64,000 nucleotides of DNA from Acidimicrobiia bacterium. Its GTDB lineage: Bacteria; Actinomycetota; Acidimicrobiia; Acidimicrobiales; JANYDT01. Location of the stretch: NCBI GenBank assembly GCA_031418035.1, contig JANOWU010000037.1:873-64872 (forward strand), written 5' to 3'. The notes below the pieces were generated by a model. The model had not been told where the DNA came from and searched no databases. It saw only the letters and a program-made list of their open reading frames with translations. Shown piece by piece: positions 1 through 64,000 of the stretch; position 1 is the stretch's first letter; the number at the start of each line of letters is the position of its first letter. The position numbers and the translations under genes were made by a program.

Positions 1-201
1 CTCGGCCGACGGAGATCCGAACCGCAGCTTCTCCGCTAACGGGAGCGCAAAAAAGGCACTCGTTGCGGCACGCATATCGTCGATGACCGAATGAGGAACG
101 CCATGATCGGCAATTTGCAGGAATCCAATCATCGAGGCGGCAGCGTCGATCGCTTGTGGCGCGTGGGACGACTCCAGCGAAACAACGGGTACGTCTATCA
201 T
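1..201 (-). CDS. 2OG-Fe(II) oxygenase family protein, N-terminal part (partial, continues beyond window start)
   Basis: Manual minus-strand translation from ATG at 201-199: MIDVPVVSLESSHAPQAIDAAASMIGFLQIADHGVPHSVIDDMRAATSAFFALPLAEKLRFGSPSAE. This fits the N-terminal pattern of isopenicillin-N-synthase-like 2OG oxygenases (IPVIDL ... GFF.v.nHG ... FF.LP..eK). It is absent from the ORF track because it is truncated by the window edge. Confidence 0.5.
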   Translation of the reverse strand, partial: MIDVPVVSLESSHAPQAIDAAASMIGFLQIADHGVPHSVIDDMRAATSAFFALPLAEKLRFGSPSAE

Positions 202-208
202 TCGCCGA

Positions 209-230
209 CTCTATCCACCCTCTATCCACC
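209..230. repeat. Tandem 11-bp direct repeat CTCTATCCACC x2 (DnaA-box-like core TATCCAC) in a divergent promoter region
   Basis: Read directly: ctctatccacc ctctatccacc at 209-219 and 220-230. It lies between the minus-strand oxygenase start (201) and the plus-strand start at 333. Confidence 0.6.
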
Positions 231-332
231 AACTCTTGTCACACCCCCCGTTCATCATTGTCGTCATGCGCTTCCCTCCTGCTCTCCACAAGCTTCGTCC
301 GCGAGCCATTCGTGCCCGCAGGAGGTGGTCTC

Positions 333-716
333 ATGGCCAAAATCATCCGTCCCGCCAGCCGAAACCTGACCCTTATCGAGGGTGACATCGTCGGCACCGT
401 GCAATTCCGCACCACGTCGCAGGGTCCCCAGGTGTCATTCGATGTCCGAGCCGATGCGCCGGATCGCTCCGGCAATGTGCGCGGCGTCGTCACGCCGGTC
501 GTGTATCCCGTTGGTGAAACCGACCCGTGGAATGAAGGTCGCTTGCCCAGCGAAGGAGAACGCGTGCTCGTGGTCGGAGCCACGCGCCGGCGCTTCTTTC
601 GCAGCGGTGGCGCGACCGTGAGTCGCACGGAGGTCGAAGCCCACACGATGCTCCTCGGGTCCGATCGACGCCGGGGCAAGGTTCTGCGCGACGCATTGGG
701 TTGGGTCGGGTCGTAA
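333..716 (+). CDS. Hypothetical protein, possible SSB-like OB-fold
   Basis: Internal ATG of ORF 156..716, preceded by aggaggtggtctc (SD-like). The segment RVLVVGATRRRFFRSGGATVSRTEVEAHTM resembles the C-terminal OB strands of bacterial SSB (RV.V.GRL..R.F....G..R...EV.v). The resemblance is weak. Confidence 0.35.
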   Translation: MAKIIRPASRNLTLIEGDIVGTVQFRTTSQGPQVSFDVRADAPDRSGNVRGVVTPVVYPVGETDPWNEGRLPSEGERVLVVGATRRRFFRSGGATVSRTEVEAHTMLLGSDRRRGKVLRDALGWVGS

Positions 717-781
717 ACCACGATCGTACCTGCGCGCGTCGTGCGGGGTGCGGGTGCGGGTGCCTGCGCGCCTCGTGTGGG

Positions 782-811
782 GTGCGAGTGCGAGTGCGAG
801 TGCGAGTGCGG
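782..811. repeat. Hexanucleotide microsatellite (GTGCGA)x4 plus GTGCGG; related GTGCGG(G) copies at 741-764
   Basis: Read directly: gtgcgagtgcgagtgcgagtgcgagtgcgg, ending 13 nt upstream of the ATG at 824. Confidence 0.9.
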
Positions 812-823
812 TAGGAATACTGC

Positions 824-1939
824 ATGCGAATCGAGCGTGTCACTGCGTGGTCTGTTCACCTTCCCTACGTCGAGGGCACGTACCGGATGTCCGGTGACCG
901 TGTCACGACGGGTATGGATGCGGTTGCCGTTCGAGTGATTGCCGAAGACGGCACCGTAGGGCTCGGCGAGTCCGGCACCGTCGGGGTCACCTACGACGCC
1001 CAAAACCTGGCCGGGCAGATCACCGGCGTCACGACCCTGGCGCACGCGATCGTCGGTGCTGATGCCTCGAACCCGCGATCGGGGTTTCGTCGCATGAGCG
1101 CCGCCATGACCGGGCATCCCTACGCCAAGACACCCATCGATGTCGCGCTGTGGGATCTGGCGGCTCGTCTTTACGGCGTGCCGGTCTGGAAGCTGCTCGG
1201 AGGCGAGGGACCCGAACCCACGCCGCTGTACCGCCCCGTCCAGGGCGCCACGCCTGATGCATGCGGCGCCAAAGCTCAGGAACGACTCACCCAGGGGTAC
1301 CAACGCCTCCAGGTCAAGGTAGGCGATGACCCGATCATCGACGCGGCTCGGGTGCTCGCCGTGCGCGACGTCGTGGGCACCGACGTGGTCATCTTTGCCG
1401 ACGCGAATTGCGGGTTCACGCTGTCGGCCGCTCGCCGATTCGTACGAGAGCTCGGCGCCGACGGCGCCGGGATTTTCCTCGAGCAGCCGTGTGCCACCCT
1501 TGCCGAATGTGCCCACCTGCGTGACTCCTGGGCCGGCCCGATGGTGATGGACGAAACCATCACGTCCCTGGCCGCACTTCTGGAGGCACATCGACTCGGG
1601 GTGGCCGATGGCGTCACCGTGAAGCTCACCCGGGTGGGTGGTATTACCCCCGCCTCGACAATCCGCGACGCCGCCGTGGAACTTGGCATCGGCGTGACCG
1701 TTGAGGATGCTTCGGGTTGCGATTTGGCCGACACGACCTTCGCGCACATGAACGCGTCGACGCCGGCTCGCCTGCGCGTTCATACCGTCGACTTCGACAG
1801 CTGGAGCACGGGTCGCTTCGTCGCCGGGCCCTCGCCCCGGGAGGGATCCTTCCTTCGACCGCAGGCCGACGCCCCCGGGTTCGGCTTGACGCTACGCGAG
1901 GACAAGCTGCCCGCCCCGTTCGTCGACATTCATCGCTAA
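824..1939 (+). CDS. Mandelate racemase/muconate lactonizing enzyme family protein (enolase superfamily)
   Basis: 371 aa. The N-terminal capping-domain pattern (MRIERVTAWSVHLPY...GLGESG) and barrel segments (QRLQVKVGDDP...FADANCGF...FLEQP...MDE) are typical of enolase-superfamily racemases/dehydratases. Confidence 0.85.
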   Translation: MRIERVTAWSVHLPYVEGTYRMSGDRVTTGMDAVAVRVIAEDGTVGLGESGTVGVTYDAQNLAGQITGVTTLAHAIVGADASNPRSGFRRMSAAMTGHPYAKTPIDVALWDLAARLYGVPVWKLLGGEGPEPTPLYRPVQGATPDACGAKAQERLTQGYQRLQVKVGDDPIIDAARVLAVRDVVGTDVVIFADANCGFTLSAARRFVRELGADGAGIFLEQPCATLAECAHLRDSWAGPMVMDETITSLAALLEAHRLGVADGVTVKLTRVGGITPASTIRDAAVELGIGVTVEDASGCDLADTTFAHMNASTPARLRVHTVDFDSWSTGRFVAGPSPREGSFLRPQADAPGFGLTLREDKLPAPFVDIHR

Positions 1940-2040
1940 CTGCACGGTTCGGGAATACCCGACCAAACAGGTCGGTTTTGTCAGCTAACGTTCGCGAAAG
2001 ACATTGCGTTCGACTTCGTTCCCCGGGAGGGACCACACAC

Positions 2041-2673
2041 ATGACTCTGCGACTCGGCGATACCGCCCCCGATTTCACGGCCGAAACAACGCAAGGCGAG
2101 ATCAACTTCCACGAGTGGCTCGGCGACAGCTGGGGCGTGCTGTTCAGTCACCCCAAAGACTTCACTCCCGTGTGCACCACGGAGCTCGGTCGAGTCGCGG
2201 CCCTGAAAGGCGAGTTCGACAAGCGCAACGTCAAAGTCATCGGTCTGTCGGTCGATCCTGTCGACAGCCACCTCAAATGGGAGGAAGACATCGCCGAAAC
2301 GCAGGGAACCGCGGTGAACTTTCCGATGATCGGCGACCCCGACAAGAAGGTCAGCGATCTGTACGACATGATTCATCCCAACGCGAGCGACACCTTCACG
2401 GTGCGTTCCGTGTTCGTGATCGGCCCAGACAAGAAGATCAAGCTCCAGATCACCTACCCGGCGTCAACCGGACGTAACTTCGACGAGATTCTCCGCGTGA
2501 TCGACTCCTTGCAGCTCACGTCGAAGTTCAAGGTCGCGACACCGGTCGATTGGAAGTACGGAAACGATGTGATCATTGGTGCTGCGGTCACCAACGAAGA
2601 GGCTGCGACACTGTTCCCCGACGGCTGGACCACCGTCAAGCCGTACCTGCGCACCCTGCCGCAGCCGAAATAG
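2041..2673 (+). CDS. 1-Cys peroxiredoxin (AhpC/TSA, Prx6-type)
   Basis: Internal ATG at 2041 of ORF 1717..2673. MTLRLGDTAPDF...WGVLFSHPKDFTPVCTTELG carries the canonical peroxidatic PVCTTE motif. Confidence 0.9.
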   Translation: MTLRLGDTAPDFTAETTQGEINFHEWLGDSWGVLFSHPKDFTPVCTTELGRVAALKGEFDKRNVKVIGLSVDPVDSHLKWEEDIAETQGTAVNFPMIGDPDKKVSDLYDMIHPNASDTFTVRSVFVIGPDKKIKLQITYPASTGRNFDEILRVIDSLQLTSKFKVATPVDWKYGNDVIIGAAVTNEEAATLFPDGWTTVKPYLRTLPQPK

Positions 2674-2740
2674 CTCGATTTCCGCTGGTAAAAGCTTCTG
2701 AACTATTCCGAGTTGTTGTTTTCGATGCAACAATAAGGTT

Positions 2741-2793
2741 TCGCGAGTGAGGTTCGTCGATGGGGGTTGGCGGGCCTCACTCGCGATTTTCTC
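2741..2793 (+). terminator. Putative intrinsic terminator after the peroxiredoxin gene
   Basis: 12-bp stem tcgcgagtgagg (2741-2752) pairs with cctcactcgcga (2775-2786) and is followed by ttttctc. The loop is large (22 nt), so this is tentative. Confidence 0.45.
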
Positions 2794-2826
2794 TGTGTAG
2801 CTCCGGCGAGTTTGTAGAGTCCCTCT

Positions 2827-3783
2827 GTGAACGATGACTGGCGCGACGCCAAACCTGCAGCCATAGCGCAGGCGCTGTCGGTCGCTCAAGACAAGCCCGA
2901 TGGCGGTTGGTTCGTCGTCGATGCCTCGCGAACTCTTCAACGACTCACGAAGGCACAACGGTACGTGATCAATGACCACGAACTCGTTGCGTGGAAAGAA
3001 CGTGAACGTACGATCCGCTTGGCGCCCGGCGCCTGTCCCCATATGGGCGCTTTGCTTGCCGACGCGAGGATCGATCGGGGGTGTCTCGTCTGTCCGTGGC
3101 ACGGACTTGAACTCGATGCTCGACGCCCGACGCTCGGCTGGAAGCCTTTTCGTACCCACGACGATGGCGTCCTCACCTGGGTGCAGTTCGACGCTGACTC
3201 ACCGACCGCAACCGATGAGCCCATCCTGCCGACCCGCCCGAGCGTGTTCCTCGACGGTGTCATCCGTCGCGAAGCACGCTGCGAGCCGCGCGACATCATC
3301 GCCAATCGACTTGATCCATGGCATGGTGCCCACTTTCATCCGTATGCCTTCACCCGGCTCGAAGTGACCGAACACAGCGTCCACGAACTGCACCTACGCG
3401 TCGGCTACCGGGTCGCTCGGGGATTCGAGGTCGAAGTAGGCGCGCTGTTCGACTGCCCCGACCCTCGGACCATTGTCATGACGATTACCGACGGGGAGGG
3501 CAAAGGATCAGTCGTGGAAACGCACGCAACGCCGATGTACTCGGCGCAGTCTGCGTTCGCAAGGTCGAACAATGACCTCGGGCCCCGAACGGCAATCATC
3601 GAGGCGACGCTGGCCACCAGCGATCGTGCCGGTTTCGAGCACGCCCGTCGGGCTGCCGCCATCGCACGTCCACTTATTAAAGCGATGGCTGGCCGATTGT
3701 GGAGAGATGATGCGCGTTACGCCGAACGGCTCTATCAACTCCGGGTGCGAGCCACGAACGAGGGTGACCTGCCCACGTCATGA
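2827..3783 (+). CDS. Rieske [2Fe-2S] domain protein
   Basis: 318 aa, GTG start. The Rieske ligand motifs CPHMG (CxH) and CPWHG (CxxH) are spaced as in Rieske centres. The long C-terminal domain is of unknown function. Confidence 0.8.
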   Translation: MNDDWRDAKPAAIAQALSVAQDKPDGGWFVVDASRTLQRLTKAQRYVINDHELVAWKERERTIRLAPGACPHMGALLADARIDRGCLVCPWHGLELDARRPTLGWKPFRTHDDGVLTWVQFDADSPTATDEPILPTRPSVFLDGVIRREARCEPRDIIANRLDPWHGAHFHPYAFTRLEVTEHSVHELHLRVGYRVARGFEVEVGALFDCPDPRTIVMTITDGEGKGSVVETHATPMYSAQSAFARSNNDLGPRTAIIEATLATSDRAGFEHARRAAAIARPLIKAMAGRLWRDDARYAERLYQLRVRATNEGDLPTS

Positions 3784-4491
3784 ATCACGGGGCGCAGCCT
3801 TGCCGTGTCGATATCCGACGTCGGCTCGAAACGATGCACCGAGAAATGGTTCGCCGGTCTTGCGCGTAGCCCGAAACTGCAGCGAAATCCGAACACCTAC
3901 GTGCTTCGCGTCGGGTCCTTTGAGGTACGGGACCGAGTGCTGCCAGTCGGCTTGACACCTTCCCCCCATCACCAGCAGATCGCCACCGGCCGGCGCAAGG
4001 TCGTGGGTCGCCCCCTTCGTCGGTGCATCGACAAAGCGGCTCTCGTGACGGCGCAACATCCACGGTCGTTTCGCTCCAAGCGTCAGCACGGCGATAACGG
4101 TGTCGTCGAGCCAACGCATATCCGTGTCGCGGTGGAAGCCCTGCCCATCGTTCCCATCGCGGTATTGGATGAGACCGAACCCGGGGAACTCGACGCGATA
4201 TCGGCGCTGCAGAGTTCGCGTGACATCAGCCAACGCGTGGTGAGGCAGCGGAGTTCCGCGACGCCATCCCGATCCGAGGCGACGCTCTTCAACGTATTGC
4301 TCGTAGCGAAAGAGCTTGTTCGTCTGCCAATCGACCGTGGTCATCAGGTGATCGAAGAGGGTGTCGGCACCGAGCAGCCAATTCCGTGAAACGTCGACCC
4401 ATGACGCATCATCGAGTTGGACTCGCTCGAACGTCGCGTCGGGGTTTATCCGAACCTCGGAGTCGACATCGGAGTCGACGTCGGTGCTCAT
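3778..4491 (-). CDS. AlkB-like 2OG/Fe(II)-dependent dioxygenase
   Basis: The C-terminal region FHRDTD (HxD) ... LVMGGRCQADWQHSVP is typical of the AlkB family. I chose the start MSTDVD at 4491 because it forms an ATGA overlap with the upstream stop (4488-4490). Confidence 0.75.
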   Translation of the reverse strand: MSTDVDSDVDSEVRINPDATFERVQLDDASWVDVSRNWLLGADTLFDHLMTTVDWQTNKLFRYEQYVEERRLGSGWRRGTPLPHHALADVTRTLQRRYRVEFPGFGLIQYRDGNDGQGFHRDTDMRWLDDTVIAVLTLGAKRPWMLRRHESRFVDAPTKGATHDLAPAGGDLLVMGGRCQADWQHSVPYLKGPDAKHVGVRISLQFRATRKTGEPFLGASFRADVGYRHGKAAPRDS

Positions 4492-6128
4492 GGTTCGCCA
4501 CCCTTGGTCATTCGACGCTTCCACTGCTGCAGGCCGGCCAGCACGCCGCGGGTCGGGATCGACCACACCGGTTCCGGCGCAACACTATGAGCACATAGAA
4601 TCTTGTTCGCCGCCATGAAGCCACTCGTGACCGCTCGTTCCATGAGAGCGGTCGGGAAGGGGAGCTTGACGAGATCACCGGCGAGCACCACACGTGGATG
4701 CGGCGTCTGCACCGTTGGTCTGTGTACGTATGAGTTTGGTTCGAACGACGGGCAATCACGTCGGAGAAGAAACCGCTCATCGAGAATCTGTGCAGGTGCG
4801 GTTTCGGGATACACGTGATGCATCCATCGGATGAGTTCGGCCCGTGTCCCTTCATGGTCGATGGCGTGGGTGGCCGACAGTGCATACCCGTGTAGCTCGA
4901 TGACCGTGCCACCGTTGCTGACCTCCCAGGAGCGGGCCTGCCCCTGGTAGCGGCCCACGGCGGAGATGTTGTCGATGATTCCCATGCCCGCTGTTCCCGC
5001 GAACGGGCTTCGCTCCGGCCGAACCGGTCGATCGAGCCACAACCGAAGGACGGCGAACGGAGGAGCCTGGCGCAGCGATGCAACGCTGGTTCCCCACGTC
5101 TCACCACCGGGCACCGCTGGCAGCCACGGGTTCGACGTCACCACCGACTGCAGGGCCTCGACCGGAAGCGCAAGGACGATCGCTTCGTCGTCGTCGGGCT
5201 CGTCCATGGTGCTCACCGGAGAATTCGTGTGAATGGTTACTCTGCGAGCCTCGAGGAGGCGCTCCATCGGCCTCCACACGCAGTCGTTGAAGGGTTCGTC
5301 GAGTACGTCGAACAAGATTCCTTCGGACGAGCCGCAGAAGTACAGGTGAAACATCATCAACATCTCCGCAGCCGACATCGACTCTTGGGGGTTGAAGAAG
5401 GAATGTGCGAAGACTTCGAAAAGCATCAGTCGTGCCTGCGGCGGAAAGCGCACCCGGTCCAGGTACTCGGCGGCGCTCATCGAATCAAAGCGCGCATAAC
5501 AATCGTCGGTTTCGAAAGCGAGCATCTCGGCGGCGCTGTCGCCGTCGATTTGCTTCAGATCGCGTAACCCGATCGTCGGCGTGCGCTTGATCAGCGCCAA
5601 GAGGTTGAACGGTGGCCGTCGGGGCAGACCACTGAAGGACTCACTCGCCCCGTTCGGACCAAAGAGCGGATAGTCGTCGCACGGCCGAAGCATTCGCAGC
5701 TCGGGATCGATTCGTCGGAGGAACCTTCGAAGGTTGTAGTACTGCCGAAAGAACGCATGAAACCCGCGCTCCATCTCGATGGTGGAGGCACCCGCCGCCG
5801 CGTTGAGCTGATCCGGCCACGACGACAACCGTCCACCCAACACCGGTTCCGATTCGTGGAGAGTGACCGCGGCGCCGCGCTCGGCCAGCACGAGTGCAGC
5901 TGCCGCGCCCGCTAACCCCCCACCGGCCACGGTGACCCGCAGCGATTGACCGTTGCGCAACGTCGGATACTGCCCGACCTGTGGAAAGGTCACCAGATGA
6001 GCTCGGCGGTCATGATTGCCGATCAGCGTTGCCATACCTCCATGATCGCCGAAGGAGTTGGCTACCCGCGCGGGAACCCTCGTGGTGCTCGTTCTTTGGC
6101 GCTCGACGCTCAACCGGCCTTTCGCCAC
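4488..6128 (-). CDS. FAD-dependent oxidoreductase (phytoene-desaturase / amine-oxidase-like fold)
   Basis: The dinucleotide-binding motif VTVAGGGLAGAAAALVLAERGAAVTLHESEPVLGGR lies near the N-terminus. Length is 546 aa. The start is ambiguous: GTG at 6128 or ATG at 6035. Confidence 0.75.
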   Translation of the reverse strand: MAKGRLSVERQRTSTTRVPARVANSFGDHGGMATLIGNHDRRAHLVTFPQVGQYPTLRNGQSLRVTVAGGGLAGAAAALVLAERGAAVTLHESEPVLGGRLSSWPDQLNAAAGASTIEMERGFHAFFRQYYNLRRFLRRIDPELRMLRPCDDYPLFGPNGASESFSGLPRRPPFNLLALIKRTPTIGLRDLKQIDGDSAAEMLAFETDDCYARFDSMSAAEYLDRVRFPPQARLMLFEVFAHSFFNPQESMSAAEMLMMFHLYFCGSSEGILFDVLDEPFNDCVWRPMERLLEARRVTIHTNSPVSTMDEPDDDEAIVLALPVEALQSVVTSNPWLPAVPGGETWGTSVASLRQAPPFAVLRLWLDRPVRPERSPFAGTAGMGIIDNISAVGRYQGQARSWEVSNGGTVIELHGYALSATHAIDHEGTRAELIRWMHHVYPETAPAQILDERFLLRRDCPSFEPNSYVHRPTVQTPHPRVVLAGDLVKLPFPTALMERAVTSGFMAANKILCAHSVAPEPVWSIPTRGVLAGLQQWKRRMTKGGEP

Positions 6129-6877
6129 ACCGAGACATGCGATGGCGAATCCGCGGTGAAGCTATGTCGATCCCAGTCGGCCCAACGTGACTCCAGCGTC
6201 AACCCCGCGAGTTCGGCCATGAGGTCGAGCTCGGACGGCCAGACGTACCGAAACGCTCCCGACAGCGTGGTGACTCGATCGCCGTCGATGAAGTAGTGAT
6301 GCGAGATCAGAATTTGATTGACCCGATCCACGAACTCGTCGAATCCCAGGTGTTTCGGAGAAACGTCGAAGGGGCGAATCGTTTCGCCCGGAAGCAGTCC
6401 GCGCAGGTTCGACACGATGTTCTCGATCACGAAGCACCCACCCGGACGAAGATGCGCAGCGGCATTGCGAAAACACGCCACCTGGAGTTTCTGGGTGCGG
6501 AGGTTCCCGATGGTGTTGAACGCGAGGTACACGAGCGCCGCGTCGTCACGCACTCGGGTCTCGGTCATGTCGCCGACGCTGACCCGGATCCGTTCGGCTC
6601 CAGGTTTCTTCCCCAACTCGGCCAGCATTGGTTCGGAGAAGTCGATGCCGTGAACCACCGTTCCCGAGGCCGCAAGGGGCAGGGCGAGTCGACCGGTCCC
6701 AACGGCGAACTCGACGGCGACACCGTCCCCGGCCAAATCGGCCAGAAGACGCACCGCCGGAGTGATCGCTTCGGCGCTGAATCGATCCGACACTGCGACG
6801 TCGTATCGGGCGGCCACCGAAGGATCGAGGTGCTCATCGGGCCACGACAAGTACTCCGGAGTCACCATGGCTGTCAT
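6110..6877 (-). CDS. Class I SAM-dependent methyltransferase
   Basis: SAM-binding motif I VEFAVGTGRLALPLA followed by VHGIDFSEPML. The start MTAMVTPEY at 6877 is an internal ATG of ORF 6110..6970. Confidence 0.8.
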   Translation of the reverse strand: MTAMVTPEYLSWPDEHLDPSVAARYDVAVSDRFSAEAITPAVRLLADLAGDGVAVEFAVGTGRLALPLAASGTVVHGIDFSEPMLAELGKKPGAERIRVSVGDMTETRVRDDAALVYLAFNTIGNLRTQKLQVACFRNAAAHLRPGGCFVIENIVSNLRGLLPGETIRPFDVSPKHLGFDEFVDRVNQILISHHYFIDGDRVTTLSGAFRYVWPSELDLMAELAGLTLESRWADWDRHSFTADSPSHVSVWRKAG

Positions 6878-6977
6878 CGTTGCACTCTTCCCCGTTTCAC
6901 CGCTCGGAAATATCGAGCACGTCTGTCGTTGTTGGTCACTTCCTCGCTCTGGGAGCGACGAAGTAACCAAGACCGCG

Positions 6978-7505
6978 CTACCAGCGGGCGAAGCGCCACG
7001 ACGTCGGGCGGCCGTCGGCGTAGGGCATCACCCCGTGGACAACACGAACGTCGTCGTCGAACAGCAGGGGCACGAAGTAGCGGTCACCCTCCCACATCGG
7101 CAACGCCGCATCTGCCACGACGTCGGGGTCGTCCGCACACGCGGCGATCAGGCGTGCTCGAGCGATCCAGTGCAGGGTGCCTTCGTCGTTGCGATCCGGC
7201 ACGTCACCCGACCATGAGTCGATGACGAACACGAACCCGAGCCAATCCTCCCCGTTGGGCCCGAAACCCGGCCACGAAATGGTGGCTCGGAGGCGCATCT
7301 GCTCGACCACGATCGATGCTTCTTCCATAAGCTCACGTACCATTCCGGTGGCGATGTCTTCGTCGGCCTCGAGCTTGCCGCCCAGCCCGTTCCACTTTCC
7401 CAGCGACTGGTCGTCGGCACGTGCACTTCGGTGCACCATCAAGACCTCATCGGTGGTCCGATTCCAGGCGTAGCCAAGCGTTCCAATGATCGGGGTGTAC
7501 GGCAC
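6978..7505 (-). CDS. NUDIX hydrolase
   Basis: NUDIX box GGKLEADEDIATGMVRELMEEAS (GX5EX7REUXEEXGU). I chose the GTG start at 7505-7503, which is preceded by AAGGA. The rest of the 431-aa ORF lies antisense to the nucleoside hydrolase gene and is rejected. Confidence 0.8.
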   Translation of the reverse strand: MPYTPIIGTLGYAWNRTTDEVLMVHRSARADDQSLGKWNGLGGKLEADEDIATGMVRELMEEASIVVEQMRLRATISWPGFGPNGEDWLGFVFVIDSWSGDVPDRNDEGTLHWIARARLIAACADDPDVVADAALPMWEGDRYFVPLLFDDDVRVVHGVMPYADGRPTSWRFARW

Positions 7506-7604
7506 GGGTGTCCTTGGATCGTCGAGAAGTTGCTGGCGAGACCGTAGCCCGGTCGACTCACAGATTTGGAGCCGACGTCGATCGGTCCCCGTTAGGGTGA
7601 CGGG

Positions 7605-8708
7605 GTGCCCGAGAACGACACCCGCACCGACACACACGACACACACGACACACACGACCCGCGCACCAACACCAACAACGGCACCGACACCGACACCGCC
7701 GTTGCACCGGCGGGCAGTCGGGCCCGACCGACAATCCTCATCGATTGCGACCCCGGCCATGACGATGTCATGGCGATCGGGCTGGCGGCGCAGTACTGCG
7801 ACATCGTCGGCATCACCAGCGTCGGGGGCAACTCGACGCTGGTGAACACCACCCGAAACGCGTTGATCGCAGCGGACCTTTTCGAACTTCACCACGTGCC
7901 CGTGCACGCCGGTGCCGCCAAACCCCTGAGCGCGATCATCCAACCGCATCCCACCGAAGCCCACGGGTCGAGCGGCCTCGACGGTCCGGTCCTTCCGACG
8001 CCGTCGCGCGGCGTGACCAGTGACGATGCGGTCGGCTTCATCATCCAACAAGCGCGAGCCGTCGATGATCTTTGGCTCGTAGCCCTCGGCCCGCTCACCA
8101 ACGTTGCCCTTGCGTTGCGTCACGCCCCCGACATCGTCGATCGCCTCGCCGGCATCTCGCTCATGGGTGGATCGCTCACCGCCGGCAACAGCACCGCGGC
8201 CGCCGAGTTCAATATCTGGTTCGACGCCGACGCCGCAGCCGAGGTCTACGACACTGCTGCGCGTTCCCCGCAACTACACATCCGCATGTGCGGTCTCGAC
8301 CTCACCGCGCAGGTTGGCGTCGATGCCTCATTCGTCGACGCGCTGGCCGAACCGAACACGACCGCAACCAACTTCTGTTTCGAACTCATGACGTTCTACC
8401 GCAAGACGTCGCTTCGCTTCGCCCGGGTCGACGCCGTTGCGGAGCCCGCCCGCGCCGCAGCCCTGCGTGCGCCCCTGTTCGATCCGTGCGCCGTGCTCGC
8501 CGTCACCCACCCCGAACTGTTTGCGATACGTCGCCGCCATGTGGTCGTCGAGACCCGCGGGCAATACACCCGTGGCATGACCCTCGCGGACCTGCGACCC
8601 TGGGCCGATCCGTCCAACGCAAACGTCACCGTCGTCGAAACCGCCGACCCGTCCTGTGTTGCGGTCATTCTCGACGCAATCACCAAACCGGTCAGGCGAC
8701 GGTCCTAA
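7605..8708 (+). CDS. Nucleoside hydrolase (inosine/uridine-preferring, IUNH family) with a low-complexity N-terminal extension
   Basis: Contains the IUNH fingerprint ILIDCDPGHDDVMAI. The only in-frame start upstream of that motif is GTG at 7605, giving a T/D/H/N-rich leader of about 40 aa. Confidence 0.85.
   Translation: MPENDTRTDTHDTHDTHDPRTNTNNGTDTDTAVAPAGSRARPTILIDCDPGHDDVMAIGLAAQYCDIVGITSVGGNSTLVNTTRNALIAADLFELHHVPVHAGAAKPLSAIIQPHPTEAHGSSGLDGPVLPTPSRGVTSDDAVGFIIQQARAVDDLWLVALGPLTNVALALRHAPDIVDRLAGISLMGGSLTAGNSTAAAEFNIWFDADAAAEVYDTAARSPQLHIRMCGLDLTAQVGVDASFVDALAEPNTTATNFCFELMTFYRKTSLRFARVDAVAEPARAAALRAPLFDPCAVLAVTHPELFAIRRRHVVVETRGQYTRGMTLADLRPWADPSNANVTVVETADPSCVAVILDAITKPVRRRS
7632..7658 (+). 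repeat. In-frame 9-bp tandem repeat (ACACACGAC)x3 encoding THD-THD-THD
   Basis: Read directly. It is embedded in wider CA/AC-rich low complexity at about 7620-7705, inside the 5' end of the nucleoside hydrolase ORF. Confidence 0.9.
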
Positions 8709-8865
8709 TCCCGACTCGACCGATTTTGAAGGCGGGCGGAAGTCGCCTGAACACGTCAACTGATCGGTTGGAAAGAATCAACCCGAATTCGTCGCGCTAG
8801 TCTCCTCTCCACCTACGGGATCGAATCACCTGGTTCGTCTCGCAAGCCCACCACCAGGAGGATGT

Positions 8866-9927
8866 ATGAAAGCAACCCGGAAGGCTCTCGCCACGCTGGC
8901 GTTCGCCACCGCGATCGCCGTGGCATTTAGCCCCGTCGCCGACGCAGCAAAGAAGACCACCAAGAAGAAGACCACCGCCAAGAAGGCCGCCACCCAGTCG
9001 GTTGGCCTCCTGTTCGACATCACGGGTCGTGGCGACAAGTCGTTCAACGACGCCGCCGCTGCCGGTTTCGACAAGGCCAAGGCTGAGTTCTCAAAGGCGA
9101 AGTTCACCGAGTCAGCGCCCACTGGCGACGCTGACCGACCAGAGCGTGTGAAGACCCTTATCTCGCAGAAGACCGGCATCATCGTGTGCGTAGGCTTCCT
9201 GTGGACCAAGGACTGCGGCGCCGCTGCCAAGGCCAACCCCACAACGGCGTTCGCCATCATCGACGACGTCATCGATTCGCCGAACGCCGTCTCGCTGTTG
9301 TTCTCCGAAGAGCAGGGTAGCTACCTCGTGGGCTACGCCGCTGGTCTCAAGTCCAAGTCGGGCAAGGTTGGCTTCATCGGTGGCGTCCGCACCGACGGTA
9401 TCGGCAAGTTCGAAGCTGGCTTCGCCGCTGGCGCGAAGGCTGCCAACCCGAAGGTGACCGTTGAGTCGAAGTACGCAACCGAGCCGCCGGACTTCTCGGG
9501 CTTCAACGACCCGGCCAAGGGCAAGACCATTGCCAAGGCCATGTTCGAAAGCGGCATCGACGTCGTGTACCACGCTGCTGGTGGAACCGGCGCTGGCCTC
9601 TTCGCCGCCGCCAAGGAATCGGGCAAAAAGCCGGGAGAACTCTGGACGATCGGCGTCGACTCAGACCAGTACAACTCGGTCAAGCCGGAGAACGGTCAGG
9701 AGTTCATCCTCACCTCGATGCTCAAGCGTGTCGACGTTGCGACCTACGAGGCAATCAAGGCCTACGCCGCCGGTAAGCCGTTGACCGGAAAGCAGCAGTT
9801 CGACCTCAAGCGTGACGGCGTTGGCTATGCAACGTCCAACGCAGCGATCAACGACATCAAGGACAAACTCGAAGCGGTCAAGGCCGACATCGTGGCCGGC
9901 AAGATCGTCGTTCCGACCAAGCCGTAA
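8866..9927 (+). CDS. BMP-family ABC transporter substrate-binding protein (nucleoside-binding, PnrA/Med-like)
   Basis: Has a signal peptide. GLLFDITGRGDKSFNDAA... and the later GFIGG...F..GF..G pattern are typical of the basic-membrane-protein family. The gene is followed by matching ABC components. Confidence 0.85.
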   Translation: MKATRKALATLAFATAIAVAFSPVADAAKKTTKKKTTAKKAATQSVGLLFDITGRGDKSFNDAAAAGFDKAKAEFSKAKFTESAPTGDADRPERVKTLISQKTGIIVCVGFLWTKDCGAAAKANPTTAFAIIDDVIDSPNAVSLLFSEEQGSYLVGYAAGLKSKSGKVGFIGGVRTDGIGKFEAGFAAGAKAANPKVTVESKYATEPPDFSGFNDPAKGKTIAKAMFESGIDVVYHAAGGTGAGLFAAAKESGKKPGELWTIGVDSDQYNSVKPENGQEFILTSMLKRVDVATYEAIKAYAAGKPLTGKQQFDLKRDGVGYATSNAAINDIKDKLEAVKADIVAGKIVVPTKP

Positions 9928-9984
9928 GGCAAAAGCAACGAACAAACCCTTCGACACGGATGAACTCCGTGTTGCTTCACTCCG

Positions 9985-10020
9985 AAAGTGCCGGACCGTT
10001 GAGGTCCGGCACTTTTCGTT
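9985..10020 (+). terminator. Intrinsic terminator/attenuator hairpin after the substrate-binding protein gene
   Basis: Perfect 13-bp stem aaagtgccggacc / ggtccggcacttt with loop gttga, followed by tcgtt. It lies inside the 5' extension of track ORF 9960..11588, which argues for a later ATPase start. Confidence 0.55.
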
Positions 10021-10037
10021 CTGCTAAGAATTGGGAC

Positions 10038-11588
10038 GTGTCTCGCCTCGATGTGCAATCTGCGCCAACGGCGATCGAACTTCGTGGCATCGTAAAGCGC
10101 TTTCCAGGTGTAGTTGCCAACAATGGCGTGAACCTCACGGTCCGACACGGCACCATTCACGCGATCATCGGTGAGAACGGTGCCGGAAAATCGACGCTCA
10201 TGAAAACGCTCTACGGAGCCCACCAGCCCGATGAGGGCACCATCAAGGTGAATGGCGTAGAGCAACGGTTCAGGTCCCCGCGTGATGCCATCGCCGCCGG
10301 CATCGGCATGGTCTTCCAGCATTTCATGCTTGCCGACAATCTCACCGTGTGGGAGAACGTAGTGCTGGGCGACGAACCGGGTTCCGGTCTGAAACTGAAC
10401 CGCAAGGCCGCCCGCACAAAGATACGTGAACTTAGTGATCGTTACGGTCTTCGCGTCGACGCCGATGCCGTGATCGGAGACATGGGCGTCGGGGATCGCC
10501 AACGAGTAGAGATTCTCAAAGTGCTCTATCGCGGTGCCACGCTGATCATCTTGGATGAACCGACGGCCGTACTCGTCCCCCAGGAAGTCCAGGAACTGTT
10601 CAAGTCCCTCCGCGAGCTCGTGGCGAACGGAACCACCGTGTTGTTCATCTCGCACAAGCTCGACGAAGTCCTCTCCGTCGCCGACTCGATCACCGTGATC
10701 CGGGCGGGCAAAACCGTGGCCGAGGTCGATGACCCCACGACCGTTACCGCCTCGGATCTCGCCGAACTCATGGTCGGCAGCGAGCTCCCCTCGCCGGCCA
10801 CTACGGACTCCACGGTGCGTCCTGAGGAGGCGCTGGTGTTGTCCGGGTTGACCCTTCGTCGCGGCAATCTGGCCGTGCTCGACGACATCAGCATCCGGGT
10901 CCGCAAAGGCGAGATCGTCGGCATCGCCGGCGTCGAGGGCAATGGTCAGACCGAGCTCCTCGAATGCGTACTGGGTACCGAGAGTTTCGACACCGGTCGA
11001 ATCGAACTCGGTGGGCAGGACATGAGCGGGGTGAGCACCCGGACGCGCCGCGAGCAGGGGCTCGGGTACATTCCCGAGGATCGCCACCACGACGGTGTCA
11101 TGCTCAGCGCGCCGCTCTGGGAGAACGTTGCGCTCGGCCATCAAACGATGGCACCAGCCGCACGCGGTCCATGGATCGACCGTGAATCATTACGTACACA
11201 TACTGAATCCGTGATCGAGCAGTTCGACGTCCGCACACCCAGTGCCGACGTGGCGTGTTACGCCCTTTCCGGCGGCAATCAACAAAAGCTCATCGTCGGT
11301 CGCGAGATGCTCTCGAAGCCGAAGGTTCTCATCGCCGCCCACCCGACACGAGGCATCGACGTTGGTGCTCAAGCTGCGGTGTGGCAATCGCTTCGCGTCG
11401 CCCGCTCCGAGGGTCTCGGCGTTCTCCTTGTTTCGGCTGACCTTGACGAACTCATCGGACTTTCCGACACCCTGCTGGTCATCTTGCGCGGAAGGATCGT
11501 CGCCCAACTCGATCCGGCGACGGTCACGCCCATCGAACTCGGTTCGTACATGACCGGCGCGAAGAGCACCGAAGCGAAGGCCTCATGA
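10038..11588 (+). CDS. ABC transporter ATP-binding protein with two fused ATPase domains (nucleoside/sugar type)
   Basis: Walker A GENGAGKST, signature LSGGNQQK, and Walker B LLVSADLDE in the second half. I chose the GTG start at 10038 (alternative 10053), downstream of the hairpin. Confidence 0.85.
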   Translation: MSRLDVQSAPTAIELRGIVKRFPGVVANNGVNLTVRHGTIHAIIGENGAGKSTLMKTLYGAHQPDEGTIKVNGVEQRFRSPRDAIAAGIGMVFQHFMLADNLTVWENVVLGDEPGSGLKLNRKAARTKIRELSDRYGLRVDADAVIGDMGVGDRQRVEILKVLYRGATLIILDEPTAVLVPQEVQELFKSLRELVANGTTVLFISHKLDEVLSVADSITVIRAGKTVAEVDDPTTVTASDLAELMVGSELPSPATTDSTVRPEEALVLSGLTLRRGNLAVLDDISIRVRKGEIVGIAGVEGNGQTELLECVLGTESFDTGRIELGGQDMSGVSTRTRREQGLGYIPEDRHHDGVMLSAPLWENVALGHQTMAPAARGPWIDRESLRTHTESVIEQFDVRTPSADVACYALSGGNQQKLIVGREMLSKPKVLIAAHPTRGIDVGAQAAVWQSLRVARSEGLGVLLVSADLDELIGLSDTLLVILRGRIVAQLDPATVTPIELGSYMTGAKSTEAKAS

Positions 11589-12706
11589 AGCCTGTGCAGA
11601 TCTGGCGAGCCATGAGCGCCCCGCTCATGGCGTTGGCACTTTCCCTCATCGTGGCGACGTTCGCCCTCCTGGTTGCGGGCCACAACCCGTTCAATGCGCT
11701 GTCGTCCATGTGGGGAAATCTGAATGGCACCGACGAACTCGTCACCGTCGTGAACTACGCATCTCGGTACTACGTCATGGGGGCCGCCGTCGCCATCGGT
11801 TTCAAGATGAATCTGTTCAACATCGGCGCGAACGGTCAGTATCAGGTTGCTGCGCTCTTCGCCGGTGCAGTCGGTGGATGGTTGCGGCTCCCGGGGCCGA
11901 TCAACATCGCGCTGATCATTCTCGTTGCGATGATCGCCGGTGGTGCGTGGGCCTTCATTCCGGGCGTCCTCAACGTCACGCGGAACGTGAACATCGTTGT
12001 GGCCACGATCATGATGAACGGTATCGGTGCTGGGTTGATCGGCTACCTCCTTCGGACCAAATTCCGAGACAATTCGGACTTCAACACGGCTCACACGCTG
12101 CCGTTGCCACCAGAAAGCCGTATGCCCCATCTCAACCGTTTACTACGCGCGCTTGGTTTTCACCTTCCCGATCAGACGTTCTTTCACAGTTTCGTGTTGA
12201 TCGCCATGGTGATCGGTGTCGCGTTCTACGTGCTCATCTATCGCACCCGGTTTGGCTTCGACCTTCGTTCATCGGGTCTGAATGCCGCGGCGGCACGCTC
12301 AAGTGGTGTGGACCCCAAACGGATGGTGCTCACGACGATGACCATTTCGGGCGCAGTGGCCGGCCTCGCCGGCATGTCGCTCCTCCTCGCCGACCAATAC
12401 GAGTACGGGGATCGCTTCCCCACGTTGCTCGGCTTCACCGGCATCGCGGTCGCCCTGCTCGGTCGGAACTCGCCGGGTGGCATTGTCTTCTCCGCACTGG
12501 TGCTCGCGGCCATCGAGCAAGGAGCCCGTGGCCTGTCCGGGGTGGGCATTCCACAAGAGATCGGACAGATCCTCCAGGGGACGCTCCTCGTGAGTGCCGT
12601 GATCGCCTACGAAGTCGCCCGTCGGCGCAACCAGGCGGCGACGATTCGCGAGGCGGCCCTACGAACGGCGTCGGCTCAGGTCGTGGCACCGATGGGCGCA
12701 TCGTGA
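11585..12706 (+). CDS. ABC transporter permease (BMP/nucleoside system)
   Basis: 373 aa polytopic hydrophobic protein. Its ATGA-type overlap with the ATPase stop suggests operon coupling. Confidence 0.85.
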   Translation: MKPVQIWRAMSAPLMALALSLIVATFALLVAGHNPFNALSSMWGNLNGTDELVTVVNYASRYYVMGAAVAIGFKMNLFNIGANGQYQVAALFAGAVGGWLRLPGPINIALIILVAMIAGGAWAFIPGVLNVTRNVNIVVATIMMNGIGAGLIGYLLRTKFRDNSDFNTAHTLPLPPESRMPHLNRLLRALGFHLPDQTFFHSFVLIAMVIGVAFYVLIYRTRFGFDLRSSGLNAAAARSSGVDPKRMVLTTMTISGAVAGLAGMSLLLADQYEYGDRFPTLLGFTGIAVALLGRNSPGGIVFSALVLAAIEQGARGLSGVGIPQEIGQILQGTLLVSAVIAYEVARRRNQAATIREAALRTASAQVVAPMGAS

Positions 12707-14013
12707 GTGCCCTCACGGCCTCGCCACCCTCGCCGGTGAAGTCCCGATCGCCGTGGGGTATGGCAACACGTTCGCCGGCGATGACCGGGCTCGCCCTGTC
12801 CGCAGTCACGATGCTGCTGCTCTCCTCGGCGCGCGTCTTGGGCGATGCTCCCGGTTTGACCGGCAGTGGCGCATTTGGTGGCGCCCTCGGCTTGGCCGTT
12901 CCCGTTGCGCTGGCCGGTCTCGGTGGGCTCGTTGCCGAGCGCGTCGGAATCATCAACATCGGACTCCAGGGCATGCTTGTTCTGGGCACATGGGGTGCCG
13001 GCTTTTTCGGCTGGAAGTTCGGGCCGTGGGGGGCATTGCTGGGCGGGGCGTTCATGGGAGCCCTCGGCGGACTCCTCCACGCCGTCACCACGATCACCTT
13101 CGGTGTCGAGCAGGCCGTCTCCGGCGTCGCCATCAACCTGCTCGCCCCTGGTGTCGCCCGCTTCCTGTCCAGCGTGCTGTTCAACACCGGTTCCGGCCTC
13201 GCCGATGGCGGTTCGCTGACCGACTCACCTCCCGTCGGCAACCTCGGAAAGTTCACGATGCCGTTCCTCTCCGGTGGCCGCCTGGGGAGTTGGCGAACGC
13301 CCGACCCACTCGGTTGGCTGGAGAAACGCAAGTGGTTCTTCATAGGTGACTGCGCCTCGCTGCTTCGCGGCATCACGCGCGATCTGGCGATCGAGACGAT
13401 CCTCTGCCTCGCCCTGTTTCCCATTGCGACCTATGTGCTGTGGCGCACCCCACTCGGTTTGCGCCTCCGCAGTTCCGGCGAGAAGCCCAGTGCTGCGGAG
13501 TCCCTCGGTGTCAACGTCATTCGCCTTCGCTACGGTGCCGTGATCGTCTCGGGCGCGCTGGCAGGCCTCGGCGGTGCGTGGCTGGTCACGAACGTCGGCA
13601 AGTACCAGCAGGGGCAGGAGGGACTGCGCGGCTTTCTTGGTCTCGCCGCCGTGATCTTCGGCAACTGGAAGCCCGCGGGAGTATTTGCCGGAGCCCTTCT
13701 CTTTCAATTCACGGAATCGGTTCGTCTGCAGATCGGCGATGAACCGGCGCGAGCCTTTGTTCTGGCGCTCGGTTTCGGCCTCGCCGTCACGGCACTGTGG
13801 CAATTCAGCAAGCGGGCAACGCTGGCCGGATCCGTACTTGTACTTACGACTGCCGGGACCATCGGCTACTTCTTCATCACCAATCGGGTCGACGACAAGC
13901 TGGCATCGACGTTCCCGTACATCATCACCCTCCTGGTGCTGTTGTTCTCGTCGGATCGTTTGAGACCGCCTGCCGCGGCAGGCATACCGTGGTTCAAGGG
14001 TCAAAGTTCGTGA
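12703..14013 (+). CDS. ABC transporter permease (second permease of the BMP/nucleoside system)
   Basis: This is the in-frame C-terminal part of track ORF 11710..14013. A GTG at 12703 overlaps the upstream stop (GTGA). The hydrophobic sequence GIINIGLQGMLVLGTWGAGFFG is typical of this permease family. Confidence 0.8.
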   Translation: MSALTASPPSPVKSRSPWGMATRSPAMTGLALSAVTMLLLSSARVLGDAPGLTGSGAFGGALGLAVPVALAGLGGLVAERVGIINIGLQGMLVLGTWGAGFFGWKFGPWGALLGGAFMGALGGLLHAVTTITFGVEQAVSGVAINLLAPGVARFLSSVLFNTGSGLADGGSLTDSPPVGNLGKFTMPFLSGGRLGSWRTPDPLGWLEKRKWFFIGDCASLLRGITRDLAIETILCLALFPIATYVLWRTPLGLRLRSSGEKPSAAESLGVNVIRLRYGAVIVSGALAGLGGAWLVTNVGKYQQGQEGLRGFLGLAAVIFGNWKPAGVFAGALLFQFTESVRLQIGDEPARAFVLALGFGLAVTALWQFSKRATLAGSVLVLTTAGTIGYFFITNRVDDKLASTFPYIITLLVLLFSSDRLRPPAAAGIPWFKGQSS

Positions 14014-14405
14014 CGTCACCGATCGATTGGGACGCGCTGCGCCTCGCTGCTCGTGGCGCCACCGCGCACTCCTACGCCCCGTATTCGAACTTGCAGGTCG
14101 GTGTCGCTGCGTTGTTGGCCGACGGACGAGTCATTACGGGGTGCAACGTGGAGAACGCATCCTTCGGACTGACCTTCTGCGCGGAGATCACGATGATCGG
14201 GCGGCTACGCATGGAAGGCGTGTCGCCGCTCGTCGCCGTCGCCGCCGCCGATCAATTCGACCGTCAACTCACGCCGTGTGGACGCTGCCGTCAGATCCTC
14301 ATGGAACATGGAGGCCCGGACCTCATGGTCGACGGCCCGAGCGGGCCCCGCCCGATGCGTGAACTTCTCCCCGAATGGTTCGGCCCGGAGAAGCTCCCGA
14401 GCTAG
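14010..14405 (+). CDS. cdd: Cytidine deaminase
   Basis: Zinc-binding motifs CAE (FCAEITMIG) and PCGRCRQ. A GTG at 14010 overlaps the permease stop (GTGA). Confidence 0.85.
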   Translation: MTSPIDWDALRLAARGATAHSYAPYSNLQVGVAALLADGRVITGCNVENASFGLTFCAEITMIGRLRMEGVSPLVAVAAADQFDRQLTPCGRCRQILMEHGGPDLMVDGPSGPRPMRELLPEWFGPEKLPS

Positions 14406-14815
14406 CTGCTGCTGGTGTGCTCGCGGTCGAGTGTCCCGATGACGGCGTCGACCTCGATCTCGACCTTCCATGCCGGGTTCAACAGCGCGGCCACCACGAT
14501 CGTCGTGTTGGCCGGACGCACCTCGGTGAACAACTCGCCGTGGACTTTCTCAACCGCGTAGGAGTCACGAGGATCCACGAGATAGATTCTGGTCCGCACG
14601 ACGTCGGCCAGGCTTCCGCCCGCTTCCATGAGCGCCTTCTCCACAATTTCGAAACACCGACGGACCTGCACCACCGGATCGGGGTTGACCTTGCCGTCGG
14701 GCCAGTTTGGCGTCGTGCCCGAGACGAACACCAGGTGGTCGACTCGCACCGCCCGCGAATAGCCAAGGATCAATTCATAGGGCAATCCGGACGAAATGTG
14801 CTGACGCATGGTCAT
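14402..14815 (-). CDS. RidA/YjgF/TdcF family protein
   Basis: 137 aa with a pattern typical of the YjgF family: VFVSGTTP...VRTRIYLVD...PANTTIVVAAL...VEIEVDAV. Confidence 0.8.
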   Translation of the reverse strand: MTMRQHISSGLPYELILGYSRAVRVDHLVFVSGTTPNWPDGKVNPDPVVQVRRCFEIVEKALMEAGGSLADVVRTRIYLVDPRDSYAVEKVHGELFTEVRPANTTIVVAALLNPAWKVEIEVDAVIGTLDREHTSSS

Positions 14816-14966
14816 AGTGACCCAAGGTTAGTGCTGCGACGTACCGAAACCGGTGTTGGTACGCGAACTGACGACCTGAAGAATCGATCTGACGATCCGT
14901 TCAACGAGTGTGGCATGTCACGCCCAAAGTCCTCGACCCAATCACCACTCACTGTAAGAATGGGTC

Positions 14967-16070
14967 ATGTCACTCTCTCCGGCCCCATTGACCATCGACG
15001 AGATCCGTGCGGCGCCCAAGGTGCTTCTGCACGACCACCTCGATGGCGGACTGCGACCGGCAACGATTGTCGCCCTGGCCGCCGAGCAGGGCTACAAGAA
15101 GCTTCCGACCACCGATGTCGACGAACTCGAGCAGTGGATCCGACGCGGCGCTGACCGCCTCAGCCTTCCGCTGTATCTCGAGACCTTCGAGCACACGACG
15201 GGCGTATTGCAGGAACGAGACGCTCTGGTTCGTGTCGCATCGGAGTGCGTGCAGGATCTCGCCGAGGACGGCGTTGTGTATGCCGAAGTGCGCTACGCCC
15301 CCGAGCAGCACCTCGAAGGCGGCCTGAGCCTCGATGAGGTTGTCATGGCCGTCGAAGAGGGCATGCAGCACGGGGTGAAAGCGGCGGCCCAGAACGGCCA
15401 GGACATCGTGATCGGCACGCTGCTGTGCGCCATGCGCCAGGCGGCCCAGTCGACCGAGATCGCGCAGCTCGCAATCCGCCACCGCGACGATCATGTGGTC
15501 GGTTTCGACATCGCCGGGCCCGAGAACGGATTTCCTCCGTCACGTCACTCGGCCGCCTTCGAGCTCGTTCATGAGGCGAACTTTCACACCACCATTCACG
15601 CCGGCGAAGCATTCGGTTTGCCGAGTATTCATGAAGCACTCCAGTACTGCGGCGCCGAACGTCTGGGTCATGGTGTGCGTATCGTCGACGACATCGTCGA
15701 CAACGGCGACGGCACCTACAAGCTCGGGCAGTTGGCGAACTATGTGCGCGACACGCGGGTGCCACTCGAGATGTGTCCCACGTCGAACGTGCACACCGGG
15801 GCGGCACCGTCGATCGCACAACATCCGATCGACCTTTTGAAGCGATTGCGTTTCCGGGTCACGGTGAACACCGACAACCGCCTGATGAGCGGCTGCACGT
15901 TGACATCGGAGTTTGCTGCCCTCGTTGAGACGTTCGGTTACAACATGGCTGACATCTCGTGGTTCACCGTCAACGCGATGAAGAGTGCGTTCTGGCCCTT
16001 CGATGATCGTTTGCGAATCATCAACAACGTGATCAAACCGCGCTATGCAGAACTGATGGCGGCTCGCTGA
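14967..16070 (+). CDS. add: Adenosine deaminase
   Basis: LLHDHLDGGLRP, TIHAGE and the CPTSN...TVNTDN motifs are characteristic of adenosine deaminase. Confidence 0.9.
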   Translation: MSLSPAPLTIDEIRAAPKVLLHDHLDGGLRPATIVALAAEQGYKKLPTTDVDELEQWIRRGADRLSLPLYLETFEHTTGVLQERDALVRVASECVQDLAEDGVVYAEVRYAPEQHLEGGLSLDEVVMAVEEGMQHGVKAAAQNGQDIVIGTLLCAMRQAAQSTEIAQLAIRHRDDHVVGFDIAGPENGFPPSRHSAAFELVHEANFHTTIHAGEAFGLPSIHEALQYCGAERLGHGVRIVDDIVDNGDGTYKLGQLANYVRDTRVPLEMCPTSNVHTGAAPSIAQHPIDLLKRLRFRVTVNTDNRLMSGCTLTSEFAALVETFGYNMADISWFTVNAMKSAFWPFDDRLRIINNVIKPRYAELMAAR

Positions 16071-17103
16071 CGTCTTGGCGCTCCACGTTCGTTCGTGGAG
16101 TAAGGCCCCAAGCCTCCGCCACAAGTTCGAACGAGCGCATCCGATCCTCATGACGGTGCACGGCCGTGGTAATCATGAGTTCGTTGACGCTATGTACGCG
16201 TACTAGCTCGTCGAGTTGTTCGCACACCTGACTTGGCGTGCCGATGACGGCACTCCGCAGACGTTGCTCGATGAAGGCACGTTCTTGCACCGTGTAGGGG
16301 TAGTCACGGGCCTCTTCGGGCGTCGGCATCTGCGAGGGACGCCCGAGCCGCAGCCACAGGAATCCAAGGGCGCTTGCTGCGGCGAGAAATCGCGCATGCG
16401 ACTCCGTTTGCGCGCACACGACCGACACACCGATCATCGAATACGGCTCATCGAGAACCACCGACGGCGAAAACGTTGACCGGTACGTTTCCAGCGCGAG
16501 TTCGGTGCCACCCGTGCCGAAATGATGCGCGAACGAAAACGGAAGACCAAGCTGTCCGGCCATTTGTGCTCCGAAATCGCTCGAACCCAGCAACCAATAG
16601 GCCGGCTCGTTCCCGAGCCCAGGAACCGCTGTTATGCGCGCATAGGGATGATCGCTGGGGAAGGTCCCGTTGAAGAATGCTCGCAACTCCGCGAAGCGTT
16701 GCGGGAAGTCGTCGGACTCGGCAAGCCTGGTTCCGCGCAATGCTCGCGCCGTGACCTGATCCGTGCCCGGTGCTCGACCAAGGCCGAGATCAATACGCGG
16801 CCCGTGAATGGCCTCCAACATGCCGAACTGCTCGGCGATCGCGAGTGGCGCATGATTGGGAAGCATCACCCCACCACTGCCCAAACGGATCGTTGACGTG
16901 GCCATTGCGAGATGAGCCAGCAACACGGCCGGCGACGACGATGCGATCCCCGGCATACTGTGGTGTTCCGCAACCCAGTACCGGTTGTACCCAAGTTCCT
17001 CAGCGCGCTTTACGAGTGCGATCGAGTTACGCAGGGCATCGCCAACCGAGGAGCCACTCGGCACGGGGGCGAGGTCAAGGATCGAAAGGGGAACACGGGT
17101 CAC
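16033..17103 (-). CDS. LLM-class (luciferase-like) flavin-dependent oxidoreductase
   Basis: The N-terminus PLSILDLAPV...ELGYNRYWVAEHH is typical of luciferase-like monooxygenases. The 3' end overlaps add convergently by 38 nt. Confidence 0.85.
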   Translation of the reverse strand: MTRVPLSILDLAPVPSGSSVGDALRNSIALVKRAEELGYNRYWVAEHHSMPGIASSSPAVLLAHLAMATSTIRLGSGGVMLPNHAPLAIAEQFGMLEAIHGPRIDLGLGRAPGTDQVTARALRGTRLAESDDFPQRFAELRAFFNGTFPSDHPYARITAVPGLGNEPAYWLLGSSDFGAQMAGQLGLPFSFAHHFGTGGTELALETYRSTFSPSVVLDEPYSMIGVSVVCAQTESHARFLAAASALGFLWLRLGRPSQMPTPEEARDYPYTVQERAFIEQRLRSAVIGTPSQVCEQLDELVRVHSVNELMITTAVHRHEDRMRSFELVAEAWGLTPRTNVERQDVSEPPSVLHSAV

Positions 17104-17148
17104 CCACCCATACTGGTCCCTTTTGCCGCCAACACGAAACAGCGAGCG

Positions 17149-18834
17149 CTACTCCGCGCGGCCCAGAATCTCGGCCATCGAGGCACGCAGATCCGCAATC
17201 GACACGCCACCCTCATCGCCGTTTCGAGAGACCACCTCGTAGTAGACCTTGCACTTCGGCTCCGTGCCGCTCGGCCGAACGGTGACCCGGCCCACAGACC
17301 CCAGGCGCAAGATCAACACGTCCGACGCCGGGCTCTCCGTTGACACATCGCGCACCGAACTCACCGCCACGCCCGCGATCGACGTCGGCAGATGGCTACG
17401 AAGGCGATTCATCAGCGCCGCTTGTTGCTCGGCCGCGTTCGAGCCCTCGAAGCGCAACGACTGCTGCTGCGTTTCGTATCGGCCGTACTCATCGACGATC
17501 TCCGACAGCGCGTCGGCCAACGACGACCCGGCCGCTCGGCGAGTTGCTGCGAGGTCGGCGAGCACGAGGGCCGCGCTGAGCCCGTCCTTGTCGAGCACGA
17601 GCCCGCCGACGCTGTACCCCAGCGCTTCTTCGTAGGAGAGCACGTGCGTGAGCTCTGGGTGGGCGAGCACGTTGCGGGCGAGCCATTTGAACCCGGTCAG
17701 CGTTTCTCGGTACTGCACGCCTTGCTTGGCCGCCATGGCCTCGAGCAGCGACGACGACACGATCGTCGTGGCGACGAGACGGCTCGCGCCTTTGGAGCTC
17801 GTGACACGCAGAAGGTGCTGCGCGAGCAACCACCCCACTTCGTCGCCACGCAGTTGACGCCACCCACCGTCGACCGTTGCGTCGGGTATCGCCGCGGACA
17901 TCCGGTCCGCATCGGGATCGTTGGCAATGATCAGATCCGCATCGATTCGTCGGGCCAGTTGGAACGCCAGCTCGAGTGCTCCAGGCTCCTCGGGGTTCGG
18001 GAACGCGACGGTAGGAAATTCCGGATCGGGCTGCTGTTGCTCGACAACAGGCTCCACGTCGGTAAAGCCCGCGTCGTCGAAGATGCGAAGCATGGAGGCA
18101 CCGCCGACGCCGTGCATTGCGGTGTACACGATGCGCAGCTTGGCCCGCGCTGTCGAATCGGAAGTACGCGTATCAAGTGCCGCAACACCGGCGAAGTACG
18201 CCTCGATGACCGCATCGTCGACACGGTGAATGCGGGGATCGTTCGGGGCAGCGAGAACCGGTGCTTCTGACGAGGCGGCAACAGCGTCGGTCGCTGCAGC
18301 GATCTGCTCGTCCAACGGCGACACGATCTGCGGGCCGTCTCCCCAGTACACCTTGTAACCATTGTCCTGTGGCGGGTTGTGGCTCGCGGTGACCTGAACT
18401 CCCGCGGCACAACCGAGATGCGTCACGGCAAACGCCAGAACCGGCGTCGGAACCGTGTGCGCAAACACATGGACCGTGATCCCTTGGGCGGCGAGGACAC
18501 AGGCCGAGTCACTCGCGAAGGCGTCGCTCTTGTGACGGGCATCGAATCCAATGACGACGCCCCGCTCGCTGTAGTTCGGTTGTTCATCGGCGAGGATTCG
18601 AGCACCGAGACCGGCCGCGCTCTGGCGAACGACGAGTCGATTCATGCGGTCCGGACCGGCCCCGATGGCCCCGCGTAGCCCGGCGGTACCGAACGTCAGA
18701 CGTCCGCCGAAGCGATCTCGCAGCGCCACCAGATCTCGCGCGTCTACAAGCGCCGTAGCCTCGGCCACCGTGTCTGGATCCGGGTCATGGGCAATCCAGG
18801 CTCGGGCGACGTCGAGAAGTTGTTCGTCGGTCAT
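17149..18834 (-). CDS. Phospho-sugar mutase (alpha-D-phosphohexomutase family)
   Basis: Active-site loop TASHNPPQDNGYKVY. The start MTDEQ at 18834 forms an ATGA overlap with the upstream lipase stop. Confidence 0.85.
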   Translation of the reverse strand: MTDEQLLDVARAWIAHDPDPDTVAEATALVDARDLVALRDRFGGRLTFGTAGLRGAIGAGPDRMNRLVVRQSAAGLGARILADEQPNYSERGVVIGFDARHKSDAFASDSACVLAAQGITVHVFAHTVPTPVLAFAVTHLGCAAGVQVTASHNPPQDNGYKVYWGDGPQIVSPLDEQIAAATDAVAASSEAPVLAAPNDPRIHRVDDAVIEAYFAGVAALDTRTSDSTARAKLRIVYTAMHGVGGASMLRIFDDAGFTDVEPVVEQQQPDPEFPTVAFPNPEEPGALELAFQLARRIDADLIIANDPDADRMSAAIPDATVDGGWRQLRGDEVGWLLAQHLLRVTSSKGASRLVATTIVSSSLLEAMAAKQGVQYRETLTGFKWLARNVLAHPELTHVLSYEEALGYSVGGLVLDKDGLSAALVLADLAATRRAAGSSLADALSEIVDEYGRYETQQQSLRFEGSNAAEQQAALMNRLRSHLPTSIAGVAVSSVRDVSTESPASDVLILRLGSVGRVTVRPSGTEPKCKVYYEVVSRNGDEGGVSIADLRASMAEILGRAE

Positions 18835-20042
18835 CGACAGCCGTTCCGGGTCGCTTTGCCATCCACGCGATTTTTGAGCCATCCCGTGACCTCGAAGAGC
18901 GAGAGGACGAAGGTCGTTCCGTGATCGGCGCCCGGGTAGAGCTTTCTCGTCACGGAGGTACCGGCGGCGCACATCGTTCGTTTCAAGTCGGCGCTCGTTT
19001 CGACGGGGATCTGTTCATCGGTAGTCCCGTGAACGATGAGGACCGGTGCGGAGATCTTCCGCACGCCCGGCTCATTCTCGGCGAGGGCGGTCGCCCACGA
19101 CGGATCCTGGAGGCCTTCCACCTTGATGATCTCGGGGAGCGAATACGTGTTGACCTCTCTGAACACGGTGCCATTGCACCCGCGATCGACCACCGGGAGG
19201 ATCTCGATCCCTTTGGGCGTGAGCACGGCATCGAGGTTGAGCTGCGGGTATGCCTGCTTGAATCCGGCGGCCACCATCAGGAGATACCCTCGAAAGGGCG
19301 ACGTGGTCAGCGAGGCTTGAACCGTTCCCAACTGGCTCGGCGGGGCACCGGCCACGACGCCCTTCAGTCGCAGCGTCGGGGCCCATGTCGGGGCCAACTC
19401 ACCGGCAAAGAGCGAGGCGTGGCCGCCCTGGGAATGACCCCAGACGACCAAACGAGCCCCGATGTTCTGGTTGGGCAGGGAACGGATCGCTTTCGCCGCA
19501 TCGAGAACACCTCGTCCTTCGCTCACCCCGACGAGATACGGGTGTCGACCGGGAGTACCCAAGCCCTCCATGTCGGACTGCACGACCGCCATGCCCAACG
19601 CGTTGAACGTTCCTGCGACGGTCATTTCGATTCCGGACACGTTCTTGGACGGGGCGCAACCGTCGGCGAGTCCAACGGTTCCGTGCGCCGCAGAGAGGAT
19701 CGGCCATCCGCCCCTGGGAGCCGGTCGATCCGGGACGAATGCGATCCCGGTCACCTCGATCGGCGCGCCGTCGACGGCGTAGGACCGGTACCGGATGTTG
19801 TACGCGAGCGAACCCGACGGTGGGCTGGCCAGCGGTTCGGAGCTGAGGAGCGTCCCCGCATCTAGTGGTGGGCGAGCCGATGCGGCCGCGCTTCGAATGC
19901 CGGTGGCCACGGCGGGAATCGCGGCCGCAGCGCGGATCTGTCCGGAGGAACCGGTACCGCCCGCACGTGCCGTGAGGGCAGACGCCAGCGATGCGACCAC
20001 AACGATCGCAGCTCCAGTGGTTGATCGACGGATCACAGACAT
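18831..20042 (-). CDS. Secreted lipase/esterase (alpha/beta hydrolase, LIP-like)
   Basis: N-terminal signal-like segment MSVIRRSTTGAAIVVVASLASALTARA and nucleophile elbow GHSQGG. Confidence 0.75.
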   Translation of the reverse strand: MSVIRRSTTGAAIVVVASLASALTARAGGTGSSGQIRAAAAIPAVATGIRSAAASARPPLDAGTLLSSEPLASPPSGSLAYNIRYRSYAVDGAPIEVTGIAFVPDRPAPRGGWPILSAAHGTVGLADGCAPSKNVSGIEMTVAGTFNALGMAVVQSDMEGLGTPGRHPYLVGVSEGRGVLDAAKAIRSLPNQNIGARLVVWGHSQGGHASLFAGELAPTWAPTLRLKGVVAGAPPSQLGTVQASLTTSPFRGYLLMVAAGFKQAYPQLNLDAVLTPKGIEILPVVDRGCNGTVFREVNTYSLPEIIKVEGLQDPSWATALAENEPGVRKISAPVLIVHGTTDEQIPVETSADLKRTMCAAGTSVTRKLYPGADHGTTFVLSLFEVTGWLKNRVDGKATRNGCR

Positions 20043-20125
20043 GGCTCAAAGCGTACGCGTCCGTGGTCGCCTACGTGCCGAACAGGCTTCAGCTCGTGGG
20101 CGTGGCCGAGAAGCTCACGGGAACG

Positions 20126-20152
20126 AACAAAAGGTGGTCCCGCAGGACCACC
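20126..20152 (-). terminator. Intrinsic terminator downstream of the surface-protein gene
   Basis: On the minus strand, stem GGTGGTCC-TGCG-GGACCACC is followed by TTTTGTT. Confidence 0.55.
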
Positions 20153-20186
20153 TTCGTTCTGTTCGCAACCGCAACCCGATGAGGTG

Positions 20187-20234
20187 GCTTGCGTGCTCAG
20201 TTGCTTTCGTGCTCAGTTGCTTGCGTGCTCAGTT
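20187..20234. repeat. 16-bp tandem repeat GCTTKCGTGCTCAGTT x3 abutting the stop codon of the surface-protein gene
   Basis: Read directly at 20187-20202, 20203-20218 and 20219-20234. The stop (cta) is at 20236-20238. Confidence 0.9.
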
Positions 20235-20235
20235 A

Positions 20236-21600
20236 CTAGTTCTTGCGGAGCTTGATCCCGACCAGGAAGATCGCACCGAGCGTGATGAAGATGGCACCCA
20301 TCAAGCTCACGGCGCTGTTCTCACTACCGGTGAAGGCGATGCCTTCGGTTTCGATCGACGGGGCAACCGGTGCGGTTGGGACCGACGTGGTGATCGTGAC
20401 ACCGGCGACGACTGCACCCGTTGTCGTCGTGGCCGAGGTCGTGGGCGTTGCCGCCGGAGCCGGAGCCGGAACAGCGGGGGCCGGAGCCGGAGCGGCCGGA
20501 GCGGAGGACGGAGTGCCCGGGGTGACAGGAACGATCACCGTTGGCACCGTGGTTGTCGTGGTTGTCGTGGCAGCCGGCGTTGTTGTAGTGGTCGCAGTTG
20601 CCGTAGTGGTCGTCGTGGTCGTCGTGCTTGTTGTCGGTGCAACGACGGTCAAAGACGCCTCGGCGTCGTTGTTCGTCGGGGTTTGTGCCGTGTCGGTGGA
20701 CGACGTCGGCGGCGTTCCCAGCGGAATGGTCTCGGCGAGATCGGCGGGAGCCTTGTCTACGTACACGACGTTGCGCAGCGACCCGCTGGCGATACCAACC
20801 GTGCCGGTCATGTCAATCGCAACCGACGCACCGGGCGCAAGGGACGCGGTGGAGACGCAGCGAGCCTGGGCGAGGGTACACGTCGCGGAACCCGCGACGA
20901 CCGGCGAAAGCGCAGTCGGCGTGAATCCGGCCGGTACTACGTCGATCATTTCCCATCCCGAAGCCGTGCCGGGACCGTTGTTCGTCACGACCATGCGAAA
21001 CGTTGCCGACGAACCCTGTTGGAACGGTCCGGAACCGGTGAGGGCCTTGGTCACCTTGAGGTCGAAGGGAGAATCAACAGAGAGACAGACGCCGATCGGA
21101 AAGACGGAGTTGAAGATGGTGCTTTCGTTCAAAAGTCCGTGGTGGACCAGGTCAACTGGTGCATCGGCGGTCGCCACGATCGAGCCCAGCGAACCCGTGG
21201 TCTGTGCGAACGTGACCCCATCGGCAATGTCCTCTGTGTATGCCGACACGACGGTTCCGGCGCGCACGGCCCACTTCTCGTTGAGCTGCGCCGCAGAACT
21301 GGCGCGGGTCTCATACCCGTCCCAGGACAGGTAGTTCACAATGTTGAGGCGGTCTCCGGCTTTGAGGCTCAGACCGGTCAGGGGAATCGAGAGGTTGTCA
21401 CCTTGGCGCGGATTCATGACGAGCACGGCCATCCGGGTGAGCGACGCCGGACCGTAGGCCGTCGAACCTGCTGGACAGGTCAGCGTGGGAGGCACCGGAT
21501 CGGCAGCATGGGCGGCGGGATTTCCCAGGCCGAGGGTTGCGCCAACGAGGGTGAGGCCGAAGAATCCGGGGGCAAACTTCGATTTGAGGTGAAGGTTCAT
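20236..21600 (-). CDS. Cell-wall-anchored surface protein (signal peptide, DUF11-like repeat domain, T/P/A-rich stalk, LPXTG-like IAFTG sorting signal)
   Basis: The N-terminal signal ends AAHAADP. The segment VTKALTGSGPFQQGSSATFRMVVTNNGPGTASG resembles the conserved-repeat (DUF11) fold. The C-terminus has IAFTG, then a hydrophobic stretch, then KLRKN. Confidence 0.7.
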   Translation of the reverse strand: MNLHLKSKFAPGFFGLTLVGATLGLGNPAAHAADPVPPTLTCPAGSTAYGPASLTRMAVLVMNPRQGDNLSIPLTGLSLKAGDRLNIVNYLSWDGYETRASSAAQLNEKWAVRAGTVVSAYTEDIADGVTFAQTTGSLGSIVATADAPVDLVHHGLLNESTIFNSVFPIGVCLSVDSPFDLKVTKALTGSGPFQQGSSATFRMVVTNNGPGTASGWEMIDVVPAGFTPTALSPVVAGSATCTLAQARCVSTASLAPGASVAIDMTGTVGIASGSLRNVVYVDKAPADLAETIPLGTPPTSSTDTAQTPTNNDAEASLTVVAPTTSTTTTTTTTATATTTTTPAATTTTTTTVPTVIVPVTPGTPSSAPAAPAPAPAVPAPAPAATPTTSATTTTGAVVAGVTITTSVPTAPVAPSIETEGIAFTGSENSAVSLMGAIFITLGAIFLVGIKLRKN

Positions 21601-21823
21601 GTTCTTTCCTTTGGGAAACGGTCCGTCGTTTCCGAACTGACATTCAGCCTTCCAGGGACACTGTCGGTAGGCAAGGGTCCAAGCTACCCAAAAAACCCAT
21701 CGCTTTAAGCGTTTTTCTGGGCCGCCAGACGCACGGTGTGGTCAAATGGGCTGGTATTCACCGTGTCGCAACGCAGGTGCTTTCGACGCCACAGCGCCAC
21801 AAATCGTGGGTCACGGAAGTTCG

Positions 21824-21899
21824 TGGTGGAGACGAACGGAATCGAACCGTCAACCCCCTGCTTGCAAAGCAGGTGCTCTGCCAATTGAGCTACGTCCCC
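21824..21899 (-). tRNA. tRNA-Ala (anticodon TGC), CCA encoded
   Basis: Minus-strand sequence GGGGACGTAGCTCAATTGGCAGAGCACCTGCTTTGCAAGCAGGGGGTTGACGGTTCGATTCCGTTCGTCTCCACCA. It folds by eye into a cloverleaf with a G3:U70 pair and anticodon loop TTTGCAA. Confidence 0.9.
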
Positions 21900-22004
21900 A
21901 GGCAGGGATCAATTGTACTCACACCCAGCGATAGCGTCGTGCCACAATCGGCAACGACCCCAAAGTCCACGCAGCCCCAACTACCATCGTCTGACTTGTA
22001 CGCC

Positions 22005-23045
22005 ATGGAGATCGAACACGAGTTGGCTCAGCAGTTGGCGGGCGCACACCAGGAGTCGCTCCTTCAGGAGCTGTTCGGCGGGACCGACACCAAGGCGATT
22101 GCCGCCGACATCCTCCAACTCGTCGCCGTCCACGGCGACCCGGTCGGGGTTCGGCTGGTCCGGCTGAGTTCCGGCGTCGTGGTTGCTTTGAACCTGCGGG
22201 TCCCGCTCGCGACCGTCGTGGTGAAGGTCCACCGCGCCCCTATGGTGGATCGTCTCGCCGGTGTGATACGGGCTCAGCGACTTCTCGCGCTCGCTGGCCT
22301 TCCGGTGGCCACTCCCCTGGCCGACGTCCCCATGCCGATCGGCACTGGTGCCGCCACGCTCGAGACGTGGCGGGCGGACGGTGCGACCGTTGATGTACGG
22401 CCGGCACCATTGCGACGCGCCCTCGCCCGGTGCACGTACGACATCGTCACCGCCCTCGACCCCGATCAGTTCCCCGAGCTCGTTCCAACGTGGCGGGGCC
22501 TGTACCCGCCACCGCACGCGCCACACTTCGACTTTGTGGGCACGTCGAAGGGCGCCGAATGGATCGACGACCATGCGACCGACGCCCTCGCCCGACGTCG
22601 CACGTTGGAGGGCATCGGACGGCGAGTCGTCGCCCACACCGATGTTCGACCGGAAAACGTGCTGCTCGACGTCGCCGAATCACCCACCGTGTCGACCATC
22701 TATGACCTCGACAGCCTGTGCGTCGACACCGAACCGTGGCTGGTGGGCGCAACGGCACGTGCGTTCTCCACGAACTGGTCGCTCGCCGATCCCATGATCC
22801 CGACGTCGGTGCAGATCCGAGACTTCCTCCACGACTACCAGCAAGTCCGAGGCGCTGTCTTCTCCCCCGACGAAACAGCGTTGGCCGACGCCGGCGTCGT
22901 TCATGCCCTCGCCTACTCGGCACGCTGTGAACATGCGCTCTTCCCCGACGGCGCGCAGGCCCCGTGGGGACCCGGATGGCGGGCCCTGCTTCGCGAGTTC
23001 ACGCACCCCGGCTCGGAAGCCGGTTTAGCGAACGTGCGAGGGTGA
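22005..23045 (+). CDS. Phosphotransferase family protein (APH/choline-kinase-like)
   Basis: Catalytic-loop-like segment VVAHTDVRPENVLLD followed by IYDLD. I chose the ATG at 22005 because the longer track ORF (21738) runs across the tRNA-Ala gene. Confidence 0.65.
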   Translation: MEIEHELAQQLAGAHQESLLQELFGGTDTKAIAADILQLVAVHGDPVGVRLVRLSSGVVVALNLRVPLATVVVKVHRAPMVDRLAGVIRAQRLLALAGLPVATPLADVPMPIGTGAATLETWRADGATVDVRPAPLRRALARCTYDIVTALDPDQFPELVPTWRGLYPPPHAPHFDFVGTSKGAEWIDDHATDALARRRTLEGIGRRVVAHTDVRPENVLLDVAESPTVSTIYDLDSLCVDTEPWLVGATARAFSTNWSLADPMIPTSVQIRDFLHDYQQVRGAVFSPDETALADAGVVHALAYSARCEHALFPDGAQAPWGPGWRALLREFTHPGSEAGLANVRG

Positions 23046-24023
23046 GCCTTCGAAGCGAGCACACCTCACGCCGCGCCGAGCCAACTCGGCGAGAAAGTCA
23101 ACCGTGTTGACGATCGGACCCAGCCCCGATGCCCCGGCAGTCGTATGGCGTCCCGAGGAGATTTCGCCAACCGCCAAGGCCAACACCGTTGCCGCAGCCA
23201 CCGACGGTCGATCGATGCAACCGAGAACCACCACTTCGAACTGTCCCTCACGAAGGCCGCGAACCTCGACCCGAATCGCGCCAGTGCCCGCTTCGGCATG
23301 GGGTTTGCGCAGCATCGGCAACCGTGAGGTGAGGCGATCCCGACGAGTCGCCGCCATTCGCGAGGTCACGCGTTTGGCCTGGGGAAACATCTGATGGAGC
23401 AAGATCGGGTCGGCCAGGGCCGCCCGGTAGCAGTCAGCACCGGCGATCGGGTCGGGGAACCAGCACAGCTCTCGCCCCGAGCCTCCGGGAACGTCGACCC
23501 ATGATCCGTCTCGCCAGTCCCGACCCCAACTCTTGAGGGCACTGTGGTGCTGACGCGCACACGCTGGTCCGGCGGTGCCGAACTTGGCGACGTGAACTTC
23601 CTCGAGCACGGCAAGTTCTTCGGCACCATGTCGGGCGAGGATGCAGGTCAAACCCGGCGCGAACCCGGCACCGACGATCAGGACCCGATCCTGTTGCTTG
23701 GCCAGCACATCGAGTTCCAACATTGCTTCGACGTCGTTGAGATCGTCACCGACGCTGACGACGTGTGCCCCGGCTCGCAACGCTGCTGCTGCGTCGGCAA
23801 AGTGTTGTGCTGGGCCGGCGAGTACCACGACGTCGGCGCCGAGGTGTTCCCAGGACTCGTTGTGTTCGAGCACCCGTGCGGTCGGCCCAAGAGCGAGGGC
23901 CACCCTTGCACTCTGCTCAGAACGAGGATCGTCGATGACGATCGAGGAGATGCCGGGCACCGACAGCATTTGTCGTGCCGCTCGCGAGCCGACAACCCCG
24001 CAGCCCCGTAGAAGTACCTTCAC
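23025..24023 (-). CDS. Saccharopine-dehydrogenase-like NAD(P)-binding protein
   Basis: An N-terminal Rossmann motif VKVLLRGCGVVGSRAA follows the chosen GTG start at 24023. Overall size and layout fit this family. Function is uncertain. Confidence 0.5.
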   Translation of the reverse strand: MKVLLRGCGVVGSRAARQMLSVPGISSIVIDDPRSEQSARVALALGPTARVLEHNESWEHLGADVVVLAGPAQHFADAAAALRAGAHVVSVGDDLNDVEAMLELDVLAKQQDRVLIVGAGFAPGLTCILARHGAEELAVLEEVHVAKFGTAGPACARQHHSALKSWGRDWRDGSWVDVPGGSGRELCWFPDPIAGADCYRAALADPILLHQMFPQAKRVTSRMAATRRDRLTSRLPMLRKPHAEAGTGAIRVEVRGLREGQFEVVVLGCIDRPSVAAATVLALAVGEISSGRHTTAGASGLGPIVNTVDFLAELARRGVRCARFEGSPSHVR

Positions 24024-24185
24024 GAGGGGAAACCCCGGGCAACCACTAACGAAGTCCCGGGCCCGAAAGCTCGCGCCATCCACCGGATTGCGGGGGAATA
24101 CCACCTGATCCTCGGAGCCGTAAAACGGCAGCCACGAGGCCTGCAACTCCCAAGGAGACGGCGATTCGTCGAAGTGCTTGCACGG

Positions 24186-24259
24186 TGGGGCTAGCTGGAA
24201 TCGAACCAGCGACCTTCACATTATCAGTGTGACGCTCTAACCAACTGAGCTATAGCCCC
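24186..24259 (-). tRNA. tRNA-Ile (anticodon GAT), CCA not fully encoded
   Basis: Minus-strand sequence GGGGCTATAGCTCAGTTGGTTAGAGCGTCACACTGATAATGTGAAGGTCGCTGGTTCGATTCCAGCTAGCCCCA, followed by CCG. The anticodon loop is CTGATAA. Confidence 0.9.
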
Positions 24260-24365
24260 CAATGGGCACGAAATCCTACACGACCAGATTCCCCGCGAAA
24301 CTTTGTTTCGCGTCGATGCGTTCCTGTATTCGTCTCGTTGGGCCGAACAACGCGAAGATAGGCCC

Positions 24366-24773
24366 ATGACTTCGCTCTTGACTGAAATCGACCATGTCGC
24401 CATCGCCGTGCACGATCTTGAGGCTGCGATCGCCTACTACCGAGACGTGTACGGCGCCGAAGTCGACCATCGCGAGGTCGTCGAATCCGACGGGGTGGAG
24501 GAAGCGCTCCTCAAGGTGGCCGACAGCTACGTGCAACTGCTCACGCCGACACGACCCGACTCGCCCGTTGCAAAGTATCTTGAAAAGCGCGGTGAGGGTA
24601 TACATCACATCGGCTACCGAGTAGCCGATTGTTCCGTGGCCCTCGAGTCGGTGAAGGCGGCCGGTGGAAAGGTTCTCGACGAGCACCCACGACCGGGATC
24701 TCGTGGCACCACCGTGGCGTTCATCCACCCGAAGACCACCTTCGGAACCCTGGTCGAACTCGTCCAGGAGTAA
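24366..24773 (+). CDS. mce: Methylmalonyl-CoA epimerase (VOC/glyoxalase fold)
   Basis: IDHVAIAVHDLEAAIAYY...GEGIHHIGYRV...TTVAFIHPK...G.LVELVQE is the typical epimerase pattern. The start is the internal ATG at 24366. Confidence 0.8.
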   Translation: MTSLLTEIDHVAIAVHDLEAAIAYYRDVYGAEVDHREVVESDGVEEALLKVADSYVQLLTPTRPDSPVAKYLEKRGEGIHHIGYRVADCSVALESVKAAGGKVLDEHPRPGSRGTTVAFIHPKTTFGTLVELVQE

Positions 24774-24831
24774 GCGCTTTTCGGTACTCCAAAAGCACAC
24801 ATATCGATACTGATACGCGCGTTCTACAGAA

Positions 24832-27450
24832 TTGCGACGTATCGTCGCGCTCGTGAATGATTCCGGTGGGCACCATCTCCGCGTCGAACACCGACGTCTT
24901 GCGGATCGGCGCTCGTGGCTCCGATGGGGCCCGTATCTGGCCGAGCGCGCCTGGGCAACCGTTCGCGAGGATTACAGCGAAGACGGCAAGGGAGTCTGGA
25001 CCGAGTTTCCCCACGACCATGCTCGATCGCGGGCATATCGCTGGAACGAAGACGGCCTGGCCGGCATCTGCGACATCGACCAGGAACTGTGCGTCGCGTT
25101 CTCGTTCTGGAACGGGCGAGACCCAATCCTGAAGGAGCGTCTCTACGGACTCACCGGCCTCGAAGGCAACCACGGCGAGGACGTAAAGGAGTACTGGTGG
25201 TACCTCGATGCGACACCGACGCATTCGTACATGAAGTGGGCCTACGCGTATCCACAAGACGAGTTTCCGTACGAACAGCTGATCCGTGAGAACGCCGCCC
25301 GCACCCGGGAGGAACCCGAATTTGAACTCGGCGACACGGGAGTCTTCGACGAAGACCGCTACTGGGACATTGAAGTCACCTGGGTGAAGGAATCCCCGAA
25401 TGATATGTACGCAGTCGTTCGTGCGACGAATCGCGGTCCGCATACCGAGACACTTCACATTTTGCCGACCATGTGGTTTCGGAATCAGTGGTCCTATGAA
25501 TCCGGCCGAAATCCACCCGACATCATGCTGGTCGACGGCGCGTTGGTGGCAAAGGGTGTCTTCGGTAGTTCCATGACGCTGTCCGGCAGCGGGACACCCC
25601 AAGCGCTGTTCTGCAACAACGAAACCAACACCCGTCGGCTCTTTCACGACGAGAGCGGTCCGCCGTTCGCGAAGGACGGCATCAACGATCACGTCGTGAC
25701 GAACGCACCGACGGTCGACCCCGAGCAACACGGATCGAAAGCTGCGCTGTGGTACACGCTCACCGCCAACGCACATCAGGAGGTGGAGATCCGCCTCCGA
25801 TTCGGACAACACGCAGAGAAGATCGACGAAGCGACGGCGAACGATGTCGTGGCGCAACGAAAAGTCGAAGCCGACGAATACTATGCGCACGTAATACCAG
25901 CTCACGTCAGCGATGAAGACCGCCAGATAGCCCGCCAGGCCTTCGCCGGGCTCCTGTGGACGAAGCAGTTCTACAACTTCGATGTGGAGCGTTGGATCAA
26001 CGGTGACCCCGCCAGCCCGGCGCCACCCGCGCAACGACGCAACGGACGAAACGCTGCATGGTGGCACGTGCACAACAGCGACGTCATCTCCATGCCCGAC
26101 GGTTGGGAGTATCCCTGGTACGCCGCGTGGGATCTCGCCTTTCACTGCATTGCGCTTGCTCACGTCGACCCGACATTCGCGAAGGAGCAATTGCTCCTGT
26201 TGTGCCGCGAGGACTACATGCATCCAAACGGCCAGCTGCCTGCCTACGAATGGGCATTCGACGACGTGAACCCACCAGTCCACGCCTTTGCGGCCATGGC
26301 CGTATACGACGTCGACGGAAGACAGGATCGAGAGTTCCTGACCCGGATGTTTCACAAACTCCTCATCAATTTCACCTGGTGGGTGAACCGCAAGGACACG
26401 CTCGGTCGAAACGTGTTCGAGGGTGGCTTCCTCGGTCTCGACAACATCAGCCCGATCAATCGCTCCGAAGGCGTGCCGGAAGGGTTCCGACTCGAGCAGT
26501 CCGACGGCACGGCCTGGATGGCTGCCTTCGCCCTTCGGATGATGGAGATGGCACTCGAACTGAGTGACCACGACCCGGTGTACGGTGACTTGGCCGTCAA
26601 GTTCTTCGACCACTTCGCGTACATAGCAAATGCTATGCACACATCGGGTTTGTGGGATGAGTCCATGGGTTTCTACTGCGACCTGCTCCACCGGGACGAT
26701 GAGAAGATCCCGCTCACCATCCGCTCCATGGTGGGGTTGATCCCCCTCATCGCCACCAGCATGCTCCCGACCGAACGCGTTCTCACACCGTCACCGTTCG
26801 CCGACCATTTTCTCTGGTTCGTCTCCGAGCGTCACTGGACGGCGTCACACGTCCTTGCGTCGCGCTACAGCCTCCAACAACCGACGATTCTTGTCGGCCT
26901 TGCCGACGTCGGACGATTCGAACGTGTACTTGCCAAGTTGCTCGACGAAGCCGAGTTTCTCGCTCCCCACGGGATCCGATCGCTGTCGGCGACACATCGG
27001 GCCGAACCCTTCACGCTCGACGTGGATGGACTCCGCGCAACAATTGGCTACGAGCCAGCGGAGTCTCAGACCCCGTTGTTCGGCGGCAACTCGAACTGGC
27101 GCGGTCCGGTGTGGTTCCCGGTCAACTACGTCTTGATCGAGGCATTGCGAACGTACGCGAATCACCTCGGCGATGACTATACGGTTGCGTATCCGACCGG
27201 GTCGTCGCATCGATTGGGCTTGCACGGCGTGGCCGACCAGATATCGGACCGATTGACCGCACTCTTTCGTCGACGCGAAGACGGGACCAGGATGTACGCA
27301 GATCGCCACGTGGACCGGTGGCCAGACCGCGTGCTCTTCTACGAGTACTTCGATGGCGACACCGGCGCCGGGCTCGGCGCATCACACCAAACGGGTTGGA
27401 CCGCGCTCGTCGCCGACCTGATCGTCCGTCAGAAGTCTGCCCATACGTAG
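24832..27450 (+). CDS. GH63-like glucosidase (MGH1-like glycoside hydrolase)
   Basis: 872 aa. WGPYLAERAWATVREDYS near the N-terminus and the (alpha/alpha)6-barrel region with PWYAAWDLAFH fit bacterial GH63-related glucosidases. The start is uncertain: TTG at 24832 or GTG at 24853. Confidence 0.7.
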   Translation: MRRIVALVNDSGGHHLRVEHRRLADRRSWLRWGPYLAERAWATVREDYSEDGKGVWTEFPHDHARSRAYRWNEDGLAGICDIDQELCVAFSFWNGRDPILKERLYGLTGLEGNHGEDVKEYWWYLDATPTHSYMKWAYAYPQDEFPYEQLIRENAARTREEPEFELGDTGVFDEDRYWDIEVTWVKESPNDMYAVVRATNRGPHTETLHILPTMWFRNQWSYESGRNPPDIMLVDGALVAKGVFGSSMTLSGSGTPQALFCNNETNTRRLFHDESGPPFAKDGINDHVVTNAPTVDPEQHGSKAALWYTLTANAHQEVEIRLRFGQHAEKIDEATANDVVAQRKVEADEYYAHVIPAHVSDEDRQIARQAFAGLLWTKQFYNFDVERWINGDPASPAPPAQRRNGRNAAWWHVHNSDVISMPDGWEYPWYAAWDLAFHCIALAHVDPTFAKEQLLLLCREDYMHPNGQLPAYEWAFDDVNPPVHAFAAMAVYDVDGRQDREFLTRMFHKLLINFTWWVNRKDTLGRNVFEGGFLGLDNISPINRSEGVPEGFRLEQSDGTAWMAAFALRMMEMALELSDHDPVYGDLAVKFFDHFAYIANAMHTSGLWDESMGFYCDLLHRDDEKIPLTIRSMVGLIPLIATSMLPTERVLTPSPFADHFLWFVSERHWTASHVLASRYSLQQPTILVGLADVGRFERVLAKLLDEAEFLAPHGIRSLSATHRAEPFTLDVDGLRATIGYEPAESQTPLFGGNSNWRGPVWFPVNYVLIEALRTYANHLGDDYTVAYPTGSSHRLGLHGVADQISDRLTALFRRREDGTRMYADRHVDRWPDRVLFYEYFDGDTGAGLGASHQTGWTALVADLIVRQKSAHT

Positions 27451-27530
27451 CGTCCGTCGGTCGGCGGTCCCGGTTCGTCGGTCAGCGTTCGCACGAACCG
27501 GGAGCCGTCGAGCTCTTCAGGGCTCCGCCG

Positions 27531-28232
27531 TCACGAACTCGAACCCACCGCCGGGGTTTCTCGGGGACGCAGGTGATCCGTCCAGGTATTGTCGTCGTCG
27601 ATATCGGCATCGTCGAGATAGTCGTCGTCGACATAGCCGTCGGTCACTGGCGCGGCCGCGGGTTGTGATGGTTGACGCAGCGGCGGGAATTGCGTTGGCG
27701 GCTGCGCGGTGGGACGCGCTGTTTCAGGCGTGCGTTGGGGCGTCGGCGGCCGGGGCTTGTGCTTGGCTGCCTTGCGTCGAGCGCGCAACGCCCTTCGACG
27801 CTGCCGGCGCGACAGCGAGGAGCCGTCGGTGTGTTCCTGCAGGACCGACAACACCAAGCCACCAAAGATGCCCGAAAGCATGTTGTAGAAGAAAGCCAGC
27901 GTGACGGTGGCGATGGTTGCGACCAAAACCATGGCCGCGCCGATGGTCACGGCGGAGCGAAAGAGAACGTCGCCATGAACTTCGAACTCATCCCAACCAA
28001 GCCGGGTAATGAGTCGTTCCAAGTTCTTGATCGTGCCCATGCGATTGGCCACGAACCACACACCGCTCAGAACGCCGAGGGTCAACAGGTAGCACAGGAG
28101 ATGGAAGAAGAAGGCGACTTTGGCTACCGGCCACAACTCGAAGCGGCGGACTACTCGCCGGACCTTCACGCCTTTGCGCATTGGGTCGAGTGTAGTCAGT
28201 GCGCGCGTCACCAATTTGGCGTTCGGCAACAT
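27531..28232 (-). CDS. DUF3566 domain-containing membrane protein (Rv0007-like, conserved downstream of gyrA)
   Basis: Core sequence VRRVVRRFELWPVAKVAFFFHLLCYLL...FFYNMLSGIFGGLVLSVLQE, plus a basic/proline-rich tail. Its position relative to gyrA matches actinobacterial synteny. Confidence 0.8.
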   Translation of the reverse strand: MLPNAKLVTRALTTLDPMRKGVKVRRVVRRFELWPVAKVAFFFHLLCYLLTLGVLSGVWFVANRMGTIKNLERLITRLGWDEFEVHGDVLFRSAVTIGAAMVLVATIATVTLAFFYNMLSGIFGGLVLSVLQEHTDGSSLSRRQRRRALRARRKAAKHKPRPPTPQRTPETARPTAQPPTQFPPLRQPSQPAAAPVTDGYVDDDYLDDADIDDDNTWTDHLRPRETPAVGSSS

Positions 28233-28283
28233 TCTTGAGGCACACCGTTCGGGCCTGTTGGCACAAGCCGTCTACGGCCGGTA

Positions 28284-28319
28284 GCGCCGTTACGGCCCGG
28301 CGGCGCCGTTACGGCCCGG
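28284..28319. repeat. Tandem duplication GCGCCGTTACGGCCCGG x2 (19-bp period) covering the stop codon of the TadE-like ORF
   Basis: Read directly at 28284-28300 and 28303-28319. The stop tta at 28309-28311 has a duplicate at 28290-28292. Confidence 0.85.
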
Positions 28320-28689
28320 TGGCGACGCCGTCGTCGACGGGAATCCAGACGTCGACGACAATCGGCCGCTCGCGAGTTGTGCGTTCCGCTCGCGCCGACG
28401 CGCTCTGATCAGCGCCCAGGAGCACCACCGTGACCTCGACACCGGCGTCGGACTCCGACCACTGCGTGATGCGCACACCGTTCTCCTGCGCGACCCGACT
28501 CGCCGTTGCCCGGTCAGCCCCCGCGCCAGCGAGCGCAACGGCATCAGCACCGATCTGCGCGTCGCTGCGTTCGATCGCCGCCCGAGCAATCTGCAGCGAC
28601 GCAACGAAGAGCAGGCCAATGGCAACGACGACTCCCGTCAGCGCGAACACCGTGCTTCCGCGTTCTCGAGCGGTCATTCTCTGGCCCAT
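28309..28689 (-). CDS. TadE-like (Rv3654c-family) small membrane-anchored protein
   Basis: 126 aa. An N-terminal GSTVFALTGVVVAIGLLFVA hydrophobic segment is followed by AR..I.R.DAQIGADAVALAGA and a short beta-rich tail. This layout matches TadE-like pseudopilin-type proteins. The call rests on pattern resemblance only. Confidence 0.5.
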   Translation of the reverse strand: MGQRMTARERGSTVFALTGVVVAIGLLFVASLQIARAAIERSDAQIGADAVALAGAGADRATASRVAQENGVRITQWSESDAGVEVTVVLLGADQSASARAERTTRERPIVVDVWIPVDDGVATGP

Positions 28690-28793
28690 ACCACCCTCAC
28701 CCCGCGTTGGCGCAGGTCACCACGACGCCGCAACGGCGTAGAGGTTTTGCGAACGATTCGGGGGAAGGGGTAGAGGAGAATCAGTGGGCGGAA

Positions 28794-31241
28794 CTACTCG
28801 CCGTCGGCGGCCAATACTTTCGCAACTGCCGCGACGCTTTGGCCATTGTCGAGCTTTTGGACCCGAACGCCCGTTGCTTCGCGACCCTGAGAGGAGATCT
28901 CTCGCACCGCGTACCGAGCGGTCACGCCGGCGTCGGTGATCACCAAGATCTCGTCGTCGAGCTCGCAGGTGAACGCCGCCGTGACCACACCGCGCTTGGC
29001 GGGCAACTTGATGGCAATCACCCCTTGACCACCGCGGCCCTGTTGGTTGAAGCGCTCGACCTTGGTCCGCTTTCCGAACCCGCCGTTGGTGATGAACAAC
29101 ATGTCGGTGGCATCCGACACCGCATCGCAGCTCACGACCTCGTCACCGGCCTTCATCTTCATGCCACGTACACCGGCGGCAGCGCGGCCCATGGACCGAA
29201 CTTCCTCTTCGGTAAAGCGAATGGCCTGACCCAGTTTGGAGACCATCAAGATGTCGTCGTTGCCGTTGGTCTGAATGACCCGCACGAGCTCGTCGTCGTC
29301 GCGGAGGTTCAACGCAATAATGCCGGCGCGCAACGACGAGTCGTATTCGCTCATGAGCGTCTTCTTGACCTGTCCGAGTTTCGTACAGAAGAACAGATAC
29401 CGATTGTCTTCATACGTACGCGTATCGATGATCGCTTGAATCTTCTCGTCGGGACCCAGCGGGAGCATGTTCACGATCGCCGTGCCTCGCGCGCTGCGCT
29501 CTTTGACGGGAATCTCGTGAGCCTTCAATCGATAGACCCGACCCCTGTTGGAGAAGAAGAGCAGATAGGCGTGCGCCGAGGTGGTGACGATGTCGACCAC
29601 GTAGTCCTCGTCTTTCACCTTCGCGCCCTGAACACCACGACCTCCGCGGCCCTGAATCCGGAACGTGTCGGAAGGCATTGCCTTCACGTAGCCAACCTTG
29701 GAGAACGTGATCACCAGTTCCTGATCCTCGATGAGATCTTCGATGCTCATGTCGCCCGGATCGAACGTGATGATGCTGCGACGGGGATTCGCAAACTGGT
29801 TGCGAATCTCCATCAGTTCGTCCTTGATGACCGTGTTCAACACGGTTCGGTCGTTGAGGATGCCCTCGAGAACCTGGATCGACGCCCGCAGTTCCGCTAC
29901 CTTCTGTTCGATATCGACGCGACTCAAACGCGTGAGCTGGCCAAGTTGCATGTCGAGAATTCGGACGGCTTGCTCCGCGCTGAAGTCGAACGGGGCGTTC
30001 ATAAGTCCTTCTTTCGCACCCGCCCGATCTTCACTGCGACGAACCAACGCGATGATCTCGTCGATCACATTGAGCGCCTTCATCAAGCCCTCTTGGATGT
30101 GCAGCTGTTCCTTGGCCTTGTCGAGGCGATGCTGCGAGCGACGGGTGATGACCTCGACTTGATGCTCGATGTAGTACTGCAGCATCTGCAGCAGGTTGAG
30201 GGTGCGAGGAACGCCGTCGACGAGCGACACCATGTTGGCCGAGAACGTGGTTTGCAGCGCCGTCATCTTGAAGAGGTTGTTCATCACCACATGGGAGTTG
30301 GCGTCACGCGTCAGTTCGAAGATGATCCGCGTCTTGCCCTTGGCCGACTCATCGTTCGCGTTCGAGATACCGACCAGTTCGCCGCTCTTCACGAGCTCAG
30401 CCACCCGCAACAAGATCGAGTTCGGGCTCGCCTGGTACGGAAGTTCCGTGACGACGATCTGCTGGCGATTGTTCTTCAATTCCTCGATCTCGGCGACCGC
30501 TCGCATCTTGATCGAGCCCTTGCCCGTTCGGAATGCGTCCATAAGGCCGGCTCGTCCGAGGATCAGCGCCCCGGTCGGGAAGTCAGGGCCCTTGATGAAG
30601 TTCATGAGCTCATCGACGGTCGCCTCAGGACGATCGATCAGGTGAACCACCCCATCGATGACCTCACCCAGGTTGTGCGGCGGAATGTTCGTGGCCATAC
30701 CAACGGCGATGCCCTGGGACCCGTTGACGAGGAGGTTCGGGAAGCGGGCGGGCAGGACCTTCGGTTCTTCGAACTCGCCCGAGTAGTTGCCCTGGAAGTC
30801 AACGGTGTCTTCTTCGATCCCGTTCAACAGGCGCAGCGCCAGAGGATCGAGGCGGCATTCGGTGTAGCGGTTCGCTGCGGCTGAAGCGTCGGGCGAGCCG
30901 AAGTTTCCGTGACCATCGATCAGCGGATGACGCAGTGAGAAGGGCTGCACCATGCGGACGAGCGCGTCGTAAATCGCGCTATCGCCGTGCGGATGGTATT
31001 TCCCCATAACATCGCCGACCACACGGGCACATTTCACGTGTTGACGGTTCGGCAGGAACCCGCCGTCGAACATGCCCCAGAGGATGCGACGGTGCACCGG
31101 TTTGAGCCCGTCGCGCACATCGGGGAGCGCTCGTGACACGATGACCGACATCGCGTAGTCGAGGAAGGATCGCTCCATCTCCTCCTGGATTTCGATCGGC
31201 TCGAAGTTGCCGAATTCAAGTGGTGGTTCGTTGTTACTCAT
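28794..31241 (-). CDS. gyrA: DNA gyrase subunit A
   Basis: 815 aa. N-terminus [35 protein letters not shown], the quinolone-resistance region [15 protein letters not shown], and C-terminal beta-pinwheel repeats. Confidence 0.98.
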
Positions 31242-31382
31242 CGTGTTGTCTTTTCCTTGTCTTTCAACTCGTATGTGCGCTTAGCAGGGTGATGAAATCC
31301 TGCTTTTCGACCGCTTCGTATCCACATATTGGCTGGTCAACGAAGCGCGCGTCGGTCGGAAGGAAGGTTTTCATCAACGCTG

Positions 31383-33491
31383 CTAGATGTCCAGGAATCG
31401 GACGTCGTTTGCGTTTTGCACGATGAACTTCTTGCGACTCTCCACGTCGTCGCCCATAAGCGTGCTCATTACCTCATCGGCTATCGCGGCTTGTTCCACG
31501 GTCACCTTCAGGAGTGTTCGCTTGGTGGTATCGAGCGTGGTTTCGCCGAGCTCGTCGGCGTCCATTTCGCCAAGGCCTTTGAGTCGATTGAACTCGAACT
31601 TCTTGTTGGGGTTTGCCGCGAGGAACGCTGTTTTCGCAGCATCGTCTTTCAGGTACTGCTTTTCCTTGCCAACAACAACGCTGTAGAGCGGAGGCTGCGC
31701 GATGTAGCAGTAGCCCGCTTCAACCAACGGCTTCATCTGTCGGAAGAAGAACGTGAGGAGCAGCGTACGAATGTGGGCCCCGTCGACGTCGGCATCACAA
31801 AGCGCTATCACCTTGTGGTATCGAACCTTCGCCGGATCGAACTCCTCGCCAACCCCGGCACCAATCGCGCTGATCAAGGCCTGGATTTCGTTGTTTTGCA
31901 TCATCTTGTCGATGCGAGCTCGTTCGACGTTCAAGATCTTTCCGCGAATCGGCAAGATGGCCTGCGTCTTCGGGTCGCGGGCGTCGGTGGCCGAGCCCAT
32001 TGCGGAGTCGCCTTCCACAATGAACAACTCGGACTCCGCCGGATTTTTGCTCGAACAGTCTTTGAGCTTGCCGGGCAGACCACCGCCGAACGTCGCCGAC
32101 TTGCGAGCTACGTCGCGAGCCTTCCGAGCCGCGATACGACCCTGTTGCGCGAGCTGTGCCTTCTTCACGATCCGGTTGGCCTCGGTCGGGTTCTCTTCGA
32201 ACCACTCCGCCAACTTCTCATTGGTCGCCTTTTGCACCAGCGTCTTCATGCTGGTGTTGCCGAGCTTGTCTTTGGTCTGCCCTTCGAACTGCGGGTCGCG
32301 TAGCTTCACACTGATGATCGCCGTGAGTCCTTCACGGATGTCTTCGCCCTGGAAGTTCTCGTCTTTTTCCTTGATGAGGTTCTTGTCGCGCGCGTACTTG
32401 TTGACGATGCTCGTGAGTGCCGACTTGAACCCCTCCTCGTGGGTTCCGCCGCCATTGGTGGCGATGCCGTTGGCGAAACTGTGAAGGCCCTCGTAGTAGC
32501 CGGTGTTCCACTGCACCGCCACTTCGGCTTCGCCTCCCGTTTCGTCGGCGACCTTGAAGTGCGGGACCTTCGTGAAGAGGGGATCCTTCGTGGAGTTCAG
32601 GTGCTTGACGAAGTCCTTCAAACCATCGTTGAACTTGAAGGTGTGCACCGACGGTTGCCCCTCAGCGTCGCGATCGTGGTCGGGGCGTTCATCGGTGAAG
32701 CGGATCTCGAGCCCGGCGTTCAGGAACGCCATCATCCGGAACCGTTCGAGCATCGTTTCGGCGCGGAACTCCGTCGTTTCGAAGATCGTCGGATCCGGCC
32801 AGAACGTCACGGTCGTACCGGTACGGCCACGCGGGGCCTTACCGGTCACCGCGAGCTTGGTCTTGATGACGCCACCCTTGTGAAACTCGAGGTAGTGGCG
32901 CTGGCCTTCGCGATCGATCTCCGCGGTGAGGCGCGCCGACAGCGCGTTGACGACCGAAACGCCGACGCCGTGAAGGCCACCTGAAACCTTGTAGCCCGAA
33001 CCCTCGCCGAACTTTCCGCCGGCGTTCAGGACCGAGAGCACAATCTCGGCGGCCGGCTTGCCGTCGTACTTCTTGTCCTGGTGCTTCATGGGAGACACCG
33101 GGATACCGCGGCCGTCGTCTTCCACGCGACAGCCCCCGTCGGCCTGCAGCGTGATCGTGATCTTCGTGGCGAACCCGGCCATGGCTTCGTCGACGGCGTT
33201 GTCGACGACTTCCCAGACACAGTGGTGCAGACCGGTGATCCCGGTCGACCCGATGTACATGCCCGGCCGCTTACGGACGTGCTCACGGCCGTCGAGGATC
33301 GTGATGTCATCGGCGCTGTAGTTGGCTGAGCCCTTGTTCGCAGAGTTCGTGGGCGGTGGCGCCGACGGCGTAGGGGACGGCGATACGGCCGGTGATACGG
33401 CCGGTGTTGGTGATGAAGGGGCGCCTGAGACCGAACCGGAATCGTTCGGTACTTCGGGCGAGGGATTTTGGGAACTGTTGTCATGCGCCAT
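31383..33491 (-). CDS. gyrB: DNA gyrase subunit B
   Basis: 702 aa with GHKL ATPase motifs (LEAVRKRPGMYIG-type REHVRKRPGMYIGS, HHCVWEVVDNAVDE), a Toprim EGDSA motif and PLKGKILNV-type PIRGKILNV. Confidence 0.98.
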   Translation of the reverse strand: MAHDNSSQNPSPEVPNDSGSVSGAPSSPTPAVSPAVSPSPTPSAPPPTNSANKGSANYSADDITILDGREHVRKRPGMYIGSTGITGLHHCVWEVVDNAVDEAMAGFATKITITLQADGGCRVEDDGRGIPVSPMKHQDKKYDGKPAAEIVLSVLNAGGKFGEGSGYKVSGGLHGVGVSVVNALSARLTAEIDREGQRHYLEFHKGGVIKTKLAVTGKAPRGRTGTTVTFWPDPTIFETTEFRAETMLERFRMMAFLNAGLEIRFTDERPDHDRDAEGQPSVHTFKFNDGLKDFVKHLNSTKDPLFTKVPHFKVADETGGEAEVAVQWNTGYYEGLHSFANGIATNGGGTHEEGFKSALTSIVNKYARDKNLIKEKDENFQGEDIREGLTAIISVKLRDPQFEGQTKDKLGNTSMKTLVQKATNEKLAEWFEENPTEANRIVKKAQLAQQGRIAARKARDVARKSATFGGGLPGKLKDCSSKNPAESELFIVEGDSAMGSATDARDPKTQAILPIRGKILNVERARIDKMMQNNEIQALISAIGAGVGEEFDPAKVRYHKVIALCDADVDGAHIRTLLLTFFFRQMKPLVEAGYCYIAQPPLYSVVVGKEKQYLKDDAAKTAFLAANPNKKFEFNRLKGLGEMDADELGETTLDTTKRTLLKVTVEQAAIADEVMSTLMGDDVESRKKFIVQNANDVRFLDI

Positions 33492-33790
33492 GGGCGCGCG
33501 CCTTTCGATCGGAGAACTTCGGCGGAAGATCTACGTTGAGCAAAAAAGATGCCCCGAACACCGGGCCGGAGCACGCGATATCCGGTTTCCGCCAAGAATT
33601 CGAGCTTGGTCGTCCCTGGCAGAATTCCAGGTCTTTCACCATGAGTTTTTGGATGGCGGGGGAAAGTGTTTTGGCTGGTCAGAACATATGAATAGCAACC
33701 ATGTAAGTCTACCCGAGGGGTGGGACACTCCCGACCGTTTCCGGCGCTGATTTCGGTCTTTTTTCGGTGATTTTGCGCCCTTTTGGGCTT

Positions 33791-34165
33791 TTAGGACCCC
33801 GATGTACGGTCGGTGCGAGCTCGACCGCCGCGACGCGAGCCGCCGCGCACTCGCACGACCAGCTCGGTGACGCTCTGGTGACCCGTCGCCTCGTTCACTC
33901 GGGCGACGAGATCGTCGTGCAAGAACCGCAGTTGCGTGGCCCACGCTGGTTCGTCGACCTCGACGGTGAGGATCGAATCTCGCAGCCCGATCGGCTGCAC
34001 GTGATCGCACAGCGGACTCCCGACGACGGCGTTCCAATTCGCAAAGACGGCCGTCAACACGTTGGGCTTGGCCAGTCCGAGGCGTTTGGTCACATCGGGG
34101 AGCGAATCGCCGATCAGACGCGGGTCTCGAGCGCCGGGCTCCTGTCGGAGAGGTTTCCACACCAT
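33791..34165 (-). CDS. DUF721 (DciA-like) protein
   Basis: 124 aa in the conserved recF-gyrB position, with W..vVG..l..h..P..l....L.V.v....WA..Lr-type sequence (ANWNAVVGSPLCDHVQPIGLRDSILTVEVDEPAWATQLRF). Confidence 0.8.
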   Translation of the reverse strand: MVWKPLRQEPGARDPRLIGDSLPDVTKRLGLAKPNVLTAVFANWNAVVGSPLCDHVQPIGLRDSILTVEVDEPAWATQLRFLHDDLVARVNEATGHQSVTELVVRVRGGSRRGGRARTDRTSGS

Positions 34166-34174
34166 TGGCGATAC

Positions 34175-35377
34175 CTACAATTCACTTTCATGCAATTTCG
34201 CGTTAGGGAACGCGATCTCATCCACAAATTCCCCAGGTTTGTCCACAGCCTGATTCGTCCGGTTTGCCCCATCGGCGTGGGTCCAGCGTCGAACCGCAGA
34301 ACCCACCCCGTCGTGTTCGCCCCGTTCCACGACCACCCGCGATTCCACCGACGCAGACGACGGTACGGCGCCCGCCGTCGCGAGAAGCGTTTGTCCGGGA
34401 GGCAGACTTCGTATCAGCGCATCGCTGCGGAGCGGATCGAGCTCGGAGAAGACATCGTCGAGGAGAAGAATCGGCGCCGCCTCCAGGCGCTCGGTGAGGA
34501 GCCGATGACCGGCCAACTGCAGGGCCAATGCGAGTGTTCGCTGTTCCCCCTGCGAGGCGTGTGTACGCGACGGTCGCGAGCCGATGCGGACCTCGATCTC
34601 GTCACGATGTGGTCCCACCAGCGAAAGACCCCGACGGACATCGTCGGAACGGCCCGTCCGAAGCGCTTCGGCGAGGGGTCCATCGAAGGAACACCGATAG
34701 GTGAGCGAAACCGATGAGGAAACATCAGCGATGTCGTCGTAGGCCGTCTGCATGTGCGGGGCCAGATCATCGAGGAGTTCGGTCCGGGCCTTCACCACCG
34801 CAGCGCCGACGTCGGCCAGCTTCTCGTCCCACACATCGAGGGTGAACCCAATCTCGGCGGTCAGTCGACCGCCTGATTGCTTGAGCAGGGCATTTCGCTG
34901 ACGCAGGATCTTGTCGAGGTCAGCGAGTAACGCTGCGTTGCGGGGATGACTCGCCTCGAGCAAGCGATCCAGTACCGCTCGGCGTTCGCCCGGGCCCCCT
35001 TTGATAATGACGAGATCGTCGGGGGAGAACACCGTGACGGTCAAACCGGCGCGTCGATCCTCACCTGAACGCACAGGCTGTTTGTTGAGGAGCATCCTCG
35101 AACGACCAGCCACGACGAGCTCGGCCTCGAGCAGGAGGTTCCGGTCAGCCGAGACGGCATCGCAGCGCACAAACCCCCGGTCGGCCCCGAGGCGGACCAA
35201 CGCTTCGGTCGGCGCCCCTCGAAAGGAACGACCCGACGAAAGATACGACACCGCCTCCAGCAGATTGGTTTTCCCGGCGCCGTTGTGGCCCGTGATGACG
35301 GTCAGTCCTGGACCAAAGTCGACGCCGACGTCGGCGTAGCTTCGAAAATCATGAAGCTGAAGCCGACGGACGAACAC
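34175..35377 (-). CDS. recF: DNA replication/repair protein RecF
   Basis: VFVRRLQLHDFRSYADV...GHNGAGKTNLLEAV (Walker A) and a C-terminal LLLDDVFSELD. I chose the GTG start at 35377, which is 12 nt after the dnaN stop. Confidence 0.9.
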   Translation of the reverse strand: MFVRRLQLHDFRSYADVGVDFGPGLTVITGHNGAGKTNLLEAVSYLSSGRSFRGAPTEALVRLGADRGFVRCDAVSADRNLLLEAELVVAGRSRMLLNKQPVRSGEDRRAGLTVTVFSPDDLVIIKGGPGERRAVLDRLLEASHPRNAALLADLDKILRQRNALLKQSGGRLTAEIGFTLDVWDEKLADVGAAVVKARTELLDDLAPHMQTAYDDIADVSSSVSLTYRCSFDGPLAEALRTGRSDDVRRGLSLVGPHRDEIEVRIGSRPSRTHASQGEQRTLALALQLAGHRLLTERLEAAPILLLDDVFSELDPLRSDALIRSLPPGQTLLATAGAVPSSASVESRVVVERGEHDGVGSAVRRWTHADGANRTNQAVDKPGEFVDEIAFPNAKLHESEL

Positions 35378-35388
35378 GGCCTGCGCGG

Positions 35389-36477
35389 CTATACCCGCAC
35401 GGGCATCAGCAAGTACAAGAAGTCGGGACGCTCTGCACAACGAAGGACTGCGGGCTTCAAATTGTCGATCGTTTCCAGGGTGATCGTGTCACCCGCCGCG
35501 GCTTCGACCCCGGCGATGAGGAAGTCGGGGTTGAAGGCGACCGTCATCTCCGAGCCGACGTAGGTCGCCTCGACATCTTCGTTGGCCTGACCGACGTCTT
35601 GCGTCACCGCAACCAACTCCAAGGTTTCGCCGCCGAGCTTGAGGCGAACCGGGGTGGCATCCTTGGCCAGCAGACGCACGCGCCGAAGCGCTTCTTGCAG
35701 CACCGAGCGCTGCACGGTGAGCACGTTCGGCAAGCTCGCCGGAATCAGGTTTCGATACGGCGGATATTGCCCTTCGATCAGGCGGGTCGTCACCTTCGTG
35801 GCCCCCACGACGAACGACGCTTCACGCTCGCCGAGATGCAGCGTGATTTCCCCCTTGGATCCAAGCACCCGCGCGACCTCGCCCAATGCGCGACTTGGCA
35901 CCAACACCGTTTGGCCCTCGGCCAGCACCGTTGTTCCGGGGAGATCTCGCACCGAAAGCCGGTACGAATCGGTGGCCACCAGTCGCAGCCCTCCCGCTTC
36001 TGCGGCCATCAACACGCCCGTCAGGATCGGGCGGGCATCGTCGTGGCTGGCCGAGGCAATGACCTGTTTGGCCGCGTCGGCAAAATGCTCCGCCTGAATC
36101 GTGACGCCGCCCACAGCTACATCGGGCAAACGAGGGAACTCCTCGGCGTTGAGTGTTCGGACCGAGAACACGCTTCGGCCGGCTCGGATCTGAGCCTGCT
36201 CGCCCTCGACCGACACGTGGATCGCACCGGCCTCCATGGCTCGGAGAATGTCGGCACCAAGTTTTGCCGGAAGAACGGCGACACCGTTTTCCTCCCCGGA
36301 CACAGCGATCTCCACCTCGATCGTGAGATCGAGATCACTTCCCGCCAGCCGAAGCTGGTCGCCGGAAAGCTGCAATCGAACACACGACAGCACCGGCAGC
36401 GATGAGCGCGTCGATACGGCTCTCGCCGCCGAGGAAAAGGCATCGACCAAGACATCACGTTCGCAACGAAACTTCAC
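35389..36477 (-). CDS. dnaN: DNA polymerase III beta subunit (sliding clamp)
   Basis: 362 aa. The MKFRCERDVL... three-domain clamp pattern and the position after dnaA support the call. Confidence 0.95.
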   Translation of the reverse strand: MKFRCERDVLVDAFSSAARAVSTRSSLPVLSCVRLQLSGDQLRLAGSDLDLTIEVEIAVSGEENGVAVLPAKLGADILRAMEAGAIHVSVEGEQAQIRAGRSVFSVRTLNAEEFPRLPDVAVGGVTIQAEHFADAAKQVIASASHDDARPILTGVLMAAEAGGLRLVATDSYRLSVRDLPGTTVLAEGQTVLVPSRALGEVARVLGSKGEITLHLGEREASFVVGATKVTTRLIEGQYPPYRNLIPASLPNVLTVQRSVLQEALRRVRLLAKDATPVRLKLGGETLELVAVTQDVGQANEDVEATYVGSEMTVAFNPDFLIAGVEAAAGDTITLETIDNLKPAVLRCAERPDFLYLLMPVRV

Positions 36478-36841
36478 AGTGGCCTCACAGTAGGCGATGG
36501 GTATGACAGGTGTGACCGAAGATGGTCCGAATCAGGTTTGAGTTTCACTGAGCAGTACATAAGTAATGAAGAGAGAAAAAAGGTAACTGTTCTTGTAGGT
36601 GCTGTGGATTGTGGAGAACGCGCGATTGTCCTGGCCAGAGGGCCTCTCGAAGCGCGCGGTCGATCCACAGAGTCAGCACGTCGATTCGGGAGGTCAGATG
36701 TCGCTGTGGATGACGCAAAACTTACCCACAGGAAGGGGTGCTTATCCACCGTGTTATCCACGGTCGGAACCGTGAGGTTTGTGGGGGTTGTGCAAAATGA
36801 TGACCGGAAAGTTTTCCGGAAAAAGGTCGGTGACGCCACGA
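36478..36841. other. Putative oriC (dnaA-dnaN intergenic): DnaA-box cluster plus AT-rich element
   Basis: DnaA-box-like 8-9-mers read directly: TGTGGATT 36603-36610, TGTGGAGA 36610-36617, GATCCACA 36662-36669, TGTGGATGA 36705-36713, TTACCCACA 36722-36730, TTATCCACC 36742-36750, TTATCCACG 36754-36762. An AT-rich stretch lies at 36541-36597 (agtttcactgagcagtacataagtaatgaagagagaaaaaaggtaactgttcttg). Confidence 0.8.
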
Positions 36842-38227
36842 TTACGACCAGTTTCCGGTGCGAATCTGCTTGATCAGCTCACTGACCTGTTCGTAGATCA
36901 GGTGACGTTCTTTCATTTGCTGCTGAATTTTTTCGACCGCGTGGATGACGGTCGTGTGGTCGCGGTCGCCGAACTCGCGACCGATCATCGGATATGAGTA
37001 ATCAGTAAGTTCCCGAAAGACGTACATGGCGATCTGGCGGGCGGTCACGAGCGGGCGGCGTCGGCTCTGCCCCGTCAAGTCGGCGAGTGGAAAGCCGAAC
37101 ATGTCACTGGTTGCCGCAAGGATCGCCTTCGCGGAAACCGGTCGGATTTCGTCGCCGGACACGATGTCGGTCAGAACCCGCTCGGCCATTTCGAGCGTGA
37201 GCGGGACACGGTTCAGCCCGGCGTAGGCACACACACGATTGAGTGCACCCTCCAGTTCCCGGATGTTGTCCTTGAGATGAGTGGCGATGAAGTTCAGGAC
37301 TTCGCTGGGCACCTCGGTACGTTCACGTACGGCCTTCTTCCGAAGGATGGCCACTCGAGTTTCGAGATCCGGGGGCTGGATGTCGACGATAAGTCCCCAT
37401 TCGAATCGACTTCGCAGACGATCCTCGAGCGTCGCCATTGCCTTCGGAGGACGGTCGGAGGAGATCACGATCTGGCGTCCGCTTTGCTGCAGAAAATTGA
37501 ACGTGTGGAAGAACTCCTCCTGGGTTCCTTCCTTGCCCTCCATGAACTGAATGTCGTCGATCAACAACACGTCACAGTCGTCGCGATAACGACGCTTGAA
37601 GGTCACCGTGGAGTTCGTCCGAATTGCATCGACGAACTCGGTCACGAAGGTCTCCGTCGACACGTAACGGATCCGACTCTGGGGGTAGTTCTGCCCGACG
37701 TAATGCGCGATCGCTTGCAGGAGGTGCGTCTTCCCGAGACCCGAGTCGCCGTATATAAACAAAGGGTTGTACGACTGCGCGGGCCGTTCTGCGACGGCCA
37801 TGGCTGCAGCGTGTGCAAATCGATTCGACGCGCCGATGACGAAGTCTTCGAATGTGTACCTAACATTCAGCGTGATATCGCCGGAGAACAGCGAGACGAT
37901 GGGATCCGGGGCCGGTTTGGCCGGTGTGGGCGTCTCCGGCGCAACCGTGAAGGGTCCTTCGGAGGCATCGCCTTCGAACACTTCGACGCCGACGCTCACC
38001 TGTGCACCCGTGACCTCGCGCACGACCTCGGCGATGAGGTCGAGGTATCGACCTTCGATGCGTTCTTTCGCGATCGAGTGCGGCACTGCGAGCACGACGC
38101 GGCGTTCGTCGAAAACGATCGGACGAGATGCGGCAAAGCAGGTGTTCCACGTGGCTTCGGCGACTCGGGTCCGAAGGACCGCCGCGCACTCAACCCATGA
38201 TCCCGGCCCCTGTGTGTTATCTGCCAC
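36842..38227 (-). CDS. dnaA: Chromosomal replication initiator protein DnaA
   Basis: 461 aa. AAA+ Walker A GDSGLGKTHLL, box VII, and a C-terminal DNA-binding helix region (DHTTVIHAVEKI). Confidence 0.98.
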   Translation of the reverse strand: MADNTQGPGSWVECAAVLRTRVAEATWNTCFAASRPIVFDERRVVLAVPHSIAKERIEGRYLDLIAEVVREVTGAQVSVGVEVFEGDASEGPFTVAPETPTPAKPAPDPIVSLFSGDITLNVRYTFEDFVIGASNRFAHAAAMAVAERPAQSYNPLFIYGDSGLGKTHLLQAIAHYVGQNYPQSRIRYVSTETFVTEFVDAIRTNSTVTFKRRYRDDCDVLLIDDIQFMEGKEGTQEEFFHTFNFLQQSGRQIVISSDRPPKAMATLEDRLRSRFEWGLIVDIQPPDLETRVAILRKKAVRERTEVPSEVLNFIATHLKDNIRELEGALNRVCAYAGLNRVPLTLEMAERVLTDIVSGDEIRPVSAKAILAATSDMFGFPLADLTGQSRRRPLVTARQIAMYVFRELTDYSYPMIGREFGDRDHTTVIHAVEKIQQQMKERHLIYEQVSELIKQIRTGNWS

Positions 38228-38265
38228 TACCCCTCCCTTCCGTGTTGCGTTGCCGAGTTGATACC

Positions 38266-38429
38266 CGTTTATTGCCGATTTTCGACATTCAAAAGTTGTC
38301 CACCGAGATCTCCACAGGTGTGGAAACCGTAAGAACGCGTATCACCCAATCGAGGTGGTGGCCGATCAATACTGCGTCTGACCTGCACCGTCTCGTCCGG
38401 GCCGACTACCGTAGCACCAGTTTTCCACA
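38266..38429. promoter_or_regulatory. DnaA boxes and AT-rich stretch upstream of dnaA (dnaA promoter/autoregulation or second oriC half)
   Basis: TTGTCCACC 38296-38304; inverted pair TCTCCACA 38309-38316 and TGTGGAAA 38319-38326; TTTTCCACA 38421-38429; AT-rich cgtttattgccgattttcgacattcaaaag at 38266-38295. Confidence 0.65.
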
Positions 38430-38686
38430 GGGAAGTTCCGGCCTTTTTGCCCAACCACTCGCTGCGCCGCTCCTTTCGGAGCTGTCGTGGCCGTCGGGGT
38501 GGTGTGAGAAAACGAATACCTCGAAGACGATCGTCGCGGAGGTCCGCGGTTTGCGTCGGAGCCCGTTTCGCTCTAGATTTGCCAGGTTCTATTTCGTCTG
38601 TCTGCCCTTGCGACAGGACGAACGCTTCGGCGCTCGTCTGCCATTCTGGGCCCGGACGGGTTTTTCGAACTCTCCGGAGGAGACCC

Positions 38687-38821
38687 GTGAAGCGCACTTT
38701 TCAGCCCAATATCCGTCGCCGTGCCAAGAAGCATGGCTTTCGCGCCCGTATGGCTACCGCCGGCGGCCGAAACGTCCTGAAGGCACGTCGCCTGAAGGGC
38801 CGTGCCCGTCTGTCAGCCTGA
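38687..38821 (+). CDS. rpmH: 50S ribosomal protein L34
   Basis: [44 protein letters not shown]. The GTG start at 38687 is preceded by ggagga. Confidence 0.95.
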
Positions 38822-38855
38822 CGTTCGCGGACTCCGGTCTGTTTGCTGTTCGACC

Positions 38856-39251
38856 ATGGCCCGACCGGTTCGCATCGAAGCGGTTTCCCGGCGCACCGAC
38901 TTCGAAACGTTGTCACGTGCCTCCAAACGGGCTTCGTGTGGCGTCGTCTCGGTGACCTTTGCCGATCGTTCGACACCGGGACCAGAGCCCGTGAACGCGA
39001 GCGGCGCAGTGGGGGCGAACGTCAGTGATTCGGATGTGGTTCGCGTTTCCTATGCCGTGAGCCGACATACCGGGAATGCAGTCGTGCGCAATCGGGTTCG
39101 ACGTCGTTTTCGGGCGGCACTGTCGGAATTTTCCTTGGCGCCCGGGCTGTATCTGGTTCGTCCTCGATCGGGTGTTCTCGACGCACCGTTTGCGACGCTT
39201 CGCGCGGATTTGTTTGAGGCCTGCAACCGAGTGGGAGCGATTCGTGAGTGA
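38856..39251 (+). CDS. rnpA: Ribonuclease P protein component
   Basis: Lies downstream of rpmH. Contains the conserved RNR-type motif GNAVVRNRVRRRFRAA. The start is ATG at 38856. Confidence 0.85.
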   Translation: MARPVRIEAVSRRTDFETLSRASKRASCGVVSVTFADRSTPGPEPVNASGAVGANVSDSDVVRVSYAVSRHTGNAVVRNRVRRRFRAALSEFSLAPGLYLVRPRSGVLDAPFATLRADLFEACNRVGAIRE

Positions 39252-39525
39252 TCGACGCACCGAGTCGCCAACGCAACGAAGCTCTGGTCGTTTCGTGCGA
39301 GTCTGTATCCGTTTGATCTCCGCGTATCAGGTGGCACGGGCGGGCCGGATCTCTCCGTGTCGGTTCTATCCGTCGTGCAGTTCCTACGGCCTCGAGGCAC
39401 TTGAGACGCACGGTGCAGCTCGAGGACTTTGGTTGACCGGTCGTCGAGTTCTTCGCTGTCGCCCCGGCGGTCCGTCGGGTGTCGATCTGGTTCCGTCTCC
39501 ATCGAAGGTGCACATCCATGCTTAA
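39244..39525 (+). CDS. yidD: Membrane protein insertion efficiency factor YidD
   Basis: LISAYQVARAGRISPCRFYPSCSSYGLEALETHG is the YidD signature. The GTG start at 39244 overlaps the rnpA end. Confidence 0.85.
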   Translation: MSDRRTESPTQRSSGRFVRVCIRLISAYQVARAGRISPCRFYPSCSSYGLEALETHGAARGLWLTGRRVLRCRPGGPSGVDLVPSPSKVHIHA

Positions 39526-40534
39526 TTCCCTGTACAGCGCCCTCGGTTGGCTGTTGTCCATGTTCTACGAACTCACGAAGAGTTACGGTTTCGCCATCGT
39601 CTTGCTCACCGTGGCAGTTCGACTGGTGCTGTTTCCCCTTACGGCCAAGCAGATGCGCTCGATGCAGGGCATGTCGAAGCTGCAACCCGAACTGAAGAAG
39701 CTCCAGGCCGAGCACAAAGACGATCGCATGAAGCTGCAGGAGGAGATGACCGCCCTCTACAAGCGTGAGGGCGTGAGTCCCGTTGGTGGTTGTCTGCCGC
39801 TCATCATGCAGATTCCGGTGTTCATCGGGCTGTTCAACGTGATTCGAGGACTCACGAACTCGGGGCGTCTGGCCTGGATGCAAATCGAAGTTCCGAAACC
39901 GAAGTATCTGAATACCAGCGGAGATATGTACCGATCGATCGTGCGCAGCGGCGGTCGGCTGGTGTCGTTCGGTTTCGACTTGGCGCAATCGGCGAGCGGC
40001 GCAACGGGTGGACTGAGCAAACGGGCACCCTTCGTCATGTTGGTTGTGGCCTATGTGGTCACGGCCTTCTTGCAACAGCACCTCGCCGCCAAACGAAACA
40101 CCACGCCGCTGACCGGGCCAAACGCCCAAGTGCAGCAGATCATGAAAATTTTTCCATTGTTCCTGGGCTTCTTTTATTACACGATGCCCGCCGGCCTGGT
40201 CCTGTACTTCGTGGCGTCAAACGTGTGGACGATCGGGCAACAGGAAGTTCTTGCCCGGGTCATGCCCAGTACTCCCCCGCCGGTCGTCGATGCGCCCTCG
40301 ACAGAGAAAGTCGTGAACGAGTCGAAGGATTCCACGCCGGCGCGCTCGAAGTCTTCAGGTACGAAACCTGTTGCCACGCCGAACAGCACCACCAAGCCAC
40401 AGCCCGGATCGACCCCGCGAGTCCAACAGCAGAAACAGCAAAAAGCTGCGAACAACAGTGCCGACAACAAACCCGGCATAGGAACAAACACAGCCCGCGG
40501 CACCAACGCCGCGAAAAAGCGAAAAGGACGCTGA
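39518..40534 (+). CDS. yidC: Membrane protein insertase YidC
   Basis: MLNSLYSALGWLLSMFY...LFPLTAKQMRSMQGMSKLQPELKKLQAEHKDDRMKLQEEMTALYKREGVSPVGGCLPLIMQIPVF is the YidC/Oxa1 core. The basic C-terminal tail also fits. Confidence 0.9.
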   Translation: MLNSLYSALGWLLSMFYELTKSYGFAIVLLTVAVRLVLFPLTAKQMRSMQGMSKLQPELKKLQAEHKDDRMKLQEEMTALYKREGVSPVGGCLPLIMQIPVFIGLFNVIRGLTNSGRLAWMQIEVPKPKYLNTSGDMYRSIVRSGGRLVSFGFDLAQSASGATGGLSKRAPFVMLVVAYVVTAFLQQHLAAKRNTTPLTGPNAQVQQIMKIFPLFLGFFYYTMPAGLVLYFVASNVWTIGQQEVLARVMPSTPPPVVDAPSTEKVVNESKDSTPARSKSSGTKPVATPNSTTKPQPGSTPRVQQQKQQKAANNSADNKPGIGTNTARGTNAAKKRKGR

Positions 40535-40535
40535 C

Positions 40536-41390
40536 ATGGAGTGGGTAGAGACCACCGGTAAGACCATCGAAGAGGCAACGAGTCTTGCGCTCGATCAGCT
40601 GGGTATATCTGCCGATGACGCAGAGGTCGAAGTACTCGACGAACCGAAGAGCGGATTGTTCGGGCGAGTGCGAGCAGAGGCGCGGATCCGAGCTCGAGTT
40701 CGTCCGACCCAACCGCGCGCCAAAGATGAGCGACGCAAACCTCGAGCGAAAAAGGGCGCCGAGGCCGCGTCTGGGGAAACGCCCGCTTCCGACGAGACCG
40801 ATGCGGAGCGTTCGCCGTCGCGAGCCCCACGCTCGCCCCGGCCGAGCCGAGAACCACGTGAAGCACGCGAAGACCGTGGCGACCGTGGGCCGCGCCGTGA
40901 ACGAGGGGACCGATACGAGTCCCTCGACGCCGTTCCCGCCGAGATCGAAGAAGCCGGTCGCAAGTTCCTCGATGGTTTGCTCGGATCGATGGGCCTCACT
41001 GCCGAGATCGAAGCCGGAGTCGTCAACGACAACATGATCGAATTTCGGGCGACGGGTCGTGATCTCGGTGTGTTGATCGGTCCGGGAGCACAGACGCTCC
41101 AAGCCATCCAGGAATTGCTTCGCACTGTCATTCACTACGAAACCAACTCGAGTTCGGGACGAATACTGCTCGACGTCGCCGGATACCGCGAGAAGCGTAA
41201 AGCCGCGCTGGTCTCGTTCACGGCCAAGGTCGCCGCCGAAGTGGTTGCCTCAGGCGAGCGCCGTGCGTTTGAGCCGATGGCTGCAGCAGATCGAAAAGTT
41301 GTGCACGATGCCGTTGGCAACATCGATGGTGTGCAGTCGACGAGCGAGGGTGAAGAGCCGCATCGCTACGTCGTGCTGTTGCCGGAATAG
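40536..41390 (+). CDS. jag: Jag/KhpB-like RNA-binding protein (Jag_N, KH, R3H domains)
   Basis: N-terminus MEWVETTGKTIEEATSLALDQLG; C-terminal KH/R3H region with RKVVHDAV...STSEGEEPHRYVVL; conserved position after yidC. Confidence 0.85.
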   Translation: MEWVETTGKTIEEATSLALDQLGISADDAEVEVLDEPKSGLFGRVRAEARIRARVRPTQPRAKDERRKPRAKKGAEAASGETPASDETDAERSPSRAPRSPRPSREPREAREDRGDRGPRRERGDRYESLDAVPAEIEEAGRKFLDGLLGSMGLTAEIEAGVVNDNMIEFRATGRDLGVLIGPGAQTLQAIQELLRTVIHYETNSSSGRILLDVAGYREKRKAALVSFTAKVAAEVVASGERRAFEPMAAADRKVVHDAVGNIDGVQSTSEGEEPHRYVVLLPE

Positions 41391-41394
41391 CTGG

Positions 41395-42036
41395 TTGACC
41401 GAGTCATTGTCTGACGAGCCCCTTCTCGCGTGCCTGGAACGCGCACGCGAGTTGGGGTACCTCGGTCCTGGACCGATTGCGCGACACATCGAACATGCGA
41501 TGGGGTTTGCCGAAATCGTGGAGCGGCACACGCCGCATGTGATCCACGACGCAGTGCGGGTGGTTGATCTCGGTTCCGGCGGTGGTGTGCCCGGGCTGGT
41601 CTTGTTGCGGCGTTGGCCGCTCTCGCGCTGGTTGTTCTTGGACACCAACCAGCGGCGCATGGCAACGCTGCGCGAAGCTCTCGTCGAACTCGGCGAGGAC
41701 GGACGCGCCGAGGTGGTGTGTGGACGTGCCGAGGAGGAGTCAGGTCAACCCGGTCGACGTGGCTCCTTCGACATTGTCGTCGCACGCGGGTTCGGACCTC
41801 CCGCCGTTACCGCGGAATGCGCCGCTCCCCTCCTGGTTGTCGACGGAAGTCTCGTGGTGAGCGAACCGCCCGAGGACCGTCCCCGATGGGACGCTCCTGG
41901 TTTGGCCACGCTTGGTCTATCCGGCGATGTGGGAGTTGCGGCGGGATTTCGGTTCTTCGTCGCGACCCAGGTTTCTCCGTGTCCGGCCCGCTTTCCGCGG
42001 CGCACCGGTATTCCCGCGAAGCGCCCACTCTTTTAG
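41395..42036 (+). CDS. rsmG: 16S rRNA (guanine527-N7)-methyltransferase RsmG (GidB)
   Basis: VVDLGSGGGVPGLVL (SAM motif), VVARGF, and the position after jag. The start is uncertain: TTG at 41395 or 41407. Confidence 0.8.
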   Translation: MTESLSDEPLLACLERARELGYLGPGPIARHIEHAMGFAEIVERHTPHVIHDAVRVVDLGSGGGVPGLVLLRRWPLSRWLFLDTNQRRMATLREALVELGEDGRAEVVCGRAEEESGQPGRRGSFDIVVARGFGPPAVTAECAAPLLVVDGSLVVSEPPEDRPRWDAPGLATLGLSGDVGVAAGFRFFVATQVSPCPARFPRRTGIPAKRPLF

Positions 42037-42826
42037 ACATTCATCCTTCGAGACGCTCCCGCAACGAGTCGCCCGAGATCTCCGGCAGGTGCGACTCGGG
42101 TCGGGACCCCGGGTCAGGACACCGGTCCCCTGCGTCATGATGAGACACGATGACGTTTTAGCGGCGAGCCTCGTCGGCGGCGCCGACGGGCGTGTGACCG
42201 GACCCTGGGGATCCGCTCCACGAACCGTCGCGATTGCAATGCGGTCCGCCGCCTCAGTGTCTCGCGCCGACCGCACTTGTGGTGCGCCGAAGGGGTGGCG
42301 TTGAGCGTCGGCGTGGATGCGTGGTCGACCCGACGCCTGACCCGACGCGGCGACTCCTGGCAAGTGGTCCGGCGCGATACGGTGAAACACCCTGCGGTTC
42401 GCAATCGGTTCCATACGTGACGAACAGCGCTGGATCGAAACCGATCGTCGACGACGTGCTCCTTCTTCGAACACGTGGGTGGCAAGCTCGGTGGTCGGTG
42501 GCGTTCCGCTGGTGTTCTCCGATCGAGACGTGCACACCTGGCTCGAACAAGGGCTACGCAGTGAGAACTCGACGGGAGGTTCGGCCAAGCTTGACGGAAG
42601 CGGCCCGACGCCTCGTTGCCACTGCATCTCGCTGACAAGTGTACGTCCGCCGACTCGCTCCGACTTCGACCTTCGCCACCAGACCGAACGCCCGCCCAAC
42701 GGATCACCGCAAACTCCGGCGTCTCCCGGCGAGGTAGGGGCGGCGTCAGTTTTCACGTACATCGAGACGTGAATCGCACGACCTTCGACGATCCCTGCCG
42801 AGCCGACCGAGCCTTGAGGGCGTCGG

Positions 42827-42842
42827 TATTTCACGTGAAACA
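42827..42842. promoter_or_regulatory. parS site (TATTTCACGTGAAACA, 1 mismatch to TGTTTCACGTGAAACA)
   Basis: Read directly. Palindromic core TTTCACGTGAAA. Confidence 0.8.
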
Positions 42843-42968
42843 TCGGACGTGGATTGTGCCGTTGGCGACGCCCCGTCGTCCAGCTGGCGATGCCAAAGTG
42901 TTCGCGTGAAGTATCGGGAGCGAATAGCACCGACTACGACCTTTCTTCAGTGGGCAGTGCGGAGGCGA

Positions 42969-42984
42969 TGTTTCACGTGAAACA
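42969..42984. promoter_or_regulatory. parS site (perfect TGTTTCACGTGAAACA)
   Basis: Read directly. Confidence 0.9.
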
Positions 42985-43109
42985 TCAGTCGTGGATTGTG
43001 CCGATGGCGACGCCCCCTCCGTCTAGTTGACGGGATGCGCAGTGCTTCCGTGAACATCAGAGTGGATAGCACCGACTACGACTGTCCTTCAGCGGGCACG
43101 TGGGCGGGC

Positions 43110-43125
43110 AGTTTCACGTGAAACA
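43110..43125. promoter_or_regulatory. parS site (AGTTTCACGTGAAACA, 1 mismatch)
   Basis: Read directly. Confidence 0.85.
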
Positions 43126-43191
43126 TCAAGACATGAACCGCAACCTTCGCGCATCTCCTCCGAGGCTTCCGAGACTTTGGGCGGGCGTCGG

Positions 43192-43207
43192 TGCTTCACG
43201 TGAAACG
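43192..43207. promoter_or_regulatory. parS site (TGCTTCACGTGAAACG, 2 mismatches)
   Basis: Read directly. Confidence 0.7.
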
Positions 43208-43893
43208 CATTGCGCGCAACGTACTTCAAAACAATGCGCTTACTGAGTGGAGGGCGAGTGACCTGTCACCGAAGTGTGTTGCACGGACTTGTTGCCAACA
43301 AGGAGGCAATAGGCGATATGGTCGGCCGTAGTTCGATCGTGGCCACGGGCTGAATGAAACCCTCGGCTATGACCGGGCGAGACAGTTGGTCGAGGAAAGT
43401 GAGCGAACCGGCATTTCCGTTGCGGACTTTCGGTACGCGAAGGGTACGTGGACACCGAAACGACCGAGAGGCTCACCGACCCGTCCGGCTAGTGCTGCCG
43501 GCGCGCCTGCGGGACGTAGTGTTTCCCTCGGCTGGGAGCAGCTTGGTGTTCGGACGAACGGCAGGATCTATTACATGGAGCGATGTGCTCGTAGGACCAC
43601 GTCATCGAGGTGATGGTTCGCGGAGGCGGCAGCATGTGGGCGTGGTCGGGTCTCACTCAGCTGCCGTGGGCGGCGGCAGGGAGGACTTGTTGGCTTGTCG
43701 CCCGCGAAGGTTGGCGCCACCGTGCCAGGTTGGTGCCTGAGGCGGCGGTCACTGCGCGAACCCTGGCACTGTGGTGCCAACTTCTGACGGCGACTCGTTT
43801 CGCGGCGTGATTCGCTCAGGCCTCGAACGCCGTGCGGCCGCAGGCGCGGGACCGTGCCCGCGGCATCCCATGTCGAGCTGGCGGGAAGGGCAG

Positions 43894-43909
43894 CGTTTCA
43901 CGTGAAACA
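43894..43909. promoter_or_regulatory. parS site (CGTTTCACGTGAAACA, 1 mismatch)
   Basis: Read directly. Confidence 0.85.
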
Positions 43910-44031
43910 GGCACGTGATTGCGCCGACAGCGAATCAGTTCAGTCGAGCTGGCGGGACACGCCGGTGTGAAACATCGAGGGTGAATCCCACCGACTACGA
44001 CCGTCCTCCATCGGGCACTTGGGCGGGGCAC

Positions 44032-44047
44032 TGTTTCACGTGAAACA
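44032..44047. promoter_or_regulatory. parS site (perfect TGTTTCACGTGAAACA)
   Basis: Read directly. Confidence 0.9.
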
Positions 44048-44102
44048 TCGAAAGTGAACCGCAGACCCTCACTCTTCCCACGAGCACTCGGCAAGGTGTC
44101 GA

Positions 44103-44118
44103 CGTTTCACGTGAGACA
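44103..44118. promoter_or_regulatory. parS site (CGTTTCACGTGAGACA, 2 mismatches)
   Basis: Read directly. Confidence 0.7.
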
Positions 44119-44198
44119 TCAAATGTTAAGCCCGCATCTTTGGCGCCTCATGAACCGGGCGGGACCTACCCCCACCCGGCCCATACCGGGGACGGCAA

Positions 44199-44214
44199 TG
44201 TTTCACGTGAAACA
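44199..44214. promoter_or_regulatory. parS site (perfect TGTTTCACGTGAAACA)
   Basis: Read directly. Confidence 0.9.
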
Positions 44215-44393
44215 GCCCGTGAATGGGACCACCGGCGGTCGTGCCTCTCACGCATCAGCGCATCCGAGGGAGTGCAAGGAGATCAAAAGACCTTGGTCGC
44301 GCCCTCGGGAGCGTCGAATCGGGTGATCGGCGCCTTAGGTCGGCCATCAGGCAAGAATGTTTGCGAAATGCCGAGGAGATGCACCAGCGCGAA

Positions 44394-44409
44394 TGTTTCA
44401 CGTGAAACA
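44394..44409. promoter_or_regulatory. parS site (perfect TGTTTCACGTGAAACA), 43 nt upstream of the parA start
   Basis: Read directly. It overlaps the likely parAB promoter/leader. Confidence 0.9.
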
Positions 44410-44451
44410 CTGGAGCATCCCTTCCTGGTCGAGTGACGATCACGGTCTCGT

Positions 44452-45285
44452 ATGAAGGATCCCACCGCTATGTCCGGCACAGCACCGGCGACCTCGTTCG
44501 CCCGGCCCTTTCCCAGAACTATCGCCATTGCCAACCAAAAAGGCGGTGTCGGCAAGACGACTACCGCCGTGAACCTGTCCGCAGCTCTTGCCGACCGCGG
44601 GTACCGGGTCCTGGTCGTCGATCTCGATCCGCAAGGCAACGCAACCACCGGATTGGGCGTGAACGCTCGAAATCTGGAGTTTTCGGTCTATGACGTGTTG
44701 ATGCGCGACACGCCAATGGAGGATGCCGTCGAGGCGACGTCCGTCCAGAACCTCTTCCTGGTTCCGACGACGATCGATCTGGCCGGGGCCGAGATCGAAT
44801 TGGTACCGGCCTTCAGTCGGGAACTGAAGTTGCGGCGAGCGATTGCTCGAGTGATCGATGATTTCGACTTCATCATCATCGACTGTCCGCCGTCTCTCGG
44901 CCTCCTGACGATCAACGCCCTGGCCGCGGCGTCGGAAGTCGTGGTCCCGATTCAATGCGAGTACTACGCATTGGAGGGCCTTGGCCAGCTGCTTCGCAAC
45001 GTCAACCTGGTGCAATCGAACCTGAACCAGACGTTGGAGATCAGCGCGATCATTCTCACCATGTACGACGCTCGGACGAAACTGGCCGACCAAGTCATGC
45101 ATGAAATTCGCACCCACTTCGGTGATCGAGTGTGTCGGAACATCGTTCCTCGTAGTGTGCGACTGTCGGAGGCCCCGTCGTTCGGGCAGCCGATTACGGT
45201 ATTCGACCCCACCTCACGGGGAGCAGTGGCCTACAGGGGCCTGGCAAAGGAGATAAGTGGTGGTGCGCCAAAGCGGACTGGGTAA
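44452..45285 (+). CDS. parA: Chromosome partitioning ATPase ParA (Soj)
   Basis: Deviant Walker A IAIANQKGGVGKTTTAVNL, plus LVVDLDPQGNAT. An alternative start is ATG at 44470. Confidence 0.95.
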   Translation: MKDPTAMSGTAPATSFARPFPRTIAIANQKGGVGKTTTAVNLSAALADRGYRVLVVDLDPQGNATTGLGVNARNLEFSVYDVLMRDTPMEDAVEATSVQNLFLVPTTIDLAGAEIELVPAFSRELKLRRAIARVIDDFDFIIIDCPPSLGLLTINALAAASEVVVPIQCEYYALEGLGQLLRNVNLVQSNLNQTLEISAIILTMYDARTKLADQVMHEIRTHFGDRVCRNIVPRSVRLSEAPSFGQPITVFDPTSRGAVAYRGLAKEISGGAPKRTG

Positions 45286-46195
45286 AGGATTGGGGGCATT
45301 GCTTCCGACATCGACAGAGGCACCAATTCTCGAAGGCGGGTCCACGGTCGGGCGATTGATCGAGATCAATATCGGCGACATTCGACCCAACACCTATCAG
45401 CCTCGATCGACGTTCGACGACGAGGGCATCGAAAGCCTCGCCGCGTCTATTCGCGAGTTGGGTGTGCTGCAACCCATCTTGGTTCGCTCGACCCCCGAGG
45501 GCGGATACGAACTCATCGCTGGTGAGCGGCGTTGGCGAGCGGCTCGCCGGGCCGGGCTCAGCGTCGTTCCTGCGGTCGTGAAGTCGGCCGATGACAATGC
45601 GGCGCTGGAACAGGCTTTGGTGGAGAACTTGCATCGGGCGGATCTCAATCCGCTCGAGGAGGCGGCCGCTTTTCAGCAGCTCATTGACGATTTCGGCTTC
45701 ACCCACGAGCAGGTGGCCGATCGTGTCGGCAAGAGCCGCGCCGCGGTATCGAATACCCTGCGCCTGTTCCAACTCTCCCCGTCGATCCAGCGGTTCGTGT
45801 TGGAGGGCAAACTGTCGGCCGGACACGCTCGTTCCCTTCTCGGGACGACCGATAAGGCGTTCCAGGAGGCTCTCGCTCGCCGAATCGTGCAGGAGGAGCT
45901 ATCGGTACGGGCAACCGAGGAAGCCGTGAAGTTGCGGTTGAATCCGGCCGCCGCGAGTCCCAGGTCATCTGCAGGGCCGGGAACGGGTGCGCCGACAGCG
46001 TCGAAAACAGACCGGCCCGCCGGTCTTCTCGAGCTCGAGGAAGTCCTCGCCGGTATATACGACACCCGGGTAGCCATCCAGATGGTGCCGAACAAGAGAG
46101 GTCAGCTCACGATCGAGTTTGCCGACTTGAACGATCTGGAGCGAATATTCCACATAATGACAATCGGGGCCGCCTCCGACACCGTCGAAGGCTGA
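45257..46195 (+). CDS. parB: Chromosome partitioning protein ParB (Spo0J)
   Basis: N-terminus GLGKGLGALLP, CTP-binding/arginine-patch motif GERRWRAARRAGL, and an HTH region. The GTG start at 45257 overlaps the parA end. Confidence 0.95.
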   Translation: MVVRQSGLGKGLGALLPTSTEAPILEGGSTVGRLIEINIGDIRPNTYQPRSTFDDEGIESLAASIRELGVLQPILVRSTPEGGYELIAGERRWRAARRAGLSVVPAVVKSADDNAALEQALVENLHRADLNPLEEAAAFQQLIDDFGFTHEQVADRVGKSRAAVSNTLRLFQLSPSIQRFVLEGKLSAGHARSLLGTTDKAFQEALARRIVQEELSVRATEEAVKLRLNPAAASPRSSAGPGTGAPTASKTDRPAGLLELEEVLAGIYDTRVAIQMVPNKRGQLTIEFADLNDLERIFHIMTIGAASDTVEG

Positions 46196-46243
46196 CCCCG
46201 ATTTCCAAGCTTTGGTCGAACCGTTGTCGGTCGACCGAATCGT

Positions 46244-46570
46244 TTACAGGTGTGGTTCGAGCTCGCTGAGGAGCTGGTACTTCCCTTTCGCGCCGACCAT
46301 GGTGTTGGCCAGCTTGCCGTCCTTGAACAGCAACAGGGTGGGAATGCTCATGACGCCATATCGCTGTGCGACATCGGGGTTGTCGTCGATGTTCAGCTTT
46401 GCGATGGTGAGTCGCCCCTCCTGCTCGTTGGAGATCTCCTCCAACACCGGGGCGATCTTCTTGCACGGTCCGCACCATTCGGCCCAGAAGTCGACGAGGA
46501 TCGGGGTTTCTGCGGCGCCAATCTGTTCGTCGAAGGTTGCATCGCTCAATTCGATGATGTTCTTGCTCAT
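46244..46570 (-). CDS. trxA: Thioredoxin
   Basis: 108 aa with the active site WAEWCGPCK. Confidence 0.95.
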   Translation of the reverse strand: MSKNIIELSDATFDEQIGAAETPILVDFWAEWCGPCKKIAPVLEEISNEQEGRLTIAKLNIDDNPDVAQRYGVMSIPTLLLFKDGKLANTMVGAKGKYQLLSELEPHL

Positions 46571-46683
46571 TGTTGTTTCCTTTCGAGGACTGCGGGAGAA
46601 GTGCGAGAGAAGAGGGGTCGGTGGACGTTGTTGTTTCCTTTCGAGGACTGCGGGAGAAGTGCGAGAAGAGGGTCAGTGGACGT
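46571..46683. repeat. Tandem duplication (58 bp + 55 bp) of the trxB 3' end plus the trxB-trxA intergenic region, including the trxA Shine-Dalgarno
   Basis: Copy 1 is 46571-46628 and copy 2 is 46629-46683; they differ by small indels. Copy 2 contains the real trxB stop (tca at 46673-46675). Copy 1 has tcg at the equivalent position. Both carry cctttc (AAGGAAAC on the minus strand). Confidence 0.9.
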
Positions 46684-47617
46684 TGGCTTCGAGCCAGCGT
46701 TCGGCATCGATAGCTGCCGTACAACCCGAGCCTGCTGCGGTGATGGCCTGGCGGTAGGTGTGATCCTGGACGTCACCACAGGCAAACACGCCATCGACGT
46801 TCGTTCGGGAACTCTTTCCCTCCGTCACGATGTAGCCCTGCTCGTCCGTCGTGAGAATCCCCTTGAAGAGGTCGGTGTTCGGTATATGGCCGATGGCGAC
46901 GAATAGCCCCGTGACATCGAGGGTCGAGTGCATCTGGTCGACCGTGTTTTCGATAACGGCGCTTTCGAGTGATTTCTCACCATTGAGTTCGACGACCCGT
47001 GAGTTCCAGAGAAACTCGATCTTGGGATTGTTCATCGCGCGGTCCTGCATGATCTTGGACGCACGGAGCACGTCGCGTCGCACGATTACGGTGACCTTGT
47101 CGGCGAACTTGGTGAGGAAGTTCGCCTCCTCCATTGCCGAGTCGCCTCCGCCGACGACGGCGATATTTTTGCCGCGGAAGAAGAAGCCGTCACAGGTGGC
47201 GCACGTGGAAAGCCCGTGACCCATGAGTCGACGTTCGGCATCGAGGCCGAGCATCAGTGATCGAGCTCCCGTGGAGACGATGACGCTGTGGGCTTCGAAG
47301 AGGTCATCGTTCACCCACACCTTTTTGGGGTTGCTGGAAAAATCTACCTTGGTGGCCTTGGCGGTCAGGTATTCGGTACCGAAGCGCTCCGCTTGCGCGC
47401 GCATAGTGGTCATCAATTCGGGACCTTGGACACCGGCTTCGAAGCCTGGAAAATTTTCCACTTCAGTGGTCAGCATCAACTGTCCGCCTGGCTGATCGCT
47501 GGTTGAGGATATTTCCCCCTCGATGACGAGGGGTGCCAGGTTGGCTCGAGCGGTATAGATCGCGGCAGTGAGCCCGGCCGGACCAGACCCCACAACGATG
47601 ACGTTACGAACTGCCAC
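46673..47617 (-). CDS. trxB: Thioredoxin-disulfide reductase
   Basis: 314 aa with FAD motif VIVVGSGPAGLTAA, redox-active CATCDG and NADPH motif VVGGGDSAMEEA. Confidence 0.95.
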   Translation of the reverse strand: MAVRNVIVVGSGPAGLTAAIYTARANLAPLVIEGEISSTSDQPGGQLMLTTEVENFPGFEAGVQGPELMTTMRAQAERFGTEYLTAKATKVDFSSNPKKVWVNDDLFEAHSVIVSTGARSLMLGLDAERRLMGHGLSTCATCDGFFFRGKNIAVVGGGDSAMEEANFLTKFADKVTVIVRRDVLRASKIMQDRAMNNPKIEFLWNSRVVELNGEKSLESAVIENTVDQMHSTLDVTGLFVAIGHIPNTDLFKGILTTDEQGYIVTEGKSSRTNVDGVFACGDVQDHTYRQAITAAGSGCTAAIDAERWLEANVH

Positions 47618-47668
47618 GACTGCTCCTGTTCATGAATGGATTCGCGGCGACGGGCGACGAACCGTGAA

Positions 47669-47965
47669 TCAGGTTCGAGGGTGACGACGCGACCAGACCA
47701 ACAGGCCAACGAGGAAGAACATTCCCCCGAGGACGACATAGGCCGCCCAAACGGGCAAGAACCAGTCCAGAAGCCGAATGAACATGATCGTCAACAAGCA
47801 GAACAGCATGAACAAGACGCCTGCGGCCATGAGGCCGAACACCAAGAACTTGGCGGCTTTCTGTACCGGTTCGGTGGTCTTGGACTTCACGGTTCCCACG
47901 AACCCCTCGAGTCCATCCACGATTTGGGTTGCCCAGTCAGATTCCAACGCCGGTCGCTCAGTCAC
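47669..47965 (-). CDS. Small membrane protein (two predicted TM helices), function unknown
   Basis: 98 aa with hydrophobic stretches FLVFGLMAAGVLFMLFCLLTIMFI and VWAAYVVLGGMFFLVGLLVW. I recognise no family motif. Confidence 0.5.
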   Translation of the reverse strand: MTERPALESDWATQIVDGLEGFVGTVKSKTTEPVQKAAKFLVFGLMAAGVLFMLFCLLTIMFIRLLDWFLPVWAAYVVLGGMFFLVGLLVWSRRHPRT

Positions 47966-48010
47966 GCCCCAAAGCCTAGCGGCCCATTCGAACGGCGTGC
48001 ACGGTGAGGA

Positions 48011-48066
48011 GGTCTCGCGGTCTCGCGGTCTCGCGGTCTCGCGGTTTCGCGATTTCGCGATTTCGC
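48011..48066. repeat. 8-bp tandem repeat: (GGTCTCGC)x4, GGTTTCGC, (GATTTCGC)x2
   Basis: Read directly. It is intergenic, between the anti-sigma stop (48070) and the small membrane protein start (47965). Confidence 0.9.
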
Positions 48067-48069
48067 GGC

Positions 48070-49632
48070 CTACGGAACTATCGTGCAGGTTCTCGAGTCC
48101 ACGATAACGACCGTCGGGGCATCCGACGAACCAGTTACGAACGCGAACAGCACACGCCCAGCGATCGTTACGCGCCCGACGGCTCGGGCCCCAGGGACCG
48201 GGCAGCGCGCCATGCCCGACGCCGTGGTCCCATCGAACGGTGCGGCGGATGCAGCCGACGCTGTATTGGCCGGTCCGGCCGCAAACACCGTAGTGGCGGA
48301 CGCAGCTTCGAACGGTGCAGCGGCGGTCGTAGGCACGATCGTCGTTGTTACGACCGTACCCCGTTGGGCCGCGGTCTTGCGGACTGCATCGCTTGCCGAG
48401 GCCACGTCATTGAATACGCCCAGGTCACCGAGGTCGACAACGGCGACCGACGGTGTCACAGCGCTGGCCGCTGCAGTCGCGGACGCGCCTGTCGGACTCT
48501 CGGCGCTGGCCGCCTTTGGCGCTGCGGGTGCGGCTCTCTTGACAGCCTTCTTTCGAGTCGCCCCAAAGGGGCGCGTCGTTGTCACGATGTCGTCGAACAC
48601 TGGTTCCGCAGTGACGGGTTGTGCTCCATCGCCGAAGGGAGTCGCGGTCGCTTTCGTCTGAACAGCGCTCGGTTTCGTTGCCGGCGCGATGCTTCGCGTG
48701 ATGGGACGAGTGGTGGACTGGGGCGGCGTGGTGGACTGGGTAGTTGTGGTGGTGGCCGGGGGGGTGGCGGGGGTGGGAATGACCGGGTTCGGATCGAACG
48801 GGGCCGTTGCCATGTCGAGAGCCTCTGCGGCCCCGCTCGCGACGTCGGATTCCGCGGCCGCCTCGGTCTCGGGCGCGGCCCCGTTCGCGGTCGCGGTCTC
48901 GGTCTCGGGAGCAGCCTCGGGCGACGCCAACTCGCCAGCGCGACCCGGGACCGGGGCGTCTTGCGAATCCCGTGTGATCTGTACCCGGGGTTCGGTGGCG
49001 GAGGCGGGTTCGGTGATCGGGGCCACCGCAGCGGGATTGCTTCGTCGCTGTTGAAGTAGCAAGACCCCCGTGACCAGGCTCAACGCGGCTGCTGTGGCGA
49101 GAGCACGCGTGGGCGTGAGCACAGAGCCCCGGCCGGAGCCCCCAACCGAACCTCGGGGGCCACTGAACATGGACCGTGAGCCAGCCGAGCCCCGTCGCCA
49201 CCACGCCCGCTTCGCGGCGATCCGCCCCGCCGTCGGTGCTGTCTTCGGTGCAGTCGTCGGTGCAGTCGGCGAAAGATTGCGGTGCTCATCATCGAACACC
49301 GCGAGTGCTGCTGCGATGGCGTCACGGCGCTGCGTGAGGGACTCCAGCACCAGAACTGGGCGTGCGTCGCGGGTGGCGTTGGCGAGCAATGACGCAATGA
49401 GCACCGACTGCGGCGAACACATCTGGCAGGTCATGAGGTGTTGGTATTCGTGCTGCAACGCTTGCGCGGAGGCCAGGTCGCGGGCGTCGTTCGAGCGGTC
49501 TGAATCGATAGCGGCAAGAAATTCGGCCACCTCTGACTGGTTCGTCAGGTCCACGTCGCCCCAAAATGCGAGGCGCGTCGAGTCGAGATGGTCCCGTGGG
49601 CTTGTGCCGGAGAGGGGAGACTCAGTCGCCAT
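48070..49632 (-). CDS. ZAS-type anti-sigma factor with one TM helix and a long P/T/A-rich extracytoplasmic region
   Basis: The start MATESPLSG at 49632 overlaps the sigma-factor gene end. HLMTCQMC matches the HxxxCxxC zinc anti-sigma motif. The TM segment is ALATAAALSLVTGVLLL. The upstream 166 codons of track ORF 48070..50130 lie in another frame over the sigma gene and are rejected. Confidence 0.7.
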   Translation of the reverse strand: MATESPLSGTSPRDHLDSTRLAFWGDVDLTNQSEVAEFLAAIDSDRSNDARDLASAQALQHEYQHLMTCQMCSPQSVLIASLLANATRDARPVLVLESLTQRRDAIAAALAVFDDEHRNLSPTAPTTAPKTAPTAGRIAAKRAWWRRGSAGSRSMFSGPRGSVGGSGRGSVLTPTRALATAAALSLVTGVLLLQQRRSNPAAVAPITEPASATEPRVQITRDSQDAPVPGRAGELASPEAAPETETATANGAAPETEAAAESDVASGAAEALDMATAPFDPNPVIPTPATPPATTTTTQSTTPPQSTTRPITRSIAPATKPSAVQTKATATPFGDGAQPVTAEPVFDDIVTTTRPFGATRKKAVKRAAPAAPKAASAESPTGASATAAASAVTPSVAVVDLGDLGVFNDVASASDAVRKTAAQRGTVVTTTIVPTTAAAPFEAASATTVFAAGPANTASAASAAPFDGTTASGMARCPVPGARAVGRVTIAGRVLFAFVTGSSDAPTVVIVDSRTCTIVP

Positions 49633-50266
49633 GATCAATCCTTGGACGTTCGGGTTGCAGTGTTTGGTTCCCGGCGATCGACTGCGAATCCGAAACTGAG
49701 GTGGAATCGAACCGGAGAAGTGGCGCGAGCGCGGCCCGGGCGCGTGCGATGCGTGAACGTACGGTTCCACCGGGTATCTGGAGTATTTCGGCGATCTCGC
49801 GATAGTCGAGTCCGGAAACGTCTCGGAGAACCAACGGCGCTCGGAACTCCACTGGAAGTTTCGCCAGCGCTCGTCCGAGGTCGGTTGTGGCGTCGACGTC
49901 GGCGAACGCGCTGGGTGTGTCGGCGCGTCGATCGTGGTCGGCCACGACCTCGTCGTTGGGGACCGGTCGTCGTCGCTTTCGGCGCAGTTCGTCGAGCGAC
50001 GCATTGGTGGCAACGCGATAGGCCCAGGTGGTGAAGCTCGAGGTGCCATCGAATCGACCGATGCCTCGGGCAATCGCAATGAGCGCCTCCTGGGTCGCGT
50101 CGGCAGCGTCGCCATGGTCGGCGATGACACGTCGGCAGGTACTTGCTATACGGTCATAGTGTCGCTCGAGGAGGGCATTCATCGCGTCGCGTTCGCCCCG
50201 CTGCGCGGCCGCCACGAGAACGATGTCAGTTTCGTCTCGAAGACGAGATTGAGGTGGCGGCGTCAT
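49622..50266 (-). CDS. ECF (group 4) RNA polymerase sigma-70 factor, SigM-like by synteny
   Basis: Region 2 (DAADATQEALIAIARGI..F....F.TWAYRVATNASLDELRR) and region 4 (LRDVSGLDYREIAEILQIPGGTVRSRIARAR). Its position next to trxB/trxA matches the mycobacterial sigM locus. Confidence 0.85.
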   Translation of the reverse strand: MTPPPQSRLRDETDIVLVAAAQRGERDAMNALLERHYDRIASTCRRVIADHGDAADATQEALIAIARGIGRFDGTSSFTTWAYRVATNASLDELRRKRRRPVPNDEVVADHDRRADTPSAFADVDATTDLGRALAKLPVEFRAPLVLRDVSGLDYREIAEILQIPGGTVRSRIARARAALAPLLRFDSTSVSDSQSIAGNQTLQPERPRIDHGD

Positions 50267-50271
50267 GGGGG

Positions 50272-52044
50272 CTACCCGCGAAGCGCCAGTTCGGCAATCT
50301 TCACCTGGGCGACGTTTCCGACTTTCGGCCCGAGGTCAGTTATCCAGAGGAGGACGTACGTACCGGTCACCGGGGTAAGCCCGATTTTCGACGAACCCTC
50401 CGGTGCGTCGACAAGCTGGCCTCGTTGATCTCCCCAGCCATCGAGATCCTCAGAGAGCCGATCGGCGACATATACCTGTGCCGTCCAACCCCGTGTTTTG
50501 GAGACAACGTTTACTTGGCTGACGAGGCGAGGCTCATCGAGAATCATAATGACCCCGACGCCCGGTTTGCCTCGATAGAAGTTACGGGATTTGTAGGGTT
50601 CGGTCGACCAACTGGTGGACTTGTCGCGGTCGTTGAGAAACTTGAGCTCGCTGTCGTGCTCCCCGTCGGGCTCGAGCTCGAAGGAAAGGGGGCGTAGATA
50701 CGGAACCGCTGTGGTGGGGTTGTGGTTTTGATTCGCAGCGGCAATGCCGAACACTGCGCCGCCGACGAGGCCGATCAAGGGAAGCAGAACGGTGAGCAGC
50801 CGCCGGTTTCCCAAGGTTGGCCGAGTGGGTGTAACTGTGTTTCGCCGTTGTACCGCGGTCGGCTCATCCGTGCGCGAACTATCCGTACGCTTACTTGGTT
50901 GCACGGTCGTGACGTCTTCGTTGCGTCGACCGGACGGCTGCACAGTTGTCGGGTCGGCTGCAGTGCCGGCTCGGCGACCAAGCCTTCGGGCGTCACCCTT
51001 ACGTGACTGACCGGCCGCAACGTTGATCGTCGCGGGGGCGTTCCGGTCGGTGGCGGAGAGCCCGCGAGGCGGTGTGCGGTCAGACTCGGTACGGGCAACG
51101 GCGGGGCGGGCATCGTCGCCGTACCCATCAGCTCGCTCGGCGGCCTCGAGGGCTCGGGGGTTGAGGCTTCGCAGTGCCGCGGCGAGCGCTGCTGCGTCCG
51201 AGAAACGGGCTTCGGGATTCTTGGCGAGCGCTTTGGTAATGACGGCATCGAGCTCGCGTCCGATGTTCGGACGTAGTGAACGCGCCGGTCGCAAGTCCTT
51301 CCGCACGTGTTGCAGCGCCGTCGCCATATCGTTGGCACCGAGGAACGGAACCTGTCCGGTTGCCATCTCGTAGAGCAGAATGCCGAGAGAGTAGATGTCG
51401 GATCGTGCGTCGACGCGATGTCCTTCGACCTGTTCGGGTGAGACGTACTTTGCTGTTCCGAGAATGGATCCGACGTTGGTGAGATCTTCCTCGTTCTGAT
51501 TGACGCCGATGCCCTTGGCAATGCCGAAATCGACGACGCGCACTCGGCCAAAGCGGGCTCCGACTGAACCCGTTGATGTTTCCACGAAGATGTTCGCTGG
51601 CTTTACATCACGATGGACGACGCCATTACGGTGTGCGTAACCGAGGCCATCAGCGATCTCTGCGGCGATGCGAACTGCTTCGCGTAGCGTGGGCCGCCGA
51701 TCAGTCGGGCTGTTCATAAGCGTACGGAGAGTTGCTCCTCGAAGAAGCTCCATCACGAGATAGGCGCGGCGTTCGACCCGTCCCGCAGAGTTGGTGAACG
51801 AGTCGACTCCGGTGTCGTAGACGGTTACGACGTTGGGGTGGGAAAGCTTGGCGACAGCGACGGCCTCGCGTCGGAACCGCTCGATGAAGTCTCGATCGTC
51901 GGCAAGATGTGAGTGAAGCATTTTGACTGCGACGTCGCGGTCGAGTGTTTCGTCGTGAGCCTGCCAGACTTCGGCCATACCGCCACGAGCGATTGGCCGT
52001 ACGAGAACGTAGCGTCCGGCGACGTATTCGGCGACGCGAGCCAC
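50272..52044 (-). CDS. Ser/Thr protein kinase with one TM helix and a C-terminal extracellular domain
   Basis: Hanks motifs are all present: GGMAEVW, VAVKML, HRDVKPANIF, DFGIAKG, GTAKYVSPEQ. The TM segment is LLTVLLPLIGLVGGAVFGIAAA. The C-terminal domain of about 150 aa looks beta-rich. Confidence 0.9.
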   Translation of the reverse strand: MARVAEYVAGRYVLVRPIARGGMAEVWQAHDETLDRDVAVKMLHSHLADDRDFIERFRREAVAVAKLSHPNVVTVYDTGVDSFTNSAGRVERRAYLVMELLRGATLRTLMNSPTDRRPTLREAVRIAAEIADGLGYAHRNGVVHRDVKPANIFVETSTGSVGARFGRVRVVDFGIAKGIGVNQNEEDLTNVGSILGTAKYVSPEQVEGHRVDARSDIYSLGILLYEMATGQVPFLGANDMATALQHVRKDLRPARSLRPNIGRELDAVITKALAKNPEARFSDAAALAAALRSLNPRALEAAERADGYGDDARPAVARTESDRTPPRGLSATDRNAPATINVAAGQSRKGDARRLGRRAGTAADPTTVQPSGRRNEDVTTVQPSKRTDSSRTDEPTAVQRRNTVTPTRPTLGNRRLLTVLLPLIGLVGGAVFGIAAANQNHNPTTAVPYLRPLSFELEPDGEHDSELKFLNDRDKSTSWSTEPYKSRNFYRGKPGVGVIMILDEPRLVSQVNVVSKTRGWTAQVYVADRLSEDLDGWGDQRGQLVDAPEGSSKIGLTPVTGTYVLLWITDLGPKVGNVAQVKIAELALRG

Positions 52045-52112
52045 CGACTCAGACGATGCGTCTGAGTCGTGTGCTGCATCGGCGTTGGCGTCATCCCAGA
52101 TAGTCTGTGCTC

Positions 52113-52985
52113 CTACGTTTGGTCTGCGGCGGCCGCTGGCAAGTTGAAGGTTAGGCCCACAACCCCGGGGCCGCCGTGCGTGCCGATAACAGCGCCTATC
52201 TGGCCGACGATGATCTCGCTCTTTGGAAAGGACTTCGAGATCATTTCCAGCAGTTCATCGATGTCGGGTGCGTTCCCGTGCATCACGGCGACGTTCTCAA
52301 CGGAACCCGATGCAGCCTTCGCCTTTGCGACGAGTTCTGCGAGATGAAGCAGTGATTTCGTACGTGTACGTTGTTTCCCCGCTTCCTCGACTGCACCCGA
52401 GCTCAGATCCAGGATTGGTTTCACGGACAGAAGGGACCCGATGAGCGCCTGTGCACCACCGATTCGACCACCCTTCTTGAGGTTGTCGAGGGTGTTAAGT
52501 GCGCCGTACACCCGGGTGCGCGGCACGAGCGATTCGACGGCGCGAACGACCGTGTCGACGTCGGCCCCTGCGGCGGCGAGCTTTGCCGCCTCCATTGCCA
52601 TGGTGCCCTGACCCATCGTGATGGAGAGCGAGTCGACAACATGGACGCGAATGGTGTCGGCCACCGACCGGGCGGCGAGTTGGGCCGAGCCGATTGTGGC
52701 CGAAAGCTTCGACGACAGGTTCACGCAGACCGCGCCATCGCAGCCGTCGTCCGCGGCGCGCCGAAACGCCGCTTCGAAAAGCCCTGGTGCTGGCGCAGCA
52801 GTTTCGGGGAGCACCTTTGATGCAGCAACCTTGGCCCAGAACTGATCAACGGAGAGGTCGACTCGGTCCGTGAACTCTTCGTTCCCAAAGCGAATCGAGA
52901 GGGGTACAACGTCAATCCGGTGCATTTGTGCGAGCTCGGGCGGGATGTCACACGCGCTGTCGGTGACGATTCGGACGTTCGGCAT
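52113..52985 (-). CDS. DegV family (fatty-acid-binding) protein
   Basis: The N-terminus VRIVTDSACDIPPELAQMHRIDVVPLSIRFGNEEF is typical of DegV. Length is 290 aa. Confidence 0.85.
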   Translation of the reverse strand: MPNVRIVTDSACDIPPELAQMHRIDVVPLSIRFGNEEFTDRVDLSVDQFWAKVAASKVLPETAAPAPGLFEAAFRRAADDGCDGAVCVNLSSKLSATIGSAQLAARSVADTIRVHVVDSLSITMGQGTMAMEAAKLAAAGADVDTVVRAVESLVPRTRVYGALNTLDNLKKGGRIGGAQALIGSLLSVKPILDLSSGAVEEAGKQRTRTKSLLHLAELVAKAKAASGSVENVAVMHGNAPDIDELLEMISKSFPKSEIIVGQIGAVIGTHGGPGVVGLTFNLPAAAADQT

Positions 52986-52998
52986 GTTTGTTCCTATG

Positions 52999-54651
52999 CT
53001 AACGGCCGGGGCCGGGGAGAAGACGACGGGTAATCCCCGTCATAACGGTGTGCAGGTCACGAACGCCCAAAAGGCGGCCGACGATGATATAGACGGTAAC
53101 ACCGGCAACGATCGAAACCCCGACCTCTCCAATAACGCTCGCTCGGCCGGCCCCGATCGAAGATCGCAACAGGATCGAATGAAGTCCCTTCTGGGCACCG
53201 AGGGTAACGATCGCCATGGCGGCCGAGGCGACAATGATCCGCCATGTCGCGTTCAGTACATCGCCGCCGTGGAGCCCGCGAGTTCGTCGGCCCACAGCAA
53301 CAAAGGCGATGATCGCTCCGAAGCAGTACGCAAGCGCATAGCCAAGGGCGAGCCCTTTCACTCCATACCCAAGGCCGACAAAGGCGAAGGCGAGTCCGAT
53401 GTTGGTGAGCGTTTCGGCTCCGTTGATCCAAAAGGCGAGTTTGGTGTTGCGCATGGCTTTGCAGGCGTTCATCAGAAGGAGGAACACGCTGAACGCAGGG
53501 AGGCCGACGACAAAGTACTGGAGGGTCTGGGCGAGTCGCGCGACCCCGTCGTCGCTCAGTGATCCGAAACGCAAAATGCTCACGATTGGCTTCGCAAGAA
53601 CAAGATACCCGGCGGCGGCGGGGATCATGATCGTGAGTTGGGTCGTGATCCCGCGACTCAGTGTTGACCGAAACCGGCCGCGCCGCCGGTCGAGGAAGGC
53701 GTCGGCGAGTCGTGGTTGGAGGGCCGTCGCGATCGACACCGCGAAGAGGCCGTGGGGCAGGAGGAAGTACGTCTGGTACGCCAATGTGTACGCCGAATAG
53801 TCGCCGTTGACCCGGTTGGCGAGGCGCTGCGTGATCAAAAGGGCCACCTGGTTGCAGGCCACATACCCAAAGGTCCACACCGACAGTCGAACGATCTCGC
53901 GGATGGCGGGATGGCGAGGCTCCCACCGCCAGTTCAGCGAAACGCCTGCGCGACGCAAACTCGGAATCATGGCGAGCGCCATAGCTGCCACGCCAGCGGT
54001 TGTTCCGAGGCCAAGGAGGAGTCGGAGGCGGCCATTGGACGCCAGGTTCGCCAGCTGGCGGGCCGCGGTTTCGTTGTGGAGGCTCTGGCGTACCCACAAG
54101 AGCACGCCGATCACCATCAGGTTGTTGAGTACGGGCGCGACCATGGGCGCGAAGAACCGGCGTCGGACGTTGAGGAGCGAGGTGGCGATCGTGACGAAGC
54201 CGTAGATGGCGACCTGTGGTGCAAAGAGCGGCAGAAGTTTGGCGGCGAGATCGCGCTTCGCCGCGTTGGCGTCGCCGGTAATCGTGAGGCGCAAAACGAG
54301 CGGAGCAGCAAGTGCCAACACGATCGACGCCACGACGACAAGGACCCCGACGAGTGACACGATTGCGTCGAGGCCTTCTTGGGCACGTCTGGTGCCGCGC
54401 CGCACTAGCTGCGCGAACAGTGGAATCAGCGTCGCCGATAGCACCCCGCCGGCCACCAGTTCGAAGATCATGTTCGGTGTCGTGTTGGCCTGGAGGTACG
54501 CGTCCGTCACGGCTTCGAGCCCAAATGCGGCAAGGACCACGGTGCGAACTGCGCCGGTCAGCCGGGAGAGCAGGGTGCCGATGAACATCAGTCCGGTTGC
54601 CCGCCCGATAGATTCGGTCGGAGTCGCCGACGCCACTGCAAGGTTGGTCAT
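52999..54651 (-). CDS. murJ: Lipid II flippase MurJ (MviN)
   Basis: Polytopic protein with the N-terminal pattern SRLTGAVRTVVLAAFGLEAVTDAYLQANTTPNMIFELVAGGVLSATLIPLF. The start MTNLAV at 54651 forms an ATGA overlap with the upstream stop. Confidence 0.9.
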   Translation of the reverse strand: MTNLAVASATPTESIGRATGLMFIGTLLSRLTGAVRTVVLAAFGLEAVTDAYLQANTTPNMIFELVAGGVLSATLIPLFAQLVRRGTRRAQEGLDAIVSLVGVLVVVASIVLALAAPLVLRLTITGDANAAKRDLAAKLLPLFAPQVAIYGFVTIATSLLNVRRRFFAPMVAPVLNNLMVIGVLLWVRQSLHNETAARQLANLASNGRLRLLLGLGTTAGVAAMALAMIPSLRRAGVSLNWRWEPRHPAIREIVRLSVWTFGYVACNQVALLITQRLANRVNGDYSAYTLAYQTYFLLPHGLFAVSIATALQPRLADAFLDRRRGRFRSTLSRGITTQLTIMIPAAAGYLVLAKPIVSILRFGSLSDDGVARLAQTLQYFVVGLPAFSVFLLLMNACKAMRNTKLAFWINGAETLTNIGLAFAFVGLGYGVKGLALGYALAYCFGAIIAFVAVGRRTRGLHGGDVLNATWRIIVASAAMAIVTLGAQKGLHSILLRSSIGAGRASVIGEVGVSIVAGVTVYIIVGRLLGVRDLHTVMTGITRRLLPGPGR

Positions 54652-56831
54652 CGTCGCTGGGTTCGCTGGGGAGGTGGTTTCGTGGTGTTGGCCGGATGGC
54701 GCAGCGCCGAGCGTTTGCGGTTGTTCTGAGAGATCGTGGCGGCCCACCATATCCCCAGGAAGAGGAGGGATCCTGCGGTTAAGGCCTTTCCGAGCGCTCC
54801 GATAGACGTTGCCTGCAGTGTGTAGCGGGTGCGGGAGAACTCGTAGCCGCTTGGTGTTTGGAGGCGTACGAGCATGGAGTAGCGACCCGGTCCTTTCGTG
54901 GCAACTGTTACGGGCTGTTCGTGGACCCGGCCGGAAATGCTGATGAGTTCCTGCAGGACTTGACGCGCCGGAACGTTGGGGTCTCGCTTGGCACGGGGAA
55001 GGTCTGCGTTCTCGGTTTCGACGATCATCGAGATGGTGATCGGTCGTCCGGTGTCGTTGACGAGCGAAATCGGAATTTCTTGGGACCGAGCCGTGAGGGT
55101 CACTCGGCGTGAGCTTTGATTCGCGACTCGATCGAGGAGTCGGTCGAACTCCGTTCGGACGGCTTTTGTTGCTGCGCTGCGCTGGGCTTCGGTGAAGTCG
55201 TTGGCGAGGAGTGTTGCTGCCTCGCGTCGGAGGTTTGCGATTTCGGCAGCCGTCCTGGCCTGCTGGGGGTCGGGGCCGGCTGCGCCAAAGAGCGATGCAT
55301 ATCCGGTGTTGCGCTCGTCGATGGCGGCATAGTTCGCAATTGTGTTGTTTCGTCGTTGAAGTAGTCGACCGTCGTTGGTGCTCGGTGCCGAGCGTGGCGT
55401 GTACAGCACTGGCGCACCGTCGCTGTCTCGGTGGGGCGGGCTATCGAAGAGCGTGGTGACAAGCGTGGGGGCAAGGCGTGACGACGCGGCGAGTTCGTTG
55501 AGTACAGCGACGAGCGTCGCCTGTGTGGTCTCGGGAGGAACGGCGATAGGCGTGCCTCGTTGTGCGACATCGCGGGTAAGGGTTTCGATGAGGGCGAGTT
55601 CGGCGATGACGTGTTGGGCCCGCAGCTGATCGTCGCTGGTCGACGTTCGTCCGGGCATCTTCTTGGTGAAACGTTGCGCGACGGCGTCGTCGAGGACCAC
55701 GGCCGGACGGGCGGCCGTTGTATTGCCGCTGCGCGCGCCCGGGTCAACGATGATCGGGGTAGCGAGCGGAAGGTCGTCGGGTGATCCTTCGAGCGCGTTG
55801 GGACCGACGATGAGTCGTGTGATGTTGAGTTCATCGAGAGTTTGATCCGAGTTCAAGAGTGCTGGCGCAATCATGATTCCGTCGACGGGATCTCGGCTCA
55901 ATCGTTGTTTCAGCGATGCTGCGCCGAGCGCGAAGAGCGCCCGGCGATAGGGCTGGAACGACGCATCATCGATGATCTCAGGTACGACGCGTACATAGGG
56001 GTTTGACAGAACCTCTCGGTCGGGGAGGACGAGTCGAAGGAGGTCCAGGAGCCCGTTCGGTTCGGTTTTTCCGTCGTCGTTGGTTGGTTCGAGCTGGTCG
56101 AGGCTCTGGGGGACCGCGACGATGGAGAGCGGGACCTGACGTTGTGATGCCAAGGCCTCGACCATGGAGATCAGTGATCGTGCGGACTGTACGGGTGCGA
56201 TGTCTCGTGCCGATTTGATTGATGGTGCGGCCTGTAACGGGACCAGGAGGCCGACCTGAAGCCTGCTCGTGACTGTGCCAGGGACTGTGCCGGTAACGAA
56301 TGTGGTGAACCGGTCGACAGTTTCCTCGTCGACGTTGCGCAGTTCAACGCTGACGGGGTAGACGCCGTCGCCGATGTTGATGCACAGCGGACACTGGACC
56401 GATGGTATTCCAACGGGTATCCGAACGCTTGTCACGACGAGGTCTTCGGTCCCTCGGGCGTCGGGCGTCCTTGTACTGACAAATCCGATTGGCGAGCCGA
56501 AGTCGGCGGAGTCGGCGGCCTGTGTAAAGGCAGCCCTGGTTCGAACTCGCTGAAATACGGTGAGTGCAATCCGAGAGCCTTTGAGGGGTTGCGTGCCCTC
56601 GAGAAGCAAATCGAGCACGAACCCATCGGGTCCGAGAAGGTCAGTTGGTGCGGTGGTGAGGTCGGTACTGGTTGCGGTGGGTGGTATGAACTCGCGGCGT
56701 TGGGCGACCAGCGAAACTCTCGGCGGGGGTTTGGCTACCTGTGCCTCGGCGGGTTCGGTTGCGGCGAGCATGAGCACCTGCAGCACCGTGAAGAAGACGG
56801 CCACGATCGCGCGTCGATGAAGGCGCGTCAT
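54648..56831 (-). CDS. Large conserved actinobacterial secreted/membrane-anchored protein (Rv3909-like; possibly DUF6049 family)
   Basis: The start MTRLHRRAIVAVFF... (signal-like) at 56831 forms an ATGA overlap with the GNAT gene stop. There is a C-terminal TM segment, ALTAGSLLFLGIWWAATI. Its position upstream of murJ matches mycobacterial synteny. The family name is from memory and unverified. Confidence 0.6.
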   Translation of the reverse strand: MTRLHRRAIVAVFFTVLQVLMLAATEPAEAQVAKPPPRVSLVAQRREFIPPTATSTDLTTAPTDLLGPDGFVLDLLLEGTQPLKGSRIALTVFQRVRTRAAFTQAADSADFGSPIGFVSTRTPDARGTEDLVVTSVRIPVGIPSVQCPLCINIGDGVYPVSVELRNVDEETVDRFTTFVTGTVPGTVTSRLQVGLLVPLQAAPSIKSARDIAPVQSARSLISMVEALASQRQVPLSIVAVPQSLDQLEPTNDDGKTEPNGLLDLLRLVLPDREVLSNPYVRVVPEIIDDASFQPYRRALFALGAASLKQRLSRDPVDGIMIAPALLNSDQTLDELNITRLIVGPNALEGSPDDLPLATPIIVDPGARSGNTTAARPAVVLDDAVAQRFTKKMPGRTSTSDDQLRAQHVIAELALIETLTRDVAQRGTPIAVPPETTQATLVAVLNELAASSRLAPTLVTTLFDSPPHRDSDGAPVLYTPRSAPSTNDGRLLQRRNNTIANYAAIDERNTGYASLFGAAGPDPQQARTAAEIANLRREAATLLANDFTEAQRSAATKAVRTEFDRLLDRVANQSSRRVTLTARSQEIPISLVNDTGRPITISMIVETENADLPRAKRDPNVPARQVLQELISISGRVHEQPVTVATKGPGRYSMLVRLQTPSGYEFSRTRYTLQATSIGALGKALTAGSLLFLGIWWAATISQNNRKRSALRHPANTTKPPPQRTQRR

Positions 56832-57679
56832 AGCGGCCCTTCGTGTTGCGCCGGCCGGTCGTCGAAGCAGTCGGTCGGTGTCATGGCTTTGTGTTCCATG
56901 ATGCACAGCTCCATGGGTGACAGCTCGAAGCCGAGTGAGGTGTAGAGATGAAGCGCAGATTTGTTCCCGTGTTCGGTATTGACGACGACGCGTTGCACAC
57001 GACGGAGCCGGCACCAGCCGAATCCGTCGAGAATGAGGTGACGACCGACTCCTTGACCCTGTGCGGAGGGGTGAACGGCGAGGCGCTGCAGATATCCTCG
57101 GCGGTCGGCTCGACCGAACAGGACGAACCCGACGACGTCGCCGTTGACCCGAGCGACGCGCAGACGGGAGGAGGGCGTCGCCCGGAAGGCACTTGCGAGT
57201 TCCAGGGCGTCCATCTCGTGGCCCGCCCCGAAGGCGGCGAGATCCGTGGCCAGCACGGCCTCTTCGTGGCGGGGGCGAAACGTGGTGAGCTGCACCATTG
57301 CGGGCACGGTCTTCGCCGATGCCAACGGCGCGGTCGTGCGCAGATCCGCCACCAGGAGGTGGAGACTGGTACGAGTTTGGAATCCAGCGTCGGTAAAGGC
57401 CAGGCATTCGTCAGGGGTAAGGGCGGGGGAGGCGACTCGGATGTTGCGACCGTAGAGCTGACGGGCGACGCCGGTTGCCGACGCGATGAATGGCCCGGTC
57501 AGCGTATGCGATCCGGGTTGCGGCATGAGCACCGCCCAGGTCTCGCCGTTCGTGTGACGAGACTCAACGATGACACTTTCGTTGTCTCGTCTGACGATCT
57601 GGCTGCGCGGGACTGGCAATGGCGCCGAAAATGGTTCCTGGCGAGCGATCGACGTCAGAGCTGACTGCGTCGGATGCAT
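56828..57679 (-). CDS. GNAT family N-acetyltransferase
   Basis: Acetyl-CoA binding motif LQRLAVHPSAQGQGVGRHL in the C-terminal half. A length of 283 aa suggests a tandem or extended GNAT fold. Confidence 0.75.
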   Translation of the reverse strand: MHPTQSALTSIARQEPFSAPLPVPRSQIVRRDNESVIVESRHTNGETWAVLMPQPGSHTLTGPFIASATGVARQLYGRNIRVASPALTPDECLAFTDAGFQTRTSLHLLVADLRTTAPLASAKTVPAMVQLTTFRPRHEEAVLATDLAAFGAGHEMDALELASAFRATPSSRLRVARVNGDVVGFVLFGRADRRGYLQRLAVHPSAQGQGVGRHLILDGFGWCRLRRVQRVVVNTEHGNKSALHLYTSLGFELSPMELCIMEHKAMTPTDCFDDRPAQHEGPL

Positions 57680-57693
57680 TCACGAAAGGATAG

Positions 57694-59190
57694 GTGGCGA
57701 CTGTGGAGCGTGAGCGAACCTGTCGAATCGAACCCTCCGGACCCGAAATGACCGGTAGCGTGGCTGGCGTGGTGCCAGAACGTTTCCAGTCGATCCTCCG
57801 TGAGACCCGACCGTTGGCCGAAGCGTTCGATGCCCGCGGCTTTACCCTCTATCTGGTCGGCGGGGTAGTGCGAGACACGATGCTCGGCCGTAATCGGGTG
57901 GCACCCGATATTGATTGCACGACGGATGCCTCGCCGGACGAGATTGAGGCGATTCTCCGCTCGATGAAGCCGGAGTCACTGTGGACGGTGGGCAAGAAGT
58001 TCGGCACGATCGGTGCCATGCTGCGAACCGGTTCGGGTTCTGCTCCGAAGGGCGGTCCGGTGCGGCCGATCGAGGTCACCACGCACCGCGCTGAGGCGTA
58101 TCACCCGGAGTCACGCAAACCCGATGTCGAATTCTCGACTGACATTGCGGCTGATCTTTCTCGGCGGGATTTCACGGTCAACGCAATGGCCCTGTCGGTG
58201 TTGGGCCTGGAGCTGATCGACCCGTTCAACGGAGCGATCGATCTGGCTGGCGGTGTCTTACGCACGCCGCTGTCGCCGAGTCTGAGCTTCACCGACGATC
58301 CGCTGCGGATGCTGCGCGCAGCGCGTTTCATCGCGGGCTATGAGTTGAAGCCCGATGCCGAGTTGATAGGGGCGGTGCGCGAATTCGGCGAGCGCTTGGC
58401 GATTGTGTCGGCAGAGCGTATTCGTGACGAACTTGACAAGTTGATGGTCACGCCTGATCCGAGCGCGGGTCTGTGGTTCCTGGTCGACACGAATTTAGCG
58501 ACCTACTTTCTGCCGGAGCTGCCGGCGATGGCGCTCGAGCAGGATCCGATTCATCGGCATAAGGACGTTCTTGCCCACACGCTTGCGGTTGTGGCGAACA
58601 CCAGTCCGGACCGGGTGTTGCGCCTCGCCGCGTTGCTCCACGACATTGCGAAACCAAAGACTCGTTCTATCGGTCCGAACGGGGTCAGCTTTCACCATCA
58701 CGATATCGTCGGTGCACGTATGGCCCGCGACCGCCTGCGGGCGCTGAAGTACTCCAACGACGATGTAGCTGACATCAGCGAGTTGGTGGCCCTGCACCTC
58801 CGGTTCCACACATACTCGATGGGTTGGACCGATTCGGCGGTCCGTCGCTACGTCCGTGACGCCGGACCGCTGCTCGACAAGTTGAACGAACTGACCCGGT
58901 GCGACTGCACAACGCGCAACCCGAAGAAGGCCGAGCGGTTAGCAAAGCGGATGGATGATCTCGAGGCGCGCATTGCGGAGTTGCGTGCCCAGGAGGAGAT
59001 TGATTCGATTCGTCCCGATCTGGATGGGAATGCGGTGATGGACTATTTGGGTGCCGGCCCGGGACGTCATATCGGTGAGGCGTTGTCCATGCTCCTTGAG
59101 GCGCGCATGGAGGACGGTCCCCTCGGCGAAGAAGAGGCGAAGCGTCGACTCGATATGTGGTGGGCGAAGCGTTGCGGAACGACTTCGTGA
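57694..59190 (+). CDS. cca: CCA tRNA nucleotidyltransferase (PcnA-like, with HD domain)
   Basis: LYLVGGVVRD...DIDCTT, RRDFTVNAMA and HD region HRHKDVLAHTL...LLHDIAKP. The start may be GTG at 57694 or ATG at 57748. Confidence 0.9.
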   Translation: MATVERERTCRIEPSGPEMTGSVAGVVPERFQSILRETRPLAEAFDARGFTLYLVGGVVRDTMLGRNRVAPDIDCTTDASPDEIEAILRSMKPESLWTVGKKFGTIGAMLRTGSGSAPKGGPVRPIEVTTHRAEAYHPESRKPDVEFSTDIAADLSRRDFTVNAMALSVLGLELIDPFNGAIDLAGGVLRTPLSPSLSFTDDPLRMLRAARFIAGYELKPDAELIGAVREFGERLAIVSAERIRDELDKLMVTPDPSAGLWFLVDTNLATYFLPELPAMALEQDPIHRHKDVLAHTLAVVANTSPDRVLRLAALLHDIAKPKTRSIGPNGVSFHHHDIVGARMARDRLRALKYSNDDVADISELVALHLRFHTYSMGWTDSAVRRYVRDAGPLLDKLNELTRCDCTTRNPKKAERLAKRMDDLEARIAELRAQEEIDSIRPDLDGNAVMDYLGAGPGRHIGEALSMLLEARMEDGPLGEEEAKRRLDMWWAKRCGTTS

Positions 59191-59240
59191 TCTCGGACCT
59201 CGTGATCTCGCACCTCGTGATCTCGCACCTCGTGATCTCA
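59186..59240. repeat. 15-bp tandem repeat CGTGATCTCGSACCT x3.7, starting on the cca stop codon
   Basis: Read directly at 59186-59200, 59201-59215, 59216-59230, with a partial copy at 59231-59240. The cca TGA is at 59188-59190. Confidence 0.9.
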
Positions 59241-59263
59241 GGGAAGGCGAACCGGTTTAGCAA

Positions 59264-59854
59264 ATGCGGGTTCTGGTAGTTCAGGCGCATCCGCATGCGG
59301 AGAGCTTCAACCAAGCGATTTGCGAGGTGGCAATCCGCTCGCTGCAGGCGAACGGTCACGCCGTTGACCTCATTGATCTGTACGCAGAGGGTTTTGTGGC
59401 CGCGATGTCTGCGGCGGAGCGTCTCGCCTATGAATGCCCGGAACCAATTCTTTCGGAACAGGTGCGTCGCCATGCGGCGCTCGTGGGCCAGGCGGACGCC
59501 GTCGTGTTCGTGTATCCAACCTGGTGGTTCGGTGTGCCGGCGGTCTTGAAGGGTTGGTTGGATCGGGTGATGGTACCCGGTGTTGCCTTCCGGCTGGATG
59601 CCAAGACCAACAAAGTGAAAAGGGGTCTCGGCAACGTACGGCGCATCGCCGGCATAACGACGTACGGCTCGTCGCGCTGCAACGTTGCGCTGATGTCCGA
59701 CGGCGGACGGCGTCTGATCGGTCGTTGTTTCCGGTTGATGACACATACATGGTGTCGTCGGACGTGGTTGGGCTTGTATGACATGGACCGGGCGACCGAT
59801 GCCGATCGCCAGCGCTTCCTCGAACGAGTCGCTGAGGTGATGGGTTCATGGTGA
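59264..59854 (+). CDS. NAD(P)H-dependent oxidoreductase (flavodoxin-like fold, quinone reductase type)
   Basis: MRVLVVQAHPHAESFNQAI...VFVYPTWWFGVPAVLKGWLDRV is typical of the Flavodoxin_2 / NQO family. Confidence 0.8.
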   Translation: MRVLVVQAHPHAESFNQAICEVAIRSLQANGHAVDLIDLYAEGFVAAMSAAERLAYECPEPILSEQVRRHAALVGQADAVVFVYPTWWFGVPAVLKGWLDRVMVPGVAFRLDAKTNKVKRGLGNVRRIAGITTYGSSRCNVALMSDGGRRLIGRCFRLMTHTWCRRTWLGLYDMDRATDADRQRFLERVAEVMGSW

Positions 59855-60456
59855 CATCCGGCCGAGCGAGTCGCACGTTGGTGGTGATTGCGCACCCGGT
59901 TGACGGATCTTTCGTAAGTTCACTTGCGAAAGTCGTGGTCGAGGCTCGCCGCAAACGCGGCGACGAGGTTCGGGTGATTGACCTCTATGGCATGTCGTTT
60001 GATCCGATGCTGAGTCAGCAGGACTGGCTTCACAAGGAGGACCGAACCTATGCCGTGGCGGCGCACGCCGACCACGTCGAGATGCTTCGGTGGGCGACGT
60101 CACTGGTGCTGGTGTACCCAACGTGGTTCGGGGGGTTCCCGGCAATGCTGAAGGGTTGGTTCGATCGCGTCTGGTCGGTGGGCGTCGCGTACGAGATTCC
60201 GGCGAATCGCACGCGGATCCGCCGCGGGCTCACCAACATTCGTGAGATTGTGCTGGTGACAACGCACGGATCGTCGAAGTGGATGAACGTGGCGCAGGGC
60301 GAGCCGGGTAAGCATCTCGTGAGTCGGGGGCTTCGGGTGTTGTGTCACCGGCTGTGTCGTGTTCGATGGGTGGCGTTCTACGGAAACGACACGGCGTCGC
60401 CGCAGCAGCGTATGGATTTTCGACAGCGCGTCGCTGACGCGCTCGCCGCCCGGTAG
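59848..60456 (+). CDS. NAD(P)H-dependent oxidoreductase (paralog of the preceding gene)
   Basis: LVVIAHPVDGSFVSSL...LVLVYPTWFGGFPAMLKGWFDRV. The start ATG at 59848 overlaps the upstream stop (ATGGTGA). Confidence 0.8.
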   Translation: MVTSGRASRTLVVIAHPVDGSFVSSLAKVVVEARRKRGDEVRVIDLYGMSFDPMLSQQDWLHKEDRTYAVAAHADHVEMLRWATSLVLVYPTWFGGFPAMLKGWFDRVWSVGVAYEIPANRTRIRRGLTNIREIVLVTTHGSSKWMNVAQGEPGKHLVSRGLRVLCHRLCRVRWVAFYGNDTASPQQRMDFRQRVADALAAR

Positions 60457-60465
60457 CGTTGTCCG

Positions 60466-60870
60466 GTGACCTTTCGACCTGACGTTGTGCGCGGATCCGG
60501 CGACGAGGCGCCTGGGTCGGTTGACTATCGGTTAGCTCGGCGTCATCTGATTAACGAGTTCAAACGCGGCCGACTGTCGCGTCTTGATATCTGCGACGCC
60601 CATCCCGAGTTGATTCGGGCGGCGGTAAACGTTGGGGCCGTGCAGGAAGAGGTGTGCCCGATTTGTGAGGAGTCTCCTCTGATGAACGTGAGTTATGTCT
60701 TCGGTGGCCGTCTTCCCAGTTTCGGGCGCTGTATTACGAAGGCATCGGAGATTGCCCACTTCCGCCGCCAAACCGGTCCGTACACTTGTTATGTGGTCGA
60801 GGTCTGCTCGAACTGCCGATGGAATCATCTGGCGAAGCTTTTTCAACTCGGACGATCGAGTGGCAAGTAG
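60466..60870 (+). CDS. Conserved Cys-rich small protein (CPIC...CSNC zinc-ribbon-like; DUF5318-like, typically upstream of a PBP in actinobacteria)
   Basis: 134 aa with VDYRLARRHLINEFKRGRLSR.DICDAHPEL and two CxxC pairs. The family name is from memory and unverified. Confidence 0.6.
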   Translation: MTFRPDVVRGSGDEAPGSVDYRLARRHLINEFKRGRLSRLDICDAHPELIRAAVNVGAVQEEVCPICEESPLMNVSYVFGGRLPSFGRCITKASEIAHFRRQTGPYTCYVVEVCSNCRWNHLAKLFQLGRSSGK

Positions 60871-63088
60871 ACGCGACACCGATGGCGGGTTACGTCCTCG
60901 GAGGGGGTTCTTCCGACGCCTGATTCGTCGGTTGGTGGTGGTCGGCCTCGCGTTCTTTGTGGTGCTCTGCGGGGTTGGGTATTTGTATGTGCGCTTTGCA
61001 CCGGTACCGGCCGACAAGTTTCCGGTCCAAACGTCGTTCTTGTTTGACACGAAAGGGCAGAGGATCGCCGCGATCTCGGCGGGCGAGAATCGTGAGGTTC
61101 TGTCGATCGCGGAGATTCCGGTGGTGTTGCGATCCGCGGTTCTTGCGGCGGAGGATCGGCGCTTCTACAAGCACCGCGGGCTCGACCCCTTGGGCATCGG
61201 CCGGGCGTTGTGGCAAGACGTTCGCCACAGCGGACGGCGCCAGGGTGGGTCGACGATCACGCAGCAGTATGTAAAGAACGTGTACGTAGGACGTGACGCT
61301 ACGCTGGCGCGCAAGTTCAAGGAGGCCGCGATTGCGATCAAGCTTGAGCAGAAGCTGAGTAAAGACGAGATCCTGGAGCGCTACCTCAACACGATCTACT
61401 TCGGTCGTGGGGCCTACGGCGTGCAAGCCGCATCGCGGGCGTACTACGGCGTGGGTGTCGCGAAGCTCGATCTTCCAAAGGCGGCGTATCTTGCGGCGTT
61501 GATTCGTAGTCCGGAGCGAACCGATGCGATCAGGGCGCCCGACGTTGCCAAGCGTCGACGCGATTCTGTGCTGACGGCGATGGTTGGCACCGGAACCATC
61601 ACCCGGGCCGACGCCGACGGGGCAATAGCGTCACCGTTGGTCGGCGTGGGTGGGGTTCGACCGCGCAATATCCGCGGCACCGTGTACGACCAGGCGACGA
61701 TCGGTACGCAGTGGTTTATCGACGCCGTTCGCAAGGAGTTGGTAGACCGTTATGGCGAACAGGTAGTGCAAACGCAGGGTCTGAAGGTCAAGACGTCACT
61801 CGACCTCGACATTCAAAAGAGCGCATACGATGGTGCATATCGCGAGTTGCTTCCCGACGAGAGCGATCCGGCCGCGGCCGTTGTCGTGCTGGATCATCAG
61901 GCGCATGTGAAGGCGCTGGTCGGTGGACGCTCGTGGGCTGAATCGAAGGTGAACCTGGCACTGGGCACCGATGGCGGTGGGGAGGGCCGGCCTGCGGGTT
62001 CCACCTTCAAAACATTCGTTCTGGCCGCGATGCTTCGCAACGGTTACTCGTTGGAATCGGCGTTTCGCGGTCCGGCGTCGATCACGATTCCCTCCGCTGA
62101 TGGCGGTGTGGATTGGGTGGTGCGCAACACCAACGGTGACTCGTATGGGACCACGAACATGATCGACGCCACGCGGTTGTCGATCAACACCGTGTTTGCG
62201 CAAGCCGTGACGGCCGAGGACGGGGGCGCCGATCGTGTAGCCGAGGCGGCCGAGGCGGCGGGTGTGAAGTCGGAGCTTGTGCACGTGCCGAGCATTGCCC
62301 TGGGGACCTCGACTGTGTCGCCCCTAGAGATGGCGAATGCCTATCTCACGTTTGCGAACCACGGAATACGAAGTACACCTACGTTTGTGCTCTCGGTGAC
62401 GACCGCCGATGGTCGGTCGCTGCCGGTGGATCAACCGACGACGGTGGAGGCGTTCTCGGTCGAGGAGGCGGACACGATCACCAGTGTGCTGCGCGGCGTC
62501 GTGTCGAACGGTACGGGTCGGGCGGCCGCGGTGGCGGGTCGAGAGATTGCCGGCAAGACCGGTACAACGAATGACTATCGCGATGCGTGGTTTGTGGGGT
62601 ACACGCCGAAGGAGTGCTGTGTGACGGCGATCTGGATGGGCTACCCCGACGCGCAGCGCACGATGAGCAACGTCCACGGTGTCCGGGTTTCGGGTGGCAC
62701 GCTCCCCGCGCGATTGTTCGCGAAAGTGATGGTGGTCGCGGCACCGAAGGGCACGGGCACATTCGCCAGGGTCAAGTCCTATGCCGGCAAGCTGTTGGCG
62801 GGTGCTGACCGGGCCGGCGCGGGTTCGAGTCCCGGGTCAGGCGCGGTGTCGCGGCGACGACGGACGACGGTGGTTGGGGCGGAGCCCGGTGCTGATTCCG
62901 TTGCGCCGGTGCGTGTGGGCGCGGATGCGGTGGAGACGTTTGTGCCCGAGGTGAACCCGGGTGCCGCTGCGGTGCCTGCGGTGGTCGAAACGGTGGTGGT
63001 GCCGCCGCCCGTGGCGGACGTGGTGGCGACTGCGCCAACGGTGCCCCCTGTTCCCGCCGGCGATGCTGCCGTCACCTCGGTGGGTTAG
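60860..63088 (+). CDS. Class A penicillin-binding protein (glycosyltransferase GT51 + transpeptidase)
   Basis: GT51 motifs EDRRFYKHRGLD and GGSTITQQYVKN. Transpeptidase motifs STFK, SIN and KTGTT. N-terminal TM segment LVVVGLAFFVVLCGVGYL. I chose the GTG start at 60860; the longer track ORF (60695) overlaps the preceding gene in another frame. Confidence 0.9.
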   Translation: MASRRDTDGGLRPRRGFFRRLIRRLVVVGLAFFVVLCGVGYLYVRFAPVPADKFPVQTSFLFDTKGQRIAAISAGENREVLSIAEIPVVLRSAVLAAEDRRFYKHRGLDPLGIGRALWQDVRHSGRRQGGSTITQQYVKNVYVGRDATLARKFKEAAIAIKLEQKLSKDEILERYLNTIYFGRGAYGVQAASRAYYGVGVAKLDLPKAAYLAALIRSPERTDAIRAPDVAKRRRDSVLTAMVGTGTITRADADGAIASPLVGVGGVRPRNIRGTVYDQATIGTQWFIDAVRKELVDRYGEQVVQTQGLKVKTSLDLDIQKSAYDGAYRELLPDESDPAAAVVVLDHQAHVKALVGGRSWAESKVNLALGTDGGGEGRPAGSTFKTFVLAAMLRNGYSLESAFRGPASITIPSADGGVDWVVRNTNGDSYGTTNMIDATRLSINTVFAQAVTAEDGGADRVAEAAEAAGVKSELVHVPSIALGTSTVSPLEMANAYLTFANHGIRSTPTFVLSVTTADGRSLPVDQPTTVEAFSVEEADTITSVLRGVVSNGTGRAAAVAGREIAGKTGTTNDYRDAWFVGYTPKECCVTAIWMGYPDAQRTMSNVHGVRVSGGTLPARLFAKVMVVAAPKGTGTFARVKSYAGKLLAGADRAGAGSSPGSGAVSRRRRTTVVGAEPGADSVAPVRVGADAVETFVPEVNPGAAAVPAVVETVVVPPPVADVVATAPTVPPVPAGDAAVTSVG

Positions 63089-63300
63089 TCGGTCGGTTCG
63101 TCGGTCGCTGGGCAGCGCCATGTGCCGATACTGCGTCCGGCACGAGAAGCACAGCGTTCGATGCCGCCTGGATGGGTACCGGCACGTGGTGCAAACCCCT
63201 GAATTTGGAATCGGGTTGGCGGCGACGCGACCTCTCCGGCTGCGCCGCCGGCGCGTCCAGGCCATTGCCGACAGGGCTTTCGCGTTGGCAGCGATAATCA

Positions 63301-63355
63301 CATGGTGCCCTCACATGGTGCCCTCACATGGTGCCCCCACATGGTGCCCTCACAT
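63301..63355. repeat. 13-bp tandem repeat CATGGTGCCCTCA x4.2
   Basis: Read directly at 63301-63313, 63314-63326, 63327-63339 (variant ccccca) and 63340-63352, with a partial copy after. Confidence 0.9.
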
Positions 63356-63358
63356 TCG

Positions 63359-63428
63359 ACGGCAAGTTGCGACGGTAACGGCGAGTTCTCGTCGTCCACA
63401 TCCTGCCGGTGACGTCGCAACTTGCCGT
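63359..63428. repeat. Perfect 16-bp inverted repeat ACGGCAAGTTGCGACG / CGTCGCAACTTGCCGT with a 38-nt spacer
   Basis: Arms at 63359-63374 and 63413-63428, read directly. It lies immediately after the 13-bp tandem repeat and upstream of the HNH ORF. Confidence 0.85.
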
Positions 63429-63559
63429 TCAATGGAACTTGTGGGGGGACTGCTGGACCCCAGGTCGTGTTGATCGTTGGGCTCAGAGACTTCATTTGCC
63501 CAACCTGCGGCAGCCGGACCCAGTTCCGGTAGTTCGTCGTTTCGTTGTTTGAGTCGGCG

Positions 63560-64000
63560 ATGCCGAAACCGTGTGAAGGGGATAGTCGGACTCCGGTTCA
63601 GCGTCGCCATGATGCACTGGTCGATATTGCGTTTGAGTCACTTGCGAATGAGGGCCGCCCCGTGGTCGGTGGTGAACGTCGGCATGTGACGGTGATGGTT
63701 GATGCGAAGTCCGGTATCGCGCATACGTCGCAGATGGTTCGCCTGTCGTCGTTCACCCGCGACATGTTGTTGTGTGATTGTGTCACGACGAGTGTGTGGT
63801 TGAGTGCAAACGGTATTCCGTTTGATGTGGGTACACCGACATCGCAGATACCGGTTCGGAATCGTCGTGCGGTCATGGTTCGTGATCAGTACTGCCGTCA
63901 TCCGGGGTGTAGTCGTCCGGCGCGGTGGACTGATGTGCATCATGTTCGTGAACGGGAGAATGGAGTCACCCACGAACTCACGAACTTGTGTGCGCTGTGC
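63560..64000 (+). CDS. HNH endonuclease (DUF222/13E12-type C-terminal half), partial at window end and apparently lacking the usual long N-terminal domain
   Basis: Manual translation of the frame open from 63533: ...QRRHDALVDIAFESLA...RRAVMVRDQYCRHPGCSRPARWTDVHHVRERENGVTHELTNLCALC. This matches the R.v..RD..C..PGC......DvHH......G.T...NL..LC HNH pattern. Candidate starts are TTG at 63545 or ATG at 63560. A TAG at 63530 closes the frame upstream. Confidence 0.7.
   Translation, partial: MPKPCEGDSRTPVQRRHDALVDIAFESLANEGRPVVGGERRHVTVMVDAKSGIAHTSQMVRLSSFTRDMLLCDCVTTSVWLSANGIPFDVGTPTSQIPVRNRRAVMVRDQYCRHPGCSRPARWTDVHHVRERENGVTHELTNLCALC

Follow-up and report, generated by a model that had tools for sequence, protein, structure and literature searches.

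Gene neighbourhood of the rsmG-parA interval

We analysed 64 kb from a metagenome-assembled genome (MAG) of an Acidimicrobiia bacterium, a stretch called the window here, in which the genes rsmG and parA enclose an interval occupied by a cluster of matches to parS (Table 1). The upstream boundary gene, rsmG, encodes a product of 213 aa for which a 100% identical protein exists in an NCBI-derived collection; a scan of metagenomes with RsmG returned no close relative. Its stop codon (42036) lies at a position that is conserved in relatives, and the blastn alignment to these relatives stops at 42032-42037. On the other side, the array adjoins a canonical parAB operon. The genes dnaA and dnaN and the DnaA-box clusters are found 4.4-6 kb from the array, and the order dnaN-dnaA / rpmH-rnpA-yidC-jag-rsmG is the same as in annotated relatives, from whose synteny the gene identities were taken. 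Judged by both the DnaA-box clusters and the gene order, the parS cluster is close to the origin. Between 38430 and 46145, no match to TTWTCCACA with one mismatch or fewer was present.

The sequence-only reading had placed the start of parA at 44452, an assignment that we revised. The relative L087 has ACG where the window has the ATG at 44452, a three-way alignment contains indels that are not divisible by 3 between the ATGs at 44452 and 44470, and an exact-protein look-up recovered the 271-aa ParA among the called genes of four other assemblies, with no exact-protein match to the 277-aa version. The start of parA is assigned from these data to the ATG at 44470, and therefore 60 nt, and not the 43 nt given before, separate the end of the last perfect parS from the start codon.

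Table 1. Features of the rsmG-parA interval and its surroundings (positions in the window)
Feature	Position	Strand	Remarks
DnaA-box cluster, dnaA-dnaN spacer, likely oriC	36610..36797	.	~6 kb from first intact parS
Second small DnaA-box cluster	38279-38429
rsmG (gidB), upstream boundary gene	41395..42036	+	Pfam GidB, E = 2.5e-15
Non-coding leader, ~690 bp, without parS	42037..42721	.	No coding signal; conservation limited to sister species
parS block 1	42722..43207	+	Seven ~71-bp units, one orientation; intact parS at 42827, 42969, 43110, 43192
Inter-block spacer, 661-686 bp, without parS, non-coding	43208..43868	.
Long imperfect hairpin or cruciform-capable inverted repeat, 33-nt arms	43692..43798	.	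Inside inter-block spacer
parS block 2	43869..44214	+	Intact parS at 43894, 44032, 44103, 44199; decayed B-type unit at ~43967
parA-proximal perfect parS	44394..44409	.	Conserved in L083-85, L087, L091/93, L094-97
Conserved 60-nt block, putative promoter and 5' UTR	44410..44469	+	Shine-Dalgarno-like GAAGGA at 44454-44459
parA, 271 aa, corrected start	44470..45285	+	Pfam AAA_31/CbiA/ParA
parB	45257..46195	+	Pfam ParB_N (2.7e-35), HTH_ParB (2.3e-36), ParB_C; GERRWRAA motif in translation

parS sites, their repeat units and the DNA between them

With parS defined as a match to TGTTTCACGTGAAACA with 0-2 mismatches, our scan of the 64 kb found nine sites that fit the 16-bp palindromic consensus TGTTNCACGTGAAACA, all of them between rsmG and parA: four perfect (42969, 44032, 44199 and 44394), three with one mismatch (42827, 43110 and 43894) and two with two mismatches (43192 and 44103), as compared to 0.02 sites expected by chance in shuffles. 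Outside the rsmG-parA interval, the whole 64 kb held no further parS at ≤2 mismatches. The coordinates and mismatch counts that the sequence-only reading had given for nine strong sites were all reproduced. The nine sites fall within 1.6 kb, at a density of 5.7 parS/kb over the array and ~10/kb inside the blocks, and successive strong sites are 142, 141, 82, 702, 138, 71, 96 and 195 bp apart. The ~70-bp periodicity proposed earlier is recovered if decayed copies are included, and is absent from the strong sites alone (71-702 bp apart).

The array consists of two blocks and an isolated parA-proximal parS. Alignment of 13 units yielded a ~71-bp consensus that reaches past parS, with every unit in the same orientation (head-to-tail). 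The core of block 1 is a 142-bp A/B higher-order repeat, for which TRF gave a period of 142 bp over 42829-43128 (81% match, 2.1 copies), and block 2 is made up of units that share homology with the ones in block 1 (repeat families D3, D4 and D9). Block 1 also contains decayed units at about 42746, 42898 and 43041, which in an edit-distance scan were 3-4 edits from parS; homology of the flanks supports these three and the copy at 43967 as repeat units. Four of the five decayed copies claimed at the outset were thereby confirmed, while the fifth, at 44355, lies outside the repeat and is unsupported. The ~71 bp of flank common to the units, the 142-bp A/B higher-order repeat and the presence of A and B units also in the sister species bear out the earlier suggestion of duplication, demonstrating, at the level of the units themselves, that the array arose through tandem duplication of a parS-bearing ~71-bp unit. 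In the course of this, a ~71-bp unit with its parS was copied in tandem to give the 142-bp A/B higher-order repeat and the two blocks, and in the source lineage 3 of 3 B-type copies later lost parS, each by different lesions.

In most units of the window, GTGRAT occurs ~8 nt downstream of parS. Among 115 parS sites of relatives, the flanks carried no information except a weak GA...TC extension, and we therefore rejected GTGRAT as a second conserved motif and take it to be a relic of duplication.

Since the genome is a MAG, we considered that short-read assembly through repeats might have produced the array itself, or the number and order of its copies, as an artefact. Contigs start or stop inside the array in the two sister assemblies GCA_031362515.1 and GCA_031374345.1 and in two Logan assemblies, some exactly within parS, and L086 and L088 stop just past rsmG; with the array region unresolved in related assemblies, the copy number or order seen in the window could be partly collapsed or mis-joined. 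However, the copies in the window have diverged (81% between the copies of the higher-order repeat, with differing flanks) and are thus assemblable, the array is continuous with conserved genes at both ends, the same A/B units recur in independent assemblies, and in the worst case the true array would be larger rather than absent. We therefore think it unlikely that the array was created by assembly.

The interval had also been read as gene-free, and our analyses agreed. In none of the six frames between 41940 and 44400 did the codon-usage log-odds exceed 0.2 bits per 60 codons, as compared to +12 to +28 for the flanking jag, rsmG, parA and parB. None of ten interval ORFs matched Pfam at E≤1. 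Rfam reported nothing in the interval, either at gathering thresholds on the window or at E≤10 on the interval; its full output was two tRNAs elsewhere in the window and two chance-level matches. When the interval was compared with 80 loci of the class by blastn and tblastx, the sole match was parS itself, the tblastx output being summed low-complexity noise. No conserved protein or known RNA fills the interval by Pfam, by Rfam or in relatives.

The leader (690 bp) and the inter-block spacer (661 bp, including a ~100-nt hairpin) are the places where a functional gene or RNA, merely flanked by parS, might be hidden. The inverted repeat at 43692-43798 folds at -65.5 kcal/mol (z = -5.4 on the + strand and -4.5 on the - strand), the spacer as a whole folds slightly better than shuffles (z = -2.1 and -2.5), and gene-calling programs predict unnamed ORFs at the corresponding place in relatives. 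These ORFs belong to no Pfam family and overlap parS, though. The interval itself has a positive coding score in none of the frames and matches nothing in Pfam or Rfam, and comparison with 80 class members and the close relatives showed it to be conserved neither as nucleotides nor in translation, which makes a hidden gene or RNA highly improbable. The hairpin has no second copy in the window, and a small hairpin at 43205-43245 was discarded since its fold was no better than shuffles. Part of the leader (42037-42186) prolongs the alignment to L089/L090 at 92.7%, and a second stretch, 42257-42919, can be aligned at 77%; no alignment of the leader was obtained in L091, L083 or L087, and the inter-block spacer was conserved in none of the relatives retrieved.

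We conclude, with a probability of roughly 85%, that the interval between rsmG and parA, a non-coding array of predicted ParB loading sites, is the centromere of this Acidimicrobiia chromosome and lies close to its origin.

The same spacer in other Acidimicrobiia

Across 73 syntenic Acidimicrobiia loci, 158 parS were located in the rsmG-parA gaps versus 6 in 1.28 Mb of flanks. At least one parS was present in 69 of the 73 gaps (median 2 per gap), and 13 of the 73 loci had 4-8. In Acidimicrobiia, parS is normally, and almost exclusively, located in the rsmG-parA spacer. Close relatives carry 4, 5, 6, 9 or at least 10 parS in this spacer, and arrays as dense as that of the window are common among the nearest relatives, not across the whole class. 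Relatives whose ParA is 93-98% identical have 4-6 parS in gaps that are unalignable to that of the window. In the sister species, A and B units of the same kind occur, the B-type parS is intact, and the sites number at least 10; 6 + 4 of them are visible on contigs that enter the array from either side and break off within it. As judged from these gaps, the array turns over quickly between close relatives. The parS cluster is real and ordinary in kind, with fast satellite-like turnover.

In L032, an independent array has a 140-bp period. We rejected homology between its 140-bp unit and the 142-bp unit of the window, as alignment scores were no better than those of shuffles (z about 0). A universal ~70-bp spacing rule was likewise rejected, given that class-wide parS spacings peak at 31-60 bp. 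There is a hint that active ParB loading sites might have a preferred spacing of ~140 bp, possibly from clamp-loading or bridging physics, because periods of 142 bp (window) and 140 bp (L032) occur in unrelated arrays, because the mean spacing in Myxococcus xanthus is ~145 bp, and because the three B-type sites of the window each lost parS independently. A broader conjecture, which takes in this spacing and which we hold to be improbable, is that the chromosomal centromeres of Acidimicrobiia may act as miniature satellite centromeres, in which parS units are repeatedly and independently amplified to ~70-bp units with ~140-bp higher-order repeats, intact and decayed sites alternating, and turned over within a genus.

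Throughout one class of actinobacteria, the centromere is restricted to one intergenic spacer that evolves much faster than the neighbouring genes, and relatives whose counts in that spacer are 4, 5, 6, 9 and at least 10 form a natural series for the effect of extra parS, useful for the comparative study of ParB loading and dosage. The arrays are also of use for annotation, because gene callers lay spurious ORFs over them, and for assembly quality control, because contigs break at them.

Known centromeres, and proposed partition and regulation of parAB

In the F plasmid centromere sopC, a 43-bp direct repeat that contains an inverted repeat bound by SopB occurs 12 times, and centromere sites of this type mediate the autoregulation of plasmid par operons. 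The array in the window resembles sopC in having tandem direct repeats near a par operon, with one ParB-family inverted-repeat site per unit. In contrast to sopC, it is chromosomal (flanked by dnaA, dnaN, rpmH, yidC and rsmG), uses the chromosomal parS consensus, and has longer units (71/142 bp) that are diverged and partly decayed. A blastn search against 72,556 plasmids and 50,697 phages gave no match. We rejected a plasmid-type (sopC-like) centromere on the basis of the core chromosomal origin-region flanks and the lack of plasmid similarity.

A closer likeness is seen in M. xanthus, which carries 22-24 parS in ~3 kb upstream of parAB (7.2 sites/kb) and whose ParB binds consensus parS in vitro (PMC3899335, PMC3778016). 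In both cases the canonical 16-bp chromosomal parS is present in many copies, within a few kb that precede parAB and are close to oriC, at a similar density (7.2/kb versus 5.7/kb overall in the window and ~10/kb in its blocks). M. xanthus belongs to another phylum and has more sites than the window; its cluster is separated from the downstream parA by ~4 kb and from ori by ~30-35 kb, whereas the array in the window abuts parA and is ~6 kb from a DnaA-box cluster.

Among actinobacteria, Corynebacterium glutamicum also has about ten parS clustered near oriC on the chromosome: parS1-10 are about ten sites of identical consensus, nine of them intergenic and ParB-bound in ChIP, which are spread across 35 kb and several intergenic regions, 73 kb from oriC, without a tandem array (PMC7083940). 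The window, by contrast, holds its nine parS in 1.6 kb of one spacer. Since a single parS suffices in C. glutamicum (PMC7083940), any benefit of the nine sites here would be putative. Mycobacteria share the gene neighbourhood of the window (jag-gidB-parA-parB) and have two parS, the first of which precedes gidB while the second lies within parA; the two genes overlap there and leave no intergenic spacer, and regulation by ParB has been proposed from the position of parS near the gidB-parAB promoters (PMC2346475). In Deinococcus radiodurans, the secondary replicons carry direct-repeat arrays immediately upstream of parAB, cisII/cisMP, that bind the cognate ParB; these are 18-bp iterons unrelated to canonical parS, which carry DnaA boxes and act as origin (PMC7671480). 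The array in the window, similar in being direct repeats immediately upstream of parAB, differs in having no DnaA boxes, and for that reason we rejected an oriC or iteron-origin role for it.

The claim that a compact array of this kind is atypical holds in part: it is unlike the mycobacterial and Corynebacterium models, yet multi-site gap arrays recur in Acidimicrobiia and that of M. xanthus is denser. The array is an enlarged case of a known type of bacterial centromere, in a class without earlier study of such a centromere, and the locus reveals no new mechanism. By analogy with established ParABS family biology, ParB dimers would recognise each 16-bp parS, close as CTP-bound clamps and slide onto the flanking DNA; nine close loading sites would raise the local rate of ParB loading, and one large partition complex would form ~6 kb from oriC, to be segregated by ParA.

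The parA-proximal parS is the only site whose position is kept in all close relatives retrieved. In the three-way alignment, the stretch that follows it (44410-44469) is nearly invariant while the remaining gap is unalignable, and the proximal parS and these 60 nt, alone within the gap, are shared by the close relatives retrieved and are under purifying selection. A sigma-70 consensus scan returned no promoter. We infer from the conservation that the proximal parS and the 60 nt would fit a promoter or operator role, most likely coupling ParB occupancy to parAB transcription. Autoregulation of parAB through the array, as previously suggested, is plausible.

Taken further, the array might be mainly a transcriptional operator or insulator that silences or buffers parAB and rsmG, with segregation needing one parS only. 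The proximal parS adjoins the conserved region upstream of parA, C. glutamicum grows and divides in a wild-type-like manner with one parS (PMC7083940), and an overlap of parS and promoter has been proposed for mycobacteria (PMC2346475). Positional conservation, however, is limited to the proximal site; the distal blocks, at distances of 250-1600 bp from the start codon, show rapid turnover, which fits loading-site dosage better than a precise operator geometry. A mainly regulatory array thus seems unlikely to us next to a centromere of predicted ParB loading sites, although the operator or insulator role and the segregation role are not mutually exclusive.

Repeat anatomy of the parS array

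Searching the window with the parS palindrome TGTTTCACGTGAAACA, the 16-bp site of the chromosome-segregation protein ParB, we found nine matches with at most two mismatches, all within 42827-44409, when 0.02 were expected by chance (dinucleotide-preserving shuffles). This excess, adjoining a canonical parAB, supports the identification as a parS array made in the sequence-only reading, whose nine positions and mismatch counts were exactly reproduced. When the ungapped search was relaxed to five mismatches, no extra site appeared inside the interval between rsmG and parA, and the 61.4 kb outside it gave one 4-mismatch and ten 5-mismatch matches. Five decayed copies had also been proposed, and four of them stand. 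Three were recovered in a gapped edit-distance scan; since 27 matches at distance ≤4 occur as background in 61.4 kb, they are identified by register and flanks and not by motif score alone. The fourth, at 43967, is a clear repeat unit by flank homology even though its palindrome is 7 nt short. The fifth candidate, at 44355, lies outside the repeat family and was left uncounted.

The parS sites sit within a longer repeated unit, for which alignment of 13 units, all in one shared orientation, gave a ~71-bp consensus containing TCnAGCTGGCnnGGGnGGCAnTGTTTCACGTGAAACATCGnnnGTGAATnGCACCGnnnnCGAC. Units of type A (an intact parS, then GTGGATTGTGCCGATGGCGACGCC) alternate with units of type B (carrying GTGGATAGCACCGACTACGAC), producing a 142-bp higher-order repeat. 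The tandem-duplication origin claimed earlier is borne out by the 142-bp period found with TRF and by unit homology extending beyond parS, and the sequence shows tandem duplication with rapid turnover. The periodicity of about 70 bp applies to the repeat units but not to the functional sites, as the strong sites are spaced 142, 141, 82, 702, 138, 71, 96, and 195 bp apart. All A units of the window have kept parS and all three B units have lost it; because each B copy carries different lesions (substitutions, 1-nt deletions, a 7-nt deletion), the B units decayed independently. Loss of every second site appears non-random, although this counts only three cases. We also observed a single-copy imperfect hairpin in the spacer dividing the two blocks (~107 nt, 33-nt arms, -65.5 kcal/mol, z = -5.4), which matches nothing in Rfam and is lacking from the retrieved relatives. 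An inserted-element relic, a cruciform, and a structured transcript are possible identities.

Coordinates of features in the window and in rsmG-parA loci of other Acidimicrobiia (L numbers)
Feature	Locus	Position	Details
Leader without parS	window	42037-42721	~690 bp
parS block 1	window	42722-43207	
Decayed copy	window	42746	edit distance 4
Decayed copy	window	42898	edit distance 4
Decayed copy	window	43041	edit distance 3
TRF repeat	window	42829-43128	142-bp period, 2.1 copies, 81% match
Spacer without parS	window	43208-43868	661 bp
Imperfect hairpin	window	43692-43798	
parS block 2	window	43869-44214	
Isolated perfect parS	window	44394	
B-unit lesions	window	42880-43107, 43941-44026	compared with L089 12035-12343
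DnaA-box cluster	window	36610-36797	dnaA-dnaN spacer
DnaA-box cluster	window	38279-38429	
DnaA-box-like group	window	34153-34247	three within 95 bp
rsmG-parA gap	L083-85		ParA 98% identical; 4 parS in 1.0 kb
rsmG-parA gap	L087	10648-14641	ParA 93% identical; 6 parS in 4 kb
rsmG-parA gap	L091, L093		rsmG 87% identical (nucleotide); 5 parS in 1.5 kb
IS30-like element	L087	12787-14080	HTH_38 + rve transposase
Reiterated half-sites	L091, L093, L092	2270-2310, 2255-2295, 3645-3685	ATGTTTCATGTTTCACGTTTCACGTTTCACGTGAAACA
Unnamed spacer ORFs	L083, L091, L087	11112-11636, 1783-2987, 11079-12685	74-244 aa
Contig ends at array	L089, L090	12343, 7130	
rsmG-parA gap	L032	8498-9962	ParA 76% identical
Amplified array of a parS variant	L032	8822-9157	TGTTCCACGTGGAACA

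The array in close relatives

Closer relatives were found via an RsmG protein search and contig look-ups. In the sister lineage (GCA_031362515.1 and GCA_031374345.1; rsmG 93% identical at the nucleotide level, ParA protein identical) the leader of the window is present, as are both of its unit types, A and B, indicating that the array is not unique to the window genome. The B units of the sister lineage carry perfect parS, which on sequence comparison proves that the B-type copies of the window are decayed parS. Sister contigs coming from rsmG show six parS before they end inside the array and those coming from parA show four, so at least ten are present there. Across several independent assemblies of close relatives, contigs terminate inside or just before the array, at the ends of L086, L088, L089, and L090 and at the starts of L094, L095, L096, and L097, and some of the breaks split a parS itself. 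The array thus breaks assemblies systematically, which leaves its copy number in MAGs uncertain; as short-read assemblies struggle here, the copy number in the window is a lower-confidence detail.

In L087 an IS30-like element lies between the parS sites, indicating that the centromere spacer tolerates insertions, and such tolerance may explain the unrelated 661-bp spacer of the window. Just upstream of one parS, a relative (L091, L093, and L092) carries a short run of reiterated half-sites, which looks like slippage within a palindrome arm. ORFs called over the parS spacers of L083, L091, and L087 have no Pfam family and are probably artefacts of gene calling on non-coding, GC-rich sequence.

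Class-wide distribution and known precedents

The closest ParA homologues in a species-representative genome collection all came from Acidimicrobiia/Acidimicrobiales MAGs (65-80% identity). With the class-adapted consensus TGTTYCACGTGRAACA and at most two mismatches allowed, we surveyed 73 loci (L002-L087) in which parA follows rsmG. Because the gaps (81 to 4150 bp) held 158 parS with a median of 2, compared with 6 in the other 1.28 Mb of flanking sequence, the rsmG-parA spacer is where the centromere normally and almost exclusively lies in this class, and within Acidimicrobiia the location is the rule. The centromere is usually a doublet, typically with 31-60 bp between the two sites, and expansion recurs: 13/73 loci have 4-8 sites, and the maximum is the window's nine. 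Adjacent parS are mostly 31-99 bp apart, with a peak at 31-60 bp and no start-to-start distance below 31 bp.

L032, a distant class member, has eight sites of one parS variant, and decayed copies are interspersed in its tandem repeat of 140-bp period (2.4 copies, 79% match). Although period and layout match, its units lack detectable homology to those of the window (z about 0 against shuffles), and the L032 array is an independent amplification. The L032 variant agrees with the Myxococcus xanthus consensus TGTTCCACGTGGAACG at 15/16 positions.

In plasmid centromeres, F sopC among them, each unit of a tandem array holds one binding site; the window locus, by comparison, is chromosomal, and searches of plasmid and phage records found nothing similar to it. 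The array is indeed unlike actinobacterial models, as mycobacteria have two parS with gidB and parA overlapping (PMC2346475) and C. glutamicum has ten parS spread over 35 kb (PMC7083940). However, the claim of atypicality is supported only in part, since M. xanthus, the closest precedent, has 22 parS (24 in another count) within 3,054 bp, some 4 kb ahead of parA, and its ParB binds consensus parS in vitro (PMC3899335, PMC3778016); the density is 7.2 per kb there versus 5.7 overall and about 10 within blocks in the window. Dense parS clusters ahead of parAB on a chromosome are therefore already known, and the locus is an expanded, satellite-like example in an unstudied class. It is valuable because its close relatives form a natural series of parS copy numbers and because parS is restricted, throughout the class, to a single spacer that evolves fast. 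Arrays may converge on a higher-order spacing of ~140 bp between active sites (142 bp in the window, 140 bp in L032, a mean of about 145 bp in M. xanthus), but with three data points and a class-wide spacing peak at 31-60 bp the hint is weak.

Coding status, parA start, and putative function

A codon-usage log-odds model trained on 18 confident window genes scored +12 to +28 bits per 60 codons over jag, rsmG, parA, and parB, and never more than +0.2 in any of six frames across 41940-44400. None of ten interval ORFs (60-337 aa) matched a Pfam family at a cutoff as loose as E≤1, and for Rfam the interval had no match at gathering thresholds and just two chance-level matches at E≤10. The interval is thus gene-free, as claimed, and the flanking genes were correctly named (Jag_N/R3H, GidB, a ParA-type ATPase, and ParB with ParB_N, HTH_ParB, and ParB_C domains). 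The parA start had been placed at 44452, 43 nt after the last perfect parS, and here our results differ. In a three-way alignment with close relatives this ATG is ACG in L087, +2 and -1 nt indels separate it from the next ATG at 44470, and the reading frame is conserved from 44470 on, with GAAGGA (44454-44459) at Shine-Dalgarno distance. The resulting 271-aa ParA is a called gene in four other assemblies, unlike the 277-aa version, which is not on record as one. Non-coding sequence therefore spans 42037-44469, with 60 nt between the end of the last perfect parS and the start codon.

From this proximal parS onward, identity to close relatives is 82-92%, and the remaining gap is unalignable in L083-85, L087, L091, and L093; purifying selection is limited to the proximal parS and the following 60 nt. 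ParB-dependent autoregulation of parAB is likely, judging from the conserved proximal parS adjoining the parA upstream region. Autoregulation of this type is usual in plasmids. ParB regulation of this kind has been proposed for mycobacteria (PMC2346475). A sigma-70 consensus scan detected no promoter.

The interval contains no DnaA boxes, and the DnaA-box clusters at 36610-36797 and 38279-38429 put the probable oriC some 4.4-6 kb away from the array. Taken by itself, the sequence shows multi-copy canonical parS in a non-coding context near oriC, beside a canonical parAB operon. From established ParABS biology, each intact site would load ParB-CTP clamps that slide outward, and multiple parS would raise the loading flux and build one partition complex, moved by ParA and probably recruiting SMC. 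C. glutamicum with a single parS shows wild-type-like growth and division (PMC7083940). A third small DnaA-box-like group, including TTGTCCACA, lies downstream of dnaN near recF/DciA-like genes, apart from the main dnaA-dnaN cluster.

Follow-up and report, generated by a model that had tools for sequence, protein, structure and literature searches.

A fast-turnover parS satellite with probable duplication relics at the predicted centromere of an uncultured actinobacterium

The spacer between rsmG and parA in this genome reads best as a young centromere satellite with fast turnover, in which the motifs beside the parS sites are relics of duplication. We put the probability of this reading at roughly 0.78. 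Chromosomal parS is commonly pictured as a few palindromes standing apart. In this genome and a sister strain, the sites form a tandem centromere array that appears to outpace synonymous sites in its turnover, with ParA and ParB nearly unchanged. The locus offers a compact and sequence-resolved case of centromere DNA turning over under a conserved binding protein, a pattern familiar from plasmid sopC and the satellites of eukaryotes. All coordinates refer to the window, meaning the whole stretch of 64,000 nucleotides that was analysed.

On its sequence features, the region is the chromosomal centromere, and the predicted ParB loading platform, of an uncultured actinobacterium, because nine parS sites are confined to the rsmG-parA spacer, dnaA is nearby, and there is a single ParB. 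With up to two mismatches to TGTTTCACGTGAAACA allowed, these nine compare with a chance expectation of 0.18. They start at 42827, 42969, 43110, 43192, 43894, 44032, 44103, 44199 and 44394, and four of the nine are perfect. All lie within 42827-44409 (1.6 kb) inside the 2.4-kb spacer, and a scan of the whole 5.04-Mb draft genome found no parS beyond them. The gene order is dnaA (minus strand), rpmH, rnpA, yidC, jag, rsmG, array, parA, parB, with dnaA 4.6 kb to the left of the array.

The parA gene (44470..45285, plus strand) has Pfam AAA_31/CbiA/ParA matches and is given from its second ATG, which is the start chosen by gene callers. There is an additional upstream ATG at 44452. The 271-aa ParA product has an exact match on record in other assemblies. 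Exact matches were likewise obtained for RpmH and for the proteins P0004 and P0007, and none for the 277-aa form of ParA, for Jag or for P0002. The parB gene (45257..46195, plus strand) encodes the Pfam domains ParB_N (2.7e-35), HTH_ParB (2.3e-36) and ParB_C, and is the only ParB_N gene genome-wide (one match). The locus has the features of a chromosomal ParABS system: the parS palindrome, adjacency to parA-parB and oriC, and a cognate ParB with a CTPase N-domain and an HTH.

An earlier, sequence-only reading had described units of about 140 bp in this array. Such repeats are genuine: Tandem Repeats Finder reports a period of 142 bp with 2.1 copies and 81% matches, and BLAST aligns unit A with unit B at 80% over 163 bp. 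The larger block that was said to be repeated is there as well, with 42970-43142 matching 43895-44063 (BLAST, 74% over 179 bp). The basic period however is about 71 bp, and the 140-bp unit is a dimer of a monomer with a good parS and a monomer with a dead one.

The ~71-bp monomer is laid out as parS, TC, N3-5, GTGRAY, then nGCaCCGAC..CGAC and a G-rich tail. Monomers stand head to tail with one binding palindrome each, and measure 68-82 bp. They belong to three sub-types (O, E and T) that combine into higher-order repeats: an O-E dimer is the 140-bp unit, and an O-E-T block is the 240-bp repeat. Flank identity is 76-89% for monomers of the same type versus about 60-66% between types; as befits a higher-order repeat, same-type monomers across units are more alike than neighbours. 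An nhmmer monomer profile finds nine monomers with E between 1e-9 and 6e-15, and when parS is left out of the profile, only the same nine are found in the whole genome. Four of 13 parS copies are dead, mostly through 1-bp deletions and arm substitutions.

The leftmost monomer, m0 (T-type, 42750..42826), is dead and lies beyond the units described earlier. Its parS reads GTTTTCACGT--ACA, the full-monomer profile matches it at E=1e-9, and its identity to m5 together with the m6 parS is 75%. Like all monomers up to m9, it is on the plus strand. The O-type monomers m1 (42827..42897), m3 (42969..43039) and m7 (43894..43961) were each found by parS scan, alignment and profile. Their sites are at 42827-42842 (one mismatch), 42969-42984 (perfect) and 43894-43909 (one mismatch), with GTGGAT at 42849-42854 in m1 and GTGATT at 43915 in m7.

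Each of these is followed by an E-type monomer. In m2 (42898..42968; exact 13-mer, alignment and profile) the parS is dead and the 13-mer is at 42928-42940. In m4 (43040..43109; alignment) the parS died by one substitution plus two 1-bp deletions, the 13-mer is at 43070-43082, and the tail is GGGCGGGC. In m8 (43962..44031; alignment and profile) the parS lacks its left arm, the 13-mer is at 43989-44001, and the tail is GGGCGGGGCAC. The T-type monomers m5 (82 bp, 43110..43191, parS 43110-43125 with one mismatch) and m9 (44032..44102, perfect parS 44032-44047) come from parS scan and profile. Further right, the parS scan finds m10 (44103..44118, two mismatches, GAGACA arm) and m11 (44199..44214, perfect, then GTGAAT), the latter with a weak monomer match at E=5e-4.

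Both parS blocks probably belong to a single array, interrupted by an insertion of about 630 bp. What separates them is foreign inserted DNA, not eroded units: a 3' piece of a fumarase/aspartase gene, with a frameshift, and a dispersed hairpin repeat. The insertion truncates m6, whose head (43192..43208, plus strand) holds the parS at 43192-43207 with two mismatches; homology to contig C4 starts at about 43209. The m6 tail (43838..43893, plus strand) has the O-type tail sequence GTCGAGCTGGCGGGA and a 15-nt exact repeat with 43943-43957. Head and tail joined make a 73-bp monomer with an O-type tail, for which the profile match is weak (7 bits).

Within the insertion, 43209..43506 (plus strand) is a pseudogene fragment that corresponds to the 3'-terminal ~100 codons of a class-II fumarase/aspartase gene, with 90.7% nucleotide identity to C4:20316-20615. 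Its tblastn matches are split over two frames with a stop codon, and the parent ORF has Lyase_1 and FumaraseC_C matches. The segment 43507..43696 is an alignment gap, absent from the C4 copy, and has no other match in the genome. Next comes a REP-like palindromic hairpin repeat together with sequence 3' of the parent gene (43697..43837, 90% identity to C4:20641-20780). The hairpin occurs at about 27 genomic loci in both orientations, and folds at -65.5 kcal/mol (z=-5.4). Eroded monomers in 43208-43893 were rejected: the profile reaches only E about 5-9 there, and the space is taken up by the gene fragment and the REP repeat.

The left part of the spacer, 42037..42749, is non-coding DNA 3' of rsmG with flat GC across codon positions, no recognisable monomers and no homology elsewhere in the genome. 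Eroded monomers were considered here too, and the best profile match was only E=0.45, at 42425-42482. From about 42257 on, this DNA is ~77% identical to the spacer of the sister strain. By codon periodicity and tblastx, 42037-42830, 43500-43700 and 44119-44451 show no coding potential and no real homologues, and Pfam is empty for the long ORFs 41917-42930 (minus), 42135-42707 (minus) and 43354-43740 (plus). Rfam, searched over 36-50 kb with E up to 1, has no match in the array. Between 41900 and 44600, a terminator scan gave one terminator-like site versus 2.1 expected, and a sigma-70 scan found no promoter, which leaves a promoter reading of the accessory motifs unsupported.

Turnover is visible in the sister strain (GCA_031362515.1), which shares about 95.5% nucleotide identity in flanking genes and 84-95% at four-fold sites. 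Its array is built from the same three types (O, E and T), with at least 13 monomers in all, and the 13-mer is among their shared features. The arrangement differs: a ~225-bp O-O-E repeat takes the place of the 142-bp period found here, the monomers are 71-79 bp long, and two of three E-type parS are perfect. The flank of m4 is 86-89% identical to the E-type monomers of the sister strain, and m9 is 79% identical to its T monomer. Between the strains, flanks are 76-89% identical versus 84-95% at four-fold sites. By this measure, the divergence of monomer flanks equals or exceeds that of synonymous sites. A literature search on the sister assemblies and runs found no paper.

Conservation outside parS had been put down, as one option, to recent duplication. 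Duplication holds, in that all units appear to descend from one ~71-bp monomer and the family is found only in this genome and the sister strain. Recency does not, since the flanks of paralogues differ by 20-45%.

The next lineage, L277, has 99.6% amino-acid identity in ParA and 95% in ParB, with four-fold sites at 72-74%. Its array has five parS, and in it there is no monomer, no 13-mer and no GTGRAY. Among 33 relatives with 140 parS half-flanks, neither GTGRAY nor GGGCGGG occurs. In 80 metagenome loci, the 13-mer is absent and the profile has no match; the closest match in a ParA search of metagenome contigs was 79%. The composite GTGAA-N15-17-13-mer has at least 119 single matches in 185,579 species, none of them near a parS, and these matches are chance. 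A species of the same genus, G001, was useless as a conservation test because its four-fold sites are saturated (35-37% identity).

The accessory motifs are most likely duplication relics, unit sequence that hitch-hikes with parS, because the closest lineage outside the repeat-sharing pair has nearly the same ParA and ParB and lacks them. In a composite centromere, the second motif would be kept wherever the cognate protein is kept; L277 keeps a 95%-identical ParB and has none of the motifs. A second binding activity, which had been offered as an explanation, is unlikely on these data. The other suggestion, a spacing constraint of about seven helical turns, fails on length. There is no helical phasing: monomers measure 68-82 bp here and 71-79 bp in the sister strain, a spread of as much as 14 bp, and the periods of 71 and 142 bp correspond to 6.8 and 13.5 turns.

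The motifs themselves were described correctly for the most part. The 13-mer CACCGACTACGAC is exact at 42928, 43070 and 43989, and the 5-Mb genome holds only one further exact copy, on contig C27. Units B and D have a clear G-rich tract, as does the sequence before 43192; in unit A the tract is degenerate (GTGCGGAGGCGA). GTGRAY is kept in most of 21 aligned monomers and in all three sub-types, at a variable 5 to 7 bp from parS. By the earlier reading, its idea would fail if flanks diverged at the neutral rate and orthologous arrays lacked the motifs; the motifs are indeed absent there, and the flank rates are mixed. In the three units of this genome, CACCGACTACGAC is the slowest-evolving flank segment, slower than its surroundings, and shuffling of columns gives P=0.002 for its invariant run of 13 bp. 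It is intact although the parS of the same monomers decayed. The 20-bp CGAATAGCACCGACTACGAC is 80% three-way invariant across the three 140-bp units, which we equate with live parS (88%); other flank segments reach 34-50%.

This could be taken to mean that the motifs are functional, which we think improbable. GTGRAY would then serve as a third, weak half-site keeping one more ParB monomer next to each parS. A second factor would bind CACCGACTACGAC, alone or together with the G-rich tract; it could be a protein that locks clamps or organises the array, in the manner of KorA next to KorB sites. This would be a composite centromere with a second recognition element, of the kind of the P1 A and B boxes or the KorB-KorA type. 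The 13-mer is exact in five of six E-type monomers over two strains. Half-parS heptamers are bound in vivo by P. aeruginosa ParB, among them GATCCAC (GTGGATC on the opposite strand), and such binding is also known for V. cholerae ParB2 and B. cenocepacia (PMC5961200). The bound variants include GTTCCAC, GTTTCAC and GATCCAC (PMC5961200), and GTGRAY resembles these as a degenerate parS arm. In the window its heptamers GTGGATT, GTGAATA, GTGAACC and GTGAATC match at 5-6 of 7 positions. The sister strain has GTGGAAC and GTGGATC, both among the heptamers enriched at ParB ChIP peaks, and two of its monomers read the exact half-site GTGGAAC.

Unlike half-parS sites, which are scattered genome-wide, the candidate GTGRAY sits 5-7 bp from a full parS, an offset that varies, and is absent from related arrays. 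No other lineage examined has the motifs in its arrays. The 13-mer signal drops to P=0.06 once sister copies are added, giving five independent E-type flanks. That one extra genomic copy is no enrichment, and there is no second ParB-like protein in the genome. The 13-mer is moreover specific to E-type monomers, so that most live parS here lack it downstream. It is unlikely that a satellite centromere recruited a species-specific accessory module (third half-site plus CACCGACTACGAC) for extra ParB or a second centromere protein. Were binding at the 13-mer or the half-site to be shown, this would be the first case of an accessory element in a chromosomal parS array.

The local excess identity in the 13-mer and the E-type tail might also stem from gene conversion or recent unequal exchange, not from selection or simple descent. 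Identity is indeed a mosaic, with units A and B 89% identical in the first 28 bp after parS, 55% in the next 29 bp, and 90% around the 13-mer. Also, m4 is nearer to sister E monomers (0.86-0.89) than to its own paralogues, and the sister array has near-identical higher-order copies that break every assembly. We nevertheless hold this to be very unlikely: conversion would need to have covered the same 13 bp in each of three copies, and unit A has no longer shared tracts around the 13-mer. The available sequences do not separate gene conversion from weak selection. That the array is an artefact of a metagenome-assembled genome, as a strain chimera or through collapsed or expanded repeats, is hardly credible. 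The draft has 319 contigs and the four independent contigs of the sister strain all break within the array, but the units differ by 20-45%, much more than what misleads assemblers, the array is inside a 65-kb contig with normal flanks, and the same monomer types were assembled independently from another sample.

Under the preferred reading of a satellite with relic motifs, the array would go back to a monomer made up of one 16-bp parS, the TC flank typical of the clade, the half-parS-like element GTGRAY and some 45 bp more. Tandem amplification of this monomer would presumably have come about through unequal recombination, or slippage during replication, between identical palindromes. The ~71-bp monomer would then have diverged into O, E and T, which were re-amplified as higher-order units. 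By analogy with canonical chromosomal ParB, ParB-CTP dimers would load at each intact parS and slide off, and sliding ParB would build a partition complex that is the substrate of ParA and SMC. Selection on single sites is presumably weak because one parS suffices in a related system; individual sites would die and duplication would supply new copies. Such redundancy would let parS decay and junk insert, and the ~630 bp of gene fragment and REP hairpin appear to be tolerated mid-array. GTGRAY, CACCGACTACGAC and GGGCGGG would be parts of the monomer that travel with parS and are dispensable for ParB function. The wider caution is that motifs which look conserved next to repeated binding sites may be nothing but hitch-hikers, and that the proper control is the array of the nearest lineage without the repeat family.

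Eukaryotic centromeric satellites likewise have typed monomers re-amplified as multi-monomer units, lineage-variable arrays and foreign insertions, with protein-binding boxes in only some monomers. The likeness is one of process only: here there is about 1 kb versus megabases, and binding site and protein are unrelated. As in the origin-proximal parS clusters of Actinobacteria such as C. glutamicum, there are multiple redundant, mostly intergenic sites near oriC and parAB, with the same 16-bp consensus and a canonical ParB. C. glutamicum has ten parS in 35 kb, which are redundant, with one site sufficient and degenerate sites inactive (PMC7083940). By analogy, the degenerate copies here are expected to be inactive. 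Unlike in C. glutamicum, nine parS are packed into 1.6 kb of one spacer, where ~71-bp monomers stand in tandem and form higher-order repeats; some copies are dead, a junk insertion lies within the array, and array structure differs even between 95.5%-identical strains.

The centromere sopC of F consists of 43-bp direct repeats in twelve copies, every one of which contains a 16-bp inverted repeat, and bases outside the 16-bp site contribute nothing to binding specificity (PMC3177203). Copy number in sopC-type centromeres ranges from 3 to 17 among relatives, and some terminal or individual repeats carry non-binding variant sites (PMC3177203). The present array is similar in having tandem direct repeats with one 16-bp palindromic ParB-family site each. 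Where sopC units are fixed at 43-45 bp and near-identical, the monomers here are 68-82 bp, 20-45% diverged and sub-typed. Arrays of the sopC type were found only on plasmids and not on chromosomes; this one is chromosomal, with Spo0J/ParB-type parS and not the SopB-type site TGGGACCNNGGTCCCA.

One part of the spacer behaves differently from the monomers. The promoter-proximal parS m12 (44394..44409, perfect) lies in the only stretch of the spacer that is conserved across lineages. The sister strains align from 44298 on in this region, and 44340-44469 (130 bp) is 91% identical to L277, versus 72-74% at four-fold sites. The flanks show no overall constraint, and these promoter-proximal 130 bp are the truly constrained part.

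The basic repeat of the parS array is a monomer of about 71 bp, not of 140 bp, as aligning the pieces shows. Each monomer runs from a parS through TC(G), 3-5 nt, GTGRAY, nGCaCCGAC..CGAC and about 25 nt to a G-rich end. A profile of the monomer has nine matches (E 6e-15 to 1e-9), and a profile without the parS, run on the whole genome, returns the same nine monomers and no others. Numbered from left to right, they fall into three types. O monomers (m1, m3, m7) have a live parS followed by GTGGATTGTGCCG. E monomers (m2, m4, m8) have a dead parS, then GTGRAT, the 13-mer CACCGACTACGAC and a GGGCGGG tail. The T monomers are m0, m5 and m9. Flanks of the same type are 76-89% identical and those of different types about 60-66%, which makes this a higher-order repeat.

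The sequence-only reading had described parS sites, the 13-mer and a repeat of about 140 bp, and these are borne out. There are nine matches to TGTTTCACGTGAAACA (at most two mismatches) at 42827-44409, against 0.18 expected by chance, and in a whole-genome scan such matches are confined to these nine. Exact copies of the 13-mer start at 42928, 43070 and 43989; one further copy lies elsewhere in the genome. Tandem Repeats Finder gives a period of 142 bp at 81% identity. With BLAST, the first two 140-bp units (A and B) align at 80% over 163 bp, 42970-43142 aligns to 43895-44063 at 74% over 179 bp, and 42751-42841 to 43112-43206 at 75% over 97 bp. The 140-bp unit is an O-E dimer, and the 240-bp repeat described earlier an O-E-T block. 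Helical phasing, proposed as a spacing constraint of about 7 turns, is rejected: monomers measure 68-82 bp in the window and 71-79 bp in the sister strain, and 71 bp is 6.8 turns, 142 bp 13.5.

The array lies in a gene-free spacer of 2.4 kb. By Pfam, yidC (39479-40534), jag/khpB (40536-41390) and rsmG (ending at 42036) precede it, and parA (44452 or 44470 to 45285), parB (45257-46195) and trxB (minus strand) follow. Just to the left of yidC are dnaA (36842-38227, minus strand) and rpmH. This is the gene order of a classical oriC-proximal par locus. parA has two in-frame ATGs, at 44452 and 44470; the second (271 aa) is used by public gene calls in four assemblies, and look-up found no exact match to the 277-aa form. 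The metagenome-derived draft genome (5.04 Mb, 319 contigs, 62% GC) encodes no second ParB-like protein. It has seven WhiB-family genes, a family present among 14 control genomes in Corynebacterium only, which identifies the host as an actinobacterium.

The two parS blocks are separated by an insertion that begins 1-2 bp past the parS at 43192-43207. Positions 43209-43506 hold the 3'-terminal part of a class-II fumarase/aspartase gene, frameshifted and 90.7% identical to C4:20316-20615 on another contig (C4) of the same genome. There it forms the last ~100 codons of an intact gene (C4:19230-20618, ~91%), an ORF of 448-462 aa with Lyase_1 and FumaraseC_C domains. Around the fragment, neither a target-site duplication nor terminal inverted repeats are evident. 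The region downstream of the C4 gene is matched by 43697-43837, which includes a long hairpin (-65.5 kcal/mol, z=-5.4) found at about 27 genomic loci in both orientations. It is a dispersed REP-/MITE-like palindrome of ~90 bp with 20-bp arms (43697-43795); other copies include C6:4424-4516, C6:9243-9324, C56:9461-9565 and C4:20641-20780. The parS at 43192-43207 and the 56 bp beyond the insertion add up to 73 bp with an O-type tail, although the profile match is weak (7 bits), and they may be read as one interrupted monomer. The blocks were thus probably once a single array, and the array tolerates ~630 bp of junk.

Recent duplication and a second binding activity had both been offered as explanations of the sequence conserved outside parS. 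The decisive relatives were located through exact-protein look-ups. The sister strain (GCA_031362515.1; also in GCA_031374345.1, SRR20217213 and SRR20217172) has an identical ParA protein, and its parAB is 95.5% identical in nucleotides. Its array is split across two contigs, and all four parA-side contigs end within it. The readable 1.1 kb has 13 monomers, again of types O, E and T, with GTGGAT/GTGGAA and with GGGCGGGGCAG ahead of parS; of their three 13-mers, two are exact and the third has a single change. Their order is unlike that of the window and includes an O-O-E repeat of ~225 bp, and on the parA side homology with the window begins only at 44298. The E-type parS is perfect in two of three cases, versus dead in all three in the window. 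Best-paired monomer flanks are 76-89% identical between the strains versus 84-95% at synonymous (four-fold) sites, so the flanks as a whole are not constrained.

Some conservation remains. Across the three 140-bp units, three-way invariance is 88% for the live parS, 80% for the 20-bp CGAATAGCACCGACTACGAC and 34-50% for the remaining flank segments. For the 13 invariant bp in a row, a column shuffle gives P=0.002; the shuffle took in poorly aligned columns, and it was the data that suggested the test. When five independent E flanks of the two strains are compared, the least variable segment is still the 13-mer, with 1 change in 13 columns versus 26 in 53 overall, but P rises to 0.06. Selection, conversion tracts and chance all fit. 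GTGRAY resembles the half-parS heptamers (GTTCCAC, GATCCAC and others) bound in vivo by P. aeruginosa ParB (PMC5961200), and weak ParB binding to it is conceivable. Duplication is supported; second binding, at the 13-mer and the half-site, is unlikely.

More distant relatives lack the module. Among 33 genomes from the genus, family and order of the window, which have 1-5 parS upstream of parA, 0 of 140 half-flanks have GTGRAY at +3 to +14 of parS, 0 of 140 have GGGCGGG within 20 bp, and the monomer profile minus parS has no match. The sole common flank feature, present on either side of the site, is T at +1 (39% of half-flanks) and C at +2 (49%), percentages uncorrected for the shared ancestry of orthologous sites. 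The "ATC" that follows parS is therefore a clade-wide palindrome extension and does not belong to a special module. Throughout the order, parS shows a weak extension to the 20-bp palindrome GA-TGTTTCACGTGAAACA-TC. A same-genus species is unusable as a neutrality test because its four-fold sites are saturated (35-37% identical to the window). In L277, a third lineage outside the sister pair (ParA 99.6% and ParB 95% identical, four-fold sites 72-74%), the spacer is 1.5 kb with five parS, and monomer, 13-mer and GTGRAY are all absent. Only the promoter-proximal 130 bp, including the last parS, is in common, at 91% identity. This is what real constraint looks like: 91% versus 73% at neutral sites. 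The L267 and L272 lineage (~80% identity) has four parS and none of the accessory motifs; in 80 metagenome ParA loci the 13-mer is absent and the monomer profile has no match. At 2265-2310 and 2560-2800, L277 has a slippage run in which the left half-site GTTTCA occurs four times, fused to a parS, and its own unrelated repeat of ~45-55 bp (..GACTCCGACAC..) in the rsmG-parA spacer. Hypervariability of this spacer is therefore common to every lineage.

The most likely mechanism follows from canonical ParB knowledge and from C. glutamicum, where one parS suffices and degenerate sites recruit no ParB (PMC7083940). The array would be a dense loading platform for ParB-CTP. Redundancy would relax selection on each parS and let sites decay, and new copies would arise by unequal exchange between identical palindromes. 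Four of 13 parS are dead in the window, and the sister strain has the same count; 1-bp deletions in the T-run are a frequent cause. Independent amplifications occur elsewhere, with a 19-bp unit plus a block of roughly 300 bp in L123 and spacings of 45, 85 and 172 bp in L139, L141 and L095. Such differing unit sizes point to a general process rather than to any specific rule of spacing. In L123 (CXWK01000177.1, 2946-3300) the 19-bp tandem unit TGTTTCACGGGAAGCAggg has 2-3 copies, the entire larger block is duplicated with identical flanks, and a CGGG variant occupies the centre of the sites.

Functionally, the nearest analogue is F sopC, with 43-bp direct repeats, variable copy number and non-binding terminal repeats, where bases beyond the 16-bp site contribute nothing to binding specificity; its authors found this centromere type only on plasmids (PMC3177203). 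The chromosomal parS array described here is organised as a satellite.

In many members of the family (L032-L037, L044, L045, L063), GGTCCTTGAC(T/C)T is conserved 5-20 bp past the parA-nearest parS, and is probably the -35 region of the parA promoter under ParB autoregulation; it is absent from the genus of the window. Beside the par locus, 46675-50358 (trxB through ECF sigma/anti-sigma) is 96.4% identical to L272, L273 and L275 (ENA ERZ28573533 and others), a lineage whose parAB, jag and dnaA are only 77-81% identical. The breakpoint lies between parB and trxB (46590-46675), and the pattern suggests that recombination or horizontal exchange took place here recently.
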